Shown here one piece after another: positions 1 through 64,000 of a stretch of 64,000 nucleotides of DNA (its first letter is position 1; the number at the start of each line of letters is the position of its first letter). The notes below the pieces were generated by a model. That model did not search any database and was not told the DNA's origin. It saw only the letters and a list, made by a program, of their open reading frames with translations. Position numbers and translations under genes: made by a program. The stretch is from assembly GCA_038321965.1 (NCBI GenBank), contig JBBQFL010000016.1:12832-76831 (forward strand), written 5' to 3'. The DNA is from Burkholderiales bacterium (GTDB lineage: Bacteria > Pseudomonadota > Gammaproteobacteria > Burkholderiales > Usitatibacteraceae).

Positions 1-8
1 AAGGCCGC

Positions 9-614
9 TTGCGCGCGACGTCGGACGTCAACACGCTGCTGGTCCTGACGCGATTCGATCAAGCAAAGGCGGATAAGATGCGTGAGCCAATGCGTCTGGC
101 CCACGCGACCATTCAGATGAACACCATGTTTTTGCTGGCGTCGGAGTTGCCGACGGCGATAGAGGCGTTTGCAGTGAAGTTTGCCGATATTGCCTCGCGC
201 CACCGGGTTCTCTTTGGCATCGATCCGTTCGCTGCGATTGAGCCGTCGCGTGACGCATTGGTGAGAAGATTGAAACAGGTATTGCTCAACCTGCAGTTGC
301 GGCTGCGCGAACGCTATGTACTGCTTAGCCTGCGAGAAGAGCAGATCGCGCTAGTCATCGCCGACGCAGCCGGCCCCCTGCGATCAAGTGCGGCATCATT
401 GTTGCATCTCGAAGGCCACGCCGCATTGCCGCCAAAAGAAGCACTCGAAAAAGTCGTCAGCGAGATGAAGGACGAAACCCTGTCAAATGTTTTGCACGCG
501 GTCTCGTCTGCTCGCGAAGATAGATTGCTCGAACCCGGCAAGGCACCGCTGACCCTGATCGGGCTGATCGAAATGACCCGTCGCCTCCGCGAACGTGTTG
601 AGCTCGTCCGATAA
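9..614 (+). CDS. Hypothetical protein, probably 5'-truncated at the window edge. The frame is open from position 3.
   Basis: 201-aa ORF, mostly alpha-helical in character, with no motif I can name. It ends 15 nt before the membrane protein of the DUF692 cluster. Confidence 0.3.
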   Translation: MRATSDVNTLLVLTRFDQAKADKMREPMRLAHATIQMNTMFLLASELPTAIEAFAVKFADIASRHRVLFGIDPFAAIEPSRDALVRRLKQVLLNLQLRLRERYVLLSLREEQIALVIADAAGPLRSSAASLLHLEGHAALPPKEALEKVVSEMKDETLSNVLHAVSSAREDRLLEPGKAPLTLIGLIEMTRRLRERVELVR

Positions 615-629
615 ACGCGGGATCACATC

Positions 630-1508
630 GTGAATCCGTTTGAACTCACCGGCTTCAGTTTTCTTGGCTTTTACCTCTTGCTGGGGATCGCTGCCATGCT
701 TGCCATGCGAGCCTGGATCCGGCATCTTGAGACAGCAAACGCGCCACCGACACAAAACATGACCGACCCGTATCTGATCGCGTATCTGCGAAATGGCGAA
801 AACGAGGCGATGCGGGTGGCAACGGTGGCCCTGCTGGATCGAGGGCTGCTGGTCGCTGTTGGCGAGAACCTGACGACGAAGAACAGCAAAGCGTTCGGCG
901 TGGTCCAGCGACCAATCGAGAGCGCGATACTGCAACACTTCGTATCTCCCGGCGAGGGCCATGAAGTATTCAAGAATATCGCCGCAAAGAGCGCTTGTAC
1001 CAGCTATGGGAATTTGCTCAAACAGCAGGGCATGATCGCCGACGCAGGCGTCTATTTGACGCGGCTGTTGCCTGCGTTGGTGATACTCGGTCTATTGGTC
1101 GCGGTGACTTGCACGAAGATCAGCATCGCTTTTTCACAGGGCCGTCACAACGTCGGCTTCCTGGTGGTACTGACCATATTGTTCGGCATCATTGCCATCG
1201 TCATCTGGTGCAGGCGACGCACCGCTCGTGGCGACGAAATGCTGGCGGATTTACGATCCCTGTTCTCGCGCTTGAAAAATCGCGCCAAATCGATGCGGGC
1301 CGGCGGACAAACCAACGAAGCTGCCCTGCTCGCCGCCGTATTCGGTCTGTCGGCGCTGCCAGCGGCGAGTTTTCCTTTCCTCGAAAGGCTGTACCCGGCC
1401 AAAGCGCGCGACGGCAGCGGTTGCGGGTCTACTTCGGATTCATCGTCCTCCTGTAGCAGCGGCAGCAGTTGTGGTGGCGGCTGCGGTGGTGGTGGCTGTG
1501 GCGGCTGA
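630..1508 (+). CDS. Membrane protein with a TIGR04222-like N-terminal domain and a C-terminal Cys/Gly/Ser-rich low-complexity tail
   Basis: N-terminal transmembrane helix, a cytoplasmic domain, then two TM helices. The tail reads ...GSGCGSTSDSSSSCSSGSSCGGGCGGGGCGG* directly before the stop. The stop (TGA 1506-1508) is followed after 1 nt by the DUF692 start. Confidence 0.6.
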   Translation: MNPFELTGFSFLGFYLLLGIAAMLAMRAWIRHLETANAPPTQNMTDPYLIAYLRNGENEAMRVATVALLDRGLLVAVGENLTTKNSKAFGVVQRPIESAILQHFVSPGEGHEVFKNIAAKSACTSYGNLLKQQGMIADAGVYLTRLLPALVILGLLVAVTCTKISIAFSQGRHNVGFLVVLTILFGIIAIVIWCRRRTARGDEMLADLRSLFSRLKNRAKSMRAGGQTNEAALLAAVFGLSALPAASFPFLERLYPAKARDGSGCGSTSDSSSSCSSGSSCGGGCGGGGCGG

Positions 1509-1509
1509 G

Positions 1510-2412
1510 ATGACCACGATGTCAAACAGTACTGATCGGGTCGGTATTGGCTGGCGCGGCGAATTGGCGGCCGGGATATTTTCAAATCTTGACAGCATCG
1601 ACCTGCTGGAACTCGTCGCCGATGATCATTTCCGCGCCACGCCGCGCGAATTGCGGGCACTTCGCACGCTGGCAAGCCACACACCGATCACGCTGCATGG
1701 TGTGGCAATGGGCCTCGCAGGGAGCGAGCCGACGCAGACTCGACGTATCGACAACATGGCGCGCCTGGTCGATGCGCTGCAACCGCAATCGTGGTCTGAG
1801 CACCTCGCGTTCGTTCGCGCCGGGGGCGTCGAAATTGGCCACCTCGCTGCACCGCCACGAACCGCGCAAAACATCGATGCTGCCGTTGCCAATATCGAAT
1901 GCGCAATCCGAATTGTCGGCCGTGCGCCGTTGCTAGAAAATATTGCCACCCTGATCAATCCCCCGGCCAGCAAGCTGGATGAAGCGACGTGGGTAACCGA
2001 CATCATCCTCGGCAGCGGCGCGGAACTATTACTTGATCTGCATAACCTGTACGCAAATGCCGTTAATTTTGGCATCGATCCCACTGACTTGCTGCTGCGA
2101 TTTCCCATCCATCGCGTAAAGGCGGTGCATCTAAGTGGCGGCAAATGGATACCGGAGCCGTCGATGGACGGTGCGTTGCCAACTGCGGAGCCGCGCTTTC
2201 GGCTGCTTGACGATCACGTTCACGACGTTCCTGACGCCGTATTTGATTTGCTGACGCTGTTGGCGCAGCATGCACCTCAGCGGCTTGATGTCATCATCGA
2301 GCGCGACGGAGAGTATCCTGATTTCACCTGTCTGCTGGCGCAACTTGATCGCGCTCGTACGGCGCTGCAGCGGGGCAGAAACGCATCAAACGCATTGCGG
2401 AGGGCAGCATGA
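1510..2412 (+). CDS. DUF692 (UPF0276; MbnB/TglH/HvfB-like multinuclear non-haem-iron oxidase) family protein
   Basis: About 300 aa. The motif ...RVGIGWRGELAAGIF...IDLLELVADDHF... fits the TIM-barrel DUF692 family. Start ATG 1510 is chosen as tightly coupled to the upstream stop; the ORF frame opens at 1471. Confidence 0.6.
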   Translation: MTTMSNSTDRVGIGWRGELAAGIFSNLDSIDLLELVADDHFRATPRELRALRTLASHTPITLHGVAMGLAGSEPTQTRRIDNMARLVDALQPQSWSEHLAFVRAGGVEIGHLAAPPRTAQNIDAAVANIECAIRIVGRAPLLENIATLINPPASKLDEATWVTDIILGSGAELLLDLHNLYANAVNFGIDPTDLLLRFPIHRVKAVHLSGGKWIPEPSMDGALPTAEPRFRLLDDHVHDVPDAVFDLLTLLAQHAPQRLDVIIERDGEYPDFTCLLAQLDRARTALQRGRNASNALRRAA

Positions 2413-2660
2413 ACCCAATTGCACTCGAGACTTTTTTGGCGAAGCTTTATACAGACCCGGCGGCCCGCAATTCTTTCCTTGCCGATCCTGTGCGGGCGGC
2501 GCACGACGCGGGGCTGGAAGATGACGACGTCAGCTCGCTGAACGAAATCGATAAAGTCGGCATGCGCATGGCGGCAGCAAGTTATGTGCACAAACGCGAA
2601 CAGCATAGGCAGCCAAAAATGGCGTTGCATGACACATGGGTGAAGTGGTTCAAGCGTTGA
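2409..2660 (+). CDS. Small (83 aa) Nif11-like helical protein, coupled to DUF692 by an ATGA overlap
   Basis: N-terminus LETFLAKLYTDPAARNSFLADPVRAAHDAGLEDDDVSSL follows the Nif11 / N11P leader pattern (F-L-x-K-x-x-T-D-P ... AGF-like ... DDL). It contains no Cys. Its start overlaps the DUF692 stop by 4 nt. Confidence 0.4.
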   Translation: MNPIALETFLAKLYTDPAARNSFLADPVRAAHDAGLEDDDVSSLNEIDKVGMRMAAASYVHKREQHRQPKMALHDTWVKWFKR

Positions 2661-2828
2661 CCGGGCGTCAGCGTCACCTGCGTAATTTCTGAATTTTAGA
2701 CAGCCATTGCTTCGACGCCGGTCGTGTCCCGGACAGCACGGCAGTGCTCGTCTCGTCACATTTTGATACACGGCGGCACGATATAGTCTGATCAAATTCC
2801 ACTTTCAAATTACATCCGGATCACCCCA

Positions 2829-4832
2829 ATGACAGCACCTAATTATTTGCTACAACGATTGTTGACCATTACGGCCTTGGGTCTCACTCCCCTCGGCGTA
2901 ACCATGGCGCAGGCACCCCTGGTTACGCCACCCGCAGCGTTAGGCTTGGACAACGTCCCCGCCATCTCTCAAAGCGTCGCGACGGAAGTGAGCAAATATA
3001 CAGAATTCAAGCCGACTGGCTTCTCCGGCTGGCATCCGACGCGCATGGAAATGCTGGTCAGTCGCCGCCACAAAAACACCACGCAGGTTTATCGTCTGCC
3101 CTCCCCTGGCGCTGCACTTGAATTGCTCACTGACTATCCTGAGCCGGTGCGCAGTGCTTCATATCAGCCAACGAAGGGTGACTATTTCCTGTTTGGCAAG
3201 GACAGCGGTGGCAACGAAGTATTTCGACTGTACAAACAGTTCGTGACAAAAAACGCTGCAAGTCAATCCGCCGCCGCCATTTCGCCCGATGACAAGCGCA
3301 TACAGTCACTTGCCTGGTCCAGTCGTGGAGATCGCGTGGTGTACACCACCGTGCCGGTCAATCGCAAGGGTTCCAACGACACGGTGCAATCGGAAGTCCA
3401 CATTGCCAGCCCCAACGGCAATCCTGGCAAGGATCTGGTTATCGCCTCACTGCCGGGCGGCGGATGGGGTGAGTTTACGTGGTCGCCGGACGACAAGCAC
3501 CTGGCGCTGCTGGAAGAAGTGTCAGCCAATGAAAGCTACATCTGGCTCATGGATGTCGCGACCGGGACCAAGCGCCGAATCACCGAAAAAGACGGTGCCG
3601 AGCAGGTTGCCTACGGTGGCGTGGAATTCAGCCGCGACAGCAAGGGAATATATACGGTTACCGATCGCGGCAGCGAGTTTCAGCGGCTGACCTATATCGA
3701 TCTGAAAACAAACAAGCAGACAACGCTGACGAAAGACATTCCGTGGGATGTCGATGCGTTTGACTTGTCGCACGACGGCAAACTGATCGCGTTTGTGAGC
3801 AACGAGGACGGTACCGGCAAATTGCACCTCATGGGCACAGCTGATGGGAAAGCGCTGACCACACCGACGCTGCCACTGGGTACACTGGAAAGTGTGCGTT
3901 GGCATCGCGACAGCACAAACCTGGCGATCACCGTGGCATCTGCCAAGGGCCCGGCTGACGTTTATTCGTTCAATGTAAAAACTGGAAAACTTACACGCTG
4001 GACCACCACTGAAGCGGTGGGCGCCGATCCCAGCACATTCGTCGAGCCGGATCTGGTTCGCTGGAAGAGTTTTGATGACCGCACGATTTCCGGTTTCGTC
4101 TATCGCGCCCCTGCTGCGAAGTTCGCCGGCAAGCGCCCGGTATTGATCAATATTCACGGCGGGCCGGAAGGACAATTTCGCCCAGGCTTCATGAGTCGCA
4201 ACAATTATTTCACCAGCGAAATGGGAATCACGGTCCTTTATCCGAATGTGCGTGGCTCCGCAGGTTACGGGAAGTCCTTCCTGAAACTCGACGATGGGCG
4301 GTTGCGTGAAGATTCCGTCAAAGACATCGGCGCGTTGTTTGACTGGATCGCGACGCAGCCGGATATGGATGCCTCCCGGATCATGGTATCGGGCGGCAGC
4401 TATGGCGGGTACATGTCGCTGGCAATCGCCACCCTCTATTCCGACCGGATCGCGGCCTCCATAGATGTCGTCGGCATCTCTAATTTTGTGACCTTCCTGG
4501 AGAACACGGAGAGCTATCGCCGCGATCTGCGGCGCGTGGAATACGGTGACGAACGCGACCCGGAAATGCGCAAATTCCTCGAGACTATTTCGCCGCTTAA
4601 CCGCGCCGCGCAAATCAAGAAGCCGCTGTTCGTGGTGCAAGGAAAAAATGATCCACGCGTGCCCTACACGGAGGCCGAGCAGATCGTTGCGACACTGAAA
4701 AAAGGCGGTACGCCGGTGTGGTACATGGTGGCAGCCGACGAAGGCCACGGCTTCGCCAAGAAAGCCAATTCCGACTATCAGTTTTATGCGACGATTGAAT
4801 TCATGCGCAGGTATTTGCTGGATAAAAAATAG
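2829..4832 (+). CDS. S9 family serine peptidase (prolyl oligopeptidase / acylaminoacyl peptidase-like), secreted
   Basis: Signal peptide, N-terminal beta-propeller-like region, and a C-terminal alpha/beta hydrolase fold with GGSYGGYM nucleophile elbow; the catalytic Asp and His lie downstream. Confidence 0.8.
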   Translation: MTAPNYLLQRLLTITALGLTPLGVTMAQAPLVTPPAALGLDNVPAISQSVATEVSKYTEFKPTGFSGWHPTRMEMLVSRRHKNTTQVYRLPSPGAALELLTDYPEPVRSASYQPTKGDYFLFGKDSGGNEVFRLYKQFVTKNAASQSAAAISPDDKRIQSLAWSSRGDRVVYTTVPVNRKGSNDTVQSEVHIASPNGNPGKDLVIASLPGGGWGEFTWSPDDKHLALLEEVSANESYIWLMDVATGTKRRITEKDGAEQVAYGGVEFSRDSKGIYTVTDRGSEFQRLTYIDLKTNKQTTLTKDIPWDVDAFDLSHDGKLIAFVSNEDGTGKLHLMGTADGKALTTPTLPLGTLESVRWHRDSTNLAITVASAKGPADVYSFNVKTGKLTRWTTTEAVGADPSTFVEPDLVRWKSFDDRTISGFVYRAPAAKFAGKRPVLINIHGGPEGQFRPGFMSRNNYFTSEMGITVLYPNVRGSAGYGKSFLKLDDGRLREDSVKDIGALFDWIATQPDMDASRIMVSGGSYGGYMSLAIATLYSDRIAASIDVVGISNFVTFLENTESYRRDLRRVEYGDERDPEMRKFLETISPLNRAAQIKKPLFVVQGKNDPRVPYTEAEQIVATLKKGGTPVWYMVAADEGHGFAKKANSDYQFYATIEFMRRYLLDKK

Positions 4833-4838
4833 TCGGAA

Positions 4839-4904
4839 AAGACTAGCACTGGCGCGCTTCTTCGAACATTTTCATGCCGGAAAGCTCGCCAGTGCTAGAC
4901 TTTT
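4839..4904. repeat. REP/MITE-like palindromic intergenic element, copy 1
   Basis: Inverted arms GACTAGCACTGGCG (4841-4854) and CGCCAGTGCTAGAC (4887-4900) directly after the peptidase stop. Related copies sit at 21447-21510 and about 57934-57998. Confidence 0.5.
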
Positions 4905-4959
4905 AGTCCTTCCCCTCTGGGAGAGGGAATGCTCCAACCAAAAATGAAGCGAAATCCCC

Positions 4960-5589
4960 ATGTACACCCTCTACTACTCTCCCGGCTCGGCCAGCATGGT
5001 CGTGCACCTCGCCCTTCTCGAAATCGGCGCGCCGCACAAACTTGAATTGGTCGATCTGGAGAGCGACCAGCAACGCAGTCCAGAATACCTGAAACTCAAT
5101 CCTCATGGCGTCGTGCCGACGCTCGTCATCGATGGCAGGGTGATGACCGAATCCGCAGCATTGCTGATGATACTGAGCGAACGGCACCCTGAAGCGCACT
5201 TGTCTCCTCCCATGGGGACGCCCGAGCGCGAAGCGTGGCTGCAGTGGATCGTTTACATGAGCAACTCGCTCGCCGCACCGTACCGGCTGTGGTTCTACCC
5301 CGCTGAACTCGGACTGGTCGAGCACACGGCTGAAAGCCGCAAGGCGGTGCAAACCAAAATCGAAAGCATCTGGAATCGGCTTGACGCACATCTTGCGGCA
5401 AGTGGTCCCTATTTGCTTGGCCGCGAATTCTCCGGAGCGGATTTGCTATTGACCATGCTCATGCGCTGGTCGCGCAACATGCCGCATCCGGTGACGGAAT
5501 GGTCGGCACTCAAGAAGCTGGCTGACCTGGTACGCGCACGGGAGAGCTGGAAAAAACTCTATGCCATCGAAGGGCTCAGCGAGTGGTAG
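4960..5589 (+). CDS. Glutathione S-transferase family protein
   Basis: N-terminal thioredoxin-like GST fold (MYTLYYSPGSASMVVHLAL...VPTL) and a C-terminal helical domain. Confidence 0.8.
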   Translation: MYTLYYSPGSASMVVHLALLEIGAPHKLELVDLESDQQRSPEYLKLNPHGVVPTLVIDGRVMTESAALLMILSERHPEAHLSPPMGTPEREAWLQWIVYMSNSLAAPYRLWFYPAELGLVEHTAESRKAVQTKIESIWNRLDAHLAASGPYLLGREFSGADLLLTMLMRWSRNMPHPVTEWSALKKLADLVRARESWKKLYAIEGLSEW

Positions 5590-5656
5590 CTGGTTGGAAA
5601 AAGTAGCCTGAATACCGGGGAACACCGCGCTGTCGGCCTAACGCGGCAAAACACGA

Positions 5657-6589
5657 CTACTTGGGCTGCACCACAGGAGGCGCCACCACCGGACCTTCGA
5701 CATACGGGTTGGGATCGAGCGCTTTGTTGAGCACTGCGGCAATACGCGCACCCGCTTTGGCGAGCTGTGTCGGGATGATCTCGACGGCGCCGTCGACATA
5801 CGACTGTGGTAGCTCAACTGGTGTCGCGGTCCACGCCTCGCGGCACACGAACGTTGGCAGCCTGGCATACGTCACCGACTTGCTCAGTTCATAAGATTCA
5901 TTCATCCAGTCGCGAATATCCGACTTCTGCCATTCGCGCGCCTCTTTGCCGCGGAAGCGGCTGACCAGTTGCAGTGCGAACTCTCGCTCACTGCTGCCGC
6001 GCAGAGTCAGCTTGACGAATTCGCTGTCCCACACTGCATGCAGCCGACGTGGATTGATGGCGCCAGGCAGCAATATATTCTTGAAATTGCCGCCGGCATC
6101 GCCATCGTCTGCGGTGTGCAGCGGCTGATGTATATCGCCGATGAAATGAACCAACAATCGCGCCGCCATTGCGCGAATTTCCGGCGGGTTGGTGAAATCA
6201 GCAAGTATTTTGGCTAGCACCGGCACGCGCGCTGATGCGCAATCGCCATTCGGACAATATTGCTCGAACGTCAGCGTCTGGCAGATGGGCTGATTATCCC
6301 AATGCCAGCGCTCGGAATTGGGGATGAGCAGCGCCAGTGTGGCGCGGTTAAGATCGGCATAATTTGCGATATCGCCCAGATCAGCACCCGGTATGATTTC
6401 ATTGAGCCGCAAGCGTGCGCGAGCCGTCATTAATTCCGCAGCCACGAGGCCGGTAACGCGATGGCCTTCTGCCCCCCAGGCAAAAACCGGTGCCGGTGCA
6501 AATGCCGCCGACATCAGCAGAGTTGCGGCGATCAGGCCAGCAACCAATCCTTTGTACGAATTGCTTTCCGACATTTGGATCATCCCCAT
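5657..6589 (-). CDS. S1/P1 nuclease family protein (secreted zinc-dependent endonuclease)
   Basis: Signal peptide followed by the hallmark WGAEGHRV motif at the mature N-terminus. The start could be the internal Met at 6574. Confidence 0.75.
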   Translation of the reverse strand: MGMIQMSESNSYKGLVAGLIAATLLMSAAFAPAPVFAWGAEGHRVTGLVAAELMTARARLRLNEIIPGADLGDIANYADLNRATLALLIPNSERWHWDNQPICQTLTFEQYCPNGDCASARVPVLAKILADFTNPPEIRAMAARLLVHFIGDIHQPLHTADDGDAGGNFKNILLPGAINPRRLHAVWDSEFVKLTLRGSSEREFALQLVSRFRGKEAREWQKSDIRDWMNESYELSKSVTYARLPTFVCREAWTATPVELPQSYVDGAVEIIPTQLAKAGARIAAVLNKALDPNPYVEGPVVAPPVVQPK

Positions 6590-6604
6590 TTTTATTTATC
6601 TACT

Positions 6605-7357
6605 TCAGCGATGAGCCGATGCGATAGCCGCATCGACTCGCTTGAACAACGGTCCTTGAAGGGAACGCACGTGTGCATCCCAGTGTTTCCATGTTTGCCG
6701 CAAGTCGTTTTGCAAGCGACTGGCAGTTTCGAGGTCGCCGACGTTTGCAGCCCAGATTGCATATTCGGCTTTTGACTCGACACCGCCGAAACGCGTCACC
6801 GCAATTTCGAATTCCTCTCTGGCCGGGATATTGCTTCCTTCGGCCGCAAGTGCTTGGGCGAGCAACACGGCCAGCTGCTCCTGGCGAAAACTCGCATTTC
6901 GTTCGCGAATGCACTGGAGCAATCGTACGGCGTCAGAAGGCTGACTGGCCAGCAGTTTTGCCTTGGCTGCATTGAAACCGATCTCCGGGTCTTTGGCAAA
7001 AGGGCCCTTCAGGCATAGATCGAATTGCTCCACCGCCTTGGCCGGCTCGTCCGCATCAAGCAAAGCGTTCGCCAGCCTGATCTGATTTTGTGCGGTGGGC
7101 GTCAGTTCAAACGCGTCCCGGGCAGCGCGTAGCTCGCGCGTTGGATCAAGTACCTTGAGTGCCACGGATAATGCGCTCTTGATGCCTCGGTCGACACGCG
7201 ACGCGGGCAAAAACTCGACCAGAAAGTAGACCAGACATCCCAGCAGCGGAAATGAAAACAGGATGATCAGCCAGTACATCTGGCGGCCTTTGCGGATCAC
7301 ATGGACGGCAAAAAAAATAGCCACCAGAAAATGTAGGCCCAATCCAATGAACGGCAT
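6605..7357 (-). CDS. Membrane protein with a PLDc_N-like N-terminal domain and a TPR-like C-terminal region
   Basis: N-terminus LHFLVAIFFAVHVIRKGRQMYWLIILFSFPLLGCLVYF resembles the cardiolipin-synthase N-terminal (PLDc_N) membrane domain. The rest is helical and repeat-like. Confidence 0.45.
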   Translation of the reverse strand: MPFIGLGLHFLVAIFFAVHVIRKGRQMYWLIILFSFPLLGCLVYFLVEFLPASRVDRGIKSALSVALKVLDPTRELRAARDAFELTPTAQNQIRLANALLDADEPAKAVEQFDLCLKGPFAKDPEIGFNAAKAKLLASQPSDAVRLLQCIRERNASFRQEQLAVLLAQALAAEGSNIPAREEFEIAVTRFGGVESKAEYAIWAANVGDLETASRLQNDLRQTWKHWDAHVRSLQGPLFKRVDAAIASAHR

Positions 7358-7449
7358 GCTTTATCCTTTCGCTTTCAGTTAGGCGTGTGCTGGTGTGCGG
7401 AACATAATACCTGAGCCCGGCGCCGATTCATCCGCCAGAAAGAAACCAC

Positions 7450-7854
7450 ATGAGCAATGCAGCACCCGGCAAAATATTGTTCGAACGCGCCGACGTCAAA
7501 GTGACAGAGTCGCGATTCGATACGGGCTTTGCCAGCTACACGATCAAAAGGATCAGCGCGGTACGCGTGGATGCGGAAAAGCGCCGCATCCGTCTCGGCA
7601 TGCCACTGGTAATTGCCGGGCTGGCTGGCCTGATTGCGGGTGCATTGACCAATTTTCCGCTATTGATTGTGGCGGGGGCAGCGTTCACGGTCGGTGGAGC
7701 AATGATGTGTTTCGCGAAAGTGAACCGCTGTGTGGTCCTAACGGTGCGGGGCGAAGACGTGAAAACCATCACGAGCAAGGATGCCGCGCTCGTTCACGAT
7801 CTCGCGGCCGCATTGACCGCGGCAATTACCCAGCGCAGTCACGGCAGCAAATGA
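7450..7854 (+). CDS. Hypothetical small membrane protein
   Basis: 134 aa with two adjacent TM helices (LGMPLVIAGLAGLIAGALTNFPLLIVAGAAFTVGGAMMCF). Confidence 0.4.
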   Translation: MSNAAPGKILFERADVKVTESRFDTGFASYTIKRISAVRVDAEKRRIRLGMPLVIAGLAGLIAGALTNFPLLIVAGAAFTVGGAMMCFAKVNRCVVLTVRGEDVKTITSKDAALVHDLAAALTAAITQRSHGSK

Positions 7855-7954
7855 TGGACTGAAAGTTAGGAACGAACTTCAATACAGTTTGCCACCCGCC
7901 CATCGCGGGAGTAAAACAGAGTTCCCATCCATGAGTGTATTGCGGGAGTTCGCC

Positions 7955-8365
7955 ATGAACCGGAACATGAGGAGATTGATCACGCGGTCGCTGGCCGCGG
8001 CTTGTGCCCTTTGGGTTGTGGCGGCGGCAAACGCCGTCGGATTGAGTGGCATCAAGCTGCAATCCGCGCTGGGGCAGCCGCTCAGGGCAGAAATCGACGT
8101 TACCGGCCTGGAAGCCGAAGAATTTGCCCGTGTAGTGGCGCGGGTGGCGAGCCCAGAGGATTATCAGGCGGCCAAACTCGCCTACTTGCCGCAACTACGC
8201 CAGTTACGAATCGACACTGAGCGCGGCGCCGATGGCAGGATGTTTCTGAAAGTCTCGGGAAGCCCAACGATCAATGAACCATCGCTGGAGGTATTGGTGG
8301 AATTCAATTGGCGGGGCGGGCGTTTGCTGCAGAAATATACGCTGTTGCTCGACCCGCCAAAATAA
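7955..8365 (+). CDS. FimV/HubP N-terminal-domain protein (stand-alone, secreted)
   Basis: Signal peptide, then LGQPLRAEIDVTGL...LVEFNWRGGRLLQKYTLLLDPP, which matches the conserved FimV N-terminal domain. Start is taken at the internal Met (MNRNMRRL). Confidence 0.55.
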   Translation: MNRNMRRLITRSLAAACALWVVAAANAVGLSGIKLQSALGQPLRAEIDVTGLEAEEFARVVARVASPEDYQAAKLAYLPQLRQLRIDTERGADGRMFLKVSGSPTINEPSLEVLVEFNWRGGRLLQKYTLLLDPPK

Positions 8366-8379
8366 AATGAAGCTCGTCG

Positions 8380-8751
8380 CTACTTCACCTCTTCTGCGAC
8401 GCCGCCAGCGCGTTCAACTTTGACGGCTTGAACTGGCACGAAGATCCATAGCAGGATGTACACAAGCACGCCGATGCCGTGCAGCAACGCGGTCAGGACA
8501 AATAAAATCCGCCACGACCAGGAAGGTATGCCGGATTGCACCGCGAGTCCGCCGCAAATTCCACCAATCCACTTGTCAGTCGTAGATAGCCGGTAATCAT
8601 TCAGCGACGACGGTGACTGCATTTGTCTGGGTGGCACTTGGCTGGAAGTGCTGTCGAGCACGCGTTTCTTGGCGAGAACGAATTCCTCCTCGGTCAATAC
8701 ACCCTGTTCGCGCAATGCCTGCAACTTTTGAATTTGGTCCGCCATATCCAT
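8380..8751 (-). CDS. SHOCT + PspC domain membrane protein
   Basis: SHOCT motif QIQKLQALREQGVLTEEEFVLAKKRVL, then the PspC motif DKWIGGICGGLA and a TM helix. Start is taken at MDMADQ (8751), because the longer ORF adds an N-terminal extension that does not look coding. Confidence 0.6.
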   Translation of the reverse strand: MDMADQIQKLQALREQGVLTEEEFVLAKKRVLDSTSSQVPPRQMQSPSSLNDYRLSTTDKWIGGICGGLAVQSGIPSWSWRILFVLTALLHGIGVLVYILLWIFVPVQAVKVERAGGVAEEVK

Positions 8752-9164
8752 TTTCCGTCTCCTGTTTCGATTCTCGGCGCAGTGGTTGCAGCCGATGAAC
8801 AACAGCATAGGCGTTTCCGCTTTGCAGGGGTTGGCGGCAGCGATGGAATGCAGAAACAATCTACCGAAGTTGCGTTTGAGCGGCTGAGTCGGCCGACGAA
8901 ATACAGCGCAAGACTTCGCGAAAATAGAAAACTCAAGCACCAGAGCGCCTCTCCGAGCATAAATAGTTGGAGGTGATCGCCAATAAAGGAGTTTTCTCAC
9001 CGACTTGGCGAATTTCATATCCTGAACGTGGTCGATGTCGCATGAGCGGCCGTTTGTGTTTACCAATCTGAAAACCGGACATGGTTTTGAAACGGTAATT
9101 CAGTTTGTGATCAAGCAGGGGATGCTGGAAGCCAAACCCGAGGCAGTTGTACTAGACTAGCCGC

Positions 9165-9743
9165 ATGAACACGACCCCTCTAGCAACTGACGCCGCCGAC
9201 ACCCGCGCCGCATTTAACCCCTTGATTCGCCCCTACCTGGTCGCGCAAGGCGCATTCATTCTTGCCGTGACCATCGTAGGCATCCCGCTCGCCATCATCT
9301 GGCTTTTAGGCGTCGGCCAATGGTGGGCGCGGCACTATTTCGACAAGCTTGACTGCCATCTGGACGCGAAGAAACTGCGCTATCGCAAAGGCATTCTGGT
9401 GACGGTGGAAAAAACCATCCCGCTGGAAAATATCCAGGACGTAACCTTCATCGAAGGCCCTATCCTGCGTCACTTCCACCTGAGCACCCTCAAGTTCGAG
9501 ACCGCCGGCAGCGGCGCCGGGCAAGCCAACGATATGCACCTCACCGGCATCATCGACGCGCACGATTTCCGCAACCGGATTCTGGAGGCGCGCGACGCGC
9601 TCAAGCAGCAGGGGCGCGACCCGCACGCCGCTGCGGCATCGTCAAACTCGGAGAGCGAGTTCAGGGTTGCGCAGTTGGCGGCGCTACATGGGATAGAGCG
9701 CAGGTTGGATGAGGCGGTGGCGTTGTTGAAGGAGCGCAAGTAG
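9165..9743 (+). CDS. Bacterial PH (bPH_2/YdbS-like) domain membrane protein
   Basis: TM hairpin followed by a PH-like domain (...LRYRKGILVTVEKTIPLENIQDVTFIEGPILRHFHLSTLKFETAG...). Confidence 0.6.
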   Translation: MNTTPLATDAADTRAAFNPLIRPYLVAQGAFILAVTIVGIPLAIIWLLGVGQWWARHYFDKLDCHLDAKKLRYRKGILVTVEKTIPLENIQDVTFIEGPILRHFHLSTLKFETAGSGAGQANDMHLTGIIDAHDFRNRILEARDALKQQGRDPHAAAASSNSESEFRVAQLAALHGIERRLDEAVALLKERK

Positions 9744-10085
9744 CGGGATTGTCGGACGGTTTCAATGCAGATTGAGATTCGGCGAAATGCGACATGCACC
9801 GTTGCCAAAAATGGAAACTCGTTCATCCACGCGGCGTTCAAGGCAAAAAGGCTTCGAAATGTCCGCCGAATGGCGATCTACGTAAATTGGACGAAGTAAC
9901 AACGCAATGCATGACTACGCAATCTCATTCGAACGAAATTAATTGACGCTGCCTCTCATTTGCCCCGCGCGTCGCCATTACGCGATGCAGCTCGTGCACG
10001 ATCTCCGCGCCCGCCTCATTGCGCGCCGCTGGTTACACTGCAACAACTGTAGAATTCAGGCTGACTGACTTAACCGCGATCCGAT

Positions 10086-10559
10086 ATGTCCATTTACACA
10101 CTTGGCTATGAAGGCCTCGATATTGCAGGCTTCATCGCTCGACTCCAGCAAGTTGGCATAAGGACAATTGTTGACGTCCGCCAGCTTCCGTTGTCCCGAA
10201 AGCGTGGTTTCTCCAAGAAATCTTTTTCAGAAGCCCTGGCGCAGGCAGGCATCGCGTATGTTCACATGCCGACGCTTGGCTGCCCAAAAGCGATTCGGGA
10301 TTCGTATAAGCAAGATCAGGACTGGAGGCTGTACTCAGACGCCTTCCTGGCGTACCTTCAAACTCAGGGAGCCGGTGTGCGCGAACTGGCAAAGATTTCG
10401 CGTGCGACAACAGCGTGTCTTGTTTGCTTCGAAGCAGATTTCAATTTCTGCCACAGAACGTATGTTGCCCGCGCGACACGGCGATTCGGTGCTCCCGCCG
10501 TTCAGCACATCACGGCGCAAACAGTGGTAGCTGATTTGCCGCTGCGGGTGGCTGCTTAG
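10086..10559 (+). CDS. DUF488 family protein
   Basis: MSIYTLGYEGLDIAGFIARLQQVGIRTIVDVRQLPLSRKRGFSK... matches DUF488. The C-terminal roughly 25 aa extend past the usual family length and overlap the convergent 279-aa ORF by 50 nt. Confidence 0.65.
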   Translation: MSIYTLGYEGLDIAGFIARLQQVGIRTIVDVRQLPLSRKRGFSKKSFSEALAQAGIAYVHMPTLGCPKAIRDSYKQDQDWRLYSDAFLAYLQTQGAGVRELAKISRATTACLVCFEADFNFCHRTYVARATRRFGAPAVQHITAQTVVADLPLRVAA

Positions 10560-11349
10560 GCGGATAAATCAGCGAAACAATAAGCCACTGATTGGGAAAG
10601 CGATGGATCGTCCCGAGCATAAGCAAAAGGTCTTTCGAAGGTAGTTCTTGTTCGAGCTTTTGCCGGAACGGTGCTACCCAACCAGTACCGTGCCTACTGT
10701 GGACTTTCCAGAAAAGTGCACCAACTTCCCAGTCAACCAGCTTGTGCCGAAACTCGTGTTTCTCGCCGTTCACGTCGCATTCATACCGGTAGTGAAAGTC
10801 GTACGGGATTTTCCTCAGTAGCTTGAGGGTCCTGGCTTCCTCGTTCTCGTCGAACAAGCCCACTTGCATTTGCATTTGAAGCAGCTTGGCTTTTTCTTCC
10901 TCCGTCCAATCAGGAGCGCTAGTCTTCTTGATTTCCAACTCCACGATCCGCGAAGGGCGCAACAACGCGAGCGTGTGCCCCTTGCTTGTTCGATCCTGCT
11001 CGACGGAAGCGAAGTCAGAATAAACTGGAATCATCGCGAGCCACTGCCTGCGTTCGCGCCACCCCGCCTCGCCACTTGGCAAGGCCGACTCATCGCAGTT
11101 GATCGTATCGACGTAGATCTTGTGACTCTCGGGCCGATGATCGTTCCCGGCTTTCTCAATCCTGGCGGTGATCCATTGCCACTTCTTGAACTGCTGCTCG
11201 TCGCCAACAAGTCGAAACGGCATTGGGTAAATTCGGATCAGCTTTCCAGATTCGTCCATCCCCGCGACACAAGAAGTCTCGGTGTACTTCGCGCTTGGCG
11301 ATGGGTACGTCTTGCAAAGAATCAGAATTCGCTCGATCTTTGAAATCAC
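10510..11349 (-). CDS. Hypothetical protein (279 aa) at the left edge of the low-GC block
   Basis: Long ORF with no motif I recognise. It is acidic and Trp-rich. It lies downstream of the higB / HTH-ImmA / beta cassette after a 277-bp gap. Confidence 0.4.
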   Translation of the reverse strand: MISKIERILILCKTYPSPSAKYTETSCVAGMDESGKLIRIYPMPFRLVGDEQQFKKWQWITARIEKAGNDHRPESHKIYVDTINCDESALPSGEAGWRERRQWLAMIPVYSDFASVEQDRTSKGHTLALLRPSRIVELEIKKTSAPDWTEEEKAKLLQMQMQVGLFDENEEARTLKLLRKIPYDFHYRYECDVNGEKHEFRHKLVDWEVGALFWKVHSRHGTGWVAPFRQKLEQELPSKDLLLMLGTIHRFPNQWLIVSLIYPPKQPPAAANQLPLFAP

Positions 11350-11626
11350 TATTGAATCCTCGCTAGATCAGGCGCTTTGGACACCGACACAACACTGGAG
11401 CCACCTCCTTCGTTCATTACCTTACCAATCAAGATTAGACGGAGGCATCAAGCGGACGTGGCTCTAATTTCTTGACTCTTCAATGGGTCAATATCGAGTC
11501 GCTTCAAAGAATTGACTCAGACAAGGGGCTCGTAGCATAAGCGCGGTTCGTGGCAGCATTTGCGCTATGAGAAACGAGTGCGCAGCGTTTGCTGCGCTGT
11601 CGCGTCAACTATTGGGACAACAGCAC

Positions 11627-12769
11627 TCAGCTGGCTTCAATTTCGAGAAGTTGATTCAGCCATGCGTGCGACAGCGGCTTCGGCAACGCAAACCGCCCTT
11701 CTCCCCCACATGCGCCAATGTGTTGCCATACTTGCTGTGATACAAACTCGATATGATGATTGGCGTCGTTTGCAACAGCAGGTCCAGGCGAAAACTTTCC
11801 TGTGCCGAACATCGCAACAGATGCAAACTTCTGATCGCCGAAGCTAAAGTTTCGGCCCATAAAGTCTTTCGATGTGACAAGCTCTTTGCAAAGCTGTTGG
11901 TAGTCGCCACGTGCCGCGCGTCGGATCACATGGTCGAGTGGCGTTGTGTAGCGAATACGCGCAGGCACGTTGACGACCTTCGCCGGTGGGGTGTGATGAA
12001 TTTCAACAATTCCATGATCACCAAACGCCAAGTCGCGCGTGCCCGCCAGCAAGCGCGCGACATCTGACCAAATATCGTATTCGACCCGACGGAAGCGCAG
12101 CACCTCGCCTTTGGTCCGTTTCCCCAACTGTGCGGGAATGCTCGTCCCGGAGAGGACGATGTTACGAAAGTTCCCCATACCGTTTATCGCGTCAATCGCA
12201 TCCTTTGCCACCGATCGCAGCCGCTCCGCCTTATCGTTGCCAACAAAAGCGAAGTTCAGCACGAGATCTGCCTTCTCAGGGGGGATGCTCAACGCCTCGA
12301 GCGTTGCGCCAATCGCCTCTTCAAGAAATGTTGGCTCTTCAAGTTCGTCGCGCGCCAAGCGAATACACACGCCTTTGAGGTCGGTAGCAACAATGCCGCG
12401 AACTGCCTCTACATACTCCAGCCCGCGATCCACTATCGTACCGGTTACCGGAACACAGGTCGTACCGTTCCGCCGAAGCATTTGTGCCAAATAGCTGATC
12501 GGTTGAAACCCTGAGCCTGTGACTAACTCTGGCGGGAAGTCATGAACATCAAAATAAATTCTGCCGCCGAGTTTGGCGCATTGGGCAATTCCTTCTGCGC
12601 GTTTGTCGAGTTCATGATCAACCGTCTCGCCCTCTTTTAAGGTAGGACGCGGCAAATCGAACAGGAAGGCGCTACGCGAGTGGGCTTCAGGCGACAGATT
12701 CTGCACCGCAGTGAATGCACCCCCGCGCGCTGTAAGACTCGCCATGTAGCAAAATGAGCCAGGCATCAT
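11627..12769 (-). CDS. Beta-family-like protein (PF14350-type partner of an HTH/ImmA regulator); tentative
   Basis: 380-aa ORF placed 1 nt after the stop of the HTH-ImmA gene. The adjacency of an about 350-380-aa protein to an XRE-HTH + ImmA/IrrE protein is the known context of the T4 'beta protein' family. I cannot verify family membership by eye. Confidence 0.35.
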   Translation of the reverse strand: MMPGSFCYMASLTARGGAFTAVQNLSPEAHSRSAFLFDLPRPTLKEGETVDHELDKRAEGIAQCAKLGGRIYFDVHDFPPELVTGSGFQPISYLAQMLRRNGTTCVPVTGTIVDRGLEYVEAVRGIVATDLKGVCIRLARDELEEPTFLEEAIGATLEALSIPPEKADLVLNFAFVGNDKAERLRSVAKDAIDAINGMGNFRNIVLSGTSIPAQLGKRTKGEVLRFRRVEYDIWSDVARLLAGTRDLAFGDHGIVEIHHTPPAKVVNVPARIRYTTPLDHVIRRAARGDYQQLCKELVTSKDFMGRNFSFGDQKFASVAMFGTGKFSPGPAVANDANHHIEFVSQQVWQHIGACGGEGRFALPKPLSHAWLNQLLEIEAS

Positions 12770-13996
12770 CTACTTCCAATTCACCTCGGGAAAGTGCTTG
12801 CGCACTTGTTTTTGTCCCACAAGGCCACTGAAATTTCCATAGCCCGTACGTTCTTTTCTCAGGCGACCAGCGATGACTGCGGGATGAATCTGAAGCTTTT
12901 CAGCAAGTGCGCAAATCGTTGCGACAGACGGTTTTAAGTAGGCTTCACTGCGTTTCCAGGCAACCCGAGGAATAAACGCATCACGCGCGATCCGATTTGC
13001 CTCAGCCTCTTTCGCGTCGTCTTCAGTATCATCCTCGATGCTCTCATCCGTAATTACAAAATCTTTTTCAGGCAGATGTTTCCACGCATGCACGAGTTCG
13101 TGCATAAGCGTGAACCAGAAATTGTCAATGCGATCCTGGCGAAGTGTCATTCCCACGACCGGAGCCCCATCGGAATCCAGCATGGCCGCGCCATCAAGCT
13201 TGGTGTGTGGCAGGACCGGGAGTAGCACGAGCGCAATACCCTTTTCCGCGAGGAACTCTTGCGCCAAGCGTGGCCCTCGCTCTGACCAACTCAATCGTGC
13301 GATATAGGCAAGAAAGTCTTCATTCAATGTGCCTTCACGCCAAGAACCACGTTGCTTGCGAGATGTGAGGGCAAGCTCGCGAACCCTACCAACCCAAAGT
13401 CGCAAGTTGGTCTTGTCCGTTTCAGGAGTGGCGCCATAGGTAATGGTCCGCTTCAAATACAACGGGCCGCGCCGCGGCTTCAAGTAGCGCTGCACAACAT
13501 CACGTGCCGTCAACTGCGATACATCTTCATTCAGGAAGAAACCAGACTTGACGAGTGCGGGCAGCTGAATGTCTTCTTCACCATCGCCCGATTGATCGCT
13601 GCCATACGGTGCAGCAGGCTCGCGCACCAGCAGCTCCGCCGGAATATGCAAAGTCTCGCTAAGCGAGCGAACCATACCAAGTGTCAACGCGCGTTTGCCG
13701 GAGAGTACTTCCGATACGCGATTCTTCCCGCCTAGAATTGTTGCCAAATCTTTTTGGCGAAGACCTTGCTCCTCCATTCGAAAGCGAATCGCGCTCAATG
13801 GGTCCGGTCGCGCGAAAGCAAATCGCTGCTTTTCATAGTCCTCTACGAGTTTCGCCAGCAATTCCAGGCGATCCCCTTCCGGTGAACCCATCGGAGGATC
13901 ATCCGCAGCCAGCCGTTCAATTTCGGCAACCGCGTCGCGGTGCTGTTGCTCTGTCTTGATAATGCGCGGATCCATGATTGGCTTGATTGTCTTCAA
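12770..13996 (-). CDS. HigA-like XRE-family HTH antitoxin fused to an ImmA/IrrE (COG2856) zinc-metallopeptidase domain
   Basis: The N-terminal roughly 110 aa resemble COG5499-type HigA (EQQHRDAVAEIERLA...GDRLELLAKLVEDYE... plus an HTH). The C-terminal domain has HEXXH (FTLMHELVHAW). Its start overlaps the upstream higB-like stop by 4 nt. Confidence 0.7.
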   Translation of the reverse strand: MKTIKPIMDPRIIKTEQQHRDAVAEIERLAADDPPMGSPEGDRLELLAKLVEDYEKQRFAFARPDPLSAIRFRMEEQGLRQKDLATILGGKNRVSEVLSGKRALTLGMVRSLSETLHIPAELLVREPAAPYGSDQSGDGEEDIQLPALVKSGFFLNEDVSQLTARDVVQRYLKPRRGPLYLKRTITYGATPETDKTNLRLWVGRVRELALTSRKQRGSWREGTLNEDFLAYIARLSWSERGPRLAQEFLAEKGIALVLLPVLPHTKLDGAAMLDSDGAPVVGMTLRQDRIDNFWFTLMHELVHAWKHLPEKDFVITDESIEDDTEDDAKEAEANRIARDAFIPRVAWKRSEAYLKPSVATICALAEKLQIHPAVIAGRLRKERTGYGNFSGLVGQKQVRKHFPEVNWK

Positions 13997-14277
13997 TTAA
14001 TTCTCTTCGTGTATTCCGCATGTGTGCCAGCCCAACGAACGATCACGACATGCGTGTTGTAAGTTACCTGCACTTCCAATCGGTAGTGGTTACCCTTGAC
14101 GTTGAAGATCACCACGTTTCCACCGAGAAAACTCGCGGATGAATACATGTTCTTGATGTCCTGTGGCGTCTGCCATTTGGCCTGCTCCGTATCGGCAATC
14201 CAGTTTTCGATCCACGAACGAGCGTCAGCATGTGCGCCCACAAAATCATGTAACTGTTGGCGCCCGACGATTAGCAT
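13993..14277 (-). CDS. higB: HigB-like (COG4680/RelE-fold) type II toxin
   Basis: 94 aa. ...FNVKGNHYRLEVQVTYNTHVVIVRWAGTHAEYTK... is the conserved HigB-toxin core. It is the first gene of the three-gene cassette. Confidence 0.6.
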   Translation of the reverse strand: MLIVGRQQLHDFVGAHADARSWIENWIADTEQAKWQTPQDIKNMYSSASFLGGNVVIFNVKGNHYRLEVQVTYNTHVVIVRWAGTHAEYTKRIN

Positions 14278-14318
14278 GCGTGCTCTTGAATTGGCTCATG
14301 CGGGGAGCATAGCACAAT

Positions 14319-14335
14319 GTTCCCATAATGGGAAC
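14319..14335. promoter_or_regulatory. Perfect 7-3-7 palindrome GTTCCCATAATGGGAAC, a candidate operator for the higB cassette
   Basis: Lies about 42 bp upstream of the higB start (14277, minus strand) in an AT-rich promoter region. Confidence 0.4.
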
Positions 14336-14757
14336 TTAAGTCTTGTTTATTTTTTGTGGAACAACTGGCAAATCAAAACGCTGGCAGACAACCTTTCAGT
14401 TCGATAATAAACCGCCGGATAACCCTATGATTTTGTTACTTAATTCGCGCACTTCGATTTTATTATCTTGACCATCGGATATAAAATTGCAACTTGGTTA
14501 GAACAAGCAGCTTCATTTCCGGTACTCAGCCAGCCTAACCCAATCTCCCAACTGATTCTGGATGTACCAAAAATGCCGCCAGGAGGCGGGTGGATGCCAT
14601 GGTTTCAGTTCTGCGCGATGCATCCCACAGAGGCTTCCCGCAGTCGTAGGGCGGATTCGGCGTGGCCTTGGGCCATATGCACAATCAAGGAGACCGACGC
14701 GAACCCTTGGCAGGCGAATAAAAACAATTGACGTTGGCCCTTTCATGCATTCGCCTC

Positions 14758-15867
14758 TCAATCGAGCAATAAGCCGAGAATCAACTCGACGTGTTCATGC
14801 TCGCCCTCCGGGTACCAAATGGGCGTAATGTGCGCATCCGCAAGACGCTGGTCAATTTCTTGTTTCATTGCAGGATCAGTCGGGCAGGCAAGGAGCGCGT
14901 AATGGTGGGGTAAATTGTCCTGCCCTTCCTGCTGCGCCACTTTCATAAAAGTCTGAATCGTCCTGTCAGCCGACAAGCTGCAACCGAGAAACAGAAAGCT
15001 GTAACTAGTAAAGAGTCGCCTCAGCAATTTCGGAAGGGGACAATCAAAGTGAATGTTTCCGTCATTGCCATAAGCGGTGTCGTACTCGACTTTGTTAAGG
15101 ACACGTTCAGCGGCATTGTCGAGATTGCCATGAAGCTTCAATAGATAACGTTCACCAGCGGGAATAGCGCGGAAGAAGGCGCTGGCTTGCCCGCGGCCCG
15201 TGACTTTTTCGACAAAAGCCTTAGCATCGTTTTCGTAAACTTTTTCGAGTACGCGATCGAAATTGGTTGTAACGACACTATTGTCGAACAGTGTTGGCAG
15301 AAGCGTCACGGCGCCAGTAATATCATCTGGAATCTTAAAGTCGCGCTCGAAATCGAGATTGAAACGATTCACGCCGAGAGTCGTAACAAGATCGTTCATT
15401 ACGCCCTCATAATCGTATTTTTCTTCAAGTCGCGTACGTATGGCCTCGGGGTCAAACTTGGCATCGTCGCAGAGCTTGAGCAAATACTCTTTCCACTCAG
15501 GGCAACCGGCGCTCTTCGACATCCCTGCACCCACAAACGGAATCACAAAACCCCTCTGGCACGAACGCTTGAGCTCTTCAAAACGCGGCAAATTTCTGGA
15601 GAACTGATCCGTGTTCAAAATCTGGGCGTTCTTTTCCTGATCAAAACGCCTAGCTTCTTGTTCGTAGAGATTGCGATCACCAAAATAGAAGGCACGACTT
15701 GGTTTCGCAAGCTGGATTTCTACATCGCCGCGCTTGCAAATTACTTGAATTTCCTCAAACTCCTCATCTTCATCAATCGCGTAGTCAAAGCGACGATTCT
15801 TGCCAATTCCGGCGAGTTCTTCCAATGTAGCTTCGTGGTCAAATGCGGGATGCGAAGGACTTTGCAT
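14758..15867 (-). CDS. SIR2-like (SIR2_2/DHS-like NAD-binding) domain protein, probable defence effector
   Basis: VIPFVGAGMSKSAGCPEWKEYL (GAGxS nucleotide-binding loop) and a downstream KLHGN motif. The start ATG sits 3 nt after the hsdS stop (TGAcccATG). GC is lower than in flanking housekeeping genes. Confidence 0.6.
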   Translation of the reverse strand: MQSPSHPAFDHEATLEELAGIGKNRRFDYAIDEDEEFEEIQVICKRGDVEIQLAKPSRAFYFGDRNLYEQEARRFDQEKNAQILNTDQFSRNLPRFEELKRSCQRGFVIPFVGAGMSKSAGCPEWKEYLLKLCDDAKFDPEAIRTRLEEKYDYEGVMNDLVTTLGVNRFNLDFERDFKIPDDITGAVTLLPTLFDNSVVTTNFDRVLEKVYENDAKAFVEKVTGRGQASAFFRAIPAGERYLLKLHGNLDNAAERVLNKVEYDTAYGNDGNIHFDCPLPKLLRRLFTSYSFLFLGCSLSADRTIQTFMKVAQQEGQDNLPHHYALLACPTDPAMKQEIDQRLADAHITPIWYPEGEHEHVELILGLLLD

Positions 15868-15870
15868 GGG

Positions 15871-17559
15871 TCAAACCTCAGCGGTAAGTTCGGCAACAAC
15901 GGCTTCGAGGAGAGCGGCGCCCTTGGTGCGGGCGGTGGCGAGCTGGGTTTCCAACGCATCCACCAACGCCATCAGTTCGTCGACTTTCGCCACGATTCGG
16001 CGTTGTTCGGCGAGGGGCGGAACCGGAATTGGGAGACTTCTTAGCGTCGTCTGGTTGATTTTTGGCATGCTACCGGACGTGCCGGATGCCCTGGCACGAA
16101 GGAAATCACGAGAGGCTTCTTGGCTCATTGCCAAGTGAACGAATCCAACATCTAGCGCTGATGAGACTCTCAACTTCATCATCAAGTCGGGATAGACGAA
16201 CAGATTGGGATCGCCGCGATACACGGCGGCTACGCCAACATACTCAATCGTGTTTCCTCGCTGAACAAGGATATCACCGTCACGCAGCCACAAATCCGAA
16301 TCTTTGGGAACGTCAGTAGTAATGAACTTGGCATGTCTGCCGTTGAAGCGGCCAGATGTCGTCGCGGTCAAGGTGAGGGAGCGAACTGGAGTCTCATAGT
16401 CCACAGCTTTCGGAGAGAAGCCGTTTGTCGGGCCGAAGACCAACAGGTCATCAAGTTGGCGGCGCTGCCAAGACGGAGGTATGTCGAGGCCAAGTGCGTT
16501 CGTGCTGTCAATTGCTTGAACTTCTTTTGCTGTGGTGCGATTGAGCCTCATCCGTTCGGCGAAGCACCGTGCCATCAGCACCTCTACCGGTTCGTCGTTT
16601 GGGTCTTGGGGAATGAGTTTCCCTTGGACAGCGAGGGTAAGGATGGATTTGCGAAGGTCGGCGGGGTTGATGTCGTAGCGTTTGTGGAAGAGGAAATCGA
16701 GGTTGGCCAAGGTCGGCGCGTCAGCGAAGCGGGTCAGCGAAGCGCGGGCGAGTTCGGCGTGTTTCGTCCCCTGCTGCTGCTGCTGTGCTTCTAGGTCGTC
16801 ACATAATGCCATCAACTCATCCACCTTCGCCACGATCCGCTTCTGCTCGTTTTCAGGTGGCATCGGAACTGGCAACAGTAGGAACTCACTGCGCGCAATT
16901 CCACCGATAATCCCAGTCATACGGGACGCAAACTGCCTGAAAAACGTGGGCGCTTGGTACAAATAGAAAACATAGCGTGGATGAATGCCGTCCCACACTT
17001 CATTTGCGTATAGTTTGTTTCCGAAGCAGATATCCCGATCAGTAATTCCGACTTTTTTCCCAGCACTCCCACCTTCGGCGCATATCAGCACAGCATGCGC
17101 GTGAGCTACCTTGAAATCTGATCGACCAACTGGAACCTTTAGACCATTCTTATAGGCTAAGGCATCACGCCCATAGCCAACGTCTTTCGTCGCAATGAAC
17201 GGAAGCCCAGTTTCAACTCTCGCCAGCTCAGCCTTACCTGTCTCGCTGACGCTGTTTCCATTGAAGATCCATCCGGTATCCCCGAGACGCACCCACCGCC
17301 ATTCGACCGGAATTCGAAATGGCACACTGTCTCCAAATTTTGGGAGTGCCTCCTGCTTTCTCGCGAGGCCCGCAGTTACGGCCTTCAGTCTCGCGTCGGC
17401 CGTCTTCTTGAGTAGCTCAGCCACAGGGCTATCAGAAGCATGCTGCGGCACTAACTCGCCACGAATAGCGAGTTCTAAAATCAAATGCCGCATCTTCGCC
17501 ACCGCGTCGGGTGCACCAACAAAATAGTCGAACTTCTGAAAGAACTGTTCGCGTTTCAT
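15871..17559 (-). CDS. hsdS: Type I restriction-modification specificity subunit HsdS
   Basis: Two target-recognition domains separated by conserved repeats LPVPMPPENEQKRIVAKVDELMALCDDLEAQ and LPIPVPPLAEQRRIVAKVDELMALVDALETQ. Overlaps hsdM by 4 nt. Confidence 0.85.
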   Translation of the reverse strand: MKREQFFQKFDYFVGAPDAVAKMRHLILELAIRGELVPQHASDSPVAELLKKTADARLKAVTAGLARKQEALPKFGDSVPFRIPVEWRWVRLGDTGWIFNGNSVSETGKAELARVETGLPFIATKDVGYGRDALAYKNGLKVPVGRSDFKVAHAHAVLICAEGGSAGKKVGITDRDICFGNKLYANEVWDGIHPRYVFYLYQAPTFFRQFASRMTGIIGGIARSEFLLLPVPMPPENEQKRIVAKVDELMALCDDLEAQQQQQGTKHAELARASLTRFADAPTLANLDFLFHKRYDINPADLRKSILTLAVQGKLIPQDPNDEPVEVLMARCFAERMRLNRTTAKEVQAIDSTNALGLDIPPSWQRRQLDDLLVFGPTNGFSPKAVDYETPVRSLTLTATTSGRFNGRHAKFITTDVPKDSDLWLRDGDILVQRGNTIEYVGVAAVYRGDPNLFVYPDLMMKLRVSSALDVGFVHLAMSQEASRDFLRARASGTSGSMPKINQTTLRSLPIPVPPLAEQRRIVAKVDELMALVDALETQLATARTKGAALLEAVVAELTAEV

Positions 17560-19037
17560 TCACTCAATCCCGCAATAGCGGAGAGCGCGCGCTGCAATTC
17601 CTGTTTTAGCGCATCACGCGTATCAGCAATGTGCCCCAAGAGATTTTCGTATTCGGGCAGCAAGTGATCCACATCGCCGGGACCGGTGTCAGGATTGTGC
17701 GGATTTTTGAGGTCAAGATTGAAATTTCCCGCCTTGATCTGTTCGATGGAAACCCGCCAAGCCTGCTCGTTTTCCACGCGCGCTTTGAACCCATCGGATT
17801 CTTTTCCCCACCATGCGCGTTCCGCAGCAAATTCCTCAATGCGAATCGGCTTGCCCTTGTTGTAGCTCTTCGCACCCTCGGGATACGGGTGTTCGTAGTA
17901 CCAGACTGCCGTGGTCGGCGCGCCCTTGGTGAAGAACAGGAGATTGGTGCGAATACCGGTATACGGATTGAAGACACCGTTGGGCAAGCGGACGATGGTG
18001 TGCAGGTTGCAATCGGTGAGCAGCGCTTCCTTGATGCGAGTCTTCACGCCTTCTCCAAACAACGTGCCGTCCGGCAACACCAGCCCGGCGCGGCCACCGG
18101 GCTTGAGGATTTTCATCAGCAGGACAAGGAACAGATCGGCGGTCTCGCGGGTACGGAACTCGGAAGGGAAGTTGGATTCGATGCCGTCTTCCTCCATGCC
18201 GCCGAACGGGGGATTGGTGACGATCACGTCCACGCGCTCCTTTGGGCTCCAGTCGCGCAGCGGGCGTGCCAGCGTGTTGTCGTGCCGCACATTGGAAGGC
18301 ACGTCAATGCCGTGCAACAGCAGATTGGTCATGCACAGCACGTGTGGCAAATGTTTCTTTTCGATGCCGGCAAAGCAGTTCTGGATATGTTCCTCGTCGG
18401 CTTCAGTCTTGGCTTGCTTGCGCAGATGGTCGATGACGCAGGTGAGGAAGCCGCCCGTCCCGCAGGCCGGGTCCAGGATGGATTCGCGCTTCTTGAGGTT
18501 GGGATTGACCTGCTCGACGATGAACTGGGTGACGGCGCGCGGGGTATAGAACTCGCCCGCATTGCCGGCCGATTGCAGGTCCTTGAGAATTTTTTCGTAG
18601 ATGTCGCCAAACATGTGGCGGTCATCGGAGGCGTTGAAGTCGATGCCGTTGATCTTGTTGATCACCTGCCGCATCAAGGTGCCGTTCTTCATGTAGTTGT
18701 TGGCATCTTCAAACGTCATGCGGATCAGGCCGGCGATTTTGTCCGCGCCGCCGGTCAGTGACTTGAGCTTCGGCAGCAGGGTGTTGTTGACAAAATCCAG
18801 CAGCGCTTCGCCGGTGATGCCCTCTTCGTCCGTTGCCCAGCTGGACCAGCGCAGATGCTTGGGAAGCGGCGATTTGTAGTTGTCGCGGAGTACCGCCATC
18901 TCCTTCTCGCGGTCGTCAAAGATTTTGAGGAAGAACATCCAACCGAGTTGTTCGAGTCGTTGCGCGTCGCCGTAAGTGCCGGCGTCCTTGCGCATGATGT
19001 CCTGAATGGTTTTGACGATATTCGATACGTTGGCCAT
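17556..19037 (-). CDS. hsdM: Type I RM N6-adenine DNA methyltransferase HsdM
   Basis: HsdM N-terminal domain (MANVSNIVKTIQDIMRKDAG...), an AdoMet motif (DPACGTGGFL) and the catalytic NPPFGG. Confidence 0.9.
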   Translation of the reverse strand: MANVSNIVKTIQDIMRKDAGTYGDAQRLEQLGWMFFLKIFDDREKEMAVLRDNYKSPLPKHLRWSSWATDEEGITGEALLDFVNNTLLPKLKSLTGGADKIAGLIRMTFEDANNYMKNGTLMRQVINKINGIDFNASDDRHMFGDIYEKILKDLQSAGNAGEFYTPRAVTQFIVEQVNPNLKKRESILDPACGTGGFLTCVIDHLRKQAKTEADEEHIQNCFAGIEKKHLPHVLCMTNLLLHGIDVPSNVRHDNTLARPLRDWSPKERVDVIVTNPPFGGMEEDGIESNFPSEFRTRETADLFLVLLMKILKPGGRAGLVLPDGTLFGEGVKTRIKEALLTDCNLHTIVRLPNGVFNPYTGIRTNLLFFTKGAPTTAVWYYEHPYPEGAKSYNKGKPIRIEEFAAERAWWGKESDGFKARVENEQAWRVSIEQIKAGNFNLDLKNPHNPDTGPGDVDHLLPEYENLLGHIADTRDALKQELQRALSAIAGLSE

Positions 19038-19054
19038 TGGTTACGCTGCTTCCT

Positions 19055-21421
19055 TTATGCGGCTTGCTGATAGAGATGGGTTTCGAGTTCGAGAATGGCG
19101 GCAAGGTATTTTTCCCGGCCGCCGAAGAGGCCGACGATTTCCACCGGCGTACCAAATTTTGTGAGGGGATCGACCTTGAGAATTTCCAGCGATTCCACGC
19201 TCTTTAGGCCGGCATCGGAGTACTTATCCAGCAGGGCTTCCAGTACCGCGCGGGCCTTGTCGCCGAATTTGCCGAAGACATTGCGCTTGCGAACCCGGTC
19301 GGCGCGCTCCTTGCGCGTGAGGGGTTTTTGGTCAAAGGCGACATGGCAGATGAGATCGAAGGCGTCCATGTCCTGCCCCACTTGCTCGGCGAGCTCATCG
19401 ATGAATACACCGTGGTGCGAGAGTTCTTCGACAACCGCCTGCTTGCGCGTCGCTTCGTTCCAGGCGTTCAGGAACGCATTGAGCGAGGCGTATTCCTTGC
19501 GCACGGCTTTGCGCGTGAAGTCTTTCAGAGACTCGGTCAGCAGTTTGCCGTCGGCATCCAGATACTGGACGCGCTCGCTGATGATGCGGACTTCGACGTT
19601 GTCGACAACGTAGCAATGGCGGGGGTTGTCGGTCGACGGTGTATCCGGCAGGTGCACGACATCCATCCCGGTATCTGCTTCGGGTTCGTCCGCGGGCAAG
19701 GTGACGTCGTCAGGTGGCACGATTGGTTGATCGCCCTTCGGTTCGTAAATCTGCACCGGGTCGCCGTCGAAGTCCGGGTCGGCAAACGCGGCAGTCGCCC
19801 GCTTGAAGTCGATGATCGTGAAATAGAGCTTGCCGTAGTCTTCATTGATACGTGTGCCGCGGCCAATGATCTGCTTGAACTCGGTCATCGAATTAATCGT
19901 TTTGTCGAGCACGATGAGTCGACAGGTTTGTGCATCCACGCCGGTGGACATGAGCTGAGACGTTGTAACAAGGACCGGGTAGGTCGATTCCGGGTCAATG
20001 AAGTTGTCGAGTTGCTGCTTGCCTTCATCGTTGTCACCCGTAATGCGCATGACGTACTTGCTGTTGGCCGCTGCCAGATCGGGGTTGGCGTTGACGAGTG
20101 CCTGGCGCATCCGTTCGGCGTGCGCAATGGTTTCACAGAAAATGATTGTCTTTGCGTAGCGGTCTGTTGCCTTCAAAAATTCGGTGATCCGTTGAGCGAC
20201 AACGATATTGCGCTTGGTCAGAACCAGCGTTCGATCGAAGTCGCGCTCGTTGTATTCGCGGTCCTCGATCAATTCGCCGTTGCGATCAGTCTGGCCCTTT
20301 TCGGGTCGCCAACCTTCGAGATCCTTGTCCAGTCCAATGCGGATAACTTTGTACGGCGCGAGGAAACCATCGGCGATGCCCTGCTTGAGCGAGTAGGTAT
20401 AAACGGGTGCGCCGAAGTAGTGGATGTTGGAGACGTATTTGGTTTCTTTCGGTGTAGCGGTCATGCCGATCTGCGTGGCCGATGAGAAGTAGTTCAGGAT
20501 GTCGCGCCAAGCCGCGTCGTCCGCTGCGCTCCCGCGATGACACTCGTCTACGACAATGAGATCAAAGAAGTCAGGCGAAAACTGCCTGTAGATATTTTGT
20601 TCCACTTCTGTACCGGTTACTGCCTGGTACAGCGCCAGGTAAATCTCATACGACTTGTCGACCGTGCGATTGGTAATCTTGGTCATCGCCTTGCCGAAGG
20701 GCTTGAAGTCGTTGGTCTTGGTCTGGTCGGCGAGGATGTTCCGATCAACGAGGAACAGAATGCGTTTCTTCGCGCCGGACTTCCACAGGCGCCAAATAAT
20801 CTGGAAGGCGGTGTAGGTTTTACCGGTTCCGGTCGCCATGACCAGCAGCAGGCGTTTCTGGCCCTGGACGATCGCCTCTACCGTGCGGTTGATGGCGATC
20901 TGCTGGTAATAGCGCGGGCCTTTCCCGGAGACGTCGTCGTAGTACTCTTGTGAGGCGACGGCAACTTGCGCAACTGAGTAGCCTTTCCACTTGCAATAGC
21001 GCGCCCAGAGTTGCTCCGGCGTCGGAAACGCATCAAGCGCGATTTCCCTTTCCACCGCGCCTGTCGTAACTGTGCGGTCGTGCTCCAGAAAGGCATCGCC
21101 ATTCGAGCTGTACACAAACGGGATGTCGAGAGTCTCGGCGTATTCGAGCGCATGCTGCATACCATCGCCGACTTTGTGCGTGTTGTCTTTCGCTTCGACA
21201 ACTGCGATCGGCATGCCAGGTTTGTAATACAAAACGTAGTCGGCCTTGCTCGCTTCGCCGCGCTTCACTGTCTTGCCGCGAACGATCACTCGCCCCTTCG
21301 TGAAGTAGACCTCCTCACGAAGTTGCGTCATCACATTCCATTTCTCGCTAGAACTTCCAACGATGGCGGGCGTGATGAATTTGGTACGTATGTCGGCTTC
21401 AGTAAGCGCTTTTTTGTTCAC
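19055..21421 (-). CDS. hsdR: Type I restriction endonuclease subunit HsdR
   Basis: N-terminal HsdR/Res domain (MNKKALTEADIRTKFITPAI...), helicase motifs (Walker A MATGTGKT, DEAD-box DECHR) and a C-terminal HsdR domain. Confidence 0.9.
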   Translation of the reverse strand: MNKKALTEADIRTKFITPAIVGSSSEKWNVMTQLREEVYFTKGRVIVRGKTVKRGEASKADYVLYYKPGMPIAVVEAKDNTHKVGDGMQHALEYAETLDIPFVYSSNGDAFLEHDRTVTTGAVEREIALDAFPTPEQLWARYCKWKGYSVAQVAVASQEYYDDVSGKGPRYYQQIAINRTVEAIVQGQKRLLLVMATGTGKTYTAFQIIWRLWKSGAKKRILFLVDRNILADQTKTNDFKPFGKAMTKITNRTVDKSYEIYLALYQAVTGTEVEQNIYRQFSPDFFDLIVVDECHRGSAADDAAWRDILNYFSSATQIGMTATPKETKYVSNIHYFGAPVYTYSLKQGIADGFLAPYKVIRIGLDKDLEGWRPEKGQTDRNGELIEDREYNERDFDRTLVLTKRNIVVAQRITEFLKATDRYAKTIIFCETIAHAERMRQALVNANPDLAAANSKYVMRITGDNDEGKQQLDNFIDPESTYPVLVTTSQLMSTGVDAQTCRLIVLDKTINSMTEFKQIIGRGTRINEDYGKLYFTIIDFKRATAAFADPDFDGDPVQIYEPKGDQPIVPPDDVTLPADEPEADTGMDVVHLPDTPSTDNPRHCYVVDNVEVRIISERVQYLDADGKLLTESLKDFTRKAVRKEYASLNAFLNAWNEATRKQAVVEELSHHGVFIDELAEQVGQDMDAFDLICHVAFDQKPLTRKERADRVRKRNVFGKFGDKARAVLEALLDKYSDAGLKSVESLEILKVDPLTKFGTPVEIVGLFGGREKYLAAILELETHLYQQAA

Positions 21422-21446
21422 GTGGGATGTGACGAGCTATTCGCAA

Positions 21447-21510
21447 AACTCTAGCACTGGAGAGCCTCTCAGGCCGAAAGTACTTTGAAATGTGCGCCGG
21501 TGCTAGAGTT
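21447..21510. repeat. REP/MITE-like palindromic intergenic element, copy 2
   Basis: Arms AACTCTAGCACTGG (21447-21460) and CCGGTGCTAGAGTT (21497-21510), 26 bp upstream of the hsdR start. Homologous to the elements at 4839-4904 and 57934-57998. Confidence 0.5.
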
Positions 21511-21643
21511 TGTTGTTATTGTGCCATTGAACTATTTTTCTATCGTACTACATCGCCTTCCTTTAAATACCTAACCATGGAAGTAGATTACGGCCCAAAA
21601 TTGTCGCGTCGCGTCGCCTCGCCAGTCGTTTCCGTCCAAGCTG

Positions 21644-21964
21644 CTACGCCGCAAGCCGCTGCACACGCGGCATGGGCTTGTTCATCACTTGCCACAAATC
21701 GTATTGCATCTGCAGTCCCAGCCACAGGTCAGCACTCGTACCCAGTGCCTTCGACAGGCGGACGGCCATTTCCGCGCTTACGCCAGCGCGACCATTCACC
21801 ACAGCTGACAACGCCTGTCGCGTCACGCCTAGCCTGGTGGCGACTTCAACCAGCGTCATTGCCTCTGGCAAATACTCCCGAAGGACTTCGCCGGGGTGCG
21901 GGGGATTGTGCTGTTTGCAAGTATTGTCCTCAGTGGCAATCCAGGTAATCGACCAACTCGACAT
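21644..21964 (-). CDS. higA: HigA-type (COG3093) XRE-HTH antitoxin
   Basis: NPPHPGEVLREYL...LGVTRQALSAVVNGRAGVSAEMAVRLSKALGTSADLWLGLQ is the classic HigA sequence. The real start is probably downstream of the annotated ATG, which lies inside the higB remnant. Confidence 0.7.
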   Translation of the reverse strand: MSSWSITWIATEDNTCKQHNPPHPGEVLREYLPEAMTLVEVATRLGVTRQALSAVVNGRAGVSAEMAVRLSKALGTSADLWLGLQMQYDLWQVMNKPMPRVQRLAA

Positions 21965-22076
21965 CCGGGCCTACAAATCGAAAAACAAAGCGCCAATTAT
22001 CATTCAAGACAATCGACTGGTGACCTTGATTCTCAGCGGCAAAAAACAATTTGCGATGCTTGCCTTCTAGCTTTGG
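21929..22076 (-). pseudogene. higB: Truncated higB (RelE/ParE-fold killer toxin), C-terminal half only
   Basis: Minus-strand frame translates to ...GHQSIVLNDNWRFVFRFVGPDVELVDYLDCH*, which is a HigB C-terminus. A stop lies immediately upstream, and the expected N-terminal half is occupied by the 3' end of hipA. Confidence 0.5.
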
Positions 22077-23317
22077 TCACCACCCGAAAACGCCGGCCCC
22101 ATCAAGCTGATATCGGCCTTGCCAATGCCACCCTTGCGCGCAAATTCAGGCCATTCTTGCACAACGCTTCGAATCTCCTCGATCATGGTTTTCGCTGCGG
22201 CTTCTTGCAAACCGTAGTACGCGGCCATCGCAATCGCCGTTTCCAGATCCGGTCGATTGTCCGACTCATCAATGGCCAGCGCGTGGTCCGACTTTTCAAT
22301 GTTGGGGTTCATGTCATAGGCCGGGGAAAGCCGCCAGCCATCCGCGGTCAGGATGAACCCGTGGTTTCTCAGGTGATCATCGCGATTGCCGACCATGATG
22401 TTGAACACAACACGCTTGAACAATTGAGCCAGATCGGTGGCGATCTGATTTCTGGCACCGCTCTTCTGAATGAACTCGGCAATTTCCAGATAGCTTCCTG
22501 TCGCGCCATCAGACTTTCGCAGCAGCGTCATCGCAGAGGAGAAGAACCGACGCCGTCCAGCGGCACGGTCAAACCGTTTGACGCAAAACGTGTGGTGTGC
22601 AGAAGCGAGCTTCATGACACGAGCCTCGGGGACCTCGATGCCCGCGGCGCTTGCAAGTTGGTGCACCACCCACTCCCAGCCACCAACATCGCGCACGTCT
22701 TCACGGCTGGGAAACTTGGCGATCCACAGGCTGCCATCCTTATCCGTAAAGTTCGCTTTGGGGCGAGCGCCACCGAGAGACGCGCCCGGCGCGACCAGGA
22801 CGGCGAGCCACTTTCTCAATTTTGCCAGGTTGTCGATTTTCTTCGCGCTCAACTCGAACGCGATCGCCTCCATCTCGCGCAAACTTGTCAAGGGCGGCGC
22901 CGATAACGGGTGCGCTGCCAAGAATCCCGCGTTCGCGTTCCGTCGAAAGCGCAGCGCGCCCTGGCGTGTCGCATCTTGCACGCCGAGCAGAAAGTCCCAC
23001 GCATGCAGCGTGCGCGGGGCGCGGCGCTCGTCCTTTGCTTCAAGCGCTTCGCGCCGCTGCATCAGCACCTGACCCCAACGATCCGGTGAAGAGTCGAGGA
23101 ATACGCCGAAATTGCCCACTTCCGGTTTGGGAAAAAATGGTGCCTTGTCCAGTTTGAGGTCGGGATCCAATTCAAACGCGATTCGCTGTTTCAACCACTC
23201 ATCATGGTAGCGAAAGCGCACTTGCCCACGGTCATGCGAGAGACTGCCGACCAACTGGAGTTCGCCGACTATGTCAGCGTCGATCCAGACCTCAAGCGCG
23301 GACGGGTCAAGTTTCAT
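22067..23317 (-). CDS. hipA: HipA-family serine/threonine kinase toxin
   Basis: HipA N- and C-terminal domains (GGARPKANF, DDHLRNHGF). Start is taken at MKLDPSALEVW (23317), which overlaps hipB by 11 nt. Confidence 0.8.
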   Translation of the reverse strand: MKLDPSALEVWIDADIVGELQLVGSLSHDRGQVRFRYHDEWLKQRIAFELDPDLKLDKAPFFPKPEVGNFGVFLDSSPDRWGQVLMQRREALEAKDERRAPRTLHAWDFLLGVQDATRQGALRFRRNANAGFLAAHPLSAPPLTSLREMEAIAFELSAKKIDNLAKLRKWLAVLVAPGASLGGARPKANFTDKDGSLWIAKFPSREDVRDVGGWEWVVHQLASAAGIEVPEARVMKLASAHHTFCVKRFDRAAGRRRFFSSAMTLLRKSDGATGSYLEIAEFIQKSGARNQIATDLAQLFKRVVFNIMVGNRDDHLRNHGFILTADGWRLSPAYDMNPNIEKSDHALAIDESDNRPDLETAIAMAAYYGLQEAAAKTMIEEIRSVVQEWPEFARKGGIGKADISLMGPAFSGGDQS

Positions 23318-23627
23318 TCGGCACCCGGCTCTTTCGTGTCCGCGGAAGTTCCAGATCCTGAAGGCGACGCCCGAGTTCGTCGTCTTTCGCGATAAGGGCA
23401 AGGTCGTTTTCCAGTCGCAACACGCCAAGAATTTTCGAGTAAGTGCCCAGTGTGACTGCGGAATCACCCTTCTCCGCACGATGCAACGTGACCCGCGAGA
23501 TACCCGCGCGTTCCGCCACAATCTCCGCAGAGAATTTGCGTCGCAAGCGCGCCAGACGCAACCGCTCGCCGAGGCCGGTCAGCAGGGCTCGTTCAGAGGC
23601 GAATGTGGGTTGAGCTTTGGCAGGCAT
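23307..23627 (-). CDS. hipB: HipB-like XRE-HTH antitoxin
   Basis: LRLARLRRKFSAEIVAERAGISRVTLHRAEKG is an HTH_XRE. Lies directly upstream of hipA and overlaps it. Confidence 0.7.
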   Translation of the reverse strand: MPAKAQPTFASERALLTGLGERLRLARLRRKFSAEIVAERAGISRVTLHRAEKGDSAVTLGTYSKILGVLRLENDLALIAKDDELGRRLQDLELPRTRKSRVPNET

Positions 23628-23639
23628 AATGTTTCATAT

Positions 23640-23669
23640 TATATACAATTTATTAATTTTATGTATATA
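23640..23669. promoter_or_regulatory. Inverted repeat TATATACA-N14-TGTATATA in an AT-rich region upstream of hipB; candidate operator/promoter
   Basis: Arms at 23640-23647 and 23662-23669, 13-42 bp upstream of the hipB start. Confidence 0.3.
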
Positions 23670-23823
23670 ACAATTATCATATCGTGCGGATTGCAGACTA
23701 GCCCGCCGCAAGCGTCTTGCAAAGTAAGTAGCGCCCGGCAAAGCCAAGGGCTTTAGGTTTTCCAGCGTTTTGGGATTTCCGCTTTTGCCACGATGATGGA
23801 ACAACACCAGGCTGCCTGCATCC

Positions 23824-25116
23824 TCAATCCACAAACAACGTCCCCGGGCACTCAAGATATCCCCGCAACACTTGCACAAACTGCGCCGCATGCATGCCAT
23901 CGACTACCCGATGATCGAATGACGAAGACAAGTTCATCATTTGCCTAGCAACCACGGCTCCACCACGGATCATCGGCCTCTCGACGATACGGTTGATGCC
24001 GATGATCGCCACCTCCGGGTGATTGATCACCGGCGTGGAGACGATTCCGCCCAGGGCGCCGAGACTGGTAATGGTGATGGTGGATCCCGACAGCTCGTTG
24101 CGCGTCACCTTTCCGTCACGCGCTGCATCCGCCAGCCGCGCTACCTCGTTGGCGCAGGACCACAAGTCACGCGCCTCGGCATGCCGCACCACCGGTACCA
24201 TCAGGCCGGAGTCGGTCTGCGTGGCGATGCCAAGATGCACGGCGCCGTAGCGGGTGATCACATCGGCATCGTCGTCATAGCGCGAATTGGTCTGGGGAAA
24301 TTCGCGCACCGCTAGCACCACCGCACGCATCAGGAACGGTAACAGGGTCAGGCGTCCTCGTTGCTTCGCCCATGTGGTGTTCAAGCGGGCGCGCAAGGCT
24401 TCCAACTCGGTCACATCCACTTCCTCGACATAGGTGAAATGCGGGATACGGCGCTTGGACTCCTGCATCTTGCGCGCAATCCTGCGTCGCAGGCCGATCA
24501 CGGGCACCTGTTCTTCATCGTTGCGCTCGGCGTGGCGTTGGTCCGCCTTTACGTCGCTGCGCCCTTTCGATGGCGGTGGCGCATGAGCATCGAGGTCCGC
24601 CTGCATGATGCGTCCGCCGGCTCCGGTCCCGTGTACCTGCTGTAAATCGACTCCCAATTCCCACGCTCGTCGCCGCACCGAAGGCGAGGCGATGGGTTTG
24701 TCAGCCACCTTGACCGCTGGCAGCATCGCGGAAGAAACCGCCACATTACGCGGCGCGACGGCAGCGGCGACAGGTTTCCGGGGTGTTTCTGCCGCCACCG
24801 TTCCAGTAGCTGGTGGAGACGCGGCCGCCGGCACCACCGCCTTCGCAGCGGCATCAACTTTTACATTGCCCGCACCTTCCACTTCGATCCGTATCACTTC
24901 CGCGCCGACGGCGACGACCTGACCGGCCACGCCTCCCAGCGCCACCACTTTGCCTGTCACCGGTGACGGTATCTCGACGGTTGCCTTATCCGTCATCACA
25001 TCCACGAGGGCCTGATCCTCAACCACCATGTCACCGACCTTCACATGCCATGCGGCCAGTTCCACCTCGGCGATGCCTTCGCCGATGTCCGGCATCTTGA
25101 TGATGTGTATTCCCAT
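23824..25116 (-). CDS. bkdB: Branched-chain alpha-keto acid dehydrogenase E2 (dihydrolipoamide acyltransferase)
   Basis: Lipoyl domain (DIGEGIAEVELAAWHVKVGD...DKAT), an Ala/Pro linker, an E3-binding domain, and a catalytic domain with DHRVVDG. Confidence 0.85.
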   Translation of the reverse strand: MGIHIIKMPDIGEGIAEVELAAWHVKVGDMVVEDQALVDVMTDKATVEIPSPVTGKVVALGGVAGQVVAVGAEVIRIEVEGAGNVKVDAAAKAVVPAAASPPATGTVAAETPRKPVAAAVAPRNVAVSSAMLPAVKVADKPIASPSVRRRAWELGVDLQQVHGTGAGGRIMQADLDAHAPPPSKGRSDVKADQRHAERNDEEQVPVIGLRRRIARKMQESKRRIPHFTYVEEVDVTELEALRARLNTTWAKQRGRLTLLPFLMRAVVLAVREFPQTNSRYDDDADVITRYGAVHLGIATQTDSGLMVPVVRHAEARDLWSCANEVARLADAARDGKVTRNELSGSTITITSLGALGGIVSTPVINHPEVAIIGINRIVERPMIRGGAVVARQMMNLSSSFDHRVVDGMHAAQFVQVLRGYLECPGTLFVD

Positions 25117-25119
25117 CGA

Positions 25120-26184
25120 TCAGGACTCCATGACTCTTTTGAACGCGGCAGCGACCCGCGCCGGTCCCGGGAAATAATCCCATTCCTGCGCATGAGGATA
25201 CGGGGTGTCCCAGCCGGTCACCCGCTCGACGGGCGCTTCCAGGTGATAGAAGCAATGCTCCTGTACCAGCGCCACCAGTTCGGCGCCGAAGCCGCTGGTG
25301 CGGGTCGCCTCGTGCACCACCACACAACGGCCGGTCTTTTTCACGGACGCGACGATGGCGTCGAGATCCAATGGCCAGATGCTGCGCAGGTCAATGATTT
25401 CGGCATCGATCCCGCTCTCATTGGCGGCGGCCTCGGAGACAAACACCATCGTGCCGTATGCAATCACGGTCAGATCCTTACCGGGTCTGAATACTGCGGC
25501 CGTTTCCAGCGGCACGGTGTAATAGCCCTCGGGCACCTCACCCATCGGATGTTTGGACCAAGGCACCACGGGCTTGTCGTGATGACCATCAAATGGCCCG
25601 TTGTACAGGCGCTTGGGCTCCAGAAAAATCACCGGGTCGTCGTTCTCGATGGACGCAATCAGCAAGCCCTTGGCGTCGTACGGATTGGACGGCATCACGG
25701 TACGTATTCCACAGACCTGCGTGAACATGGCCTCCGGGCTCTGGCTGTGCGTCTGCCCGCCGTAAATTCCACCGCCGCAGGGCATACGGATGGTGATGGG
25801 TGCCGTGAAATCCCCGACCGAGCGAAAGCGCAAACGCGCCGCTTCCGATACGATCTGGTCGGTGGCCGGATAAACGTAATCGGCAAACTGGATTTCCACG
25901 ACCGGGCGCAGCCCATAAGCACCCATGCCCACGGCGGTGCCAACGATGCCACCTTCGGAGATCGGCGAATCGAACACGCGCGACGTACCGTATTTTTTCT
26001 GCAGTCCTTCGGTGCAACGGAACACGCCGCCGAAATAGCCCACGTCCTGGCCGTAGATGACCACGTTGTCGTCGCGCGCCAGCATCACGTCCATGGCCGA
26101 GCGCAAGGCCTGGATCATGGTCATCGGCGTCGTTTTCACAGCCGCACCATCTTCTTCAATCATGGATTTGACGTCGTCCTTCAT
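25120..26184 (-). CDS. bkdA2: 2-oxoisovalerate dehydrogenase E1 beta subunit
   Basis: Transketolase-like pyrimidine-binding and C-terminal domains. Start is taken at MKDDVK..., 2 nt after the E1alpha stop; the longer ORF extension is probably not translated. Confidence 0.85.
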   Translation of the reverse strand: MKDDVKSMIEEDGAAVKTTPMTMIQALRSAMDVMLARDDNVVIYGQDVGYFGGVFRCTEGLQKKYGTSRVFDSPISEGGIVGTAVGMGAYGLRPVVEIQFADYVYPATDQIVSEAARLRFRSVGDFTAPITIRMPCGGGIYGGQTHSQSPEAMFTQVCGIRTVMPSNPYDAKGLLIASIENDDPVIFLEPKRLYNGPFDGHHDKPVVPWSKHPMGEVPEGYYTVPLETAAVFRPGKDLTVIAYGTMVFVSEAAANESGIDAEIIDLRSIWPLDLDAIVASVKKTGRCVVVHEATRTSGFGAELVALVQEHCFYHLEAPVERVTGWDTPYPHAQEWDYFPGPARVAAAFKRVMES

Positions 26185-26186
26185 GA

Positions 26187-27566
<1,380 letters not shown>

Positions 27567-27734
27567 CTATTTTTTGCGGGCGGAGGTTTTTCGAACGGGC
27601 AGTCAAACCCGCTCATTCACACGCCATTCCGGGAAAAGACGGCTGGCGAGGCGCGCCGGATGGCGATCTACGCTTATTTTGCGCAGGCAACAATGCGTGG
27701 TTCACACGCCCAAACTCCTGCGTTTCGCTTTCTC

Positions 27735-29195
27735 CTATTCAGGTTTCTGCTCACCAAGCTGTTTGCTGAGCATATCCCTGAGCGCATCCTCAGACTGCGA
27801 CGGTACAGGCGTGGTCTGCGCCGGCGCCACCGGTGTGTCGCGCCAGACGATATTCGGGAATACCAACACCAGCGCAAACACCATCAACTGCACCGCGAGG
27901 TAGGGCAACAGTGCTTTGGTCAGCGCACGACCGTCGAGATGGTGCGGCGTGCGATTGCGCACCATCAACACCGAATAGCCGAACGGCGGGACCAGGAAAC
28001 TCGCCTGCAGCATCAGCAGTGTGAGCACTGCCACCCAGGTTGCATCCGGAACACGCAACAACAGCGGCGGAATCACCAGCGGGATGACGACAAAAATCAT
28101 TTCGAAGGCATCGAGCACCAGCGCACATACGCCCAGGATCAGCAGCACCACCGCCAACGCGCCGTACCCACCGCCACCGATATCGGCAAGCAATGCCGCC
28201 AGCCAGCGATCGGTGCCGAAGGCGCGGATGATCAGCGTGAACACGGTCGCCGCGATCAGTAACGCAAACAACGCCCCGCTGATGACGATGGTATCGCGCA
28301 AAGTCGCTTTCAGCGTCTCGCGCGTCAAGGTGCGCGAGACCAAACCAAACCCGAACAGCGCGACGCCGCCGGTGGCTGCTGCTTCAACCGCATACAGATA
28401 GCCGAGTACAACACCGCCTAGCAGGCAGACAACAATTAGCGTCATCGATCCCGCAGTGACCCATTCGCCGCGCGTGAGCGGTGTGCCAATTACTTCGCGA
28501 GTGGCATTGCGGTGGCTAGACTGGCGGCGACTGGTCCACCACGTGGCCGCAATGCAAAGCGCAAGAAGAATCGCGGCCGGAATCAGCGCGCCGTGAAATA
28601 CATCTTGCGTATTGATGATGCGGCCCTCCCCGATCATCCTGCCACCAAGCGCGTTGACGGCCTCGGTATGCGCGCGAAGCATGGCGTCGCCAAGTAGGAT
28701 CAGCACCAGCGAAGGTGGAATCACCACGCCCAGCGTGCTCGACACGCAGACCAGCGCGGCACTGCGCTCAGCAGGCATGCCGGATGCGTCCAGCCGCGGC
28801 TGCAACGTGCGCGCGAGCATCGCCGCACCGGCGCCCACCGAGCCGTTCATGGGCGCGAGCAATGCGCCGAGTCCGAGACCTGCCAGCGGCATCCCACAGC
28901 CAGTCCATCTCAACGCGCGCGCGCCGGAACGCAACAATATTTCTGCAAGCGGCAGGCGGTTCAGAAGCGCACCCATGAAGACGTAAAGTGGCAGCGCCTG
29001 CAGGAGATCATTTTCAAGCAACCCCAACAGGCGGCTCGGAATGGCGCTTAACAACGGCAGCGTAAAAACACCCGCCCAAACCCCCACAACCACAAACACC
29101 AGTGCGACACCGATCAACAACACCCACGCCGGCAGTCCAGTGGCGACCATCATCACCGCGACTAAAACGAGCATCCATAAGCCGGCAGACTCCAT
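27735..29195 (-). CDS. dctM: TRAP transporter large permease (DctM family)
   Basis: Polytopic membrane protein of DctM type. Start overlaps the dctQ stop in an ATGA arrangement. Confidence 0.75.
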   Translation of the reverse strand: MESAGLWMLVLVAVMMVATGLPAWVLLIGVALVFVVVGVWAGVFTLPLLSAIPSRLLGLLENDLLQALPLYVFMGALLNRLPLAEILLRSGARALRWTGCGMPLAGLGLGALLAPMNGSVGAGAAMLARTLQPRLDASGMPAERSAALVCVSSTLGVVIPPSLVLILLGDAMLRAHTEAVNALGGRMIGEGRIINTQDVFHGALIPAAILLALCIAATWWTSRRQSSHRNATREVIGTPLTRGEWVTAGSMTLIVVCLLGGVVLGYLYAVEAAATGGVALFGFGLVSRTLTRETLKATLRDTIVISGALFALLIAATVFTLIIRAFGTDRWLAALLADIGGGGYGALAVVLLILGVCALVLDAFEMIFVVIPLVIPPLLLRVPDATWVAVLTLLMLQASFLVPPFGYSVLMVRNRTPHHLDGRALTKALLPYLAVQLMVFALVLVFPNIVWRDTPVAPAQTTPVPSQSEDALRDMLSKQLGEQKPE

Positions 29196-29683
29196 CAATG
29201 TGTGTCCGGCGCACGGGCGAGGATGACGTCGAGTAACGCCTGTATCAGCACCAGCAAGGCAAGTAGCGCAACGCAGGCGCGCACGACGAAATAGCCGGGG
29301 TTGATTGTTTCGGGGAAAGCCTCGAGCTGCAACAGCGATTGCAACACACCAGGCCATGCCGCATAAATGATGAAAGACGACCATGGAATCAACACGATGG
29401 CTGCAGCGCCGCGGTTCAGCCACCCACGCACGCGCAAGGGATAGCGGCGGGCGAAGGCGTCGGCGGCAAGGTGGGCGCGGTGCCGCGTTGCACAGGTGAC
29501 GGCGATGCTCACGTACAACGCAAACAGCAGTTGGGCGAAGTCATTGGCTTCGCGCGAATAGCTGTGCACCAGATCGCGCAACGGCCACTGCAGAAACAGC
29601 AACAGTGACACCGGCAGCACCAGCACCGCGGCCCACATCAACATCGTGCCGAGAATGCGGTCGAAGGCGATCAGCGCACGCAT
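29195..29683 (-). CDS. dctQ: TRAP transporter small permease (DctQ family)
   Basis: 162 aa with four TM helices, directly upstream of dctM. Confidence 0.65.
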   Translation of the reverse strand: MRALIAFDRILGTMLMWAAVLVLPVSLLLFLQWPLRDLVHSYSREANDFAQLLFALYVSIAVTCATRHRAHLAADAFARRYPLRVRGWLNRGAAAIVLIPWSSFIIYAAWPGVLQSLLQLEAFPETINPGYFVVRACVALLALLVLIQALLDVILARAPDTH

Positions 29684-29983
29684 GAACTCATTGCCATTTC
29701 CTAAGAGGTAAAAAATTCGGCCGGCTTCGCGGGCTCGCGCCTATCACGATGAATTTCGTGTTCCGGTCTGCAAAGCGACGTCGCTTGGATTGCCCATTTT
29801 AAGCAATGATCTTGCAAACTCTTCAATAATATATGGCGAAAGCAGTATTATGAAATCAAGTCAAAAGCATGACGCACTCAACGACCCGCGCACACCACCG
29901 CATCTTCAATCCGCCCGATCGGCATCGTGGGAACGTTATTCAACAATCCTGAGGCACCCTCATACTGTACGCAAGGTTCGCCA

Positions 29984-30619
29984 ATGACTTCAATTTCACA
30001 TGTCTTCAAGCGCACTATTCGAAGACCACGATTGCTAACATCCGCCATCGTTGCCATCGCACTCCTCCTGCTTTTGTTACCGACAGTGGCGCCGAGCCGT
30101 GCCATGTTGTTTTCGTTCAATGTCGGCGCGGGCCTGTTCCTCATTCTGATGTTCGTACTGATGTTTCGTGCGCCTGTTGCCACAATGCAGCGTCGCGCCA
30201 AAACACAGGATGAAAACAAGTGGTCAGTACTTGTTTTCAGTCTCATCGTCGCAGGCGTTGTCATATCAGCGCTCTCGCATGAGTTGCATGGTGCGAAGGA
30301 CAAATCCCTAGGTGACATCGTACTAGCAAGCAGTACCATTTTCATGTCGTGGCTGTTCGTTGCCGTCGTATTTGCGCAACAATATGCCCATAGCTATTAT
30401 CTGAAACCGGGCCAGCTTATTTTCCCCGGAACCGAATGCCCAGACTATCTCGACTTTATGTATTTTGCCGTCGTACTCAGCATGTGCTGTCAAACATCCG
30501 ACGTGGCAATCACCTCGTCATCGTTTCGACGTCTGGTAATGCTGCACAGCGTTGTGTCGTTTTTTTTCAACGTGATCATTATCGCTATCACGGTTAACGT
30601 GGTCGCGAGCGTGCTGTAG
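29984..30619 (+). CDS. DUF1345 family membrane protein
   Basis: MTSISHVFKRTIRRPRLLTS followed by multiple TM segments, typical of DUF1345. Confidence 0.55.
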   Translation: MTSISHVFKRTIRRPRLLTSAIVAIALLLLLLPTVAPSRAMLFSFNVGAGLFLILMFVLMFRAPVATMQRRAKTQDENKWSVLVFSLIVAGVVISALSHELHGAKDKSLGDIVLASSTIFMSWLFVAVVFAQQYAHSYYLKPGQLIFPGTECPDYLDFMYFAVVLSMCCQTSDVAITSSSFRRLVMLHSVVSFFFNVIIIAITVNVVASVL

Positions 30620-30992
30620 CTGCAGGCGGCGTTGCGGGGGCGTCGAGAAAAGGGCTTGACAACGGTATTAGTAAGCGTAAATTATGGTGCAGCGCACAAA
30701 ATACTGTGCGCCAACAAACATGTACCTGCCACATCCTTATCTGCACCTGGCTACAACGACTTTCTCTCCCGGGGAGATGTCCAGATTGTGCGCATGCAAC
30801 ATGAGCCGTGACGTTTGCAAAGGTCATGCATTCCGCATTTCTCAAGTGCTATTTTTCGGCGCACATACCCCGCAAGAATATTACTGCTGACGGCGCTCGC
30901 CGCAGTCCAAAAAATATTTAGCGCGGCCTCTGCCGATAGTTTTCGGCAGCCAGATCAGCGCTTTCCGCTCAATTTCTATTTCGGAGGATTCC

Positions 30993-33008
30993 ATGGGAAT
31001 CATCTCTTCAGGGTTGGTGTTCGCCATCATTTCGGTGATGGTCTTGCTGATATTCATTATTGCCAGCGGCTTGGTCCGTTATATCCCCAATGATCGATTG
31101 GGCGTACTTGAAAAAATGTGGAGTGCTCGTGGCTCCATCAAAGGTGGCTTGATCGCCCTGGATGACGAAGCCGGCTTTCAGCCCGATGTGGTGCGCGGCG
31201 GCTTTCATTTCTTCATGCCGTTTCAGTACCGCATCCATCGCGTGCCACTGGTCACCATTCCACAAGGCCAGATCGGTTATGTTTTTGCGCGTGATGGCGC
31301 ATCATTGCCGCCGACGCAAACGCTAGCATCCAACGAAACCGCGTCCGATTTCCAGGATGTTCGCGCATTCCTGCAGTCCGGTGGACAAAAGGGACCACAG
31401 CGCAAAATTCTGCGTGAAGGCAGCTACGCGATTAACTTGGCGCAATTCATCGTGCTCACAATGGACCGCCGCTATGCGATCAGCATGGAGGCGAGCGACG
31501 CTGCGTTGTTCGAGCAAATGTCGGGTGTGATTGCCCAACGTAATGGCTTCGAACCGGTGGTGATTAAGGACGCCGATGATTTGATCGGCATCATCACCGT
31601 ACACGACGGCCCTGCCCTGCCTGAAGGTGAAATCATCGCGCCCAGCGTGGGCAATGATGCAAACCGCATGAATCTTTTTCATAATAATTTTCAGGACCCT
31701 GAAAAATTCCTGCGCGCTGCTGGTTTTCGTGGCCGTCAACATCAAGTGTTGGCAGATGGCAGCTATTACCTCAATCGCCTCTTCGCCACCGTTGAACTGG
31801 TAAAGAAAACAGTCATCGAAGTTGGTACCGTGGGGGTGGTGGTGTCGTACACCGGCAAGACCGGACTCGATATGTCCGGCGACAAATATCGTCACGGCGA
31901 ATTGGTTGAGCCCGGTACACGCGGCGTCTGGAACAAACCGCTATTGCCTGGCAAATACGCATTCAACACCTATGCCGGCAAAGTGATCACGGTACCGACA
32001 ACTAATTTCGTCTTGAAATGGGTACGCGAAGCGGTGGGCCAACATCGTCTCGATGAAAACCTGTCCGAAGTCGCGCTCATCACCAAGGATGCCTTCGAGC
32101 CCACCCTGCCACTCTCGGTGGTGGTGCATATCGATTACATGAAGGCGCCGCTCGTGGTGCAGCGTTTTGGTGACATCAAACGGCTGGTCGAACAGACACT
32201 TGACCCAATGGTTTCGGCGTATTTCAAGAATATTGCGCAGACAAAAACGTTGATCGAGTTGTTACAGGAACGCAGCGATATTCAGGAAAGATCGGGCGAA
32301 GAAATGCGCGCCAAATTTGCCGCGTACAGCCTTGAACTCCAGGAAGTGCTGATCGGCACACCGCGCTCAGATAAGGAGAACAACGGCGGTATCGAGCAAA
32401 TCCTGACGCAGTTACGCAATCGGCAGGTTGCGGTCGAGCAGGTCGAAACCTACAAACTGCAGGAACTCGCTGCCGCGCAGGAACGTACGCTGCGCGAGAA
32501 GCAGGCTTTGGCGGCCCAGCAGGTAAACATCACCGCATCAGTGCTGTCGATCCAGGTTCGCGAAAATGAAGGCAAGGCCAAGCTTGCTCAGGCACGCCAG
32601 GAAGCAGACACCATTTTGGTCATCGCGAAAGCAAACGCCGAACGTGTGCGTACGGAGGGCCAAGGTGATGCAGATCGCATTCGCGCCGTCGGCTTTGCCG
32701 ATGCCGACAAAACCAAAGCCATCGGCATGGCGCAGGCTGAAGCAACGGCCAAGCAGGTCGAAGCCTACGGCGGTCCGCAGTATCAACTCAACAGCACGGT
32801 GCTGTTGCGTCTTGCGCAAGCGATCGAAAACGGTAAGCTGCCACTGGTGCCGACCATAGTCGTCGGTGGTAACAATGGGCAAGGCAGCTCAGGCAATTTG
32901 GTCGAAGCCATGCTGGCCATGATGATGGGCGAGAAAAATGGGCAAATGAATGCGCAGAAGGATATGACTCGCACAGCGCCACTATCGCCAACGGTGGCGT
33001 CGCACTGA
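30993..33008 (+). CDS. Flotillin-like SPFH/band-7 domain protein
   Basis: N-terminal TM anchor and an SPFH-like region, then a long coiled-coil rich in A/E/Q/K (...AQARQEADTILVIAKANAERVRTEGQGDADRIRAVGFADADKTKAIGMAQAEATAKQVEAYGG...) as in YqiK-type flotillins. Confidence 0.55.
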   Translation: MGIISSGLVFAIISVMVLLIFIIASGLVRYIPNDRLGVLEKMWSARGSIKGGLIALDDEAGFQPDVVRGGFHFFMPFQYRIHRVPLVTIPQGQIGYVFARDGASLPPTQTLASNETASDFQDVRAFLQSGGQKGPQRKILREGSYAINLAQFIVLTMDRRYAISMEASDAALFEQMSGVIAQRNGFEPVVIKDADDLIGIITVHDGPALPEGEIIAPSVGNDANRMNLFHNNFQDPEKFLRAAGFRGRQHQVLADGSYYLNRLFATVELVKKTVIEVGTVGVVVSYTGKTGLDMSGDKYRHGELVEPGTRGVWNKPLLPGKYAFNTYAGKVITVPTTNFVLKWVREAVGQHRLDENLSEVALITKDAFEPTLPLSVVVHIDYMKAPLVVQRFGDIKRLVEQTLDPMVSAYFKNIAQTKTLIELLQERSDIQERSGEEMRAKFAAYSLELQEVLIGTPRSDKENNGGIEQILTQLRNRQVAVEQVETYKLQELAAAQERTLREKQALAAQQVNITASVLSIQVRENEGKAKLAQARQEADTILVIAKANAERVRTEGQGDADRIRAVGFADADKTKAIGMAQAEATAKQVEAYGGPQYQLNSTVLLRLAQAIENGKLPLVPTIVVGGNNGQGSSGNLVEAMLAMMMGEKNGQMNAQKDMTRTAPLSPTVASH

Positions 33009-33538
33009 ACTTGGAGAATTCGCAGCTTCGATTAATGCCGCATTGATCAACATCGTTTATTTGCGCGGTTAAAGTGATTTAAAGCAATTGCGCTTTTCCC
33101 GGCTTGCAGGCGCAACACGTAGTTTGGCTGGTGCAGCGTTCCGTGCACCGGCCAAACGACGCACCCCAACAGGCCCGACAACATGCAGTTGGAATCCCCT
33201 CACTGGTCCGCGCATCGAGCTACATATCGCTTTGAGACCTATTAAAGGGCGACCCATCACAGAACTCTGGTGAGTTAGTCCTCCGCTTATGAGCATTTGT
33301 CCTGCATTAAATGGTGTCAAAGCCCCACGTGCTTAAGCACAGCAGACAACTAAGATGTTCATGTGACATTGGCGTTATGTGTGTGTTTTTCGATGCGCCA
33401 AGGATTGCACTACCGGATAAAACGCTTTCAACGAGATTTAAGGGCATTTGCCAAAATGGAATCGAACCTCGAGCGTCTATCAAGCCAACTTACCGGCAAT
33501 CCGGACGTAAAAATACCGACCCAACTGATAGGCAAATT

Positions 33539-34006
33539 ATGAACCTGCATCAACCACGGACCCGCGCTGTAACCTGCAAATCACGAATCGGCACCGCTAC
33601 GCATGCGGGTGACGGCGATTTTGAGCTCGCTCGCCCATTACGCATCTATCTGGTCGAGGATTCTCCGCATGTGCGGGATCTTTTACTGGATTTCCTGAAC
33701 GTGGCGAACGAAGTGGAAATCGTGGGCACCGCAGACAACGAAGTGGAATCGGTTAGGGCCATCCTGGCGGATCCGGTGGATGTGGTGATCGTCGATCTCA
33801 AACTGCGCGAAGGCAGTGGCATGGGTGTCATCGCGAAACTGCGGCAGGCACGTATGAAACAGCAGCCAAAAATTATCGTCTTCTCCAATCACCCTTTTGC
33901 TGCGATCAAGCAACGCGCCATGCAGTTGGGCGCGGACCATTTCTTCGATAAGTCGACCGAGTTCGAAGCGTTGCGGGCCGAAATATATGCGGTACGCGCG
34001 CACTAA
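33539..34006 (+). CDS. Stand-alone response regulator receiver (CheY-like REC) protein
   Basis: IYLVEDSPHVRDLL...VDVVIVDLKLREGSGM...KIIVFSNH is a REC domain with the phospho-acceptor Asp. There is no output domain and no adjacent histidine kinase. Confidence 0.7.
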   Translation: MNLHQPRTRAVTCKSRIGTATHAGDGDFELARPLRIYLVEDSPHVRDLLLDFLNVANEVEIVGTADNEVESVRAILADPVDVVIVDLKLREGSGMGVIAKLRQARMKQQPKIIVFSNHPFAAIKQRAMQLGADHFFDKSTEFEALRAEIYAVRAH

Positions 34007-34372
34007 ATGTCAGCCACACTCACACAGCAGTCAGAAATTAATGCGACAACATTCCGCGCACATGGTCGTCGTAGGCTGTCTCCTTCCCGGGGACGGGGGA
34101 AGGAACCAATCCGCATCACATAAGTCTTCTGTTGCCTAAATTAACCACTGTTGAGTAATGAAGCACTAATACCCTGCATTCCAGTGACCACAACCAGCAA
34201 GTAGGCTGCGGTGCCTGCACCGGATGAATCTGGCAATGGCCTGCCTGGTTTGGCGCCGACTTTAATGGGCTCGCAGTTAAACTCCTTTATCCTTTATCCT
34301 TTATCCACGCGCTGTTCGGAGCAATATTTGTCCGCGAGGCGCATAAATAGGCGTTCTACACGAATTTCTCTG

Positions 34373-36223
34373 TCAAATAGGCACATCTGGCGTTGCCGCC
34401 GACAATGGCGCACCTGCGTGCCAGCATATCTGCTCCATTCCATCCAGCATAGCCGTCAGCGCCTTTCGCGCTGCAGACTGATGGACCGGCAACACCACGA
34501 CATCACCCGCTTCCGCCCATTGAAGAAGTTGACGTGCAGCCTCAACTTCGTTGGCTTGCATGCAAATACGTTCAGCAGGGTAGTCTGCAGCGAGCAATGC
34601 ATCTTTCAACAGTGCCGAAACTTCACCCGCCGCGCGGCCTCGAAGCATGCTGGAAATTTCTTTGACGACGATAAGACTTGGCTTTGACGTCGCGGCAACG
34701 CGCGCGAGCTCTGCGATGGCTTCATTGCTGCGGTTACCCGCCTGACCAAGCAACAGCCCGATACGACGCGCATTACCGGCAACAGTTGATTGTTCACGTC
34801 GAATCACCTCCATGCCTTCTAGCAGCATTTTGAGTCCGTCTGGATTGTGTGCATAGTCGATCACCACGGTAATATCCGCCAGTTTCCAACAGTCGAGGCG
34901 GCCCGGATTGTGCAGCCGTGAACCGCCGAAGCGCTTCAGTTGCTCCGAAATAATTGCTGGCGAGATGCCTAGCGCAGATGCAGCAAGGGCCGCGGCGGCG
35001 ATATTGGCGATATTGAACATTGCCGCACCGTTCAGTGTCAGCGGCATATCATGGAAGTGACCAAGCGAAAAACGCTTGCTACCACGCGAAAGCATCAAGT
35101 GCTCTTCGACAAGGCCGCAAGTTTCTCCGCCTTGCTTTCGATGTGCCACCAGCGCCGGGTGCGAATCGTCGAGAGCAAATAGCGCGACCTTGCATACCTG
35201 CGTCGGCGCGCGCGCAAGCAGGACCTTGTCATCCGCGTTCAACACCAACGTGCCGTCCGTTCCCAGCGCGTGCCTGACGACCAGCTTCACATCAGCCAGA
35301 TCGTCCAGACTGTCGATGCCGTATTCACCAAAGTGGTCGGCACTGACGTTGGTGACAATGGCCACATCGGCCTTAACTACCGCAAGTCCGCGTCGCAAAA
35401 TGCCACCGCGCGCCGTCTCCAGCACGGCGGCTTCAACGCGTTTGTCGCGCACTACCAGCCGCGCGCCGGCGGGCCCCGAGAAATCGCCTTCGCCAATGTG
35501 CTCACCACCGATTACCACACCCTCGGTGCTGGAGTAGCCGACGTGGCCATCAAAGCGGGCGTCGCTCGCGGCAATCATTGCCGCGAGCAGGCGAACGCTA
35601 GTGGTCTTACCGTTGGAGCCGGTCACCAGCACCGTCGGGACGCCACGCAAAGCCGACCAGTCCATATGCTGTGCGTCCGGCAGCGCGGTCAACAGAAAAG
35701 TGACACTGTGCGCACCGGCACCCAGCGAGACCTTGTCGTCGTCCGCGAACAGCGGAACGCCGCGCGCATGTGCTGCCAACCGCAGTGCATCCATTCCGCA
35801 ATTTGTCTCAGACGCGGCACGCGTCTTGAGCGCAGCCACGACCTCCGCGAAACTCTCGTTCAGCACATGCAGTTGGTCGAACGGCCGTTTAATGGCAGCA
35901 TCGAATCCAGGCCGGAATATTCCACTTGCCTGCTCCCACGCCCACTCATTCACTTCCGTGGCCGTGAAGAGCGTCTCCATCGGCGCAGCAAAGGCCAATA
36001 ACGTTCCTCCAGCGTGCGGCAGCACAATGAGTTGCGCTTCAGTCCAGCCAAGTGCGAGGCATACAGCGGACGCCGCCTCGCGCCAGCGTTCATGCGCAGC
36101 GGAATCATGCGCTGTGGGTCCCAGCGCTTCGAGCACCACGCCGCTGCCCGCAAAGAAACGGTTGTGTCCCGTCAGACGACGTGAATCGCCGAAACAGGGA
36201 TTGGGTTCCGGCAGTGCCGCCAC
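34373..36223 (-). CDS. cphA2: Cyanophycin synthetase paralogue (CphA'/CphA2-like; Mur-ligase-type domain, no complete ATP-grasp)
   Basis: Mur ligase central motif VTGSNGKTTS plus a C-terminal ligase domain. Sits directly downstream of the full-length cphA. Confidence 0.6.
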   Translation of the reverse strand: MAALPEPNPCFGDSRRLTGHNRFFAGSGVVLEALGPTAHDSAAHERWREAASAVCLALGWTEAQLIVLPHAGGTLLAFAAPMETLFTATEVNEWAWEQASGIFRPGFDAAIKRPFDQLHVLNESFAEVVAALKTRAASETNCGMDALRLAAHARGVPLFADDDKVSLGAGAHSVTFLLTALPDAQHMDWSALRGVPTVLVTGSNGKTTSVRLLAAMIAASDARFDGHVGYSSTEGVVIGGEHIGEGDFSGPAGARLVVRDKRVEAAVLETARGGILRRGLAVVKADVAIVTNVSADHFGEYGIDSLDDLADVKLVVRHALGTDGTLVLNADDKVLLARAPTQVCKVALFALDDSHPALVAHRKQGGETCGLVEEHLMLSRGSKRFSLGHFHDMPLTLNGAAMFNIANIAAAALAASALGISPAIISEQLKRFGGSRLHNPGRLDCWKLADITVVIDYAHNPDGLKMLLEGMEVIRREQSTVAGNARRIGLLLGQAGNRSNEAIAELARVAATSKPSLIVVKEISSMLRGRAAGEVSALLKDALLAADYPAERICMQANEVEAARQLLQWAEAGDVVVLPVHQSAARKALTAMLDGMEQICWHAGAPLSAATPDVPI

Positions 36224-36237
36224 TTCGGACAGTGCGT

Positions 36238-39069
36238 TCAGTCTTCGCTTTCTTTTACAAATCGCAGACCGCGCTCGTCGCGTACGAACCCGGCCGCTTC
36301 GAGTGCGGTGTTCCCAGCGCGATTGAGATCATCCTGATCTTCCGAACTGGCCGCGCCAGAGCCGGGTTTACCAGCCTTTTTTGTCTGCGTATCGGCAACC
36401 GTAGGCAGCACAGCCGCACTACCAGCGGGCCTGAATTTCGTCACCTGCTTCCACGAGCGCGCAAGGGCATCTGCAAAGATCAGCAGCAAGTCACCCTGCT
36501 TGCCCATCTTCAGTGCGGCATCGATGGCTTCCTGCTCATCCGGGATGATGCTGATGGCCGTCTCAGCAACACCTTTTGCGCGCAGCACCTTCGCGATCAT
36601 GCCCGGTACCTCATCGCCGTCTCTGCCACGCAACGAATCGTCGCGGCGGCAAATGTAATGGTCGAATCGGCCTGCCACAGTTTCGGCGATGGCGACGATA
36701 TCTTCATCACGGCGGTCGCCCGGCCCGGCGACGACAATGATGCGCCGCCCCAGCACATCGAGCCGCTCCGCCAGATCCGCCATGACGCCGACGGCGTGCG
36801 CATTGTGGCCGTAATCGAAGATCACCTTGAACGGGTGCTCGTCGAACACATTCATGCGGCCGGGTGCCTGATAGAAAGTGGTATCGAAGGTGCGCAGACC
36901 CTGTCGAATCGCATCAAGCTTGATGCCCAGCGAGAACGCCAGCGCCGCCGCGAACATCGCGTTCTGCACGTTGTGCATGGCGCGGCCTTCGAGCGTCGCG
37001 GGGATCAAATGCGTCCACATCAGGGGAATATGGCCGCCCTTGTCATAAATCGTAATCATCTGGCCGTTCACCCCGGCCTCCAGCGCACACGCTCGGCCAC
37101 CGGCGCGGATGTGTTCGCGCACGACCGCGTGTTGTGGATTAAGGGTGACGTAGCAGATACTTTTCGCCTCTGTATCGGCAGACATCTTGATGACATTAAC
37201 GTCGTCCGCGTTCAGTACCGCACAATCCTTCGCCACTTCAACGATGATGCGCTTCACTTCCGCCAGTTGCTCCAGCGTGTCGATGCCCTTCATGCCGAGG
37301 TGGTCGGCCTGCACGTTCAACACCGCGCCCACGTTCACGAACGGCACGCCCATGCCGGCACGCAGCAGGCCGCCACGGGCGACCTCAAGGATTGCGATAT
37401 CGATCTGGGTGTCGGCCAATACCATGCGGGTGGCGACTGGCCCGGTCATATCGCCTTCCACGGTCCGCTGACCATCGATATATACGCCATCTGTCGTCGT
37501 CAGGCCGGGCGTGAATCCCGCCATTTTGGTGATGTGCGCCAGCATGCGCGACGTGGTGGTTTTGCCGTTGGTGCCAGTGATGGCAGCAATCGGCACCCGC
37601 GACGGCGTTCCGGTTGGAAACAACATGTCGATCACTGGTCCCGCCACGTCGCGCGGCGTGCCTTCCGAGGGCGCTACATGCATGCGAAAGCCGGGAGCCG
37701 CATTAACTTCGCAGATACCGCCACCGACCTGCTTATAGCTCTCCGTAATGTCGGGACTTAGAAAATCGACACCGCCCACGTCGAGGCCGATGGCAGTAAT
37801 CGCGCGCACCGCCATATCGCGATTATCGGGATGGATTACATCTGTCACATCCGTGGCGGTGCCGCCAGTGGAGAGGTTCGCCGTCGAGCGCAGCATCACC
37901 ACCTGATCTTGCGCAGGAATCGAGTCAGGCGTCATCTCAACGCGCGCCAACATCATGTCGGCCTGTTCATCGAGCACGATGCGCGTCATGACTTTTTCAT
38001 GGCCGACGCCGCGCCGGGGATCTTTGTTGACCACATCTACCAATTGCCTCACTGTGGACGCGCCGTCGCCGACCACATGTCCCGGTGTACGGCGGGTCGC
38101 GGCAATCAATTCACCGTTGACGACCAGCAAACGATGATCATCGCCGGTCAAGTAGCTTTCGACGATGACCGATGAGGAATGCTCCTCGGCCGCTTCAAAG
38201 CCCTTGCGGACTTCGACTTCTGTTGTCAGGTGAATTGAAATGCCACGGCCATGATTGCCGTTGTAAGGCTTGGTCACCACCGGGTAGCCGAGCCGCTTGG
38301 CGGCTGAGACCGCGCGATCCCCGGAACGCACCAGCTCTTGTCGTGGCACCGGCAGGCCACGCGCCGCGAGAATCTTGTTTGTCTCTTCCTTGTCGCCCGC
38401 CAGTTCCACTGCAATGTAGCTGGTTCGGCCGGTAACCGTCGCCTGGATGCGCTGCTGCCACTTGCCATAGCCCAACTGAATGAGCGACTGGTCGTTCATG
38501 CGCAGCCATGGAATGCCGCGCTCTTCCGCCGCGCGCACCAGCGCTGCCGTTGAAGGTCCCAGCGCACGGCGTTGTGAATAGCGGATGTACTCGTCGCGCG
38601 CCTTTGGCCATTCCCAGCCATCGGGCACCGATCTTTCCGGCCGCAGGTTTTCCGGCAGGAGTGAGCACAGCAATTTCAATGCAAGTTCGCCAGCTTCGAT
38701 GCCTTCGTCTTTTTGCGCGTATTCATAGATCACCGAATACACGCCGGGCTTATCGGTGCTGCGGGTCTTGCCGAAGGTGACATCTTCGCCGGCCACGTTC
38801 TGCAATTCGATGGCGACATGCTCGAACACATGGCCCAGCCAGGTGCCCTCGCCTTCCAGCATGCGCCGGATCAGGCCACCGGACTCACGATACGAGCAGC
38901 CGTGCTCCTGAAGGCTGGGAAGTGCCGCGACCAATTCCATCACATAGGCGGTGCCCAATTTGGCGGTCGGCCACTCTTCCAGCGGCCCCAGGTCCAGCTC
39001 AAGTCGGATCACCGGAAAATGCGCGTACAGCGACGGGCCGACGTAAACCGAACGATCTAGAATGCGCAT
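36238..39069 (-). CDS. cphA: Cyanophycin synthetase CphA
   Basis: N-terminal CphA domain, an ATP-grasp domain (...GYPVVTKPYNGNHGRGISI...) and C-terminal Mur-ligase domains (ITGTNGKTTTSRM). 943 aa. Confidence 0.85.
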   Translation of the reverse strand: MRILDRSVYVGPSLYAHFPVIRLELDLGPLEEWPTAKLGTAYVMELVAALPSLQEHGCSYRESGGLIRRMLEGEGTWLGHVFEHVAIELQNVAGEDVTFGKTRSTDKPGVYSVIYEYAQKDEGIEAGELALKLLCSLLPENLRPERSVPDGWEWPKARDEYIRYSQRRALGPSTAALVRAAEERGIPWLRMNDQSLIQLGYGKWQQRIQATVTGRTSYIAVELAGDKEETNKILAARGLPVPRQELVRSGDRAVSAAKRLGYPVVTKPYNGNHGRGISIHLTTEVEVRKGFEAAEEHSSSVIVESYLTGDDHRLLVVNGELIAATRRTPGHVVGDGASTVRQLVDVVNKDPRRGVGHEKVMTRIVLDEQADMMLARVEMTPDSIPAQDQVVMLRSTANLSTGGTATDVTDVIHPDNRDMAVRAITAIGLDVGGVDFLSPDITESYKQVGGGICEVNAAPGFRMHVAPSEGTPRDVAGPVIDMLFPTGTPSRVPIAAITGTNGKTTTSRMLAHITKMAGFTPGLTTTDGVYIDGQRTVEGDMTGPVATRMVLADTQIDIAILEVARGGLLRAGMGVPFVNVGAVLNVQADHLGMKGIDTLEQLAEVKRIIVEVAKDCAVLNADDVNVIKMSADTEAKSICYVTLNPQHAVVREHIRAGGRACALEAGVNGQMITIYDKGGHIPLMWTHLIPATLEGRAMHNVQNAMFAAALAFSLGIKLDAIRQGLRTFDTTFYQAPGRMNVFDEHPFKVIFDYGHNAHAVGVMADLAERLDVLGRRIIVVAGPGDRRDEDIVAIAETVAGRFDHYICRRDDSLRGRDGDEVPGMIAKVLRAKGVAETAISIIPDEQEAIDAALKMGKQGDLLLIFADALARSWKQVTKFRPAGSAAVLPTVADTQTKKAGKPGSGAASSEDQDDLNRAGNTALEAAGFVRDERGLRFVKESED

Positions 39070-39078
39070 GTGCTCTCC

Positions 39079-39921
39079 CTATTTTTTTGTACGCGTCAGC
39101 GAGCCGGCTGAGGCCTTTCGCGTGTGCAGATTGAATTTAGCACCGGCGATGAGAATATGGATGGAGACGCCCAGCATACACACCGGTTGCCCTTCTGCCG
39201 CTATGTCCATCGACGAGAACTCCATGCCGGACGCATCGACGACGGTGATGCTGCCACTGCCTGCTGCCTCCAGTACATTGTCGGGACCAATAAAGGCGGC
39301 GGTATCCTCGTCGAGCCCCAGGCCGATGGCGAACGGGTTGAACGCCAATGCGGCGAGCAAGCGGCCAAGCCGGTCGCGCTGTCTAAAATGCTGATCAATA
39401 ATGAAACGATTGGTGAGACCCAGCCCAGGTGCTAGTCGCACAGCGCCCGCAATCGGACTGGCGCCCTCTTCGCCGAAGGCAATCATGTGCTCACTGATGA
39501 ACGCCGCGCCGGCACTGGTACCTGCAATGTGCACACCACCCGCGTTCATCAGGCGTAGCGCCTTCGCAACCGATGTACCGCCAAGTATGGTTGAGAGGCG
39601 CAACTGATTGCCGCCCGTGAAAAACACCCCAGTAGCTGATTTCAGGCGCTCTAGTCGGCCGCTTTCATCACAATCGCGGCGCGTGTCGAAATCCATCGCC
39701 GTCACCCGCGCCGCACCTAGCTCGGTAAAAATTCGCTCGTAGCGTGAGCCGGAGTCGGCCATCTGGCTGGCCGTCGGGATGACGACGATATCCGCCTCAC
39801 CATTGGGCGCGCAAAGCTCGACAAAACGCCGCAAAATCTGCGGGTAATTTTCTTTTTCCTCTGCCCCGCCAATGGGAATGATCCATCCACGTTCCGCACC
39901 CTCTGCGACCTTGCTCGGCAT
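39079..39921 (-). CDS. cphB: Cyanophycinase CphB (peptidase S51)
   Basis: S51 fold with GTSAGA nucleophile motif and IIPIGGAEEK at the N-terminus. It is the first gene of the cph operon. Confidence 0.8.
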   Translation of the reverse strand: MPSKVAEGAERGWIIPIGGAEEKENYPQILRRFVELCAPNGEADIVVIPTASQMADSGSRYERIFTELGAARVTAMDFDTRRDCDESGRLERLKSATGVFFTGGNQLRLSTILGGTSVAKALRLMNAGGVHIAGTSAGAAFISEHMIAFGEEGASPIAGAVRLAPGLGLTNRFIIDQHFRQRDRLGRLLAALAFNPFAIGLGLDEDTAAFIGPDNVLEAAGSGSITVVDASGMEFSSMDIAAEGQPVCMLGVSIHILIAGAKFNLHTRKASAGSLTRTKK

Positions 39922-40214
39922 TCGACCTGCTCCAAATCAGTTAGGTACGAGATGATGCCATTGGCCGCAGATGCGCGCCAAACAGCGTGTCTATTTATTG
40001 TTGCCCTGCGCGGGCCAAACTCCAACACTGGCGCGCATTTCAAGCCGAAACGATTGCCAAAAATAGAGTCTGTCAGGCACTCGCCGGCAACTTGGCTGAT
40101 TTTGCGCGGAACAAGTCTTCCCTGCAAAGTCTAGAAAAGTATCTTGGGCCGCCGACCTGAATGGAGGAATTCGATCCGCGGCGTGCCCATTGGACAACAA
40201 TCCAATTTGAGCCG

Positions 40215-43200
40215 TTACTTTGTGATCAACAGTTGCCTCGCTTTTGAAAGCTCCGATGCATCGAACCCCACTGGTAGATTGGCACACAAGGTGTGCAGCG
40301 TCCGCATGCATTGAACTGCTTGCCCGGTAAAGCGGGCCGCGCCTACCAGGCTAATTGCTGCCCTAAGTTGGAACAGGGGTGCCTTCTGCTGGGTCGCGGT
40401 GGCCAGAGCCTGATGCAGCGAAGTCATCGCCGCTTCCGGATGATTGGGTTCGACCGCAAGCAGACATATGCCCTGCATGCGATACAGTTCCGATACGCAA
40501 AAGCCGATACCCGGTTCGGTAATCGTTCCGATGGCGGTGGCGAGAATGGGCAAAGCTGCCGCCGCCTTGCCAAAATGCGCTCGTGCTTCCGCTAGCAATA
40601 CAGCGTAGAAACGGAAAAAAGGTCCAATGGCGACGGCTTGGTCGTAAATGCTTTCCATCGCCTCCAGACCGGCTTCGGAATTTCGTCCCAATGCCTGCGC
40701 CCATCCATTAAGAAATAGCGCGTTCGCGCGATGTGGCGGAAAATTGTACTTGTTGGCAAGCTCGATAAGGCGTTGCGCATATCTCTCAACACCTGCATAG
40801 TCGCGCGCCATCTGGCAGGACGTCGATGCATTGTGCAGCGCATGCCCGACGCTAGATGGGTAACCGAGTTTATCGGCGAGAACCAGCGATTGGTCGATAC
40901 ATTCCGCTGCGCGCTGGAATTGGCCCGACTGCGAGAGAACAATAGCTTGCACCCCATATGCGCAAACGCCGGGATCATGTCCGCCGAAGACCGGACCCAT
41001 CCAGCTATGTTGGACGGGATCGTAACGCTCGATGCCCTCCAGGCTGTCTTTGATTGCGGTGGGCACGTCGCCGCGAAACATGGCGGTCGACCAGCGGCAG
41101 TGAAAAGCTTCTAGCAACAAATCCGTGTCGTCCAGATGCTGGCCCAGGGCGACAAGTTCCTGTGCGCGGTCGCGCGCCACTTCCAGTTTCCGGCCGACGT
41201 TCGCCGAAAGCCATAGGCCCCAGGTCGCCTTAAACAATCCGTTCTTGTCCCCCAGCTTGGCAGCAATTTCACGGGCCTGCAGGTAAGTCTGTTCCGTTTC
41301 TGGGCTTTGGTGGCCTTTGATAATCGTTAACGCCGGCCCGGATTTGAGCAGCAGTTCCAATTCGATTTTCCAGCGATCAGCGCCGTCTACCAACCGGCGT
41401 GCCTCCACCAAGCCCGCCCGGAAATGAGCAACTGCTTCGAAAAAATTGGAGCGGGCTACGGCACGGTCGCCTGCGCGCTCCCAATATGCGCACGACAATT
41501 CGGCAAGGTGCGCCTCGCCAAAATGGTAGGCCAGCAATTCCGGTTCACCTTCGACAGTGGCGGGGAAATCCGCTGCCAATGCGCGAGCGACCCGCTCGTG
41601 GATCTGCTGACGCCGTCCACGCAACAGGTTATCGTAGGCCACGTCGCGCACCAACGCGTGTTTGAAGCTGTAGCCAGCTTCGCTAGACTTGCTGTGGGGG
41701 AACACCAGCCCGGCATCGACCAACTTCGCTAAGCCAGTTGCGAGGTCGCCTGCTGATGCTGGCACGACTGCTTCCAGCAGGCTGAGGGAAAACTCCTTAC
41801 CGATGACGGCCGCGACTTGGGCGATTTCCTTGGCCGCCCCCAGCCGGTCCAAGCGCGCCATGAGCGAATCATGCAAGGTAGCGGGAACGGCGGGCCGTTC
41901 TGGTGTCGCGGATTCCATCACTGCCTTGGTCAGTTCTTCGACGAATAGAGGCACGCCATCGGTCTTGGCCAAGATATCTTCGATCAGGGAAGGGGCAAGT
42001 TTCCAGCCTGCCACAATGCTGGTCAGCATTTCGATGCACTGCGCCTTGCCGAGCCGGCTGAGGGCAAGCGACGACAGATGATCGCGCCCTGACCAAGGCG
42101 AAACGAACTCCGGTCGTGACGTGATGATGATGAGCACCGCCGACGCCGCAATGCCGTCGACGAGGCGCGTGAGCAGCTCAAGTGTGGATGGGTCTATCCA
42201 ATGCACGTCTTCAAATATCAGCAAGGTAGGTCGTTGTTCGGCGATATGCGTGATCTGATTGACCAGCGCAGCAATGGTGGCAGCTTTACGTTGTGCCGGC
42301 GGGGTGGTGAGTGCGCGGTCCCCGAGTGGGATCGACAGCAGATCGGCCAGCAGTAGCGCCGTCGTCTCGCTGAAGTTATTGGATGCAGAAAGCATGGTTT
42401 CCAATTTCTGCAGCTTCAGGGCTGGCGAATCTTCCGGCGTGAATCCGGCGGCGTGCTCGAGGTTCCGAATGATGGGGTGCAGGGCACTATTGGTGTGGTA
42501 GGAGGAACACTGGCAGATCAGGTGGTAATAAGTCTCGTCGCCAAGGCGCTCGCACACACCGTCGAGAATGCGCGATTTGCCCATGCCGGGTTCACCGGAC
42601 AGGACGACGACCTGTCCCTCGTTTTGTTTGGCCATCTGCCAGCGGTCCAGAATCAGTGCGACTTCCTGGGTGCGCCCGACGAAGGACGCGGCCCCTACGG
42701 TTCGTTCGGCCGAAAAGCGGCTGGCGATGGACGCCTCGCGCAATACTCGCCAGACAGGGACCGGATTTGCGAAGCCCTTCAGCGAGTGCTCCCCAAGACG
42801 TTGATAATCAAACTGCCGACCCAGAAGGCTGTACGTACTCTGGCTAATCAGAATGGCGTCGGGCTCCGCCAGCGCCTGCAGACGTGCCGCTAGATTGGGC
42901 GTTTCGCCTACGACGGCGTGTTCGCGCGCAGTACCGGTGCCGATAATGTCGCCAATCACGACGACGCCGGTGGCAATACCGATGCGCACCTGGACCGGCT
43001 GCGCCTCGGGCGTTTTTAGATGCGCGACATTTTCGATGATCGCAAGTGCCGCAAGTATCGTCCGTTTGGCCGCGTCTTCGTACGCCTGCGGATAGCCGAA
43101 ATACGCGAGCACGCCGTCACCCATGAATTTGGCGATGAAGCCGTCGAAGCGAACGATAGCGCCTGCGCAGGCGTCCTGATAGCGCCGGATTAGCATGCTC

Positions 43201-43526
43201 ATATCTTCCGGATCGATGGCGTTGGCGAGCGCGGTCGAGCCTACCAGATCGCAAAACATGACCGTGACCTGGCGCCGCTCGGCTTCCTTCGTCGCCGGTG
43301 GATCGGCAGGGGCAACCGCAGTGGCTGCCTGTGGCAAGCCGAGCGTGTGCGCACGTTCCACGAGCGCTCGCAATAACTTGCGGCGATGACCCAGCGAAAA
43401 GCCTAGCTTCTCAAAATCACTTTCCGCGAGGTCGGAAATAATGTCGAAATCGATATCGTTTTCGACCAATACTTCAGCGTACTGCTCGAGGCCAAGCTCG
43501 GTGAGCCAATCCTGAAATTTCGTCAT
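40215..43526 (-). CDS. SAM-domain + class III adenylate/guanylate cyclase (CHD) + STAND/AAA ATPase + TPR multidomain signalling protein
   Basis: N-terminal sterile-alpha-motif-like region (FQDWLTELGLEQYAEVLVENDIDFDIISDLAESDFEKLGFSLGHRRKLL), CHD (VTVMFCDLVGSTAL...FMGDGVLAYFG), P-loop GEPGMGKS, and C-terminal TPR-like helices. ATG 43526 is preferred over the GTG at 43568. Confidence 0.7.
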   Translation of the reverse strand: MTKFQDWLTELGLEQYAEVLVENDIDFDIISDLAESDFEKLGFSLGHRRKLLRALVERAHTLGLPQAATAVAPADPPATKEAERRQVTVMFCDLVGSTALANAIDPEDMSMLIRRYQDACAGAIVRFDGFIAKFMGDGVLAYFGYPQAYEDAAKRTILAALAIIENVAHLKTPEAQPVQVRIGIATGVVVIGDIIGTGTAREHAVVGETPNLAARLQALAEPDAILISQSTYSLLGRQFDYQRLGEHSLKGFANPVPVWRVLREASIASRFSAERTVGAASFVGRTQEVALILDRWQMAKQNEGQVVVLSGEPGMGKSRILDGVCERLGDETYYHLICQCSSYHTNSALHPIIRNLEHAAGFTPEDSPALKLQKLETMLSASNNFSETTALLLADLLSIPLGDRALTTPPAQRKAATIAALVNQITHIAEQRPTLLIFEDVHWIDPSTLELLTRLVDGIAASAVLIIITSRPEFVSPWSGRDHLSSLALSRLGKAQCIEMLTSIVAGWKLAPSLIEDILAKTDGVPLFVEELTKAVMESATPERPAVPATLHDSLMARLDRLGAAKEIAQVAAVIGKEFSLSLLEAVVPASAGDLATGLAKLVDAGLVFPHSKSSEAGYSFKHALVRDVAYDNLLRGRRQQIHERVARALAADFPATVEGEPELLAYHFGEAHLAELSCAYWERAGDRAVARSNFFEAVAHFRAGLVEARRLVDGADRWKIELELLLKSGPALTIIKGHQSPETEQTYLQAREIAAKLGDKNGLFKATWGLWLSANVGRKLEVARDRAQELVALGQHLDDTDLLLEAFHCRWSTAMFRGDVPTAIKDSLEGIERYDPVQHSWMGPVFGGHDPGVCAYGVQAIVLSQSGQFQRAAECIDQSLVLADKLGYPSSVGHALHNASTSCQMARDYAGVERYAQRLIELANKYNFPPHRANALFLNGWAQALGRNSEAGLEAMESIYDQAVAIGPFFRFYAVLLAEARAHFGKAAAALPILATAIGTITEPGIGFCVSELYRMQGICLLAVEPNHPEAAMTSLHQALATATQQKAPLFQLRAAISLVGAARFTGQAVQCMRTLHTLCANLPVGFDASELSKARQLLITK

Positions 43527-43691
43527 GACACCCCATGCCCCCTTTTTTGTCGTTCCAGGCGATGACACTAGCGATGCTTCGCCGTCCCGACGCCAGCAAA
43601 ACCGGCAAAGTTAAGCGGAAGAATACCGTACTTGCCGCTTATCGCAAACGCCGCGCCCTCGATGGCCCGTACATTTGGTTATCGAACTAGC

Positions 43692-45722
43692 TTATGGCAA
43701 CTGAAATTCGGCAGCAAGTTTTGTCCAGCGCGGCTCAAACGCTGCGACAAACTGCTTGTACTCCGCCGATTCGCGAATTTTCGCCAGCATCGGATCGCGC
43801 TTGAACAGCGGAAGATTTGGAAATCCGGTGTCGGCGGTTATTTGTAACCAGCGGACCGCTTCTTCCGCATCGCCGCCAAGGGCATGAATTCTGGCGGCGG
43901 TGAAGGTTTCATGGTGCGTCGCGCGGCCGGAGGTCGATTGCGTGACAATTTTGCGGATCATCGCCTGCGCCTCGGCATGCCGCCCTTGAAGCGCGAGCAA
44001 CAGGGCCTTCGGCTCCAGTTTGCCTTTCGCCTCGGGGTGCTCAGCGAGGTATTTATCCAGCTGCTCGGCAGCTGCGGATATCATTCTTTTTTCCAGGTAG
44101 AAAGCGACGCTCGGTTCTTTGTTCAACAACTCCTTTGCCGCTTTCGCGGCCTCGTCAGGGCGCGCGAAAAACAAAAGTGCCCCCACATACATTTCCTTGG
44201 CAGCTACATTTGCCGGATTCAATGCCAATAGGCGGGCCACCTCGCGGTGACCTTGTTCCTCGAGTCCCACATGAAAGTACAGGCTCGCTAGCTCAAAATC
44301 CACTTGTGTTGGGTCCAGCCGTTCAGCCGTCCTGTATTCCCGATAGGCGGTGGCCATTTGCCAGTGACCATATTCGCTGGTGGCAATGGCGCCGCGAACC
44401 ATGTGCAGGAACGGCAGATTCGGATCAAGTTGTTCCGCGCGGCGCAGCGCCACCAAAGCCTTTTCATAGAGCCCGGACTTGCTGATATCGAATATTGCGT
44501 TCCACAAAAAAGCGTAGGCGAGACGCGCGTGGGCCAACGCAAAATCGGGCGCCTCCGCAATGGCCTGCTGAAAATAGTTGACCGCCTCGCTGGTGTCCGT
44601 ATCCAAATTGATATTCTTGTAAAAGCTCTCCACACCTTTCGAGTAAGCCTCATACGCGCGCGGCGATATTGACGACGGCCGCTTGCTGTTCAGTTCATGG
44701 TCCAGCACGATGCGCAGATGCGCAGCGACCGCCTGCGACACCTGATCCTGCAGCCCGAATATATCGGTAGCCTTCACATCGAAGATGGCATTCCACAGCA
44801 ACTTGCGATCACTGGGCCGAATCAGGCTGGCGTTCACGCGCAGTCGATCGCCGGCCTGTTGCCAGGTTCCGTCCAGAACGGCTGCCACCGCCAACGCCTT
44901 GCCAGCCGCGGCGGCATCCGTGTCGAGTGCCGTGTAGCCGCGCACGGCGGTCAGCGGCCGCACCGTGATTTGGCGCGATTTGCTCAACTCGCTAATGATG
45001 GCGTCGGCCAGTCCCAAGCCGAGCATATCCTGCGCGTTGGCCGCCGCCAGTGGCTTTAGCGGCAATACGGCGATCGAGCCGATATCAACCGTTTCGGTGA
45101 CTGACTTTAGGCGCGCAGCAATCGGCGCCCAAGACGGTGCGAAATAGAAAGATACGGCCAGTATTGCGCACAGCGGCAATGCCCACAGCCATCGTCTGGA
45201 TAGCGACCACCGCGAAGTGCTCGCATTACTCAGCGCCACAACATAAACATTCATTGACTTGTCAATATTTTTTAACTTCTTGGCGCCAAGCAGGCGAAAG
45301 GCCAGGTTGTCCTGGCTGCGCACCGCGCCGTACACCGCGTCCGATACTGCGATACCGCCTTCCGGCGCCAGCGGCTCGATACGCGCAGCAATATTGACGC
45401 CGTCGCCGAAAATGTCGTCACCGCGATGCACGATTTCACCGATGTGAATGCCGATACGGACACAAAACTTCGCTTGCGCACGCATTTGTTCCTGAATACT
45501 TTGCGCGCACAGCACGGCGGCTACTGCACTGTCGAAACTGCACAATGTCCCGTCGCCCATCTCCTTGTGCAGACGTCCGCCGAATTCACCGAGCAAGGGC
45601 AACATTATTTCCCGCTGCTGCTGCATGGCTGCCAGCGCAAGCTTTTCATCGCCTGCCATCAGCGCTGAAAATCCGACGATGTCGGTGAACATGATGGCGC
45701 TGAGCTTGCGACGCTCTGACAT
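43692..45722 (-). CDS. Class III adenylate/guanylate cyclase with TM segment and periplasmic/TPR-like C-terminal domain
   Basis: CHD at the N-terminus (LSAIMFTDIVGFSALM...EMGDGTLCSF), one TM helix, then a long repeat-rich region containing TPR-like helices. Confidence 0.7.
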   Translation of the reverse strand: MSERRKLSAIMFTDIVGFSALMAGDEKLALAAMQQQREIMLPLLGEFGGRLHKEMGDGTLCSFDSAVAAVLCAQSIQEQMRAQAKFCVRIGIHIGEIVHRGDDIFGDGVNIAARIEPLAPEGGIAVSDAVYGAVRSQDNLAFRLLGAKKLKNIDKSMNVYVVALSNASTSRWSLSRRWLWALPLCAILAVSFYFAPSWAPIAARLKSVTETVDIGSIAVLPLKPLAAANAQDMLGLGLADAIISELSKSRQITVRPLTAVRGYTALDTDAAAAGKALAVAAVLDGTWQQAGDRLRVNASLIRPSDRKLLWNAIFDVKATDIFGLQDQVSQAVAAHLRIVLDHELNSKRPSSISPRAYEAYSKGVESFYKNINLDTDTSEAVNYFQQAIAEAPDFALAHARLAYAFLWNAIFDISKSGLYEKALVALRRAEQLDPNLPFLHMVRGAIATSEYGHWQMATAYREYRTAERLDPTQVDFELASLYFHVGLEEQGHREVARLLALNPANVAAKEMYVGALLFFARPDEAAKAAKELLNKEPSVAFYLEKRMISAAAEQLDKYLAEHPEAKGKLEPKALLLALQGRHAEAQAMIRKIVTQSTSGRATHHETFTAARIHALGGDAEEAVRWLQITADTGFPNLPLFKRDPMLAKIRESAEYKQFVAAFEPRWTKLAAEFQLP

Positions 45723-46020
45723 CGGTCTCTCAAGAGAAATCGTATGGGTAGTGTTACTACATTGATTATTGAGTGGCGAAGCTTGAATTACAAGCTTCCT
45801 TCGGTGCTCAATCAACTCAACTATACAAGTGACATGAAAAATCCCTAGTTGTGGCAACACAACGAGGGATTCAGTAGCACAATATTATTGATACGTACTA
45901 ATTTACAAATGGCTGGAATGCCTTGTGAATACTCAGTCGCATCACAATTGTTATATGTCTTACCCGAAACAAAAACTCGGGGCACCCATTGCGCCATCCC
46001 TTCGGCGCAGCAAACACATA

Positions 46021-47244
<1,224 letters not shown>

Positions 47245-48666
47245 CTATTCCCCAGCTATCGACATGCGCTCGATCAGGATGCTTCCTACACGTTTAGAGC
47301 CCAATGCCAGCTCATCATTGCCGATAGCGATGATGTCCTTGAACATCTGCTTCATGTTTCCCGCGATGGTGATTTCTTCAACTGGATATGCAATCTCACC
47401 ATATTCCACCCAGAAGCCCGCAGCGCCGCGTGAATAGTCGCCCGTCACGTTGTTGACACCTTGCCCCATCAATTCAGTCACCACCAGTCCGCGATTCATT
47501 TTTTTCAGCAGCCCTGCAAAATTGAGCTTGCCCGGTGTCACCATCAGATTGTGATTGCCGCCCGCATTGCCAGTACTTTGCAACCCCAGTTTACGCGCGG
47601 AGTAGCTGCCGAGAAAATAGCCCTGAACCACGCCATCCTTCACCACATCGCGCGCGACCGTCGTCACGCCTTCGCCGTCGAACGGGCCGCTCGCCAATCC
47701 ACCGCGAATGGCTGGGTCCTCACGAATCGAAACAATGGGCGAAAACACGGTTTCGCCGATGCTGTCCTGCAAGAAGCTCGCTTTGCGGTAGAGTGCGCTC
47801 CCGCTTACGCCGCCCACAAAGCTGCCAATCAACCCCGAAGCTACCGGTGCTTCGAATAAGATCGGCACTTCGCAACTCGCGATCTTTCTCGAATCAAGCC
47901 TTGCAACCGTGCGCTCACCGGCACGCCGACCGATGTCCTCAGGCGACTCCAGCCCCGTCTCATCACGTGATACCGCATACCAGTAATCGCGCTGCATGCC
48001 TTGCTTGCTGGTTGCAATCATGGTGCAGCTGGCACTATGACGCGTGGTCGGATACCCCCCCAGAAACCCGGCGGAATTGGCATAGATGAAATCGGATTCG
48101 TAGGTTGAAACAGCGGCACCTTCAGAATTGTTGATCCGCTTGTCGACGGCAAAAGCGGCGGCTTCCATCCGCTTAGCTAAAACGATCGCTTCATCGACGC
48201 CAAGCTTCCACGGGTGGTACAAGTCAAAATCGGCATACGGCGGACGGGCCAGGCGACTCGAATCGGCCAATCCGGCGAATTCATCAGCAGCGGTGTACTT
48301 GGCGATCGCCAGCGCCGCCTTGACGGTGCGTTCAATCGCTTCGCGCGACAAATCCGTGGTCGACGCATTGCCGCGATGCTGGCCCAGATAAACGGTGATA
48401 CCCAGTCCCTTGTCGCGGTTGTGTTCGATGGTCTCAACTTCCCCCATTCGGACGGTCACATCCTGTCCAAGGGAGGTAGAAATTTCTACTTCAGCCGCGG
48501 TCGCGCCAAGTGCTTTGGCGCGTTCGAGTGAAAACTGGGCAAGATCGGCAAGGCTGCCGGGTGCAAAAGGAGCTATGGAAGACACGTTAATTTGATTTTC
48601 AGGGAGTGGATTGGAGAGCGGTGCCGCAATCGGGCGGGAGGGAAGGCAGGAGCGGTGCGGTATCAT
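47245..48666 (-). CDS. pmbA: Metalloprotease PmbA (TldE)
   Basis: Aligns by eye along the full length to E. coli PmbA (…GLGITVY…SYSARKLGLQSTGNAGG…TELMGQGVNNVTGDYSRGAAGFWVEYGEIAYPVEEITIAGN…). The start is approximate. Confidence 0.8.
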   Translation of the reverse strand: MIPHRSCLPSRPIAAPLSNPLPENQINVSSIAPFAPGSLADLAQFSLERAKALGATAAEVEISTSLGQDVTVRMGEVETIEHNRDKGLGITVYLGQHRGNASTTDLSREAIERTVKAALAIAKYTAADEFAGLADSSRLARPPYADFDLYHPWKLGVDEAIVLAKRMEAAAFAVDKRINNSEGAAVSTYESDFIYANSAGFLGGYPTTRHSASCTMIATSKQGMQRDYWYAVSRDETGLESPEDIGRRAGERTVARLDSRKIASCEVPILFEAPVASGLIGSFVGGVSGSALYRKASFLQDSIGETVFSPIVSIREDPAIRGGLASGPFDGEGVTTVARDVVKDGVVQGYFLGSYSARKLGLQSTGNAGGNHNLMVTPGKLNFAGLLKKMNRGLVVTELMGQGVNNVTGDYSRGAAGFWVEYGEIAYPVEEITIAGNMKQMFKDIIAIGNDELALGSKRVGSILIERMSIAGE

Positions 48667-48728
48667 CACGGCTTGTTGAGCAACTATTACTTGAATACGC
48701 AAAGAACGCGCCGGAAAAAAAGAACACC

Positions 48729-49256
48729 ATGACAGATACAGCAGACACAGAAGATGAAAATTTTATCAGCAAAAGCCAGAAAAAGCGGGACATGCTGGCA
48801 TTGCAGGACATCGGCGAAGAGCTGGTGGGCCTGTCTTCGGAAACCATCAACAAGCTGACTCTGCCCGATGATTTGCGTACTGCCATCGTTGACGCCAAGC
48901 GCATCCCCAAGAGTAAATATGGTGGCATGAAACGGCAAATGCAATACATCGGACGGCTGATGCGTGAAGTCGACGCGGCGCCAATCGTGGAGCAGCTCAA
49001 TTCGCTAAAGGCACCGAACAAAAAGGAAACCGCCTTGCACCATCTGGCGGAACGTTGGCGTGAGCGTCTGTTGAGCGACGAAACCGCACTTGGCGCCTTC
49101 GCCAATGAATTTCCAGAGGCAGATCGCGCCATGCTGGACAAATACATTCACGGCGCCAAGGACGACAAGGCAAAAAATCGGCCCCCAAAGAACTATCGGC
49201 TGTTGTATTCGCAAATTCACACCCTCGTTGTGGCGCAATCGCGCATCGCGGAATAG
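48729..49256 (+). CDS. yjgA: Ribosome-associated protein YjgA/DarP (DUF615)
   Basis: ISKSQKKRDMLALQDIGEELVGLS... matches the YjgA family. It is divergent from pmbA, as in E. coli. Confidence 0.7.
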   Translation: MTDTADTEDENFISKSQKKRDMLALQDIGEELVGLSSETINKLTLPDDLRTAIVDAKRIPKSKYGGMKRQMQYIGRLMREVDAAPIVEQLNSLKAPNKKETALHHLAERWRERLLSDETALGAFANEFPEADRAMLDKYIHGAKDDKAKNRPPKNYRLLYSQIHTLVVAQSRIAE

Positions 49257-49270
49257 TCTGGTCGCCGTCA

Positions 49271-49873
49271 ATGAGTTTTGATGGGGCTAAAATCGGTCTG
49301 CTTTCAATCTCCGACCGGGCATCTCAAGGTGTCTATCGTGACGAAGGTCTGCCGGCTCTTGAGAGTTGGCTAATATCGGTGCTGAAAAATCCCATCACCT
49401 TTGTCTCGACCGTAATCCCCGACGAGCAGGCACAGATTGAAGCGAGTCTCACGAGACTGGTGGACACTGAGGGATGCTGCCTGATATTGACTACTGGCGG
49501 CACCGGTCCCGCGCTGCGCGATGTGACACCGGAGGCAACGCTGGCCGTAGCAGACCGGGTGATGGATGGTTTTGGTGAGCGCATGCGGCAGATATCGCTA
49601 CGGTTTGTGCCCACAGCGATACTTTCACGACAGGTCGCCGTGCTGCGCAAACAATCGCTCATCATCAACCTGCCCGGGCAGCCAAAGGCGATCAAAGAGA
49701 CGCTGGAGGGATTGAAGGATGCTGCTGGAAAGCCGATTGAAATCGGTATATTCGCCGCAGTGCCTTACTGCATCGATCTGATCGGCGGGCCTTATCTCGA
49801 AACGAATGACGACGTGATCACGGCATTCCGCCCCAAGAGTGCCATCCGAAAGACGGCTCCGGATAACGTCTGA
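49271..49873 (+). CDS. mogA: Molybdopterin adenylyltransferase MogA
   Basis: IGLLSISDRAS...CLILTTGGTGPALRDVTPEAT is the MogA/MoaB fold motif. Confidence 0.75.
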   Translation: MSFDGAKIGLLSISDRASQGVYRDEGLPALESWLISVLKNPITFVSTVIPDEQAQIEASLTRLVDTEGCCLILTTGGTGPALRDVTPEATLAVADRVMDGFGERMRQISLRFVPTAILSRQVAVLRKQSLIINLPGQPKAIKETLEGLKDAAGKPIEIGIFAAVPYCIDLIGGPYLETNDDVITAFRPKSAIRKTAPDNV

Positions 49874-49924
49874 AAGTGGTCTGTCCACCACACCCAACCC
49901 ATCACATACGCCTACTTCACAAAT

Positions 49925-50602
49925 ATGATCGAACATATCGAACTCAACACCGGTGCTGAACCCAAGGGCACCGTTATTTGGATGCACGGGCTCGGCGCCG
50001 ACTGCTGGGACTTTGTACCGGTCGTCAAGGAGCTCGGCCTGCATGCCAGCTTGCCGCTGCGGTTCATCTTTCCGCAAGCGCCGATGCGGCCGATCACGAT
50101 CAATAATTGCCAAGTGATGCCTGGCTGGTACGATATTTCGATGGCGGAATTGCAACGCAAGCCCGATGAAGCCGGCATACGGCAGTCACAGGCGTTTATC
50201 GATGAACTTATCGCGCGCGAAATCGGTCGCGGAATCCCTGCCGACAAGATCATTCTCGCCGGGTTTTCACAGGGTGGCGCCATCGCCCTGCAGGTCGGAC
50301 TGCGTCATCGCGAGGCCTTGGGCGGCATCATGGCGCTGTCTACTTACCTGACGCTTGACGACTCGCTCGCGGCAGAGGCAAGCATCGCAAACGCCAACAT
50401 TCCGATCCTGATGGCGCACGGTACGCAGGATCCGATTGTCCCGCTCGCGCTGGCAGTGTCTTCTCGCACCAAGTTGGAAACGCGTGGCTACAAGATCGAA
50501 TGGCGCGAATTTCCAATGCCGCATTCGGTGTGCATGGAAGAAATTGAAGAAATCGGTGGGTGGATTCAGGCGCGATTCAAGTCACGGATATTGCTGGCTT
50601 AG
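49925..50602 (+). CDS. Carboxylesterase/phospholipase-type alpha/beta hydrolase
   Basis: VIWMHGLGAD...GFSQGGAIAL (GxSxG) and a C-terminal His. Confidence 0.7.
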   Translation: MIEHIELNTGAEPKGTVIWMHGLGADCWDFVPVVKELGLHASLPLRFIFPQAPMRPITINNCQVMPGWYDISMAELQRKPDEAGIRQSQAFIDELIAREIGRGIPADKIILAGFSQGGAIALQVGLRHREALGGIMALSTYLTLDDSLAAEASIANANIPILMAHGTQDPIVPLALAVSSRTKLETRGYKIEWREFPMPHSVCMEEIEEIGGWIQARFKSRILLA

Positions 50603-50614
50603 CAACCGTCTAGG

Positions 50615-51430
50615 ATGAAAACGCCGTCTGCGCAATCTTCCCCGACATGCCGGTGCGGTTACAATCGGTCCATGTTTACACAATCCCAGCCAACCGTACT
50701 CATCCGTTGCACGACGCTACTGGCAAGCTTCGTGGTGCTGACAATTCAATGTGTCGGCGCAATTGCGCAACAAGCCGAGTCCGGCAACGAAAAGCCCGCC
50801 AATAAACTCACGCTCGGCGCCTATCATTTTGCCAACACCGGCAACGCGAGCGATATCAACCTGCGCCATACGAACGAATTCGGCGATTTCTGGCTCGGTT
50901 ACTACCAGTCAGCAAAGCGCGATGAGCATCAGGGCCGTTTCGGTTGGAACAACACATTCGATGGCGGTAACTTACGCATTACGCCTTCGGCGCAGATTGC
51001 TTCCGCAGGATACTTTAACTGGAGTGTCAACGTGGAGACCGGCGAGAACTGGTTCGTGGGCGCGGGATTGGGGCGTACCAACCTCAAACCTAACTGGAAC
51101 CTCAATTTCGACCCCAACGACTCGTGGACTGTCAGCGCGGGCTGGCGCGCCGACGGCAAGTCGTTTGCGCTGCTGTGGGTGCGAGATGATCGCGAAAACC
51201 CCGACCAGCGCCACATGCACGCGGTTTATCGCACACCACTTCCAGACGGTCAGCGCATCACGATCGATCTGCTGCACAAACGCGGTTTGGTCGACGGCGA
51301 ATCGATACGCAAGACCGGCGCCTCGCTCACGTATGACTGGCCGCGCTATTTCGTCCGGCTCGCATTCGATCCCAAAGTAAACTTCACCAATGAAGATATG
51401 TGGCGGTTTTCGGTGGGAACGCGATTCTGA
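50615..51430 (+). CDS. Hypothetical secreted/outer-membrane protein
   Basis: A signal-like segment after an alternative start MFTQSQ (50672). Aromatic-rich, beta-strand-like composition that ends in F. Confidence 0.35.
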   Translation: MKTPSAQSSPTCRCGYNRSMFTQSQPTVLIRCTTLLASFVVLTIQCVGAIAQQAESGNEKPANKLTLGAYHFANTGNASDINLRHTNEFGDFWLGYYQSAKRDEHQGRFGWNNTFDGGNLRITPSAQIASAGYFNWSVNVETGENWFVGAGLGRTNLKPNWNLNFDPNDSWTVSAGWRADGKSFALLWVRDDRENPDQRHMHAVYRTPLPDGQRITIDLLHKRGLVDGESIRKTGASLTYDWPRYFVRLAFDPKVNFTNEDMWRFSVGTRF

Positions 51431-51473
51431 TTGCCGCCTGAATCTGTTCGTCAAATCGTTGATGCCACCAGCA

Positions 51474-51944
51474 CTAGGTTTCCCGTTGAATCCTTGACAG
51501 TGAGGCTTTCAAGTTTTCCGCCAGCGCCTGCGGCTTAAAGGTTACTCGATCCACGTAGACATGCACAAAGTGCCCCTGCGCCAACGCCGGTTCGCCGTTT
51601 TCACCATTTTCGCGAAACAGCGCAACCTCATAGCGCACACTCGAACGTCCAATCTTTGTCACGCGCAATCCGGCGTCGATCTTTTCGGGGAATGCAACCG
51701 AGGCGAAATAGCTGCAGCCGGTTTCCACCACCAGTCCGATCACCGGACTATTCACGATATCCAGCACACCTTGGGAGATAAGGTACTCATTCACGACCGT
51801 GTCGAAGTACGAATAGTAAATAACGTTGTTGACGTGGCCATACACGTCGTTGTCCATCCAGCGGGTGGCAATCGGAAGAAAGTGCCGATAACCGCTGCGC
51901 GTCTGCGGCTGCGGTTTCGCGGCCGACGCTGTGCCGTCACTCAT
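51474..51944 (-). CDS. Hot-dog fold acyl-CoA thioesterase (YbgC/4HBT family)
   Basis: IATRWMDNDVYGHVNNVIYYSYFDTVVNEYL is characteristic of the family. Confidence 0.7.
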   Translation of the reverse strand: MSDGTASAAKPQPQTRSGYRHFLPIATRWMDNDVYGHVNNVIYYSYFDTVVNEYLISQGVLDIVNSPVIGLVVETGCSYFASVAFPEKIDAGLRVTKIGRSSVRYEVALFRENGENGEPALAQGHFVHVYVDRVTFKPQALAENLKASLSRIQRET

Positions 51945-53191
51945 GTCTTGATCGCCTCCATCGTATGAGTTCTTCCAGGGTCAAACGCGTACATCGGGAT
52001 GACCGTCGGTAACGGGCAAGCGCCTGGGTCAAAGAAAATGGCAATTTCTTCGCGACGCTTCAATGTGTCCTCGTACCCCATCGCAATGAGCGCTTTGCAA
52101 TACCGGTGATCGAAAAGCATATAACTAGCCAACGCCGCACCACCGCGACGCATCGCGCCGATGGATCGCATCAACAGCCGTGTTGTCCACGGCAAGTCAC
52201 CGACATGTTTGAAGGCCAATGTTTCCAGCGGCTCATTTGGACAGGCAACGCAGACATCAACATGGTGCAGATTCATACCCGATTTCTTCAACCTTTCCGG
52301 GTCGACCACGGTCAACGTCGAATTCACCCGCTGCAGCAACTCGATATCGACCGCCAGTGTGTCGAGAAAAATTGATGACATCGCGTGGCCCGCTATCTGC
52401 GCGAGCGAGGGGTAGAGTTCCCCTCTTATGCGTTCCGGCAACTCTTTAACCAGTTTTGCTGTACCCACCACAAAAACGCGCGTGGCCCCAAGGTGCAAGG
52501 CGGGGCTTACCGGCGCCATTTGGCGAATGGAGCCATCACCAAAGAATTCGCGATTGATTTTTGTCGCCGGAAAGGCGAACGGTATAGCCGAGGATGCCAT
52601 CAGGTGTTCCACCCGCAACTGGCTCACGCGAATCCCGACACGTTGCGAGCGCCGCCATCCCTGTACGTCAGGCGCCGCTTGAAAAAACGCGCAGCTCTGT
52701 CCCGAGGTATAGCCCGACGCAGTTACAGAGACGGCGCGTAACACACCCGAATCGATGTGTTTAGCGATTCGCGAAAGCGGCACGTGACGTTCGATCAATT
52801 CAAGCAGCGGCGAATTGTCGAACAGGGATACCTTATGATTTTTTGTGACCGCCCCGAACAGAAACGCGGCGAGCCATTTGCCGCTGTTGCGCGCGACACC
52901 AGGAAAATCGGTGCGATATACCTTGTCCGGCGAAAAGCTCTCCCACACGTCGAGCAAGGTGCGCACACCAAGCGCAAAGTTATCCGCATTGACTGCCAGT
53001 ACTGCGGCATTGATGGCGCCAGCCGACGTGCCCGTGATAATAGGGAACGGATTTTCCTCAGGATGGCCGAGAATTTCCGAGACGGCCTTGAGCACACCCG
53101 CCTGATACGCCGCCCGTGCGCCACCGCCTTGCAGCACCAAGGCGATGCCGGGGTGTCTCGCATTCCTGGCTGTTTGTTCAGCAACGGCCAC
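51941..53191 (-). CDS. Patatin-like phospholipase
   Basis: LVLQGGGARAAYQAGV oxyanion hole and GTSAGA serine motif. Confidence 0.8.
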   Translation of the reverse strand: MAVAEQTARNARHPGIALVLQGGGARAAYQAGVLKAVSEILGHPEENPFPIITGTSAGAINAAVLAVNADNFALGVRTLLDVWESFSPDKVYRTDFPGVARNSGKWLAAFLFGAVTKNHKVSLFDNSPLLELIERHVPLSRIAKHIDSGVLRAVSVTASGYTSGQSCAFFQAAPDVQGWRRSQRVGIRVSQLRVEHLMASSAIPFAFPATKINREFFGDGSIRQMAPVSPALHLGATRVFVVGTAKLVKELPERIRGELYPSLAQIAGHAMSSIFLDTLAVDIELLQRVNSTLTVVDPERLKKSGMNLHHVDVCVACPNEPLETLAFKHVGDLPWTTRLLMRSIGAMRRGGAALASYMLFDHRYCKALIAMGYEDTLKRREEIAIFFDPGACPLPTVIPMYAFDPGRTHTMEAIKT

Positions 53192-53310
53192 GTTGTCGTT
53201 CCCTTCAAATACTTACCCACCTGACTGATCCGGCGCGGCAAATGTGCAATCCGCTCCAGGCAGTTGGAATCCGCTAAGACGCCAGTTCGCAAGACACAGG
53301 ATATTGCTTA

Positions 53311-54570
53311 CTACTGAGGTAGCGTACGCGTTCTGCCGAGCAGGTTGTAAACCTGCATCTGCCCTTTGCCCTTGACATGGATTTGGTGCATTTCGTCAAA
53401 CGCGTAGCGGTTATGCAGTCGCCGAAAGGTGACGGCGTCAACCTGCGTGAATCCCGGCTGCGCTTCGGAAGACATGCGCGCAGCGATGTTGACTGTATCA
53501 CCCCACAAGTCATAGCTAAACTTGCGCCTGCCGATCACGCCGGCCACCACGGCACCTGTCGCGACACCGATTCTAAGATTCATTTTCTCGCCGTTTGGCG
53601 CCGTATAGCGCGAGACAAAGGCGTGCATTTCCAATGCCATGTCGGCCATTGCATCAACATACTGTGAGCTGGCAGCGCGCAAGCCGCCTGCCGCCATGTA
53701 GGCGTCACCGATCGTCTTAATTTTTTCGATGCCGTGCCTTTCTGCCAGTACATCAAATTCCGAAAAAATATCGTTCAACAAGTGCACGGTTTCATTCGGC
53801 GACATTTCTTCCGACATGTGGGTGAAATTAACAATGTCGGCGAACATAACGGTCACATCAGCATGGCCGTCGGCAATATTGGTCTCCTGACGCTTCAACC
53901 GAATTGCAATCGGTTCCGGCAGGATATTGAGTAGCAGTCGATCGGAAAGATCTTTTTCCAGCGCGACTGCCTGACTCTGTGCCTCCACCGCCTGACGCAG
54001 CCTGCTTTTCTCGCGTGAAAAATACCACAGCAGTACATACACCATGGCAGAGATGGACACGAAATTCAGCGCAAAAAACACTGCGACCGTGCGCATGTCA
54101 AGCTGCTTGGAATCCCACTGCAACACATAGTCGAACATGCCGGACATCGCCGTCATGAATATGTAGGCTACAAACCATGGCACCGATTCGCGGGTGCCCA
54201 GAATGACGATCGCGCTGACGGGCGCGAGCAATGCCCACAGCGAGACGCCGCTCGAATTGACAAAATTGCCCATCGACCACTGAAGTACAAACGGCGTAAA
54301 CAGGTACAACGATAACTGCATCATGCAAAACATCGGCAGCTTGCGCGTCTTGAGGAAAAAGACAATCGTGCAAAGCGATGACAGCAGGAAGATCAACGGT
54401 ATAAGCGTCGAGAAACGCTGGCCGAAACTCCAGTAGATCGCCAGCCATAACATGGACGCGACCATCATCAGAGCCGTGGAGAACACCAGCATGTCGCCAG
54501 CCAAGCGTTCTTCCGCGCTCAGCCCGCGCTCAAGTGCAGAATCGAAATCGAAAAATTTCTTGGCTGTCAT
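53311..54570 (-). CDS. Membrane-anchored class III adenylate/guanylate cyclase
   Basis: Six TM helices, then CHD (VTVMFADIVNFTHMSE...IKTIGDAYMAAGGL...). Confidence 0.7.
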   Translation of the reverse strand: MTAKKFFDFDSALERGLSAEERLAGDMLVFSTALMMVASMLWLAIYWSFGQRFSTLIPLIFLLSSLCTIVFFLKTRKLPMFCMMQLSLYLFTPFVLQWSMGNFVNSSGVSLWALLAPVSAIVILGTRESVPWFVAYIFMTAMSGMFDYVLQWDSKQLDMRTVAVFFALNFVSISAMVYVLLWYFSREKSRLRQAVEAQSQAVALEKDLSDRLLLNILPEPIAIRLKRQETNIADGHADVTVMFADIVNFTHMSEEMSPNETVHLLNDIFSEFDVLAERHGIEKIKTIGDAYMAAGGLRAASSQYVDAMADMALEMHAFVSRYTAPNGEKMNLRIGVATGAVVAGVIGRRKFSYDLWGDTVNIAARMSSEAQPGFTQVDAVTFRRLHNRYAFDEMHQIHVKGKGQMQVYNLLGRTRTLPQ

Positions 54571-54790
54571 GCAGGTCCGCGGCCTTGTTGGTTTTATACG
54601 ACGGTGGCCAGAAATGAAAAAACACACTCCCTGGATGGCAAATCGCGTGACAAAATTTGCGTGTTCAATTATGACACAACCCTTTTGGCGCTAACTTGCC
54701 CTCTCTTGCCGCGGCTCAATTCTGCTGGCGGCTCGACGGAGTGGATGCGTTAAAATTACCGTTGCCCGCAAAAAATTTATGGAGAAAAAC

Positions 54791-55723
54791 ATGTCGATGT
54801 CCGACCGCGATGGCCTGATCTGGTACGACGGCAAGCTCGTGCAGTGGCGCGATGCCACCACCCACGTACTGACACATTCACTCCACTACGGTCTGGCGGT
54901 ATTCGAAGGCGTACGGGCCTACAAGACGGAGGCCGCGAATCTGGGTACGGCGATTTTCAGATTGAAGGAGCACACCACTCGCCTGTTCAATTCGGCCAAG
55001 ATCTACCAGATGGCGATACCGTACAGTCCTGAAGAAATCATGGAAGCCCAGCGCGAAGTGGTACGCGTGAACAACCTAGAGAGCTGCTATCTGCGTCCAC
55101 TGGCTTTTTACGGATCGGAAAAAATGGGCGTCTCGCCCAAGGGTGCAAAGGTCCACATCACCATCGCAGCCTGGCCTTGGGGCGCATATCTTGGCGAGGA
55201 CGGACTGAAGAAAGGCATACGCGTAAAAACCTCATCGTTCGCGCGTCATCATGTCAATGTGACCATGGCACGCGCCAAGGTTTCCTCGACGTATGCCAAC
55301 TCCATCCTCGCCAATAACGAAGCCACCGACCACGGCTATGACGAAGCATTGTTGCTCGACACCGAAGGCTACGTGGCCGAAGGCGCCGGGGAAAATCTGT
55401 TCATCATCCGCGACGGCAAAATTAGCACGCCGGAACTTACATCGGCGCTCGACGGTATTACCTGGCGCTCGATTCAAATCGTTTGTGCGGATTTGGGTAT
55501 CCCGGTGGAGCCGCGCAAAATCACGCGCGACGACGTTTACATCGCCGACGAAGCATTTTTTACCGGCACTGCTGCCGAAGTGACGCCAATTCGCGAACTC
55601 GACGGGCGCATCATTGGCGCGGGTGCGTGCGGCCCGATCACCGAAAAAATCCAGACGGCCTTTTTCGACATCGTCAACGGTCGCAACCCGAAGTATCACT
55701 CATGGCTCACGCCTGTAAAGTAA
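54791..55723 (+). CDS. ilvE: Branched-chain amino acid aminotransferase
   Basis: LIWYDGKLVQWRDATTHVLTHSLHYGLAVFEGVRAY aligns with the IlvE N-terminus. A GGAG RBS lies 6 nt upstream of ATG 54791. Confidence 0.85.
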   Translation: MSMSDRDGLIWYDGKLVQWRDATTHVLTHSLHYGLAVFEGVRAYKTEAANLGTAIFRLKEHTTRLFNSAKIYQMAIPYSPEEIMEAQREVVRVNNLESCYLRPLAFYGSEKMGVSPKGAKVHITIAAWPWGAYLGEDGLKKGIRVKTSSFARHHVNVTMARAKVSSTYANSILANNEATDHGYDEALLLDTEGYVAEGAGENLFIIRDGKISTPELTSALDGITWRSIQIVCADLGIPVEPRKITRDDVYIADEAFFTGTAAEVTPIRELDGRIIGAGACGPITEKIQTAFFDIVNGRNPKYHSWLTPVK

Positions 55724-55737
55724 CCGGGAGATAACGC

Positions 55738-55944
55738 ATGAGCACTGAAGAGCGCACCGAACTCAAGTACACCCGCATCGAAGTCACCGCGAAGGACTTG
55801 CCGCTGCACTGCCCAATGCCGTCGATGAAGCTTTGGAACACGCACCCCCGCGTCTATATTCCAATTGAGGAAACGGGCGAAGCCAAATGCCCCTATTGCG
55901 GCACCGTCTACCAATTGACCGGACCGGTAAAGCACGGTCATTGA
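55738..55944 (+). CDS. Small zinc-ribbon protein (Cys4)
   Basis: 68 aa with C-x-C ... C-x2-C (LHCPMP...CPYCG), lying between ilvE and waaF. Confidence 0.5.
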
Positions 55945-55954
55945 CGCCAGAGCA

Positions 55955-56956
55955 GTGACACGTATTCTCGTCGTCGCGCCGTCTTGGATCGGCGACGCTG
56001 TACTCTCCCAACCGCTGCTGATGCGGTTGCGCGAACGTCGCGACAATCCTGCGATCACGGTATTGGCACCACCGTGGGTCAAGCCGGTTTATGAACGCAT
56101 GCGCGAAGTCGACTGCGTGATCGACAATCCTTTTGGACACGGCACACTGCAGCTGTCAGCACGGCGCACATTGGGCAAGAATTTCATCAATGATCATTTC
56201 GATCAAGCCTTCGTACTTCCCAACACCTTCAAATCCGCGCTGATGGTCTGGTTCGCGGACATTCCCATTCGTACTGGCTTTCGCGGCGAAAAGCGCGGCT
56301 GGATACTCAACGATTGCCGCGATCTGGACGAGCGCGCCCTGCCGACGATGGCTGAACGCTTTGCATCGTTGGCGCAAGCCAAAGACGAGCCACTTTTGCA
56401 GCAGGTGCCGCGGCCAGAGTTACGAGTCGATCTTGAGCATCGCGAGCGTACCCTCATTCGTTTGCGAATCGATCAACGCCAGCCGGTCGTGGCATTTTGT
56501 CCGGGAGCCGAATATGGCCCGGCCAAGCGCTGGCCCGCCAGGCATTTTGCCGAACTTGCGCGTTCGCTGTTTGCGGAAGGCAAACAGGTCTGGCTGCTTG
56601 GCGGCAAAGGAGACCGCGCCATCGCCGAGGAGATCAATCAGCGCGCCGGCGGCAATTGCCGGAACCTCTGCGGCGAGACACCGCTGGGTGATGCGATCGA
56701 ACTGTTGAGTCTGGCGACACAGGTCGTTACCAACGATTCCGGTCTCATGCACATTGCGTGTGCGGTGGGCGTGCCGGTAGTGGCGCTCTACGGCTCAAGC
56801 TCTCCCGCATTCACGCCGCCGCTTTCGCCTAAAGCCAAAATTGTTTCGCTCAAACTCGAATGCAGTCCGTGTTTTGAGCGCGTCTGCCCGTTGGGACATT
56901 TCAAGTGCATGAATGACATGACGGCTGAACAGGTAGCGCGCGAATTCGAGCACTGA
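55955..56956 (+). CDS. waaF: ADP-heptose:LPS heptosyltransferase II
   Basis: [22 protein letters not shown]... is a GT9 family protein of WaaF type. Confidence 0.8.
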
Positions 56957-57008
56957 TCCGGGCATAATTTAGTCTTTGGCCAAGTACCGGCCACACAGGA
57001 GTTCCTTC

Positions 57009-57938
57009 ATGAAAAAGCTATCTCTCTTTTCAACCCTGGCGTCACTACTGATTTCAGCCCCCGTATTCGCCGCGAGCACGGCCCCCGTAAAAGTACCAGA
57101 GCCCGAATATGTCGATGCCGTTCAACAATGGCGTGACGGCGTGGAGAAAAGCCTCCGTCGCGACAACGGCTGGCTCACGCTGGCGGGCCGCTTCATCATG
57201 AAGCCAGGCGTGAATACTTTCGGTACCGCATCGACCAACGACATCGTATTCCCGCCGGAACTCAAAGGCGCAGGACCGGATGTCATCGGCACCATCACCG
57301 TCGATACGCCAAAGAAAACCGTGACGCTAAAACTCAGCGACGGCGTGTCCATGACCAGCGACGGAAAACCCTTCTCCGGTGAACGCGAACTGAAATACGC
57401 GGCTGACAAGCGCGACTGGGTCTCGCTGGGCCGTATTTCAATGCATGTCATTGAGCGTGACGGCCGCTATGTGCTACGCCTCGCGGACAACGAGTCGCTG
57501 GTTCGCAAGAACTTCCCCGGTCGCGTCTGGTATAACGTCAACCCTGCATTCAAGGTCACTGCCAAATTCGTAGCGTACCCACCCGGGAAGAAGCTTTCCA
57601 TCGTCAACGTGATCGATGAAGTGTCCGAAGAGCCCTGCCCCGGCTACGTCGAATTCACATTGAAAGGCAAGAAATACAAGATGGATGTGGTCGGTGACGA
57701 CGAAGGCATGTTCTTTGTCATGCGTGACGGCACCTCTGGCGACACCACCTATCGGCCATCGCGCTTCCTGTTCGTTGACAAAAAGCCCAAACCCAACGAA
57801 ACCTTCCAGCTGGATTTCAACAAAACCTACAACCCACCGTGCGCGTTTTCCGAATTCACCACTTGCCCGTTGCCGCCTGAGCAGAATATCTTGAAAACGC
57901 GGATTGAGGCGGGCGAGAAGTATCGAAAACTTGGCTAG
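57009..57938 (+). CDS. DUF1684 domain protein, secreted
   Basis: Signal peptide and a DNGWLTLAGRF motif typical of DUF1684. Confidence 0.55.
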   Translation: MKKLSLFSTLASLLISAPVFAASTAPVKVPEPEYVDAVQQWRDGVEKSLRRDNGWLTLAGRFIMKPGVNTFGTASTNDIVFPPELKGAGPDVIGTITVDTPKKTVTLKLSDGVSMTSDGKPFSGERELKYAADKRDWVSLGRISMHVIERDGRYVLRLADNESLVRKNFPGRVWYNVNPAFKVTAKFVAYPPGKKLSIVNVIDEVSEEPCPGYVEFTLKGKKYKMDVVGDDEGMFFVMRDGTSGDTTYRPSRFLFVDKKPKPNETFQLDFNKTYNPPCAFSEFTTCPLPPEQNILKTRIEAGEKYRKLG

Positions 57939-57998
57939 AACGCCATTTGGCGGGGTATTTCGAGCATTTTGTCGCCAAACGCCGCGCCAGTGCTAGCG
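57934..57998. repeat. REP/MITE-like palindromic element, copy 3 (left arm degenerate)
   Basis: TTCGAGCATTTTGTCGCCAAACGCCGCGCCAGTGCTAGCG is near-identical to the right half of the copy at 4861-4900. It overlaps the DUF1684 stop codon. Confidence 0.45.
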
Positions 57999-58556
57999 TT
58001 TCAAATCTGCAGGTACGTCGATGTCCGCAAATATCCCTTCGTCATCGACACTGATTTCGTCAACCAAAGACGCTCCAGCAATGTAGATTTCCCGTGCACC
58101 CTTATCACCCGTCAGCGCTTGAAGTTGCTCGCGGTAAAAGGCTGAAAAACCCACCGGGTGCCCGCGTTTGCCACGAATCACAGGCACAACAATATTTGAG
58201 TCGTTGTCGAGCGCTGCGGCCACTGCAGCGATGGTTTCAACGCGAATTGACGGCATATCACCGAGCGCAATCAGCCAGCCGCTCGCAGCGGACGAGGCAG
58301 CCACACCGGCAGCGATGCTGGTCCCCATGCCCTCATCGGCGCGATCATTGATCACCACCTGACAGCCGCACGATTCCAACACACGAATCAATTCAGGATC
58401 GTTGCGCGTCACGGCGAAGACATTTTTCGCGCCCGCTTGAAAAAGATTCGCTGCGGACGCTTCAACCACTCGGCGTCCATCGGGAAGTCGAGCGAGCAGT
58501 TTTTGCGAACCGAAACGCGATGCCGATCCCGCGGCGAGGAGAAGACAGGCGATCAA
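57993..58556 (-). CDS. MobA/MocA-like molybdenum cofactor nucleotidyltransferase
   Basis: MIACLLLAAGSASRFGSQKLLA (NTP_transf_3) and adjacency to xdhC. Confidence 0.6.
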   Translation of the reverse strand: MIACLLLAAGSASRFGSQKLLARLPDGRRVVEASAANLFQAGAKNVFAVTRNDPELIRVLESCGCQVVINDRADEGMGTSIAAGVAASSAASGWLIALGDMPSIRVETIAAVAAALDNDSNIVVPVIRGKRGHPVGFSAFYREQLQALTGDKGAREIYIAGASLVDEISVDDEGIFADIDVPADLKR

Positions 58557-58557
58557 A

Positions 58558-59544
58558 CTATGCGGCAGACGACAGCATCGAGTGTTCGACCACGCGCGAG
58601 GCCGTCAAAACCAATCCATTTCGTGCGGCAACCAGCTCGGCAAGAATGGCGATGGCAATTTCAGGCGGCGTGCGACTGCCGATAGAGAGGCCGACCGGGC
58701 CGTGAAGTTTCGCCACTTGCGCGGGGCTAACGTCAAACTCGAGCAGGCGTTTACGGCGCTCTTCCGAAGTCTTGCTGGAGCCGACGGCACCAACATAAAA
58801 TGCCCCAGTTTTTAGCGCTTCCATCAGCGCCATATCGTCCAGCTTGGGATCGTGCGAGACCGCGACCACAACCGTGCGCCCGTCAGGTTTGAACGCCAAC
58901 ACGGCATCGTCGGGCATACATTCCATAAACGTTGTTCCCGGCACACGCCAGACGTTGCGGTACTCTTCACGCGGATCGCAGACCGACACCTGAAAATCCA
59001 GCGTGGCAGCGACTTCGGCGAGGTAGCGAGCAATTTCAGACGCACCGATAATCAACAAACGCCAGCGCGGGCCATGTACGCAAGCAAATTCTCGTGCCGT
59101 GCGCCCGGTGGTATCGCTCTGGATCGCGGCGCGAAATTGCCACTGGCCGGTTTCCAGATCCAGATTGCGCACGAATACCTCACCTGCAGCGATTTTTGCC
59201 GAGAGCTCGCTCAGTCTCGACGCTTCCACTGAGGGCTCGATCACCACTTCAAGTTCGCCGCCGCAGGGCAAACCGAACCGGCGCGCGTCTTCGGACGTGA
59301 TGCCGTAGCGCTCGAGAAGCGGTTTTGACCCGCGAAATTGATCACGCCGTGCGACCAGATCATCTTCAATGCAGCCACCTGAAACCGAGCCGATGACAAC
59401 GCCATCGTCGCGCATCGCCATCAACGATCCAGGTGGTCGCGGGCTCGCGCCAAACGTCTGGGTAACCGTCACCAGCCAAACGTCGCGACCGGCACTCATC
59501 CATTGGCGGGCATGTTCAAGCACTTCGAGATCAAGCGACTGCAT
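58558..59544 (-). CDS. xdhC: XdhC/CoxI family molybdoenzyme maturation factor
   Basis: XdhC N-terminal domain (...VTQTFGASPRPPGSLMA...) and a Rossmann-like C-terminal domain. Confidence 0.7.
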   Translation of the reverse strand: MQSLDLEVLEHARQWMSAGRDVWLVTVTQTFGASPRPPGSLMAMRDDGVVIGSVSGGCIEDDLVARRDQFRGSKPLLERYGITSEDARRFGLPCGGELEVVIEPSVEASRLSELSAKIAAGEVFVRNLDLETGQWQFRAAIQSDTTGRTAREFACVHGPRWRLLIIGASEIARYLAEVAATLDFQVSVCDPREEYRNVWRVPGTTFMECMPDDAVLAFKPDGRTVVVAVSHDPKLDDMALMEALKTGAFYVGAVGSSKTSEERRKRLLEFDVSPAQVAKLHGPVGLSIGSRTPPEIAIAILAELVAARNGLVLTASRVVEHSMLSSAA

Positions 59545-59562
59545 TGGGTGGGCCCGCGGACG

Positions 59563-60480
59563 CTATTGCAGGGCCGAAACCGCTTTGGCCACCGCCGCCT
59601 CAGCGGAATTGGTCGGCCCAGCTTGCGCCTGCGTTTTGAGATTGAGCCCGAAATGCTCAGACACGGCACGCTGATAATCATCAAAATACGCCGAAGCAAG
59701 ATTGTGATGAGACCCGCCTTCGGCACGCAGTAACCGCTTGGGCGCCTTGGCAGCCGCATAGAGCTTTTCAGCCATGTTAAATGGCACGATATTGTCTGCT
59801 GACCCATGGACGAAAAGGATCGGAATCTTTACGCCATCGATGCGGCCAATCGTGTCGAAGCGCTGTGTCACCAGAAAGCTAACAGGCAGAAAACCCCATT
59901 TAGTTTCGCTGATCATGTCCGGGATGGACGTAAAAGCACCTTCGAGAATGACGCCATTAGCGTTCATCTCCTTGAGGGCGAGATGCGTCGCCATCGACGT
60001 GCCCAGCGAATGGCCAAAGATGAATTTCTTGGCGCTCGGGCTGCGCTGGGCGAGGTAGTCCCAGGCGGCCTCAGAATCTTCGTTGGCTGATTGCTCGGTC
60101 GGTGTGCCGCCGTCTGCAAACATACTCTTGCCAAATCCCCGGTAATCGATGGCGAGCACCGAAAACCCCATGGCGTTCCAACGCGGAACACGTGTAACGC
60201 TGCCAGAAAGATTCCAGCGTGCGCCGTGCAGATATAGCAACAGTGGTGCATCCGGATTTGCGTTAGGCGACCACCAGGCGTGTACCTTCTCGCCTTTGCT
60301 GCCAACCGGAATCCAGACTTCCTCAATGCCGATAGGTGGCCCCCGATACCCGCGCCATTCCCCCTGCGTGGGATTGAATATCCAGTCGCCCTGCTTGGTC
60401 TCGAGGTACGCGCAGCCACCCGTCAGACACACGGCAATGCAGACGGCCAACCAGCCCCTTCGTGCTTGCAAAAGTGTCAT
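59563..60480 (-). CDS. Alpha/beta hydrolase, probable lipoprotein
   Basis: Lipobox-like LTGGC, GHSLGTSMA nucleophile elbow, and Asp/His downstream. Confidence 0.6.
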   Translation of the reverse strand: MTLLQARRGWLAVCIAVCLTGGCAYLETKQGDWIFNPTQGEWRGYRGPPIGIEEVWIPVGSKGEKVHAWWSPNANPDAPLLLYLHGARWNLSGSVTRVPRWNAMGFSVLAIDYRGFGKSMFADGGTPTEQSANEDSEAAWDYLAQRSPSAKKFIFGHSLGTSMATHLALKEMNANGVILEGAFTSIPDMISETKWGFLPVSFLVTQRFDTIGRIDGVKIPILFVHGSADNIVPFNMAEKLYAAAKAPKRLLRAEGGSHHNLASAYFDDYQRAVSEHFGLNLKTQAQAGPTNSAEAAVAKAVSALQ

Positions 60481-60517
60481 GGTTCTCGGTGTCAGAAACT
60501 CGGAATCCACGTCACCC

Positions 60518-62647
60518 CTAAACCTTGAACGGCAGCTCACGCAAACGCTTACCGGTTAGCGCAAACAGTGCATTCGAAATGGCAGGCGCAATTGGCGGGG
60601 TGCCCGGCTCGCCGACGCCGCTCGGTGCCGCCGTACTGGACATGACATGGACTTCAACTTTCGGCATGTCGGCAATACGCAACACCTGATAGTCGTGAAA
60701 ATTGCTTTGCTCAACCACGCCATCCTTGAGCGTGACCTGGCCATAAAGGGCAGCGGACATACCGAAAGCAATAGCGCTTTCGACCTGGGCTGAAATCGTC
60801 AACGGATTCACGGCGACACCGCAATCGATTGCGGCGACAACCCGTTCAACCTTGATTTTTCCCTTGTCCAGAGAAACCTCGACGACCTGCGCGCAAACCG
60901 TGCCGTAACTCTCATGCACGGCAACGCCCCGTGCAACGCCCTTCGGTAGAGTCGTTCCCCAACCGGCTTTGTCTGCGGCCAGCGCCAACACATTGGCCAC
61001 CCGGGGATGCTTGCCCAGATGTTCGCGACGAAATGCGACGGGATCCTTGCCAGCTTCTTTCGCCAGATCATCCATCATCGTTTCCATCACAAACGCCGTA
61101 TGGGTATGACCGACCGAACGCCACCACAGTACGGGTACACCGGTTTTCGTCGTGTGCAAACTGGCCTGCAGGTTCGGGATGTCATAAGGCGTATCGGCAA
61201 CCCCTTCCACGCTGGTCGCATCGATGCCATCCTTCACCATCATGGGCTCGAACGCCGTGCCCGCGATGATCGACTGGCCGACGACGGTGTGGTCCCACGC
61301 AACAATTTTTCCTGCTGCATCCAGACCTGCGTTCACGCGATGCACATACATGGGCCGGTAGTAGCCGCCTTTAATGTCGTCTTCGCGTGTCCAGACGGTC
61401 TTCACGGGAACCTTGGCTTCGCGAGCAATTTCAACCGCCTCGATCACGTAATCTGACGTCGGATTGGCACGGCGACCAAATCCGCCACCGGCAATCATCG
61501 TATTCAGCTTGACCTGTTCAGGTTTTAATCCAGCGACCTTGGCAGCCGCGCCCTGATCGACGGTCTGGAATTGCGAGCCCACCCAAATTTCACAGCTATC
61601 CGCTTTTACACTGACGGTGCAATTCAATGGCTCCATCGGCGCATGGGCGAGAAACGGCACTTCATATTCGGCGGTAACAGTCTTTGCGGCAGTTTTCAGC
61701 GACTCAACACTGCCGGCCTTGGCAATCACACCAGTTTTCTGCGCAAGCTCGTGGTACGACTTCCTGAGGTCTACTGTGTTTGCCTTCGAGCCGGGCCCCA
61801 AGTCCCAATCCACGACCAGTAAATCTCGCCCTTTCTTGGCCGCCCAGAAATTCTTTGCCACGACCGCTACACCATTGGCCGTCTGGATGACGTGGGTCAC
61901 GCCTGGCACACCGTTTACCTTGCTGGCCTCCAGGCTCTTTACTTTCGCGCCAAAGATTGGTGGGTGCAGCACGACGGCCGTGTGCAGATTGGGCACCTGT
62001 TTGGCGGTGACGTCGAGACCAAATATTGCGCTGCCGTTGACTTTTGCCGGCGCATCTATCCGTCGCGTCGGCTTGCCAATGACCTTGAAATCCTTGGCCT
62101 CCTTTAGCTTCACGTTCGTCGGCACGGTGAGCGCGTTGGCGGCATCGGCCAGCGTTCCAAAACTCTCTTTCTGGCCGGCCGGACCAATCACAAACCCGCT
62201 ATTGGTACGGCATTTGGCGACATCGACTTTCCATTTGGCGGCACCTGCGGAGATGAGCATCATGCGCGCAGCTGCGCCAACGGTACGCATCTGGGTCCAG
62301 GAATTTGCGACTGATGATGAGCCGCCAGTTATCTGCATGCCAAACATCGTGTGCGCAAATTGCGGGGCCGCAGGAGCCAGTTCCGAGCGAACCTTTGACC
62401 AGTCGCAATCGAGCTCTTCGGCCACCAGCATCGGCAGCGAAGTCATGACGCCCTGCCCGAATTCGAGATGTTTCACCAGCACGGTTACCGATCCGTCGCG
62501 GGCAATGCGTAGAAACGCATTTGGCGTCATGTTAGGTGCAGGCGCGGCTTGGGCCTGCGCCATTTTGTTGCCTCCGGGTAGCTGGAAGCCGATGACCAAG
62601 CCGCCAGTCGCTGCCGCAGACGCCTTCAGAAACTGCCGACGCTTCAT
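60518..62647 (-). CDS. Molybdopterin-dependent oxidoreductase large subunit (xanthine dehydrogenase family, IorB/aldehyde oxidoreductase-like), Tat-exported
   Basis: Tat signal MKRRQFLKASAAATGGLVIGF and large molybdopterin-binding domains. Confidence 0.8.
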   Translation of the reverse strand: MKRRQFLKASAAATGGLVIGFQLPGGNKMAQAQAAPAPNMTPNAFLRIARDGSVTVLVKHLEFGQGVMTSLPMLVAEELDCDWSKVRSELAPAAPQFAHTMFGMQITGGSSSVANSWTQMRTVGAAARMMLISAGAAKWKVDVAKCRTNSGFVIGPAGQKESFGTLADAANALTVPTNVKLKEAKDFKVIGKPTRRIDAPAKVNGSAIFGLDVTAKQVPNLHTAVVLHPPIFGAKVKSLEASKVNGVPGVTHVIQTANGVAVVAKNFWAAKKGRDLLVVDWDLGPGSKANTVDLRKSYHELAQKTGVIAKAGSVESLKTAAKTVTAEYEVPFLAHAPMEPLNCTVSVKADSCEIWVGSQFQTVDQGAAAKVAGLKPEQVKLNTMIAGGGFGRRANPTSDYVIEAVEIAREAKVPVKTVWTREDDIKGGYYRPMYVHRVNAGLDAAGKIVAWDHTVVGQSIIAGTAFEPMMVKDGIDATSVEGVADTPYDIPNLQASLHTTKTGVPVLWWRSVGHTHTAFVMETMMDDLAKEAGKDPVAFRREHLGKHPRVANVLALAADKAGWGTTLPKGVARGVAVHESYGTVCAQVVEVSLDKGKIKVERVVAAIDCGVAVNPLTISAQVESAIAFGMSAALYGQVTLKDGVVEQSNFHDYQVLRIADMPKVEVHVMSSTAAPSGVGEPGTPPIAPAISNALFALTGKRLRELPFKV

Positions 62648-62689
62648 CGGGATTGCTGCGTTCTCAAAAAGTTGTTTCATGACGTCCCC

Positions 62690-63196
62690 TTATGCTTTCG
62701 CTTTGGCAGTTGGCGTTTTGGCAGGTGCCATTGGCTTCGCGTCGACGCCGGAAGCCGCAACTTTGATTGCAGCACGGACGCGGTTATAGGTGCCGCATCG
62801 GCAAATATTGCCCGCCATGGCGTCGTCGATTTGCACATCTGAGGGACTTTTTACTTTGGTGAGCAACGCGATCGCCGACATAATCTGGCCCGACTGGCAG
62901 TAACCGCATTGCACGACATCCTCGGAAAGCCAGGCGGCCTGCACTTTCTTGCCGATTGGCGTGGTGGAGATATCTTCAATCGTCGTGACCCGCTTGCCGG
63001 AAACTGCAGATAACGGCGTCGAACAAGACCGCGATGGTTCGCCATTGATGTGCACGGTACAAGCGCCACAGAGCGCCATGCCACAGCCGTATTTGGTACC
63101 GGTCATCTGCAGATTGTCGCGCAGGAACCACAGCAAAGGAGTGTCGGCGGCGACGTCTGTTTCAATGCGTTCGCCATTAACTGAAAAGCGGATCAT
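62690..63196 (-). CDS. (2Fe-2S)-binding small subunit of the molybdopterin oxidoreductase
   Basis: MIRFSVNGE...GCGMALCGACTV... carries two [2Fe-2S] cluster motifs. Start is taken at the internal Met; the long upstream extension is unlikely to be translated. Confidence 0.8.
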   Translation of the reverse strand: MIRFSVNGERIETDVAADTPLLWFLRDNLQMTGTKYGCGMALCGACTVHINGEPSRSCSTPLSAVSGKRVTTIEDISTTPIGKKVQAAWLSEDVVQCGYCQSGQIMSAIALLTKVKSPSDVQIDDAMAGNICRCGTYNRVRAAIKVAASGVDAKPMAPAKTPTAKAKA

Positions 63197-63655
63197 GTTT
63201 TTTCCTGATGGAGTGTAAGACGGATTTTTCGCGGCAACCTCTAGAACGTCGCGAGGATTGTTGCGCTTGTCTGTAAATACGACCGGGCAATTCAGCCGCT
63301 TTACAGACAAACGCTTAGCCAGTGGGAAAATTTTACGCTGAAAATGTTCAATTTCTGCAGCGTATGTAACGCTTCGGCTGCCAGCATGGATTGCCCGAGC
63401 GAAAACACTGGCAAAATACCGCAAGAGAAAGGTTTTGAGAAGACCGCCGACGCTTGTACGCAGAACCAACATCGGCGCGCCTTTCGGGGCACAAAGGCTT
63501 GCAAAGTGGCGCAGATAGGCGACTTTGCGGTTGCGTGCAAAGCGATTTGCTGCTCGTGTGCGCCAGCGCACCGACGCAGGATCGCGTGTCAGGTGGAATC
63601 AGTGCTGCCCATGTTCAAGCCTTTGACCGTGTCACCTATCAGCGAGCAGTGCCGC

Positions 63656-64000
63656 ATGACTTCGTCACCGAAAATTTTACGCGTTTTGATGCTGGCCGCA
63701 GCCGGGGTAACCGTTGTGCTGTTGGTTGCTGCGCTGTGCATCCTCGCATTCGTCGATATCAGTGATTGCAAGCCTAGAGTGGAGGCGTCGCTTTCTCAAG
63801 CGTCGGGAATGAGTGTCACCATTGAAGGCCCAATGAGCGTCGCTTTCACCCCAACACTGGGCGTTTCGCTAACAAACGTGCGTGTCGTCAATCAAGGGGT
63901 CGAACTTGCCTTCGTCAAGAAGGCGGATGTCGGGTTAGAGCTGCTGCCGCTTTTCCGCGGCGAGATTCGCTACGGCACTATTTCCACAATTGGCACCCGC
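63656..64000 (+). CDS. AsmA-family protein, N-terminal part (3'-truncated by the window end)
   Basis: MTSSPKILRVLMLAAAGVTVVLLVAALCILAF... is an N-terminal TM anchor typical of AsmA-like proteins. The frame stays open to position 64000. Confidence 0.45.
   Translation, partial: MTSSPKILRVLMLAAAGVTVVLLVAALCILAFVDISDCKPRVEASLSQASGMSVTIEGPMSVAFTPTLGVSLTNVRVVNQGVELAFVKKADVGLELLPLFRGEIRYGTISTIGTR

Follow-up and report, generated by a model that had tools for sequence, protein, structure and literature searches.

The four-gene operon at the start of the window (the whole stretch of DNA analysed, 64,000 nucleotides) encodes, in order, a nucleotidyltransferase-fold protein, a TIGR04222 membrane protein, an oxidase of the MNIO/DUF692 family and an 83-aa helical protein. 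We propose, with about an even chance of being right, that this operon makes a modified membrane protein, the MNIO and its 83-aa partner acting on the C-terminal tail of the TIGR04222 protein. By analogy with characterised enzymes, 5-thiooxazoles are the most likely products at the tail cysteines, which would make the tail a membrane-anchored ligand for copper.

All four genes are located on the forward strand. The first is clipped by the window edge, which leaves its 3' part (3-614, 203 codons); it is followed by the gene of the TIGR04222 membrane protein, the putative tethered substrate (630-1508, GTG start, 292 aa, TGA at 1506-1508), the MNIO gene (1510-2412, 300 aa, without signal peptide), and the gene of the 83-aa NHLP/LigA-clan protein (2409-2660), for which we suggest the role of a minimal PME-type 2 partner. 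The first two intergenic gaps measure 15 nt and 1 nt, and the last two genes overlap by 4 nt, which leaves no space for a further ORF in the cassette. An earlier note on this DNA had described the last three genes as coupled, and the ORF coordinates confirm it: the MNIO start (ATG 1510) is 1 nt past the TIGR04222 stop, and the MNIO TGA and the ATG of the 83-aa ORF share ATGA at 2409-2412. Other possible MNIO starts are GTG 1471 and ATG 1519, the latter corresponding to the start chosen for relative L002; with any of these starts, the coupling to the TIGR04222 gene is tight.

Nine independent lineages share the gene order, each with different flanks. In all eight lineages with a readable upstream region, out of nine sampled, the nucleotidyltransferase-fold gene immediately precedes the TIGR04222 gene; the sequence of L004 ends before the first cassette gene and was left out of the four-gene count. 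Identity of the TIGR04222 protein goes down to about 41% in these lineages (tblastn). When the neighbourhoods of homologues were compared, the MNIO gene adjoined the TIGR04222 gene in all nine lineages, in line with the pairing that had been suggested. No copper-related gene recurs beside the cassette in the sampled lineages. The cassette of L010 adjoins SMODS/SLATT genes, and that of L009 adjoins mobile-element genes.

The product of 630-1508 matched NCBIfam TIGR04222 over residues 15-244 (92.2 bits, cutoff 43), which bears out the family named in the earlier note, and has 1370 homologues at E<=1e-3; Pfam DUF2207_C matches 50 of 117 relatives. In the AF2 model (pLDDT 73.6, pTM 0.67), predicted TM helix 1 (residues 9-36, 654-737; AF2 helix 9-36, Kyte-Doolittle peak ~2.0), with zero Lys/Arg in its N-terminal flank, precedes a soluble alpha/beta domain (residues 47-132, 768-1025), delimited by AF2 elements (H47-55, H57-70, E74-77, E80-83, H88-91, H95-103, H110-115, and H117-132) and by conservation. 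This domain carries a conserved DPYLIAYLRxGxxEALRVATVALLDRGLL block and Cys123, gave no informative PDB or Pfam match, and is probably cytoplasmic. Predicted TM helices 2 (139-169) and 3 (176-193), encoded at 1044-1208 (AF2; Kyte-Doolittle peaks 2.3 and 2.9), are connected by a conserved GRHN loop. TM3 leads into a strongly basic segment (residues 194-228, 1209-1313; AF2 helix 199-219), which has a mean of 9.0 Lys+Arg per 35 residues across 117 homologues and is predicted by the positive-inside rule to lie in the cytoplasm. This segment is followed by a hydrophobic, uncharged block, EAALLAAVFGLSALPAASFPFL (residues 229-250, 1314-1379), the top conserved block outside the tail (top-residue fraction 0.89 at residues 231-240; Kyte-Doolittle peak 1.86; Lys+Arg 0.07), where AF2 places just two short helices (229-238 and 249-254). 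This block may be either a fourth TM segment or a "leader-like" recognition element just before the tail; if it crosses the membrane, the tail would be periplasmic and modification must precede insertion.

The protein ends in a disordered Cys/Gly/Ser tail (residues 257-292, 1398-1505; AF2 pLDDT <50), the candidate MNIO core, which is the sole Cys-rich sequence in the cassette. Its cysteines are Cys265, 275, 281, 285, and 290; the longer C-terminal stretch reads GSGCGSTSDSSSSCSSGSSCGGGCGGGGCGG, and CGGGCGGGGCGG stands directly before the stop codon. Across the family, the tail consists of 37% Gly, 32% Ser, and 14% Cys, with four to seven cysteines in 114 of 117 homologues, spaced mostly 4-6 residues apart. 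The residue after a tail Cys is Gly in 455 and Ser in 128 of 586 cases, together 583/586 or 99.5% (117 homologues). The terminal dodecamer CGGGCGGGGCGG or CSGGCGGGGCGG is present in 74/117 homologues, the final 12 residues are the best-conserved block of the protein (0.92-0.98), and a Cys/Gly/Ser tail is kept in 117 homologues to ~44% body identity. Judged by these alignments, the tail is under selection and its pattern goes beyond chance. FonB, too, favours target cysteines that precede a small residue (PMC12668002). Of the candidates for the substrate of the adjacent MNIO, the tail is the strongest, as the earlier note had proposed. Alternatively, it might be an unmodified, low-complexity metal- or Fe-S-binding appendage from the DUF2207/TIGR04222 superfamily, while the MNIO acts elsewhere. 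Gly-rich tails are general in this superfamily, with DUF2207_C in the 50 relatives mentioned above, and many TIGR04222 proteins occur without MNIOs: one third of TIGR04222-carrying genomes have no MNIO, and one quarter of TIGR04222 proteins have no C-proximal Cys (PMC12452194). However, the MNIO is adjacent in all nine lineages of the present subfamily, no other plausible substrate exists in the cassette, and the strict Cys-Gly/Ser context fits the MNIO site preference (PMC12668002); an unmodified tail is therefore very unlikely.

The MNIO gene product matched Pfam PF05114 MbnB_TglH_ChrH (formerly DUF692) at near full length (profile positions 2-262 of 263; 1.8e-60, 204.9 bits, cutoff 25), and its earlier assignment to DUF692 thus holds in an HMM search. 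The nearest NCBIfam models are BufB (169.5 bits, cutoff 310) and HvfB (121.7, cutoff 360), both enzymes that turn Cys into thiooxazole (PMC12668002), followed by ApyH (83.1, cutoff 400), ChrH (51.8, cutoff 600), and MbnB (21, cutoff 325). The protein is above none of these five equivalog cutoffs, and since it is far under those of BufB and HvfB, its chemistry could differ. PDB matches include 3bww (3.8e-17) and TglH (8hci_D, 7e-10). In ten orthologues, H63, E97, H98, E143, D176, H178, N179, H207, D234, D235, H236, H238, and E264 are invariant and align with the same motifs in 3bww. Assigned by MbnB numbering, they are presumably ligands of individual irons.

Among known systems, bufferins and captophorins (BufA-BufB-BufC; HvfA-HvfB-HvfC; FonABC) are the natural comparison, in which an MNIO and a DUF2063-RRE partner (PME-type 1) convert Cys to 5-thiooxazole on secreted copper-binding peptides. 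As in these systems, the MNIO is nearest to BufB/HvfB, multiple cysteines are each followed by a small residue, and a cytoplasmic enzyme with a possibly periplasmic product is predicted. Unlike them, the present substrate would be no precursor with a Sec signal peptide but part of a polytopic membrane protein of 292 aa, namely its tail; the partner has 83 aa and lacks both an RRE and Pfam DUF2063; there is no DoxX gene; the MNIO is far under the equivalog cutoffs; and the motif is (S/G)C(G/S), not EGKCG. No match to the bufferin/captophorin precursor models (DUF2282, Buf_6/12Cys, EGKCG repeats) was found in the cassette. In the TglHI and MbnBC heterodimers, TglI and MbnC are ~180-270 aa proteins with a peptide-binding RRE-like domain, unlike the 83-aa protein, and the substrates are small soluble peptides, from which TglH excises the Cys beta-carbon and on which MbnB makes oxazolone/thioamide.

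As the earlier note had stated, DUF2063 is absent here: no cassette protein matched it (Pfam, E<=0.1), nor did the 20 further window ORFs or the downstream S9 peptidase gene in a Pfam scan. No RRE-containing protein was found in the cassette either. The further claim that the enzyme works without its canonical partner did not survive, given the 83-aa protein. Its gene is immediately 3' of the MNIO gene in all lineages, which is the partner position, and in lineage L010/L011 its homologue is fused to the MNIO. In addition, its relatives P0137 (MBL0124462.1, 59% identical) and P0173 (MBL8524466.1, 54%) are found in the sheet "Fig6A PME-type 2" of the survey by Antoine et al. 2025 (PMC12452194); a partner is thus present, since the survey tables class this family as PME-type 2. 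According to that survey, PME-type 2 proteins follow the MNIO and lack DUF2063, with NGO1945 (3dee) and TglI (8hi7) as structural references.

The 83-aa protein was modelled by AF2 with helices and no strands (helical H3-66; pLDDT >90 to ~residue 60), and all invariant positions of the family lie inside this helical region. It was earlier called Nif11-like; a small helical protein it is, but not Nif11 proper, as Nif11 TIGR03798 matches 1/116 relatives versus 114/116 for NF038399, the "Os1348 family NHLP clan" (E<=0.01), and TIGR04509 matches 75/116. NF038399 scored the 83-aa protein itself at 26.5 bits, below its cutoff of 40. By sequence, the protein is assigned to the NHLP/LigA clan, and its modelled fold appears to resemble Os1348/PosA, SonA, and the TglI partner, the match to Os1348 being strong. 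None of the 116 relatives matched DUF2063 (E<=1), and the protein has no C-terminal RRE-type winged helix; a PME-type 1 protein would be ~250-260 aa long. A comparable architecture is known from LigAB and gallate dioxygenase, where a non-haem iron dioxygenase is capped by LigA, either as a small separate subunit or as a fused domain; the catalytic unit there has the LigB fold, not the TIM barrel of MNIOs, and the analogy is one of architecture only.

NHLP precursor leaders are the closest by sequence and PosA/PflA is a proven MNIO substrate, so it is possible that the small protein is itself modified. If it were a RiPP precursor, with a ~65-aa leader ahead of a core of ~15-20 aa, the MNIO would modify it either instead of the tail or in addition to it, just as PflA/PosA is modified by PflD, an MNIO-nitroreductase fusion that modifies the NHLP-type precursor PosA (Os1348) (PMC12636437; crystal structure 6LK7, PMC7726476), and the TIGR04222 protein would be an exporter, anchor or immunity part. 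The Os1348-type helical fold, the family-level sequence signal and the neighbouring MNIO are shared with PosA. However, PosA has a conserved, modified C-terminal core (QQQQ-ARMD, Phe-Asp), whereas the C-terminal ~15-20 aa of the 83-aa protein are variable, strongly basic and least conserved, with no invariant residue. The protein has no GG cleavage motif, and Cys occurs within the last 25 residues of only 6/116 relatives. Also unlike PosA, its gene comes after the enzyme gene, the typical place of a partner, and one lineage has the two genes fused. As a precursor it would, moreover, leave the conserved Cys-Gly tail of the TIGR04222 protein unexplained, and we regard this role as improbable.

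The 83-aa protein might also act as a leader in trans, a detached NHLP-type leader that binds and activates the MNIO like a leader in cis while the core resides on the membrane protein; L010 would then have a natural leader-fused enzyme. The same data back this role, the partner role, and NHLP-clan membership, and the lack of an RRE both in the 83-aa protein and in the cassette is consistent with it; we rate it as rather unlikely. In a wider form, which we also hold unlikely, the cassette would encode a split RiPP-like precursor, with a free or fused NHLP-type leader that binds the MNIO, the membrane-protein tail as core, and the D-x-N nucleotidyltransferase-fold protein as obligatory assembly factor. 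If this were true, a single fold would underlie the N-domains of DUF2063-type partners, the NHLP leaders and the LigA caps, serving both as substrate handle and as enzyme subunit, and MNIO chemistry would reach from peptides to integral membrane proteins.

In the preferred reading, with the 83-aa protein as partner, the cytoplasmic, iron-dependent MNIO would complex with it as a minimal PME-type 2 subunit, similar to a DUF2063 N-domain or an NHLP protein and without an RRE domain. The complex would target the disordered tail of the TIGR04222 protein, with the hydrophobic block 229-250 as its recognition element, and the basic C-terminus of the partner may keep the enzyme at the membrane, although its amphipathicity is weak (z = 0.76 versus shuffles). 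The five Cys-Gly/Cys-Ser sites would be oxidised by four electrons each to 5-thiooxazoles, the same chemistry as that of bufferin/captophorin-type MNIOs on soluble peptides, or alternatively to the isomeric oxazolone/thioamide. Block 229-250 may then insert late as a fourth TM segment and take the modified tail to the periplasm. The end product would be a membrane-anchored thiooxazole array, from which we infer chelation of copper or another soft metal, and the nucleotidyltransferase-like protein may be a non-catalytic scaffold or chaperone. If true, MNIOs would modify the tail of an integral membrane protein, beyond small secreted peptides; bacteria would gain a membrane-anchored array of copper-binding thiooxazole groups; and an MNIO would work with an 83-aa partner without the usual RRE peptide-recognition domain.

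TIGR04222 proteins have previously been proposed as MNIO substrates without DUF2063 partners by Antoine, Leprevost et al. (Microb Genom 2025, PMC12452194), who raised the partners of such MNIOs as an open question. The TIGR04222-MNIO-PME-type 2 clusters in their survey comprise the same three families in the same order, with the same hypothesis of an MNIO-modified Cys-rich C-terminus. Their tables list the relatives MBL0124460/61/62 and MBL8524468/67/66 as "TIGR04222", "MNIO associated with TIGR04222 / PME-type 2", and "PME-type 2"; to these two relatives, the small protein of the window is 59% and 54% identical, and the TIGR04222 protein 73% and 67%. Since this kind of operon had already been predicted, the locus is another predicted example and not a new system. 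The earlier note had overstated the novelty of the tethered-substrate idea, as both the idea and the lack of DUF2063 are in the survey, and the locus does not open the question. In the main text of the survey, the upstream nucleotidyltransferase-fold gene is not mentioned, the neighbouring accessions are absent from the table rows covered here, and neither the NHLP/LigA clan of the short PME-type 2 proteins, nor the MNIO-partner fusion, nor the chemistry is noted. Relative to that content, the present analysis adds the invariably linked nucleotidyltransferase-fold gene and the NHLP/LigA-clan minimal partner, including a natural enzyme fusion, and the locus provides a test case from Betaproteobacteria that is compact, well conserved and limited to four genes.

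What the window holds of the first gene, the ORF at 9-614, codes for the last 203 of ~244 aa; the missing N-terminal ~41 aa, with the GS motif, are encoded before the window begins. Full-length orthologues (L001, L002, L005, L007, L009, L010, L012, L015, and L017) are always encoded 4-19 nt before the TIGR04222 gene. The family profile matched the AadA ANT(3'')(9) structure 7uy4 (E=5.7e-7), with an AadA-like N-terminal domain; Pfam Polbeta matches 67/71 relatives and NTP_transf_2 63/71. In the motif GSxAEGxxRxxSD[VIL]N, GS is invariant and Asn replaces the second catalytic Asp in 107/111 relatives (D-h-N), a departure from the [DE]x[DE] metal-binding pair that canonically accompanies hG[GS]; the homology of the domain itself is supported by the 7uy4 and Polbeta matches. 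The earlier note had this ORF as a possible stand-in for the missing partner, and as such, or as a second modifying enzyme, it might for example nucleotidylate tail Ser or hold the tail for the MNIO. Its gene is directly upstream wherever that region is readable, and the protein is better conserved across lineages than the TIGR04222 protein (~52-70% versus 41-62% identity, tblastn), besides having the AadA-like domain. However, no similarity to DUF2063, MbnC or RRE proteins was found, the Asp-to-Asn replacement speaks against ordinary nucleotidyl transfer, and the 83-aa protein already suits the partner role; we thus consider either function quite unlikely.

A defence or toxin-antitoxin-like module, composed of an MNT-type nucleotidyltransferase and a membrane effector, is extremely unlikely. 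The nucleotidyltransferase domain weakly matches the PADLOC candidate systems PDC-S09 and PDC-M05A, and the SMODS/SLATT and mobile-element neighbours in L010 and L009 would agree with such a role. However, the PADLOC matches span just the generic nucleotidyltransferase motif (residues 8-64), neither the MNIO nor the 83-aa protein has a PADLOC match, that of the TIGR04222 protein is insignificant (E=0.04), and no defence context is seen in the remaining seven lineages. The nucleotidyltransferase-fold family as a whole comprises 821 representatives at E<=1e-3.

The membrane protein gene of the cassette (TIGR04222; 630-1508, forward strand) encodes a 292-aa product with the C-terminal end GSGCGSTSDSSSSCSSGSSCGGGCGGGGCGG and stops at TGA 1506-1508. 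The gene of the iron-dependent oxidase of the MNIO family, formerly DUF692 (1510-2412, forward strand), has an ATG at 1510, directly after this stop, and the gene of an 83-aa protein (2409-2660, forward strand) begins with ATG 2409, which shares ATGA with the MNIO stop codon. The coordinates and sequences that the earlier note gave for these three genes were correct on re-reading. Upstream on the same strand lies the 3' part of a gene for a nucleotidyltransferase (NTase)-fold protein (ORF 9-614), which is cut at the window edge. The start of the MNIO gene is ambiguous within 1471-1519 (GTG 1471, ATG 1510, or ATG 1519); the MNIO of the related locus L002 is annotated from the ATG equivalent to 1519, and GGNGG-rich tail codons overlap the expected position of the MNIO ribosome-binding site. 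A promoter and terminator scan of positions 2300-3000 gave no match.

According to HMM searches, the 630-1508 product matches the TIGR04222 domain (92.2 bits versus a cutoff of 43) and the 1510-2412 product is an MNIO (Pfam MbnB_TglH_ChrH, 1.8e-60), which bears out the TIGR04222-like and DUF692 assignments of the earlier note. Among the curated MNIO subfamilies, BufB is closest with 169.5 bits, followed by HvfB with 121.7 bits; these scores are far below the equivalog cutoffs. All invariant candidate metal ligands are present in the window MNIO. ORF 9-614 alone had no Pfam or NCBIfam match.

Related loci were gathered by exact-protein look-ups and tblastn, while a contig scan with the MNIO recovered a single locus (L001, from a Betaproteobacteria MAG). 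These loci represent nine independent lineages (the window with L001-L003, L004, L005/6, L007/8, L009, L010/11, L012-14, L015/16, and L017/18), across which the identity of the TIGR04222 protein goes down to about 41% in tblastn. The gene order is constant in the nine lineages, with a protein of ~241-276 aa followed by TIGR04222, MNIO, and a small protein of 83-98 aa (L004 is cut upstream; the small ORF is uncalled in the L009 annotation, yet present in its sequence). Intergenic gaps within the cassette are a few nt or overlaps, and the flanking genes are different in each lineage. The unit consists of four genes, not the three described before.

The NTase-fold family comprises 821 representatives at 50% identity. 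Its profile matches the N-terminal domain of the aminoglycoside adenylyltransferase AadA (E = 5.7e-7), and Pfam Polbeta is matched by 67 of 71 relatives. The G-S motif is invariant in the family, and the metal-binding pair is D-h-N in 107 of 111 proteins. The AadA and Polbeta matches and the D-h-N pair identify the upstream protein as an NTase-fold protein with an altered active site. The cassette was rejected as a defence module, because its PADLOC matches are limited to the generic NTase domain. Four proteins considered as NTase domain fusions (P0249, P0380, P0265, and P0367) were also rejected, as they look like over-extended gene calls, and P0369 was rejected as an apparent frameshifted read-through into a TIGR04222 gene. 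In P0369 (356 aa, from a high-GC organism), an NTase-like protein runs into frameshifted TIGR04222-like sequence (...YFIAYLRGGKPEALRVATIALIDRG...), which again places the two genes side by side in a distant lineage.

The C-terminal tail of the TIGR04222 protein (residues 257-292) is the sole conserved Cys-rich sequence of the cassette, which has no space for a further ORF. Among 117 aligned homologues, the tail is 20-50 residues long, with Gly, Ser, and Cys accounting for 37%, 32%, and 14% of its residues, and contains four to seven Cys in 114; the spacing between these Cys is mainly 4-6, and the next residue is Gly or Ser for 583 of 586 Cys. The terminal dodecamer is the top conserved block in the whole protein, and the uncharged segment 229-250, directly before the tail, ranks second. 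This conservation argues that the tail is a selected feature of the TIGR04222 protein. It could be left unmodified, a reading we do not favour given that its Cys recur with such regular neighbours in homologues that, across the nine lineages, are encoded next to an MNIO.

In the AF2 model of the TIGR04222 protein (pLDDT 73.6), three long TM helices are accompanied by a soluble alpha/beta domain at residues 47-132 and by a basic helix that follows TM3; region 229-254 contains two short helices, and the tail is disordered. The 35 residues past TM3 hold a mean of nine Lys/Arg in the 117 homologues, and this segment is therefore assigned to the cytoplasm. Segment 229-250 has a Kyte-Doolittle value of 1.86, and whether it spans the membrane sets the side on which the tail lies. 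Pfam DUF2207_C is matched by 50 of the 117 relatives, which connects the TIGR04222 membrane core with the DUF2207 family; proteins of this family likewise have Gly-rich C-terminal tails, which are not known to contain Cys. Within the soluble domain, Cys123 is kept in 110 of 117 relatives.

A profile search with the 83-aa protein led to 715 relatives, and the best 120 of these are nearly all ~83-98 aa long, the named ones being almost all annotated as hypothetical. The window protein alone gave sub-threshold matches to NHLP-clan models only. The earlier note had called it Nif11-like; among 116 relatives, however, Nif11 TIGR03798 is matched by one, versus 114 for NF038399 (the Os1348 family), and Pfam LigA is matched by 95. 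These profiles place the family in the NHLP/LigA clan. The AF2 model (pLDDT 83.6, >90 over residues 1-60) shows a five-helix domain and then a low-confidence C-terminal helix, and Foldseek matched it to Os1348 (6lk7) with a probability of 0.98-1.00. The C-terminal ~20 residues form a variable and basic stretch (net +4.9) with much Arg, Leu, Lys, and Trp and almost no Cys; their hydrophobic moment (z = 0.76 above shuffles for the last 20) only weakly suggests an amphipathic membrane-binding helix. DUF2063 is absent from the 116 relatives, and no DUF2063, DoxX, or second MNIO was found among the 25 window ORFs scanned (four of the cassette and 21 others), in line with the DUF2063 absence noted earlier.

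The genes of the partner-type protein and the MNIO are coupled, and in some loci the two proteins are fused. In L010:5830-7053 and L011:5830-7053, a single in-frame ORF of 407 aa carries the small protein at the MNIO C-terminus, joined by a Cys/Pro/Ala linker of ~25 aa, and this fusion is present on nine contigs. From its family and gene context, the 83-aa protein is predicted to be the MNIO partner. The constantly linked NTase-like protein could instead act as the partner or as an additional enzyme, which is not favoured; the coupling and fusion point to the small protein. Os1348 is PosA, an NHLP-type precursor, and the related PflA has been proven to be modified by an MNIO domain (PMC7726476, PMC12636437). 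By this kinship the 83-aa protein could itself be the substrate, or could serve as a trans-acting leader; neither is favoured.

As a partner, the 83-aa protein would form a complex with the MNIO, and by oxidation this complex would convert the tail Cys that precede Gly or Ser into 5-thiooxazoles or, alternatively, oxazolone/thioamides. 5-Thiooxazoles are the products of bufferin/HvfB/FonB-type MNIOs, and FonB favours a Cys followed by a small residue (PMC12668002). Modification would take place in the cytoplasm; residues 229-250 would be the recognition element and possibly also a late-inserting transmembrane segment, and the product would be a membrane-anchored soft-metal chelator. We consider this mechanism as a whole to be about evenly balanced between right and wrong; the tail as MNIO substrate is the more probable part, and the chemistry and physiological role are the less probable.

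According to Antoine, Leprevost et al. (Microb Genom 2025; PMC12452194), TIGR04222 proteins account for 40% of the signal-peptide-less Cys proteins before MNIO genes, in clusters without DUF2063 genes, and at least 10% of the clusters encode "PME-type 2" partners, i.e., proteins after the MNIO without a DUF2063 signature and with HHpred resemblance to NGO1945 and TglI. In the available tables of that study, relatives of the window cassette are listed as TIGR04222 proteins (MBL0124460, MBL8524468), as MNIOs that appear in the "MNIO associated with TIGR04222" group and again in the "PME-type 2" group (MBL0124461, MBL8524467), and as small proteins under "PME-type 2" (MBL0124462, MBL8524466). The central idea of the earlier note is therefore a published prediction: its reading of the tail as candidate MNIO substrate is supported, its novelty is overstated, and the partner it found missing is probably the 83-aa protein, relatives of which are already listed as "PME-type 2". 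The locus belongs to a bioinformatically predicted kind already proposed there. Relative to the available parts of PMC12452194, the constantly linked NTase-fold gene, the membership of the minimal partner in the NHLP/LigA clan with its possible likeness to TglI, and the natural MNIO-partner fusion appear to be new.

Two neighbouring genes were rejected as core cassette genes, because they are conserved in close relatives only. An S9 prolyl-oligopeptidase-family protein (2829-4832, forward strand; 667 aa, beta-propeller and Peptidase_S9, N-terminus resembling a Sec signal peptide) is encoded 168 nt past the cassette and is conserved there only in L002 and L003 of the close relatives L001-L003; a periplasmic S9 peptidase could in principle release the modified tail, proximity being the sole link. 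A CHASE2 sensor with an adenylate/guanylate cyclase (661 aa; L002:864-2849, L001:9-914) lies directly 5' of the NTase-like gene in these two closest relatives and is missing from more distant lineages. No recurrent copper gene was seen in the lineage neighbourhoods. Unrelated genes downstream in the window encode a PspC+SHOCT protein (8380-9066, reverse strand), a DUF488 protein (10086-10559, forward strand), and a "Beta protein" (PF14350; 11627-12769, reverse strand). Flanks in other lineages include SMODS and SLATT_4 genes (L010:1-2187), HTH, primase, and VapE-like mobile-element genes (L009:625-4284 and 9312-10888), and a DsbD-thioredoxin fusion with MsrB and MsrA (L015:7237-10267).

Follow-up and report, generated by a model that had tools for sequence, protein, structure and literature searches.

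A SIR2-family gene is the fourth cistron of a type IB restriction-modification operon and belongs to a conserved hsdS-linked family

[quoted passage not shown] To our knowledge, the back-ups wired into type I systems that have been studied so far are PrrC and Ronin only. The type IC prr locus, which encodes PrrC of EcoprrI, has the order hsdM-hsdS-prrC-hsdR. Canonical type IB systems (EcoAI/EcoEI) are composed of three genes in the order R-M-S. Ronin consists of HsdS, HsdM and a 61-aa toxin, RonA, without hsdR; its effector fires upon binding of Ocr, ArdA or Aop1 and confers anti-anti-restriction, or decoy, immunity (Silas et al., bioRxiv 10.1101/2023.04.06.535777). A linkage of predicted Sir2 enzymes to type I RM was noted in 2012 by Makarova, Anantharaman, Aravind and Koonin (Biol Direct 7:40, PMC3506569), who proposed a PrrC-like coupling of immunity to suicide and considered nuclease or ADP-ribosyltransferase activity, including mono-ADP-ribosylation of proteins or DNA. 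The linkage occupies one sentence and a figure panel of that work, which does not include the N-terminal module, the strict position after hsdS in two layouts or the NADase affinity described below. A full-text literature search for experimental work on type I RM-linked SIR2 returned this computational note only, and no enzymatic, genetic or binding data for any family member were found in the literature searched.

The window, that is, the whole 64,000-nucleotide stretch of a Burkholderiales contig that was analysed, carries an instance of this linkage. Positions 14758–21421 of the minus strand constitute a self-contained four-gene cassette, in which a complete type IB RM system is followed by a predicted SIR2 NAD+ hydrolase as the last cistron (Table 1). 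The genes are closely packed. The end of hsdR is separated from hsdM by 17 nt, the start of hsdS overlaps the hsdM stop by 4 nt, and the SIR2 start codon lies 3 nt after the hsdS stop. At this junction, a GAGG ribosome-binding site (15879–15876) is embedded in the final hsdS codons, 8 nt upstream of the SIR2 ATG, and is followed by the hsdS TGA (15873–15871), a CCC spacer (15870–15868) and the ATG itself (15867–15865). The SIR2 gene is a translationally coupled fourth cistron of the hsdR-hsdM-hsdS operon, as an earlier note on this DNA had proposed from the 3-nt gap; both the junction and the operon spacing can be read from the sequence. The earlier note was silent on the strand of the gene, which is the minus strand.

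Table 1. Coordinates of the cassette and of features within and beside it (positions in the window)
Feature	Position	Strand	Description
hsdR	19055..21421	(-)	type IB (EcoAI/EcoEI family) restriction/translocase subunit; 788 aa; operon gene 1
hsdM	17556..19037	(-)	N6-adenine DNA methyltransferase subunit; 493 aa
hsdS	15871..17559	(-)	specificity subunit; two target-recognition domains; 562 aa
SIR2-family gene	14758..15867	(-)	369 aa, ATG start; closes the operon as its fourth cistron; effector predicted to hydrolyse NAD+
hsdS-SIR2 junction	15865..15879	(-)	read directly from sequence
N-terminal extension, residues 1 to ~90	15598..15867	(-)	specific to the RM-linked family
GAGMS, residues 113–117	15517..15531	(-)	glycine-rich NAD-binding loop that follows strand 1 of the Rossmann fold
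Asn202 codon, TTNFD motif	15262..15264	(-)	predicted catalytic Asn; codon checked in sequence
His246 codon, KLHG motif (KLHGN = 244–248)	15130..15132	(-)	predicted catalytic His
Terminator-like GC hairpin CCGCC-TCCT-GGCGG with T-rich stretch	14576..14589	(-)	consensus scan; ~170 nt past the SIR2 stop

The restriction system displays all the features of type IB (EcoAI family) enzymes, namely an HsdR with EcoEI_R_C, an N6-MTase HsdM and an HsdS with two target-recognition domains. HsdR is full length and looks intact. It scores 1197.7 bits against NCBIfam NF046051 (EcoAI/FtnUII family, type IB; cutoff 550) and 1183 bits against PADLOC REase_I, and its Pfam matches are ResIII, EcoEI_R_C (PF08463, 1.2e-32) and HSDR_N. 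HsdM matches Pfam N6_Mtase (3.4e-72) and HsdM_N, as well as PADLOC MTase_I (755 bits). HsdS matches Pfam Methylase_S in two stretches and PADLOC Specificity_I (7.5e-91). The subunit domains and the R-M-S order are those of canonical type IB systems, but the operon contains the SIR2 gene as a fourth cistron.

The limits of the cassette are defined by comparison with its relatives. DNA homology to related cassettes extends from the hsdR start codon up to the SIR2 stop codon, and no conserved gene is found downstream of SIR2 among the related loci compared. In the window, SIR2 is flanked by hsdS on one side and by the A gene of PD-Lambda-2 on the other, as assigned by Pfam and PADLOC. PD-Lambda-2 and PDC-M19B are excluded from the unit, because their homologues are absent from 14 related loci, no downstream gene is conserved and the homology ends at the SIR2 stop. 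The downstream hairpin is likely, on weak sequence support, to be the end of the transcription unit, and a promoter-like site for the next gene appears in the consensus scan at 14485–14457(-); promoter and terminator matches occur at chance frequency, and terminator-like sites show no enrichment relative to shuffled sequence. The cassette contains no other gene for a sensor or an antitoxin, which leaves the Hsd proteins or the N-terminal module of the SIR2 protein as the source of regulation.

The 369-aa protein is confidently assigned a SIR2 fold on the basis of profile matches and a structure model. Pfam SIR2_2 (PF13289) matches residues 197–350 with 84.2 bits (cutoff 24.5; E 1.2e-23), and a profile match to ThsA reaches 1e-31. 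The AF2 model has a pLDDT of 91 and a pTM of 0.87. Foldseek aligns it with KomC, ThsA (BcThsA) and DSR2 (E 7.7e-14 to 1e-11), with a target TM-score of up to 0.79. The Rossmann core begins near residue 92, well ahead of the Pfam match, and the protein ends at residue 369 while still within the core. These results bear out the description in the earlier note of a SIR2_2-type protein with GAGMS and KLHGN motifs, whose coordinates are exact; the profile search and the structure prediction both identify SIR2.

The residues predicted to bind NAD and to act in catalysis are conserved. In an alignment of 82 sequences, the two glycines G113 and G115 never vary, A114 has a conservation of at least 90%, and the loop is aligned with GAGLS/GAGVS of ThsA and KomC. 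Asn202 is invariant in the 82 homologues and is aligned with the TTNYD motif of ThsA and KomC. His246, likewise invariant, corresponds to His146 of KomC within the K(L/F)HGD motif of ThsA and KomC. The deposited KomC mutants, H146N and His-to-Ala, read KFNGD and KFAGD at this column, and H146 is the residue mutated in the NAD-bound structures. The same core and the motifs GAGxS, TTN(F/Y)D and K(L/F)HG are shared with the defence SIR2 NADases ThsA, DSR1/DSR2, KomC, SIR2-HerA and SPARSA. By analogy with these enzymes, the protein would be expected to hydrolyse NAD+ and thereby cause abortive infection.

Not all members of the SIR2 superfamily are NADases: some act as deacylases or ADP-ribosyltransferases, and the catalytic Asn and His are common to all these chemistries. 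The protein might thus be a regulatory or modifying enzyme that uses NAD+ to alter its target, be it an Hsd subunit, a phage protein or DNA, by ADP-ribosylation or deacylation, without depleting NAD+. Restriction would then be tuned, for example by restriction alleviation or by protection from anti-restriction, and mono-ADP-ribosylation is indeed among the possibilities listed in 2012. Such a role is very unlikely, however. The best structure and sequence neighbours, KomC, ThsA, DSR2 and FAM118B, all consume NAD+ as defence effectors and have database entries as NAD+ hydrolases or NADases, and classical sirtuin deacylases are not among the top matches. In addition, inspection of the model's secondary structure, as opposed to a dedicated test, reveals no evident Zn-ribbon module like that of classical sirtuins.

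Several described systems with SIR2 effectors were considered and rejected. In Thoeris, the SIR2 domain of ThsA is fused to a C-terminal SLOG signal-binding domain, which the window protein lacks, and a gene for the TIR-domain protein ThsB lies next to it. PADLOC ThsA matches cover only positions 18–234 of the 478-position model, and the alignments with ThsA in the PDB end before SLOG (STALD). A tblastn search of the window for ThsB, for which the TIR proteins of two related loci (L017 and L029) served as queries, finds nothing; a TIR/Y4lF gene adjoins the gene module in two loci only. DSR1 and DSR2 are proteins of ~1000–1200 aa with an N-terminal SIR2 domain and a large C-terminal sensor, whereas the present protein has 369 aa and scores 25.4 bits against NCBIfam Dsr1, far below the cutoff of 1400. 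As for SIR2-HerA, Kongming and SPARSA, Pfam and PADLOC detect no HerA, KomA/KomB or pAgo among the ORFs at 10086–23521.

The protein family differs from the defence SIR2 NADases in possessing a unique N-terminal module and an obligate hsdS neighbour. The earlier note had placed an N-terminal region of roughly 100 aa ahead of the SIR2 domain; the region is indeed a family-specific extension, but its size is ~90 aa, with the core starting at about residue 92. Modelled separately by AF2, the module reaches a pLDDT of 78 and is predicted to contain two short helices, a β-hairpin (42–53) and a long helix (65–83). Its conserved positions are F27, S57, D64 and Y68. The structural modelling called for in the earlier note revealed no counterpart among PDB structures, the best Foldseek match having an E of 1.1 and a TM of ~0.2. 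The idea that the module mimics an Hsd subunit was rejected, with hhalign probabilities below 1% for its profile against HsdR, HsdM and HsdS. Because it resembles neither Hsd subunits nor solved folds, any role assigned to the module is a guess.

A profile search for fusions of the module to other effectors gave 56 short fragments and no alternative domain partner; the fragments (70–191 aa) are truncated copies of the same SIR2 gene. Longer SIR2 proteins in a representative search align only from about residue 90 onward. The sole relative that is not RM-linked, P0337, is the cargo of a Tn7-like element. Its SIR2 core is 36% identical, the module is absent, and a C-terminal extension is present instead. 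No module-bearing member was found outside an hsd operon among those sampled. The module thus correlates with RM linkage, a correlation whose basis is this single unlinked relative. It could be a reusable adaptor that docks effectors onto Hsd complexes.

The linkage itself is widely conserved. A gene of this family stands directly after hsdS in 25 of the 26 sampled lineages with genomic context, the window included, a count that does not represent independent events since 13 close loci may be one horizontally spreading cassette. The 25 linked lineages span at least nine phyla plus two plasmids. Distant lineages were sampled through a homologous-protein search followed by retrieval of the encoding contigs. 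The order (R-)M-S-SIR2 is found in each of the 12 genome-collection loci whose upstream sequence is complete; one of them, L007, has degraded hsdM and hsdS genes, with an hsdM remnant of 102 aa that is 64% identical. In a thirteenth locus (L003) the contig ends inside hsdS. The same arrangement is seen in the deeply divergent lineages P0285, P0167, P0276, P0303, P0309, P0345, P0320 and P0275, on two plasmids and in a Nitrospira genome. The Enterobacter version gave zero blastn matches in 5,426 E. coli genomes, and therefore no ready E. coli K-12-type model exists.

The family is divided into four SIR2 subclades that share only 25–34% identity with one another, and individual members are down to about 25% identical. 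Both layouts, R-M-S-SIR2 and M-S-SIR2-R, nevertheless keep the gene behind hsdS, as do operons with either of two HsdR families, of the EcoEI_R_C or T1RH-like_C type. The M-S-SIR2-R loci (L016, L017, L019, L020, L024 and L025) copy the gene order of prr and are tightly packed on both sides of SIR2; in L016, for example, a 3-nt gap to hsdS is accompanied by a 4-nt overlap with hsdR. The distance from the hsdS stop to the SIR2 start is +3 nt in seven loci (the window, L001, L002, L004, L005, L006 and L016), where a ribosome-binding site lies in the last hsdS codons. It is +5 to +9 nt in three further loci, and in six others the genes overlap (-1 to -20 nt); L017 and L018 represent a single Enterobacter locus in two assemblies. 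Spacing of this tightness is more than chance. HsdM is 84–90% identical across SIR2-linked cassettes, the L007 remnant excepted. HsdS is merely 35–75% identical between them, as expected for a specificity subunit. Because close loci may share one cassette, independent support comes from about four deep subclades and the two layouts. The linkage is not a hitchhiking accident, and the common, unlinked hitchhiker that the earlier note had named as the outcome that would count against it does not fit these data.

The SIR2 gene could still be a one-gene defence acting on its own, for which the hsd operon is no more than a platform for expression and mobility, with the N-terminal module sensing a phage component directly and Hsd uninvolved. 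Type I operons do harbour other defence genes, such as the Xre/RES pair inserted in L015 and the AlbA_2/HATPase_c_4 gene in L027, and SIR2 is disrupted while hsdRMS is intact in L008 and L029. Furthermore, the related SIR2 core of P0337 occurs as stand-alone transposon cargo, and SIR2 effectors such as DSR2 sense phage proteins by extra domains of their own. Co-localisation alone, however, would not predict a single abutting or overlapping slot across subclades, gene orders and HsdR families. The confinement of the module to hsd operons in the sample and its absence from the stand-alone relative also speak against autonomy, and ~90 aa would be small for an independent sensor. Autonomous action is therefore quite unlikely.

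Quite probably, the SIR2 protein is an NADase that is functionally tied to the Hsd complex. Its conservation as the fourth gene in many unrelated bacteria points to a suicide back-up of the restriction enzyme. The function judged most likely, with confidence evenly divided, is a back-up analogous to PrrC/EcoprrI or Ronin in which a NADase is coupled to the Hsd complex. The SIR2 protein would be made in step with HsdS and kept inactive by the methyltransferase core (HsdS/HsdM) through its N-terminal module. When a phage disables or occupies the core, for instance with a DNA mimic or a peptide anti-restriction factor, SIR2 would be released or would oligomerise, and the freed enzyme would hydrolyse NAD+ and abort the infection. 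Guarding against anti-restriction as the specific trigger is proposed more tentatively, with doubt slightly outweighing trust. The guard logic is transferred here by analogy: it is established for PrrC/EcoprrI and has been proposed for RonA with HsdMS, with a NADase replacing the anticodon nuclease or the membrane toxin.

The likeness to PrrC lies in an effector gene that directly follows hsdS within the operon, in a linkage conserved across bacteria and in the lack of a separate antitoxin. The proposed logic would also be shared: the Hsd complex would keep a toxin latent until a block of restriction frees it. The effectors differ: PrrC combines an ABC-ATPase with a HEPN tRNA(Lys) nuclease, whereas the window encodes a ~370-aa SIR2 protein, a predicted NAD+ hydrolase. 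The SIR2 family is also found with type IB operons (R-M-S-X) in addition to M-S-X-R operons. Membership in the PrrC family was rejected, since SIR2_2 is the sole domain found and the resemblance is one of genomic logic only. With Ronin, the cassette has in common a type I methyltransferase core that is genetically tied to an effector. Ronin, however, is a decoy without hsdR, and RonA is a small membrane peptide; the window contains a full-length hsdR, and its effector is a soluble 369-aa predicted enzyme. Assignment to Ronin was rejected given this hsdR and the absence of a small transmembrane toxin.

The synteny and coupling that favour a guard serve equally a restriction-triggered amplifier, in which SIR2 is switched on by the working complex, when an unmethylated target is recognised or HsdR translocation stalls, rather than by inhibition. 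Recognition of foreign DNA would then lead to NAD+ depletion, a second blow independent of DNA cleavage. The presence of hsdR in every layout where the contig extends far enough, unlike in Ronin, agrees with such an amplifier. Unmodified DNA is another activator of PrrC (PMC3506569), and the titles of deposited structures point to activation of related SIR2 effectors by ligand-induced assembly. Amplification is nonetheless unlikely, as the conserved neighbour is hsdS and not hsdR, which is the most distant gene in R-M-S-SIR2. Unmodified sites in the host follow DNA damage or the new acquisition of a system. A NADase fired by each such event would be self-toxic unless it were under restriction alleviation too, a phenomenon of type IA and IB systems (PMC4231737).

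Returning to the guard, a more specific version would make SIR2 a fourth subunit, whose module docks on HsdM2S1 and is displaced by DNA-mimic or peptide anti-restriction proteins, setting off NAD+ hydrolysis across two or more type I families and nine or more phyla. This version is possible, with doubt clearly prevailing. If true, it would represent a widespread guard by which phage anti-restriction is made a trigger of cell suicide. A NADase back-up would mean that the coupling of immunity to suicide predicted in 2012 is general and also proceeds via NAD+ depletion, and the NAD+ level would offer an easy read-out of how a restriction complex reports its own inhibition.

The hsd-linked SIR2 proteins are a real, conserved and uncharacterised family. 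The suggestion in the earlier note of a new SIR2 partner of the Hsd complex holds as to the conserved linkage but not as to its newness, the linkage having been noted in 2012 (PMC3506569). The family is missed or mislabelled by current defence-finding tools. PADLOC v2 has no dedicated model for it and gives only weak matches to ThsA, LmuA and Dsr1, the best being ThsA (4e-18).

The SIR2 protein is encoded by the last of four tightly packed, head-to-tail genes, hsdR, hsdM, hsdS, and SIR2. [quoted passage not shown] Read directly from the sequence, the hsdS stop codon TGA (15873-15871) is followed after 3 nt by the SIR2 start codon ATG (15867-15865), and a GAGG motif lies 8 nt 5' of this ATG within the final hsdS codons. 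The SIR2 gene is integrated into the hsd operon as its fourth cistron, as the earlier note had claimed. The note also placed the gene ends exactly, but the strand is corrected here to minus. A GC hairpin followed by a T-rich tail ~170 nt 3' of the SIR2 stop and a promoter-like site 5' of the next gene are consensus matches of chance-level frequency.

Features of the hsd-SIR2 operon and its surroundings (window coordinates)
Feature	Position	Strand	Size or match
hsdR	19055-21421	minus	788 aa
hsdM	17556-19037	minus	493 aa
hsdS	15871-17559	minus	562 aa
SIR2 gene	14758-15867	minus	369 aa
PD-Lambda-2, complete	11627-14277	minus	three genes
HigB-like toxin, PD-Lambda-2	13993-14277	minus	PADLOC 4e-42
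HTH + M78-peptidase protein, PD-Lambda-2	12770-13996	minus	PADLOC 7e-133
Beta_protein, PD-Lambda-2	11627-12769	minus	PADLOC 8e-47
PDC-M19B candidate-defence homologue	10510-11349	minus	PADLOC 7e-61
DUF488 gene	10086-10559	plus	
HipA-family kinase toxin	22067-23521	minus	HipA_C 4.6e-54
MbnB/TglH/ChrH-type RiPP-precursor modification enzyme	1471-2412	plus	Pfam 2e-60

The proposed SIR2 similarity is borne out by an HMM search, in which Pfam SIR2_2 (PF13289) matches residues 197-350 with 84.2 bits. In an AlphaFold2 model built from 82 homologues (pLDDT 91, pTM 0.87), the SIR2 core extends beyond this match. The Rossmann core begins with a helix (92-104) and a strand (108-112), which leads into the GAGMS loop. 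The top Foldseek matches in the PDB are exclusively defence-type NAD+-consuming SIR2 proteins, namely KomC, BcThsA, EcThsA, SeThsA, and DSR2 (E 8e-14 to 1e-10). The family profile best matches SeThsA (1e-31), followed by other ThsA entries, DSR2, KomC, and human FAM118B.

The protein has a SIR2 fold, and its catalytic site is intact. G113, G115, N202, and H246 are invariant in 82/82 sequences, whose identity to the window protein is as low as 27%. The TTNFD and KLHG motifs align with TTNYD and K(L/F)HGD of ThsA and KomC, and His246 falls on the KomC residue mutated by the depositors to trap NAD (H146N; a His-to-Ala variant). These features make an active NAD+-cleaving site very likely; an alternative would be a regulatory role in ADP-ribosylation or deacylation.

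Residues 1 to ~90 form a family-specific extension composed of two short helices, a β-hairpin (42-53), and a long helix (65-83), with a few conserved positions (F27, S57, D64, and Y68). The N-terminal region described earlier is ~90 rather than ~100 aa long. A model of the extension alone, as had been suggested, matched no PDB structure, and profile comparison with HsdR, HsdM, and HsdS revealed no similarity. With this module as the query, a profile search retrieved nothing but short pieces of the SIR2 gene itself, 56 N-terminal fragments of 70-191 aa in the protein database (P0365-P0415 among them), one of them from a Nitrospira cassette.

A homologue outside RM operons, P0337 (465 aa; locus L028, 4952-6349), is cargo beside TniQ/TnsD genes in a Tn7-like element. 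It shares the SIR2 core with the window protein (36% identity over residues 98-368), but a ~165-aa C-terminal extension replaces the N-terminal one. The alignment of larger multidomain SIR2 proteins from a representative search also begins only near residue 90. Presence of the N-terminal module thus appears to go with RM linkage, as judged from this single unlinked relative, and this correlation is the strongest indication at hand that RM coupling runs through the module. Alternatively, the module would sense autonomously.

Close homologues number in the hundreds (367-402 aa, 72-85% identity), in MAGs labelled Acidobacteriota, Pseudomonadota, Geobacter, and Syntrophales. Scanning a single genome for each species yielded 14 loci, distributed over Burkholderiales, Acidobacteriota, Verrucomicrobiota, Geobacteraceae, Nitrosomonadales, Syntrophobacter, Variovorax, Stenotrophomonas, an FCB-group bacterium, Armatimonadota, Planctomycetota, and others. 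The order (hsdR-)hsdM-hsdS-SIR2 is present in each of the 12 loci whose upstream sequence is complete, a count that leaves aside L003, which starts inside hsdS, and L014, which has no upstream DNA. One locus, L007, keeps the order with degraded hsdM and hsdS. Identity across loci is 84-90% for HsdM where intact, 61-78% for HsdR, and 66-83% for SIR2, but 35-75% for HsdS, the pattern expected of a specificity-swapping cassette. DNA homology between the window and related cassettes runs from the hsdR start codon to the SIR2 stop codon, and no gene 3' of SIR2 is conserved. The unit is exactly four genes, hsdR-hsdM-hsdS-SIR2.

The wider family (~340-400 aa, 30-44% identity, exhaustive representative search) shares the N-terminal region. 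SIR2 directly follows hsdS in 8/8 distant lineages and 2/2 plasmids sampled. The layout is R-M-S-SIR2 in Cycloclasticus and the loci of homologues P0345 and P0320, and M-S-SIR2-R in Vibrio parahaemolyticus, Enterobacter cloacae, Marinomonas, Janthinobacterium, the P0275 locus, and plasmids of Vibrio maritimus and Ketogulonicigenium vulgare. HsdR of the M-S-SIR2-R loci belongs to a different, longer family with only distant similarity to EcoR124I HsdR, and the SIR2 stop sometimes overlaps the hsdR start. SIR2 starts 3 nt past the hsdS stop in seven loci and 5 to 9 nt past it in three; the genes overlap by 1-20 nt in six further loci. hsdS is the sole invariant neighbour of SIR2, and the hsdS-SIR2 co-occurrence extends across both layouts and at least four SIR2 subclades with a mutual identity of only 25-34%. 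The post-hsdS position is ancient and strict. The loci, many of them MAG contigs, were recruited by their resemblance to the SIR2 protein; the 13 close loci may derive from one spreading cassette, and independent support comes from the four deep subclades and two layouts.

Two of these operons contain further genes. In Cycloclasticus (L015, 3606-4726), a Xre-antitoxin/RES-toxin pair lies between hsdR and hsdM, and in L027 (8025-9569) a 514-aa AlbA_2/HATPase_c_4/Fic-like_C protein is encoded between SIR2 and hsdR. Accessory effectors seem to accumulate in type I operons. A TIR_2/Y4lF-domain protein adjoins the hsd-SIR2 module in Nitrospira (L029, 8201-9139, plus) and Enterobacter cloacae (L017, 3692-4672, minus), and occurs in neither the window nor the remaining loci. 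The two proteins are of one family (42% identical); the hosts are very distant and the operon layouts differ. This neighbour may be a defence-island coincidence or an occasional partner.

Functional statements on the cassette are based on homology and synteny throughout. The cassette encodes no sensor or antitoxin other than the four genes, and we infer that the SIR2 enzyme is an NADase under Hsd-complex control. The HsdM2S1 core would hold SIR2 latent, and anti-restriction factors striking this core would release it. DNA mimics target the M2S1 core. This, together with hsdS as the invariant neighbour and the PrrC/EcoprrI and Ronin precedents, supports such a guard, which is the favoured model. 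SIR2 may instead be switched on by restriction of unmethylated DNA. Both precedents are direct (PMC3506569; bioRxiv 10.1101/2023.04.06.535777).

The SIR2 protein is not a member of several known families, because it lacks their defining features. Unlike Thoeris, the cassette has neither a SLOG domain nor a TIR partner; the protein is too small for DSR; and the partner genes of SIR2-HerA, Kongming, and SPARSA are missing. PrrC shares the genomic logic but has a different effector domain, and Ronin differs in that hsdR is present in the window cassette. The predicted chemistry resembles that of ThsA, KomC, and DSR2. A link between Sir2 enzymes and type I RM, with PrrC-like coupling proposed, was published by Makarova et al. 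2012 (PMC3506569), and hence the general link is not new. Full-text literature searching found no experimental study of a type I RM-linked SIR2, and PADLOC v2 has no dedicated model for the cassette. The hsdRMS-SIR2 association is real, widespread, and directly testable, and would not greatly surprise a specialist.

Two SIR2 copies behind intact hsdRMS are disrupted. The Nitrospira gene (L029, 7001-8106) is split into 185- and 181-aa ORFs, and that of an Akkermansiaceae MAG (L008, 5513-6591) contains an in-frame TAG. These disruptions, like the 56 N-terminal fragments, could be assembly errors or true pseudogenisation; if real, the disruptions are consistent with a costly, dispensable accessory gene.

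The operon is located in an island of ~13 kb (~10.0-23.6 kb) that contains PDC-M19B/DUF488, PD-Lambda-2, hsd-SIR2, and HipA. The GC content is 50-55%, versus 56-63% in the flanks, and no tRNA gene was found within the 64-kb window. PD-Lambda-2 lies directly 3' of the SIR2 gene; it was rejected as part of the unit, being a separate neighbouring element that is not conserved beside the cassette in other loci. The PDC-M19B homologue and the DUF488 gene are convergent, overlap by ~50 nt, and may form a pair. The HipA-family toxin gene lies just 5' of the hsd operon, and the TTG called as its start seems to lie too far upstream. Outside the island, the MbnB/TglH/ChrH-type gene is preceded by a 292-aa ORF that matches no family; the two (630-2412, plus) may constitute a small locus for RiPP biosynthesis that has no relation to the SIR2 cassette.
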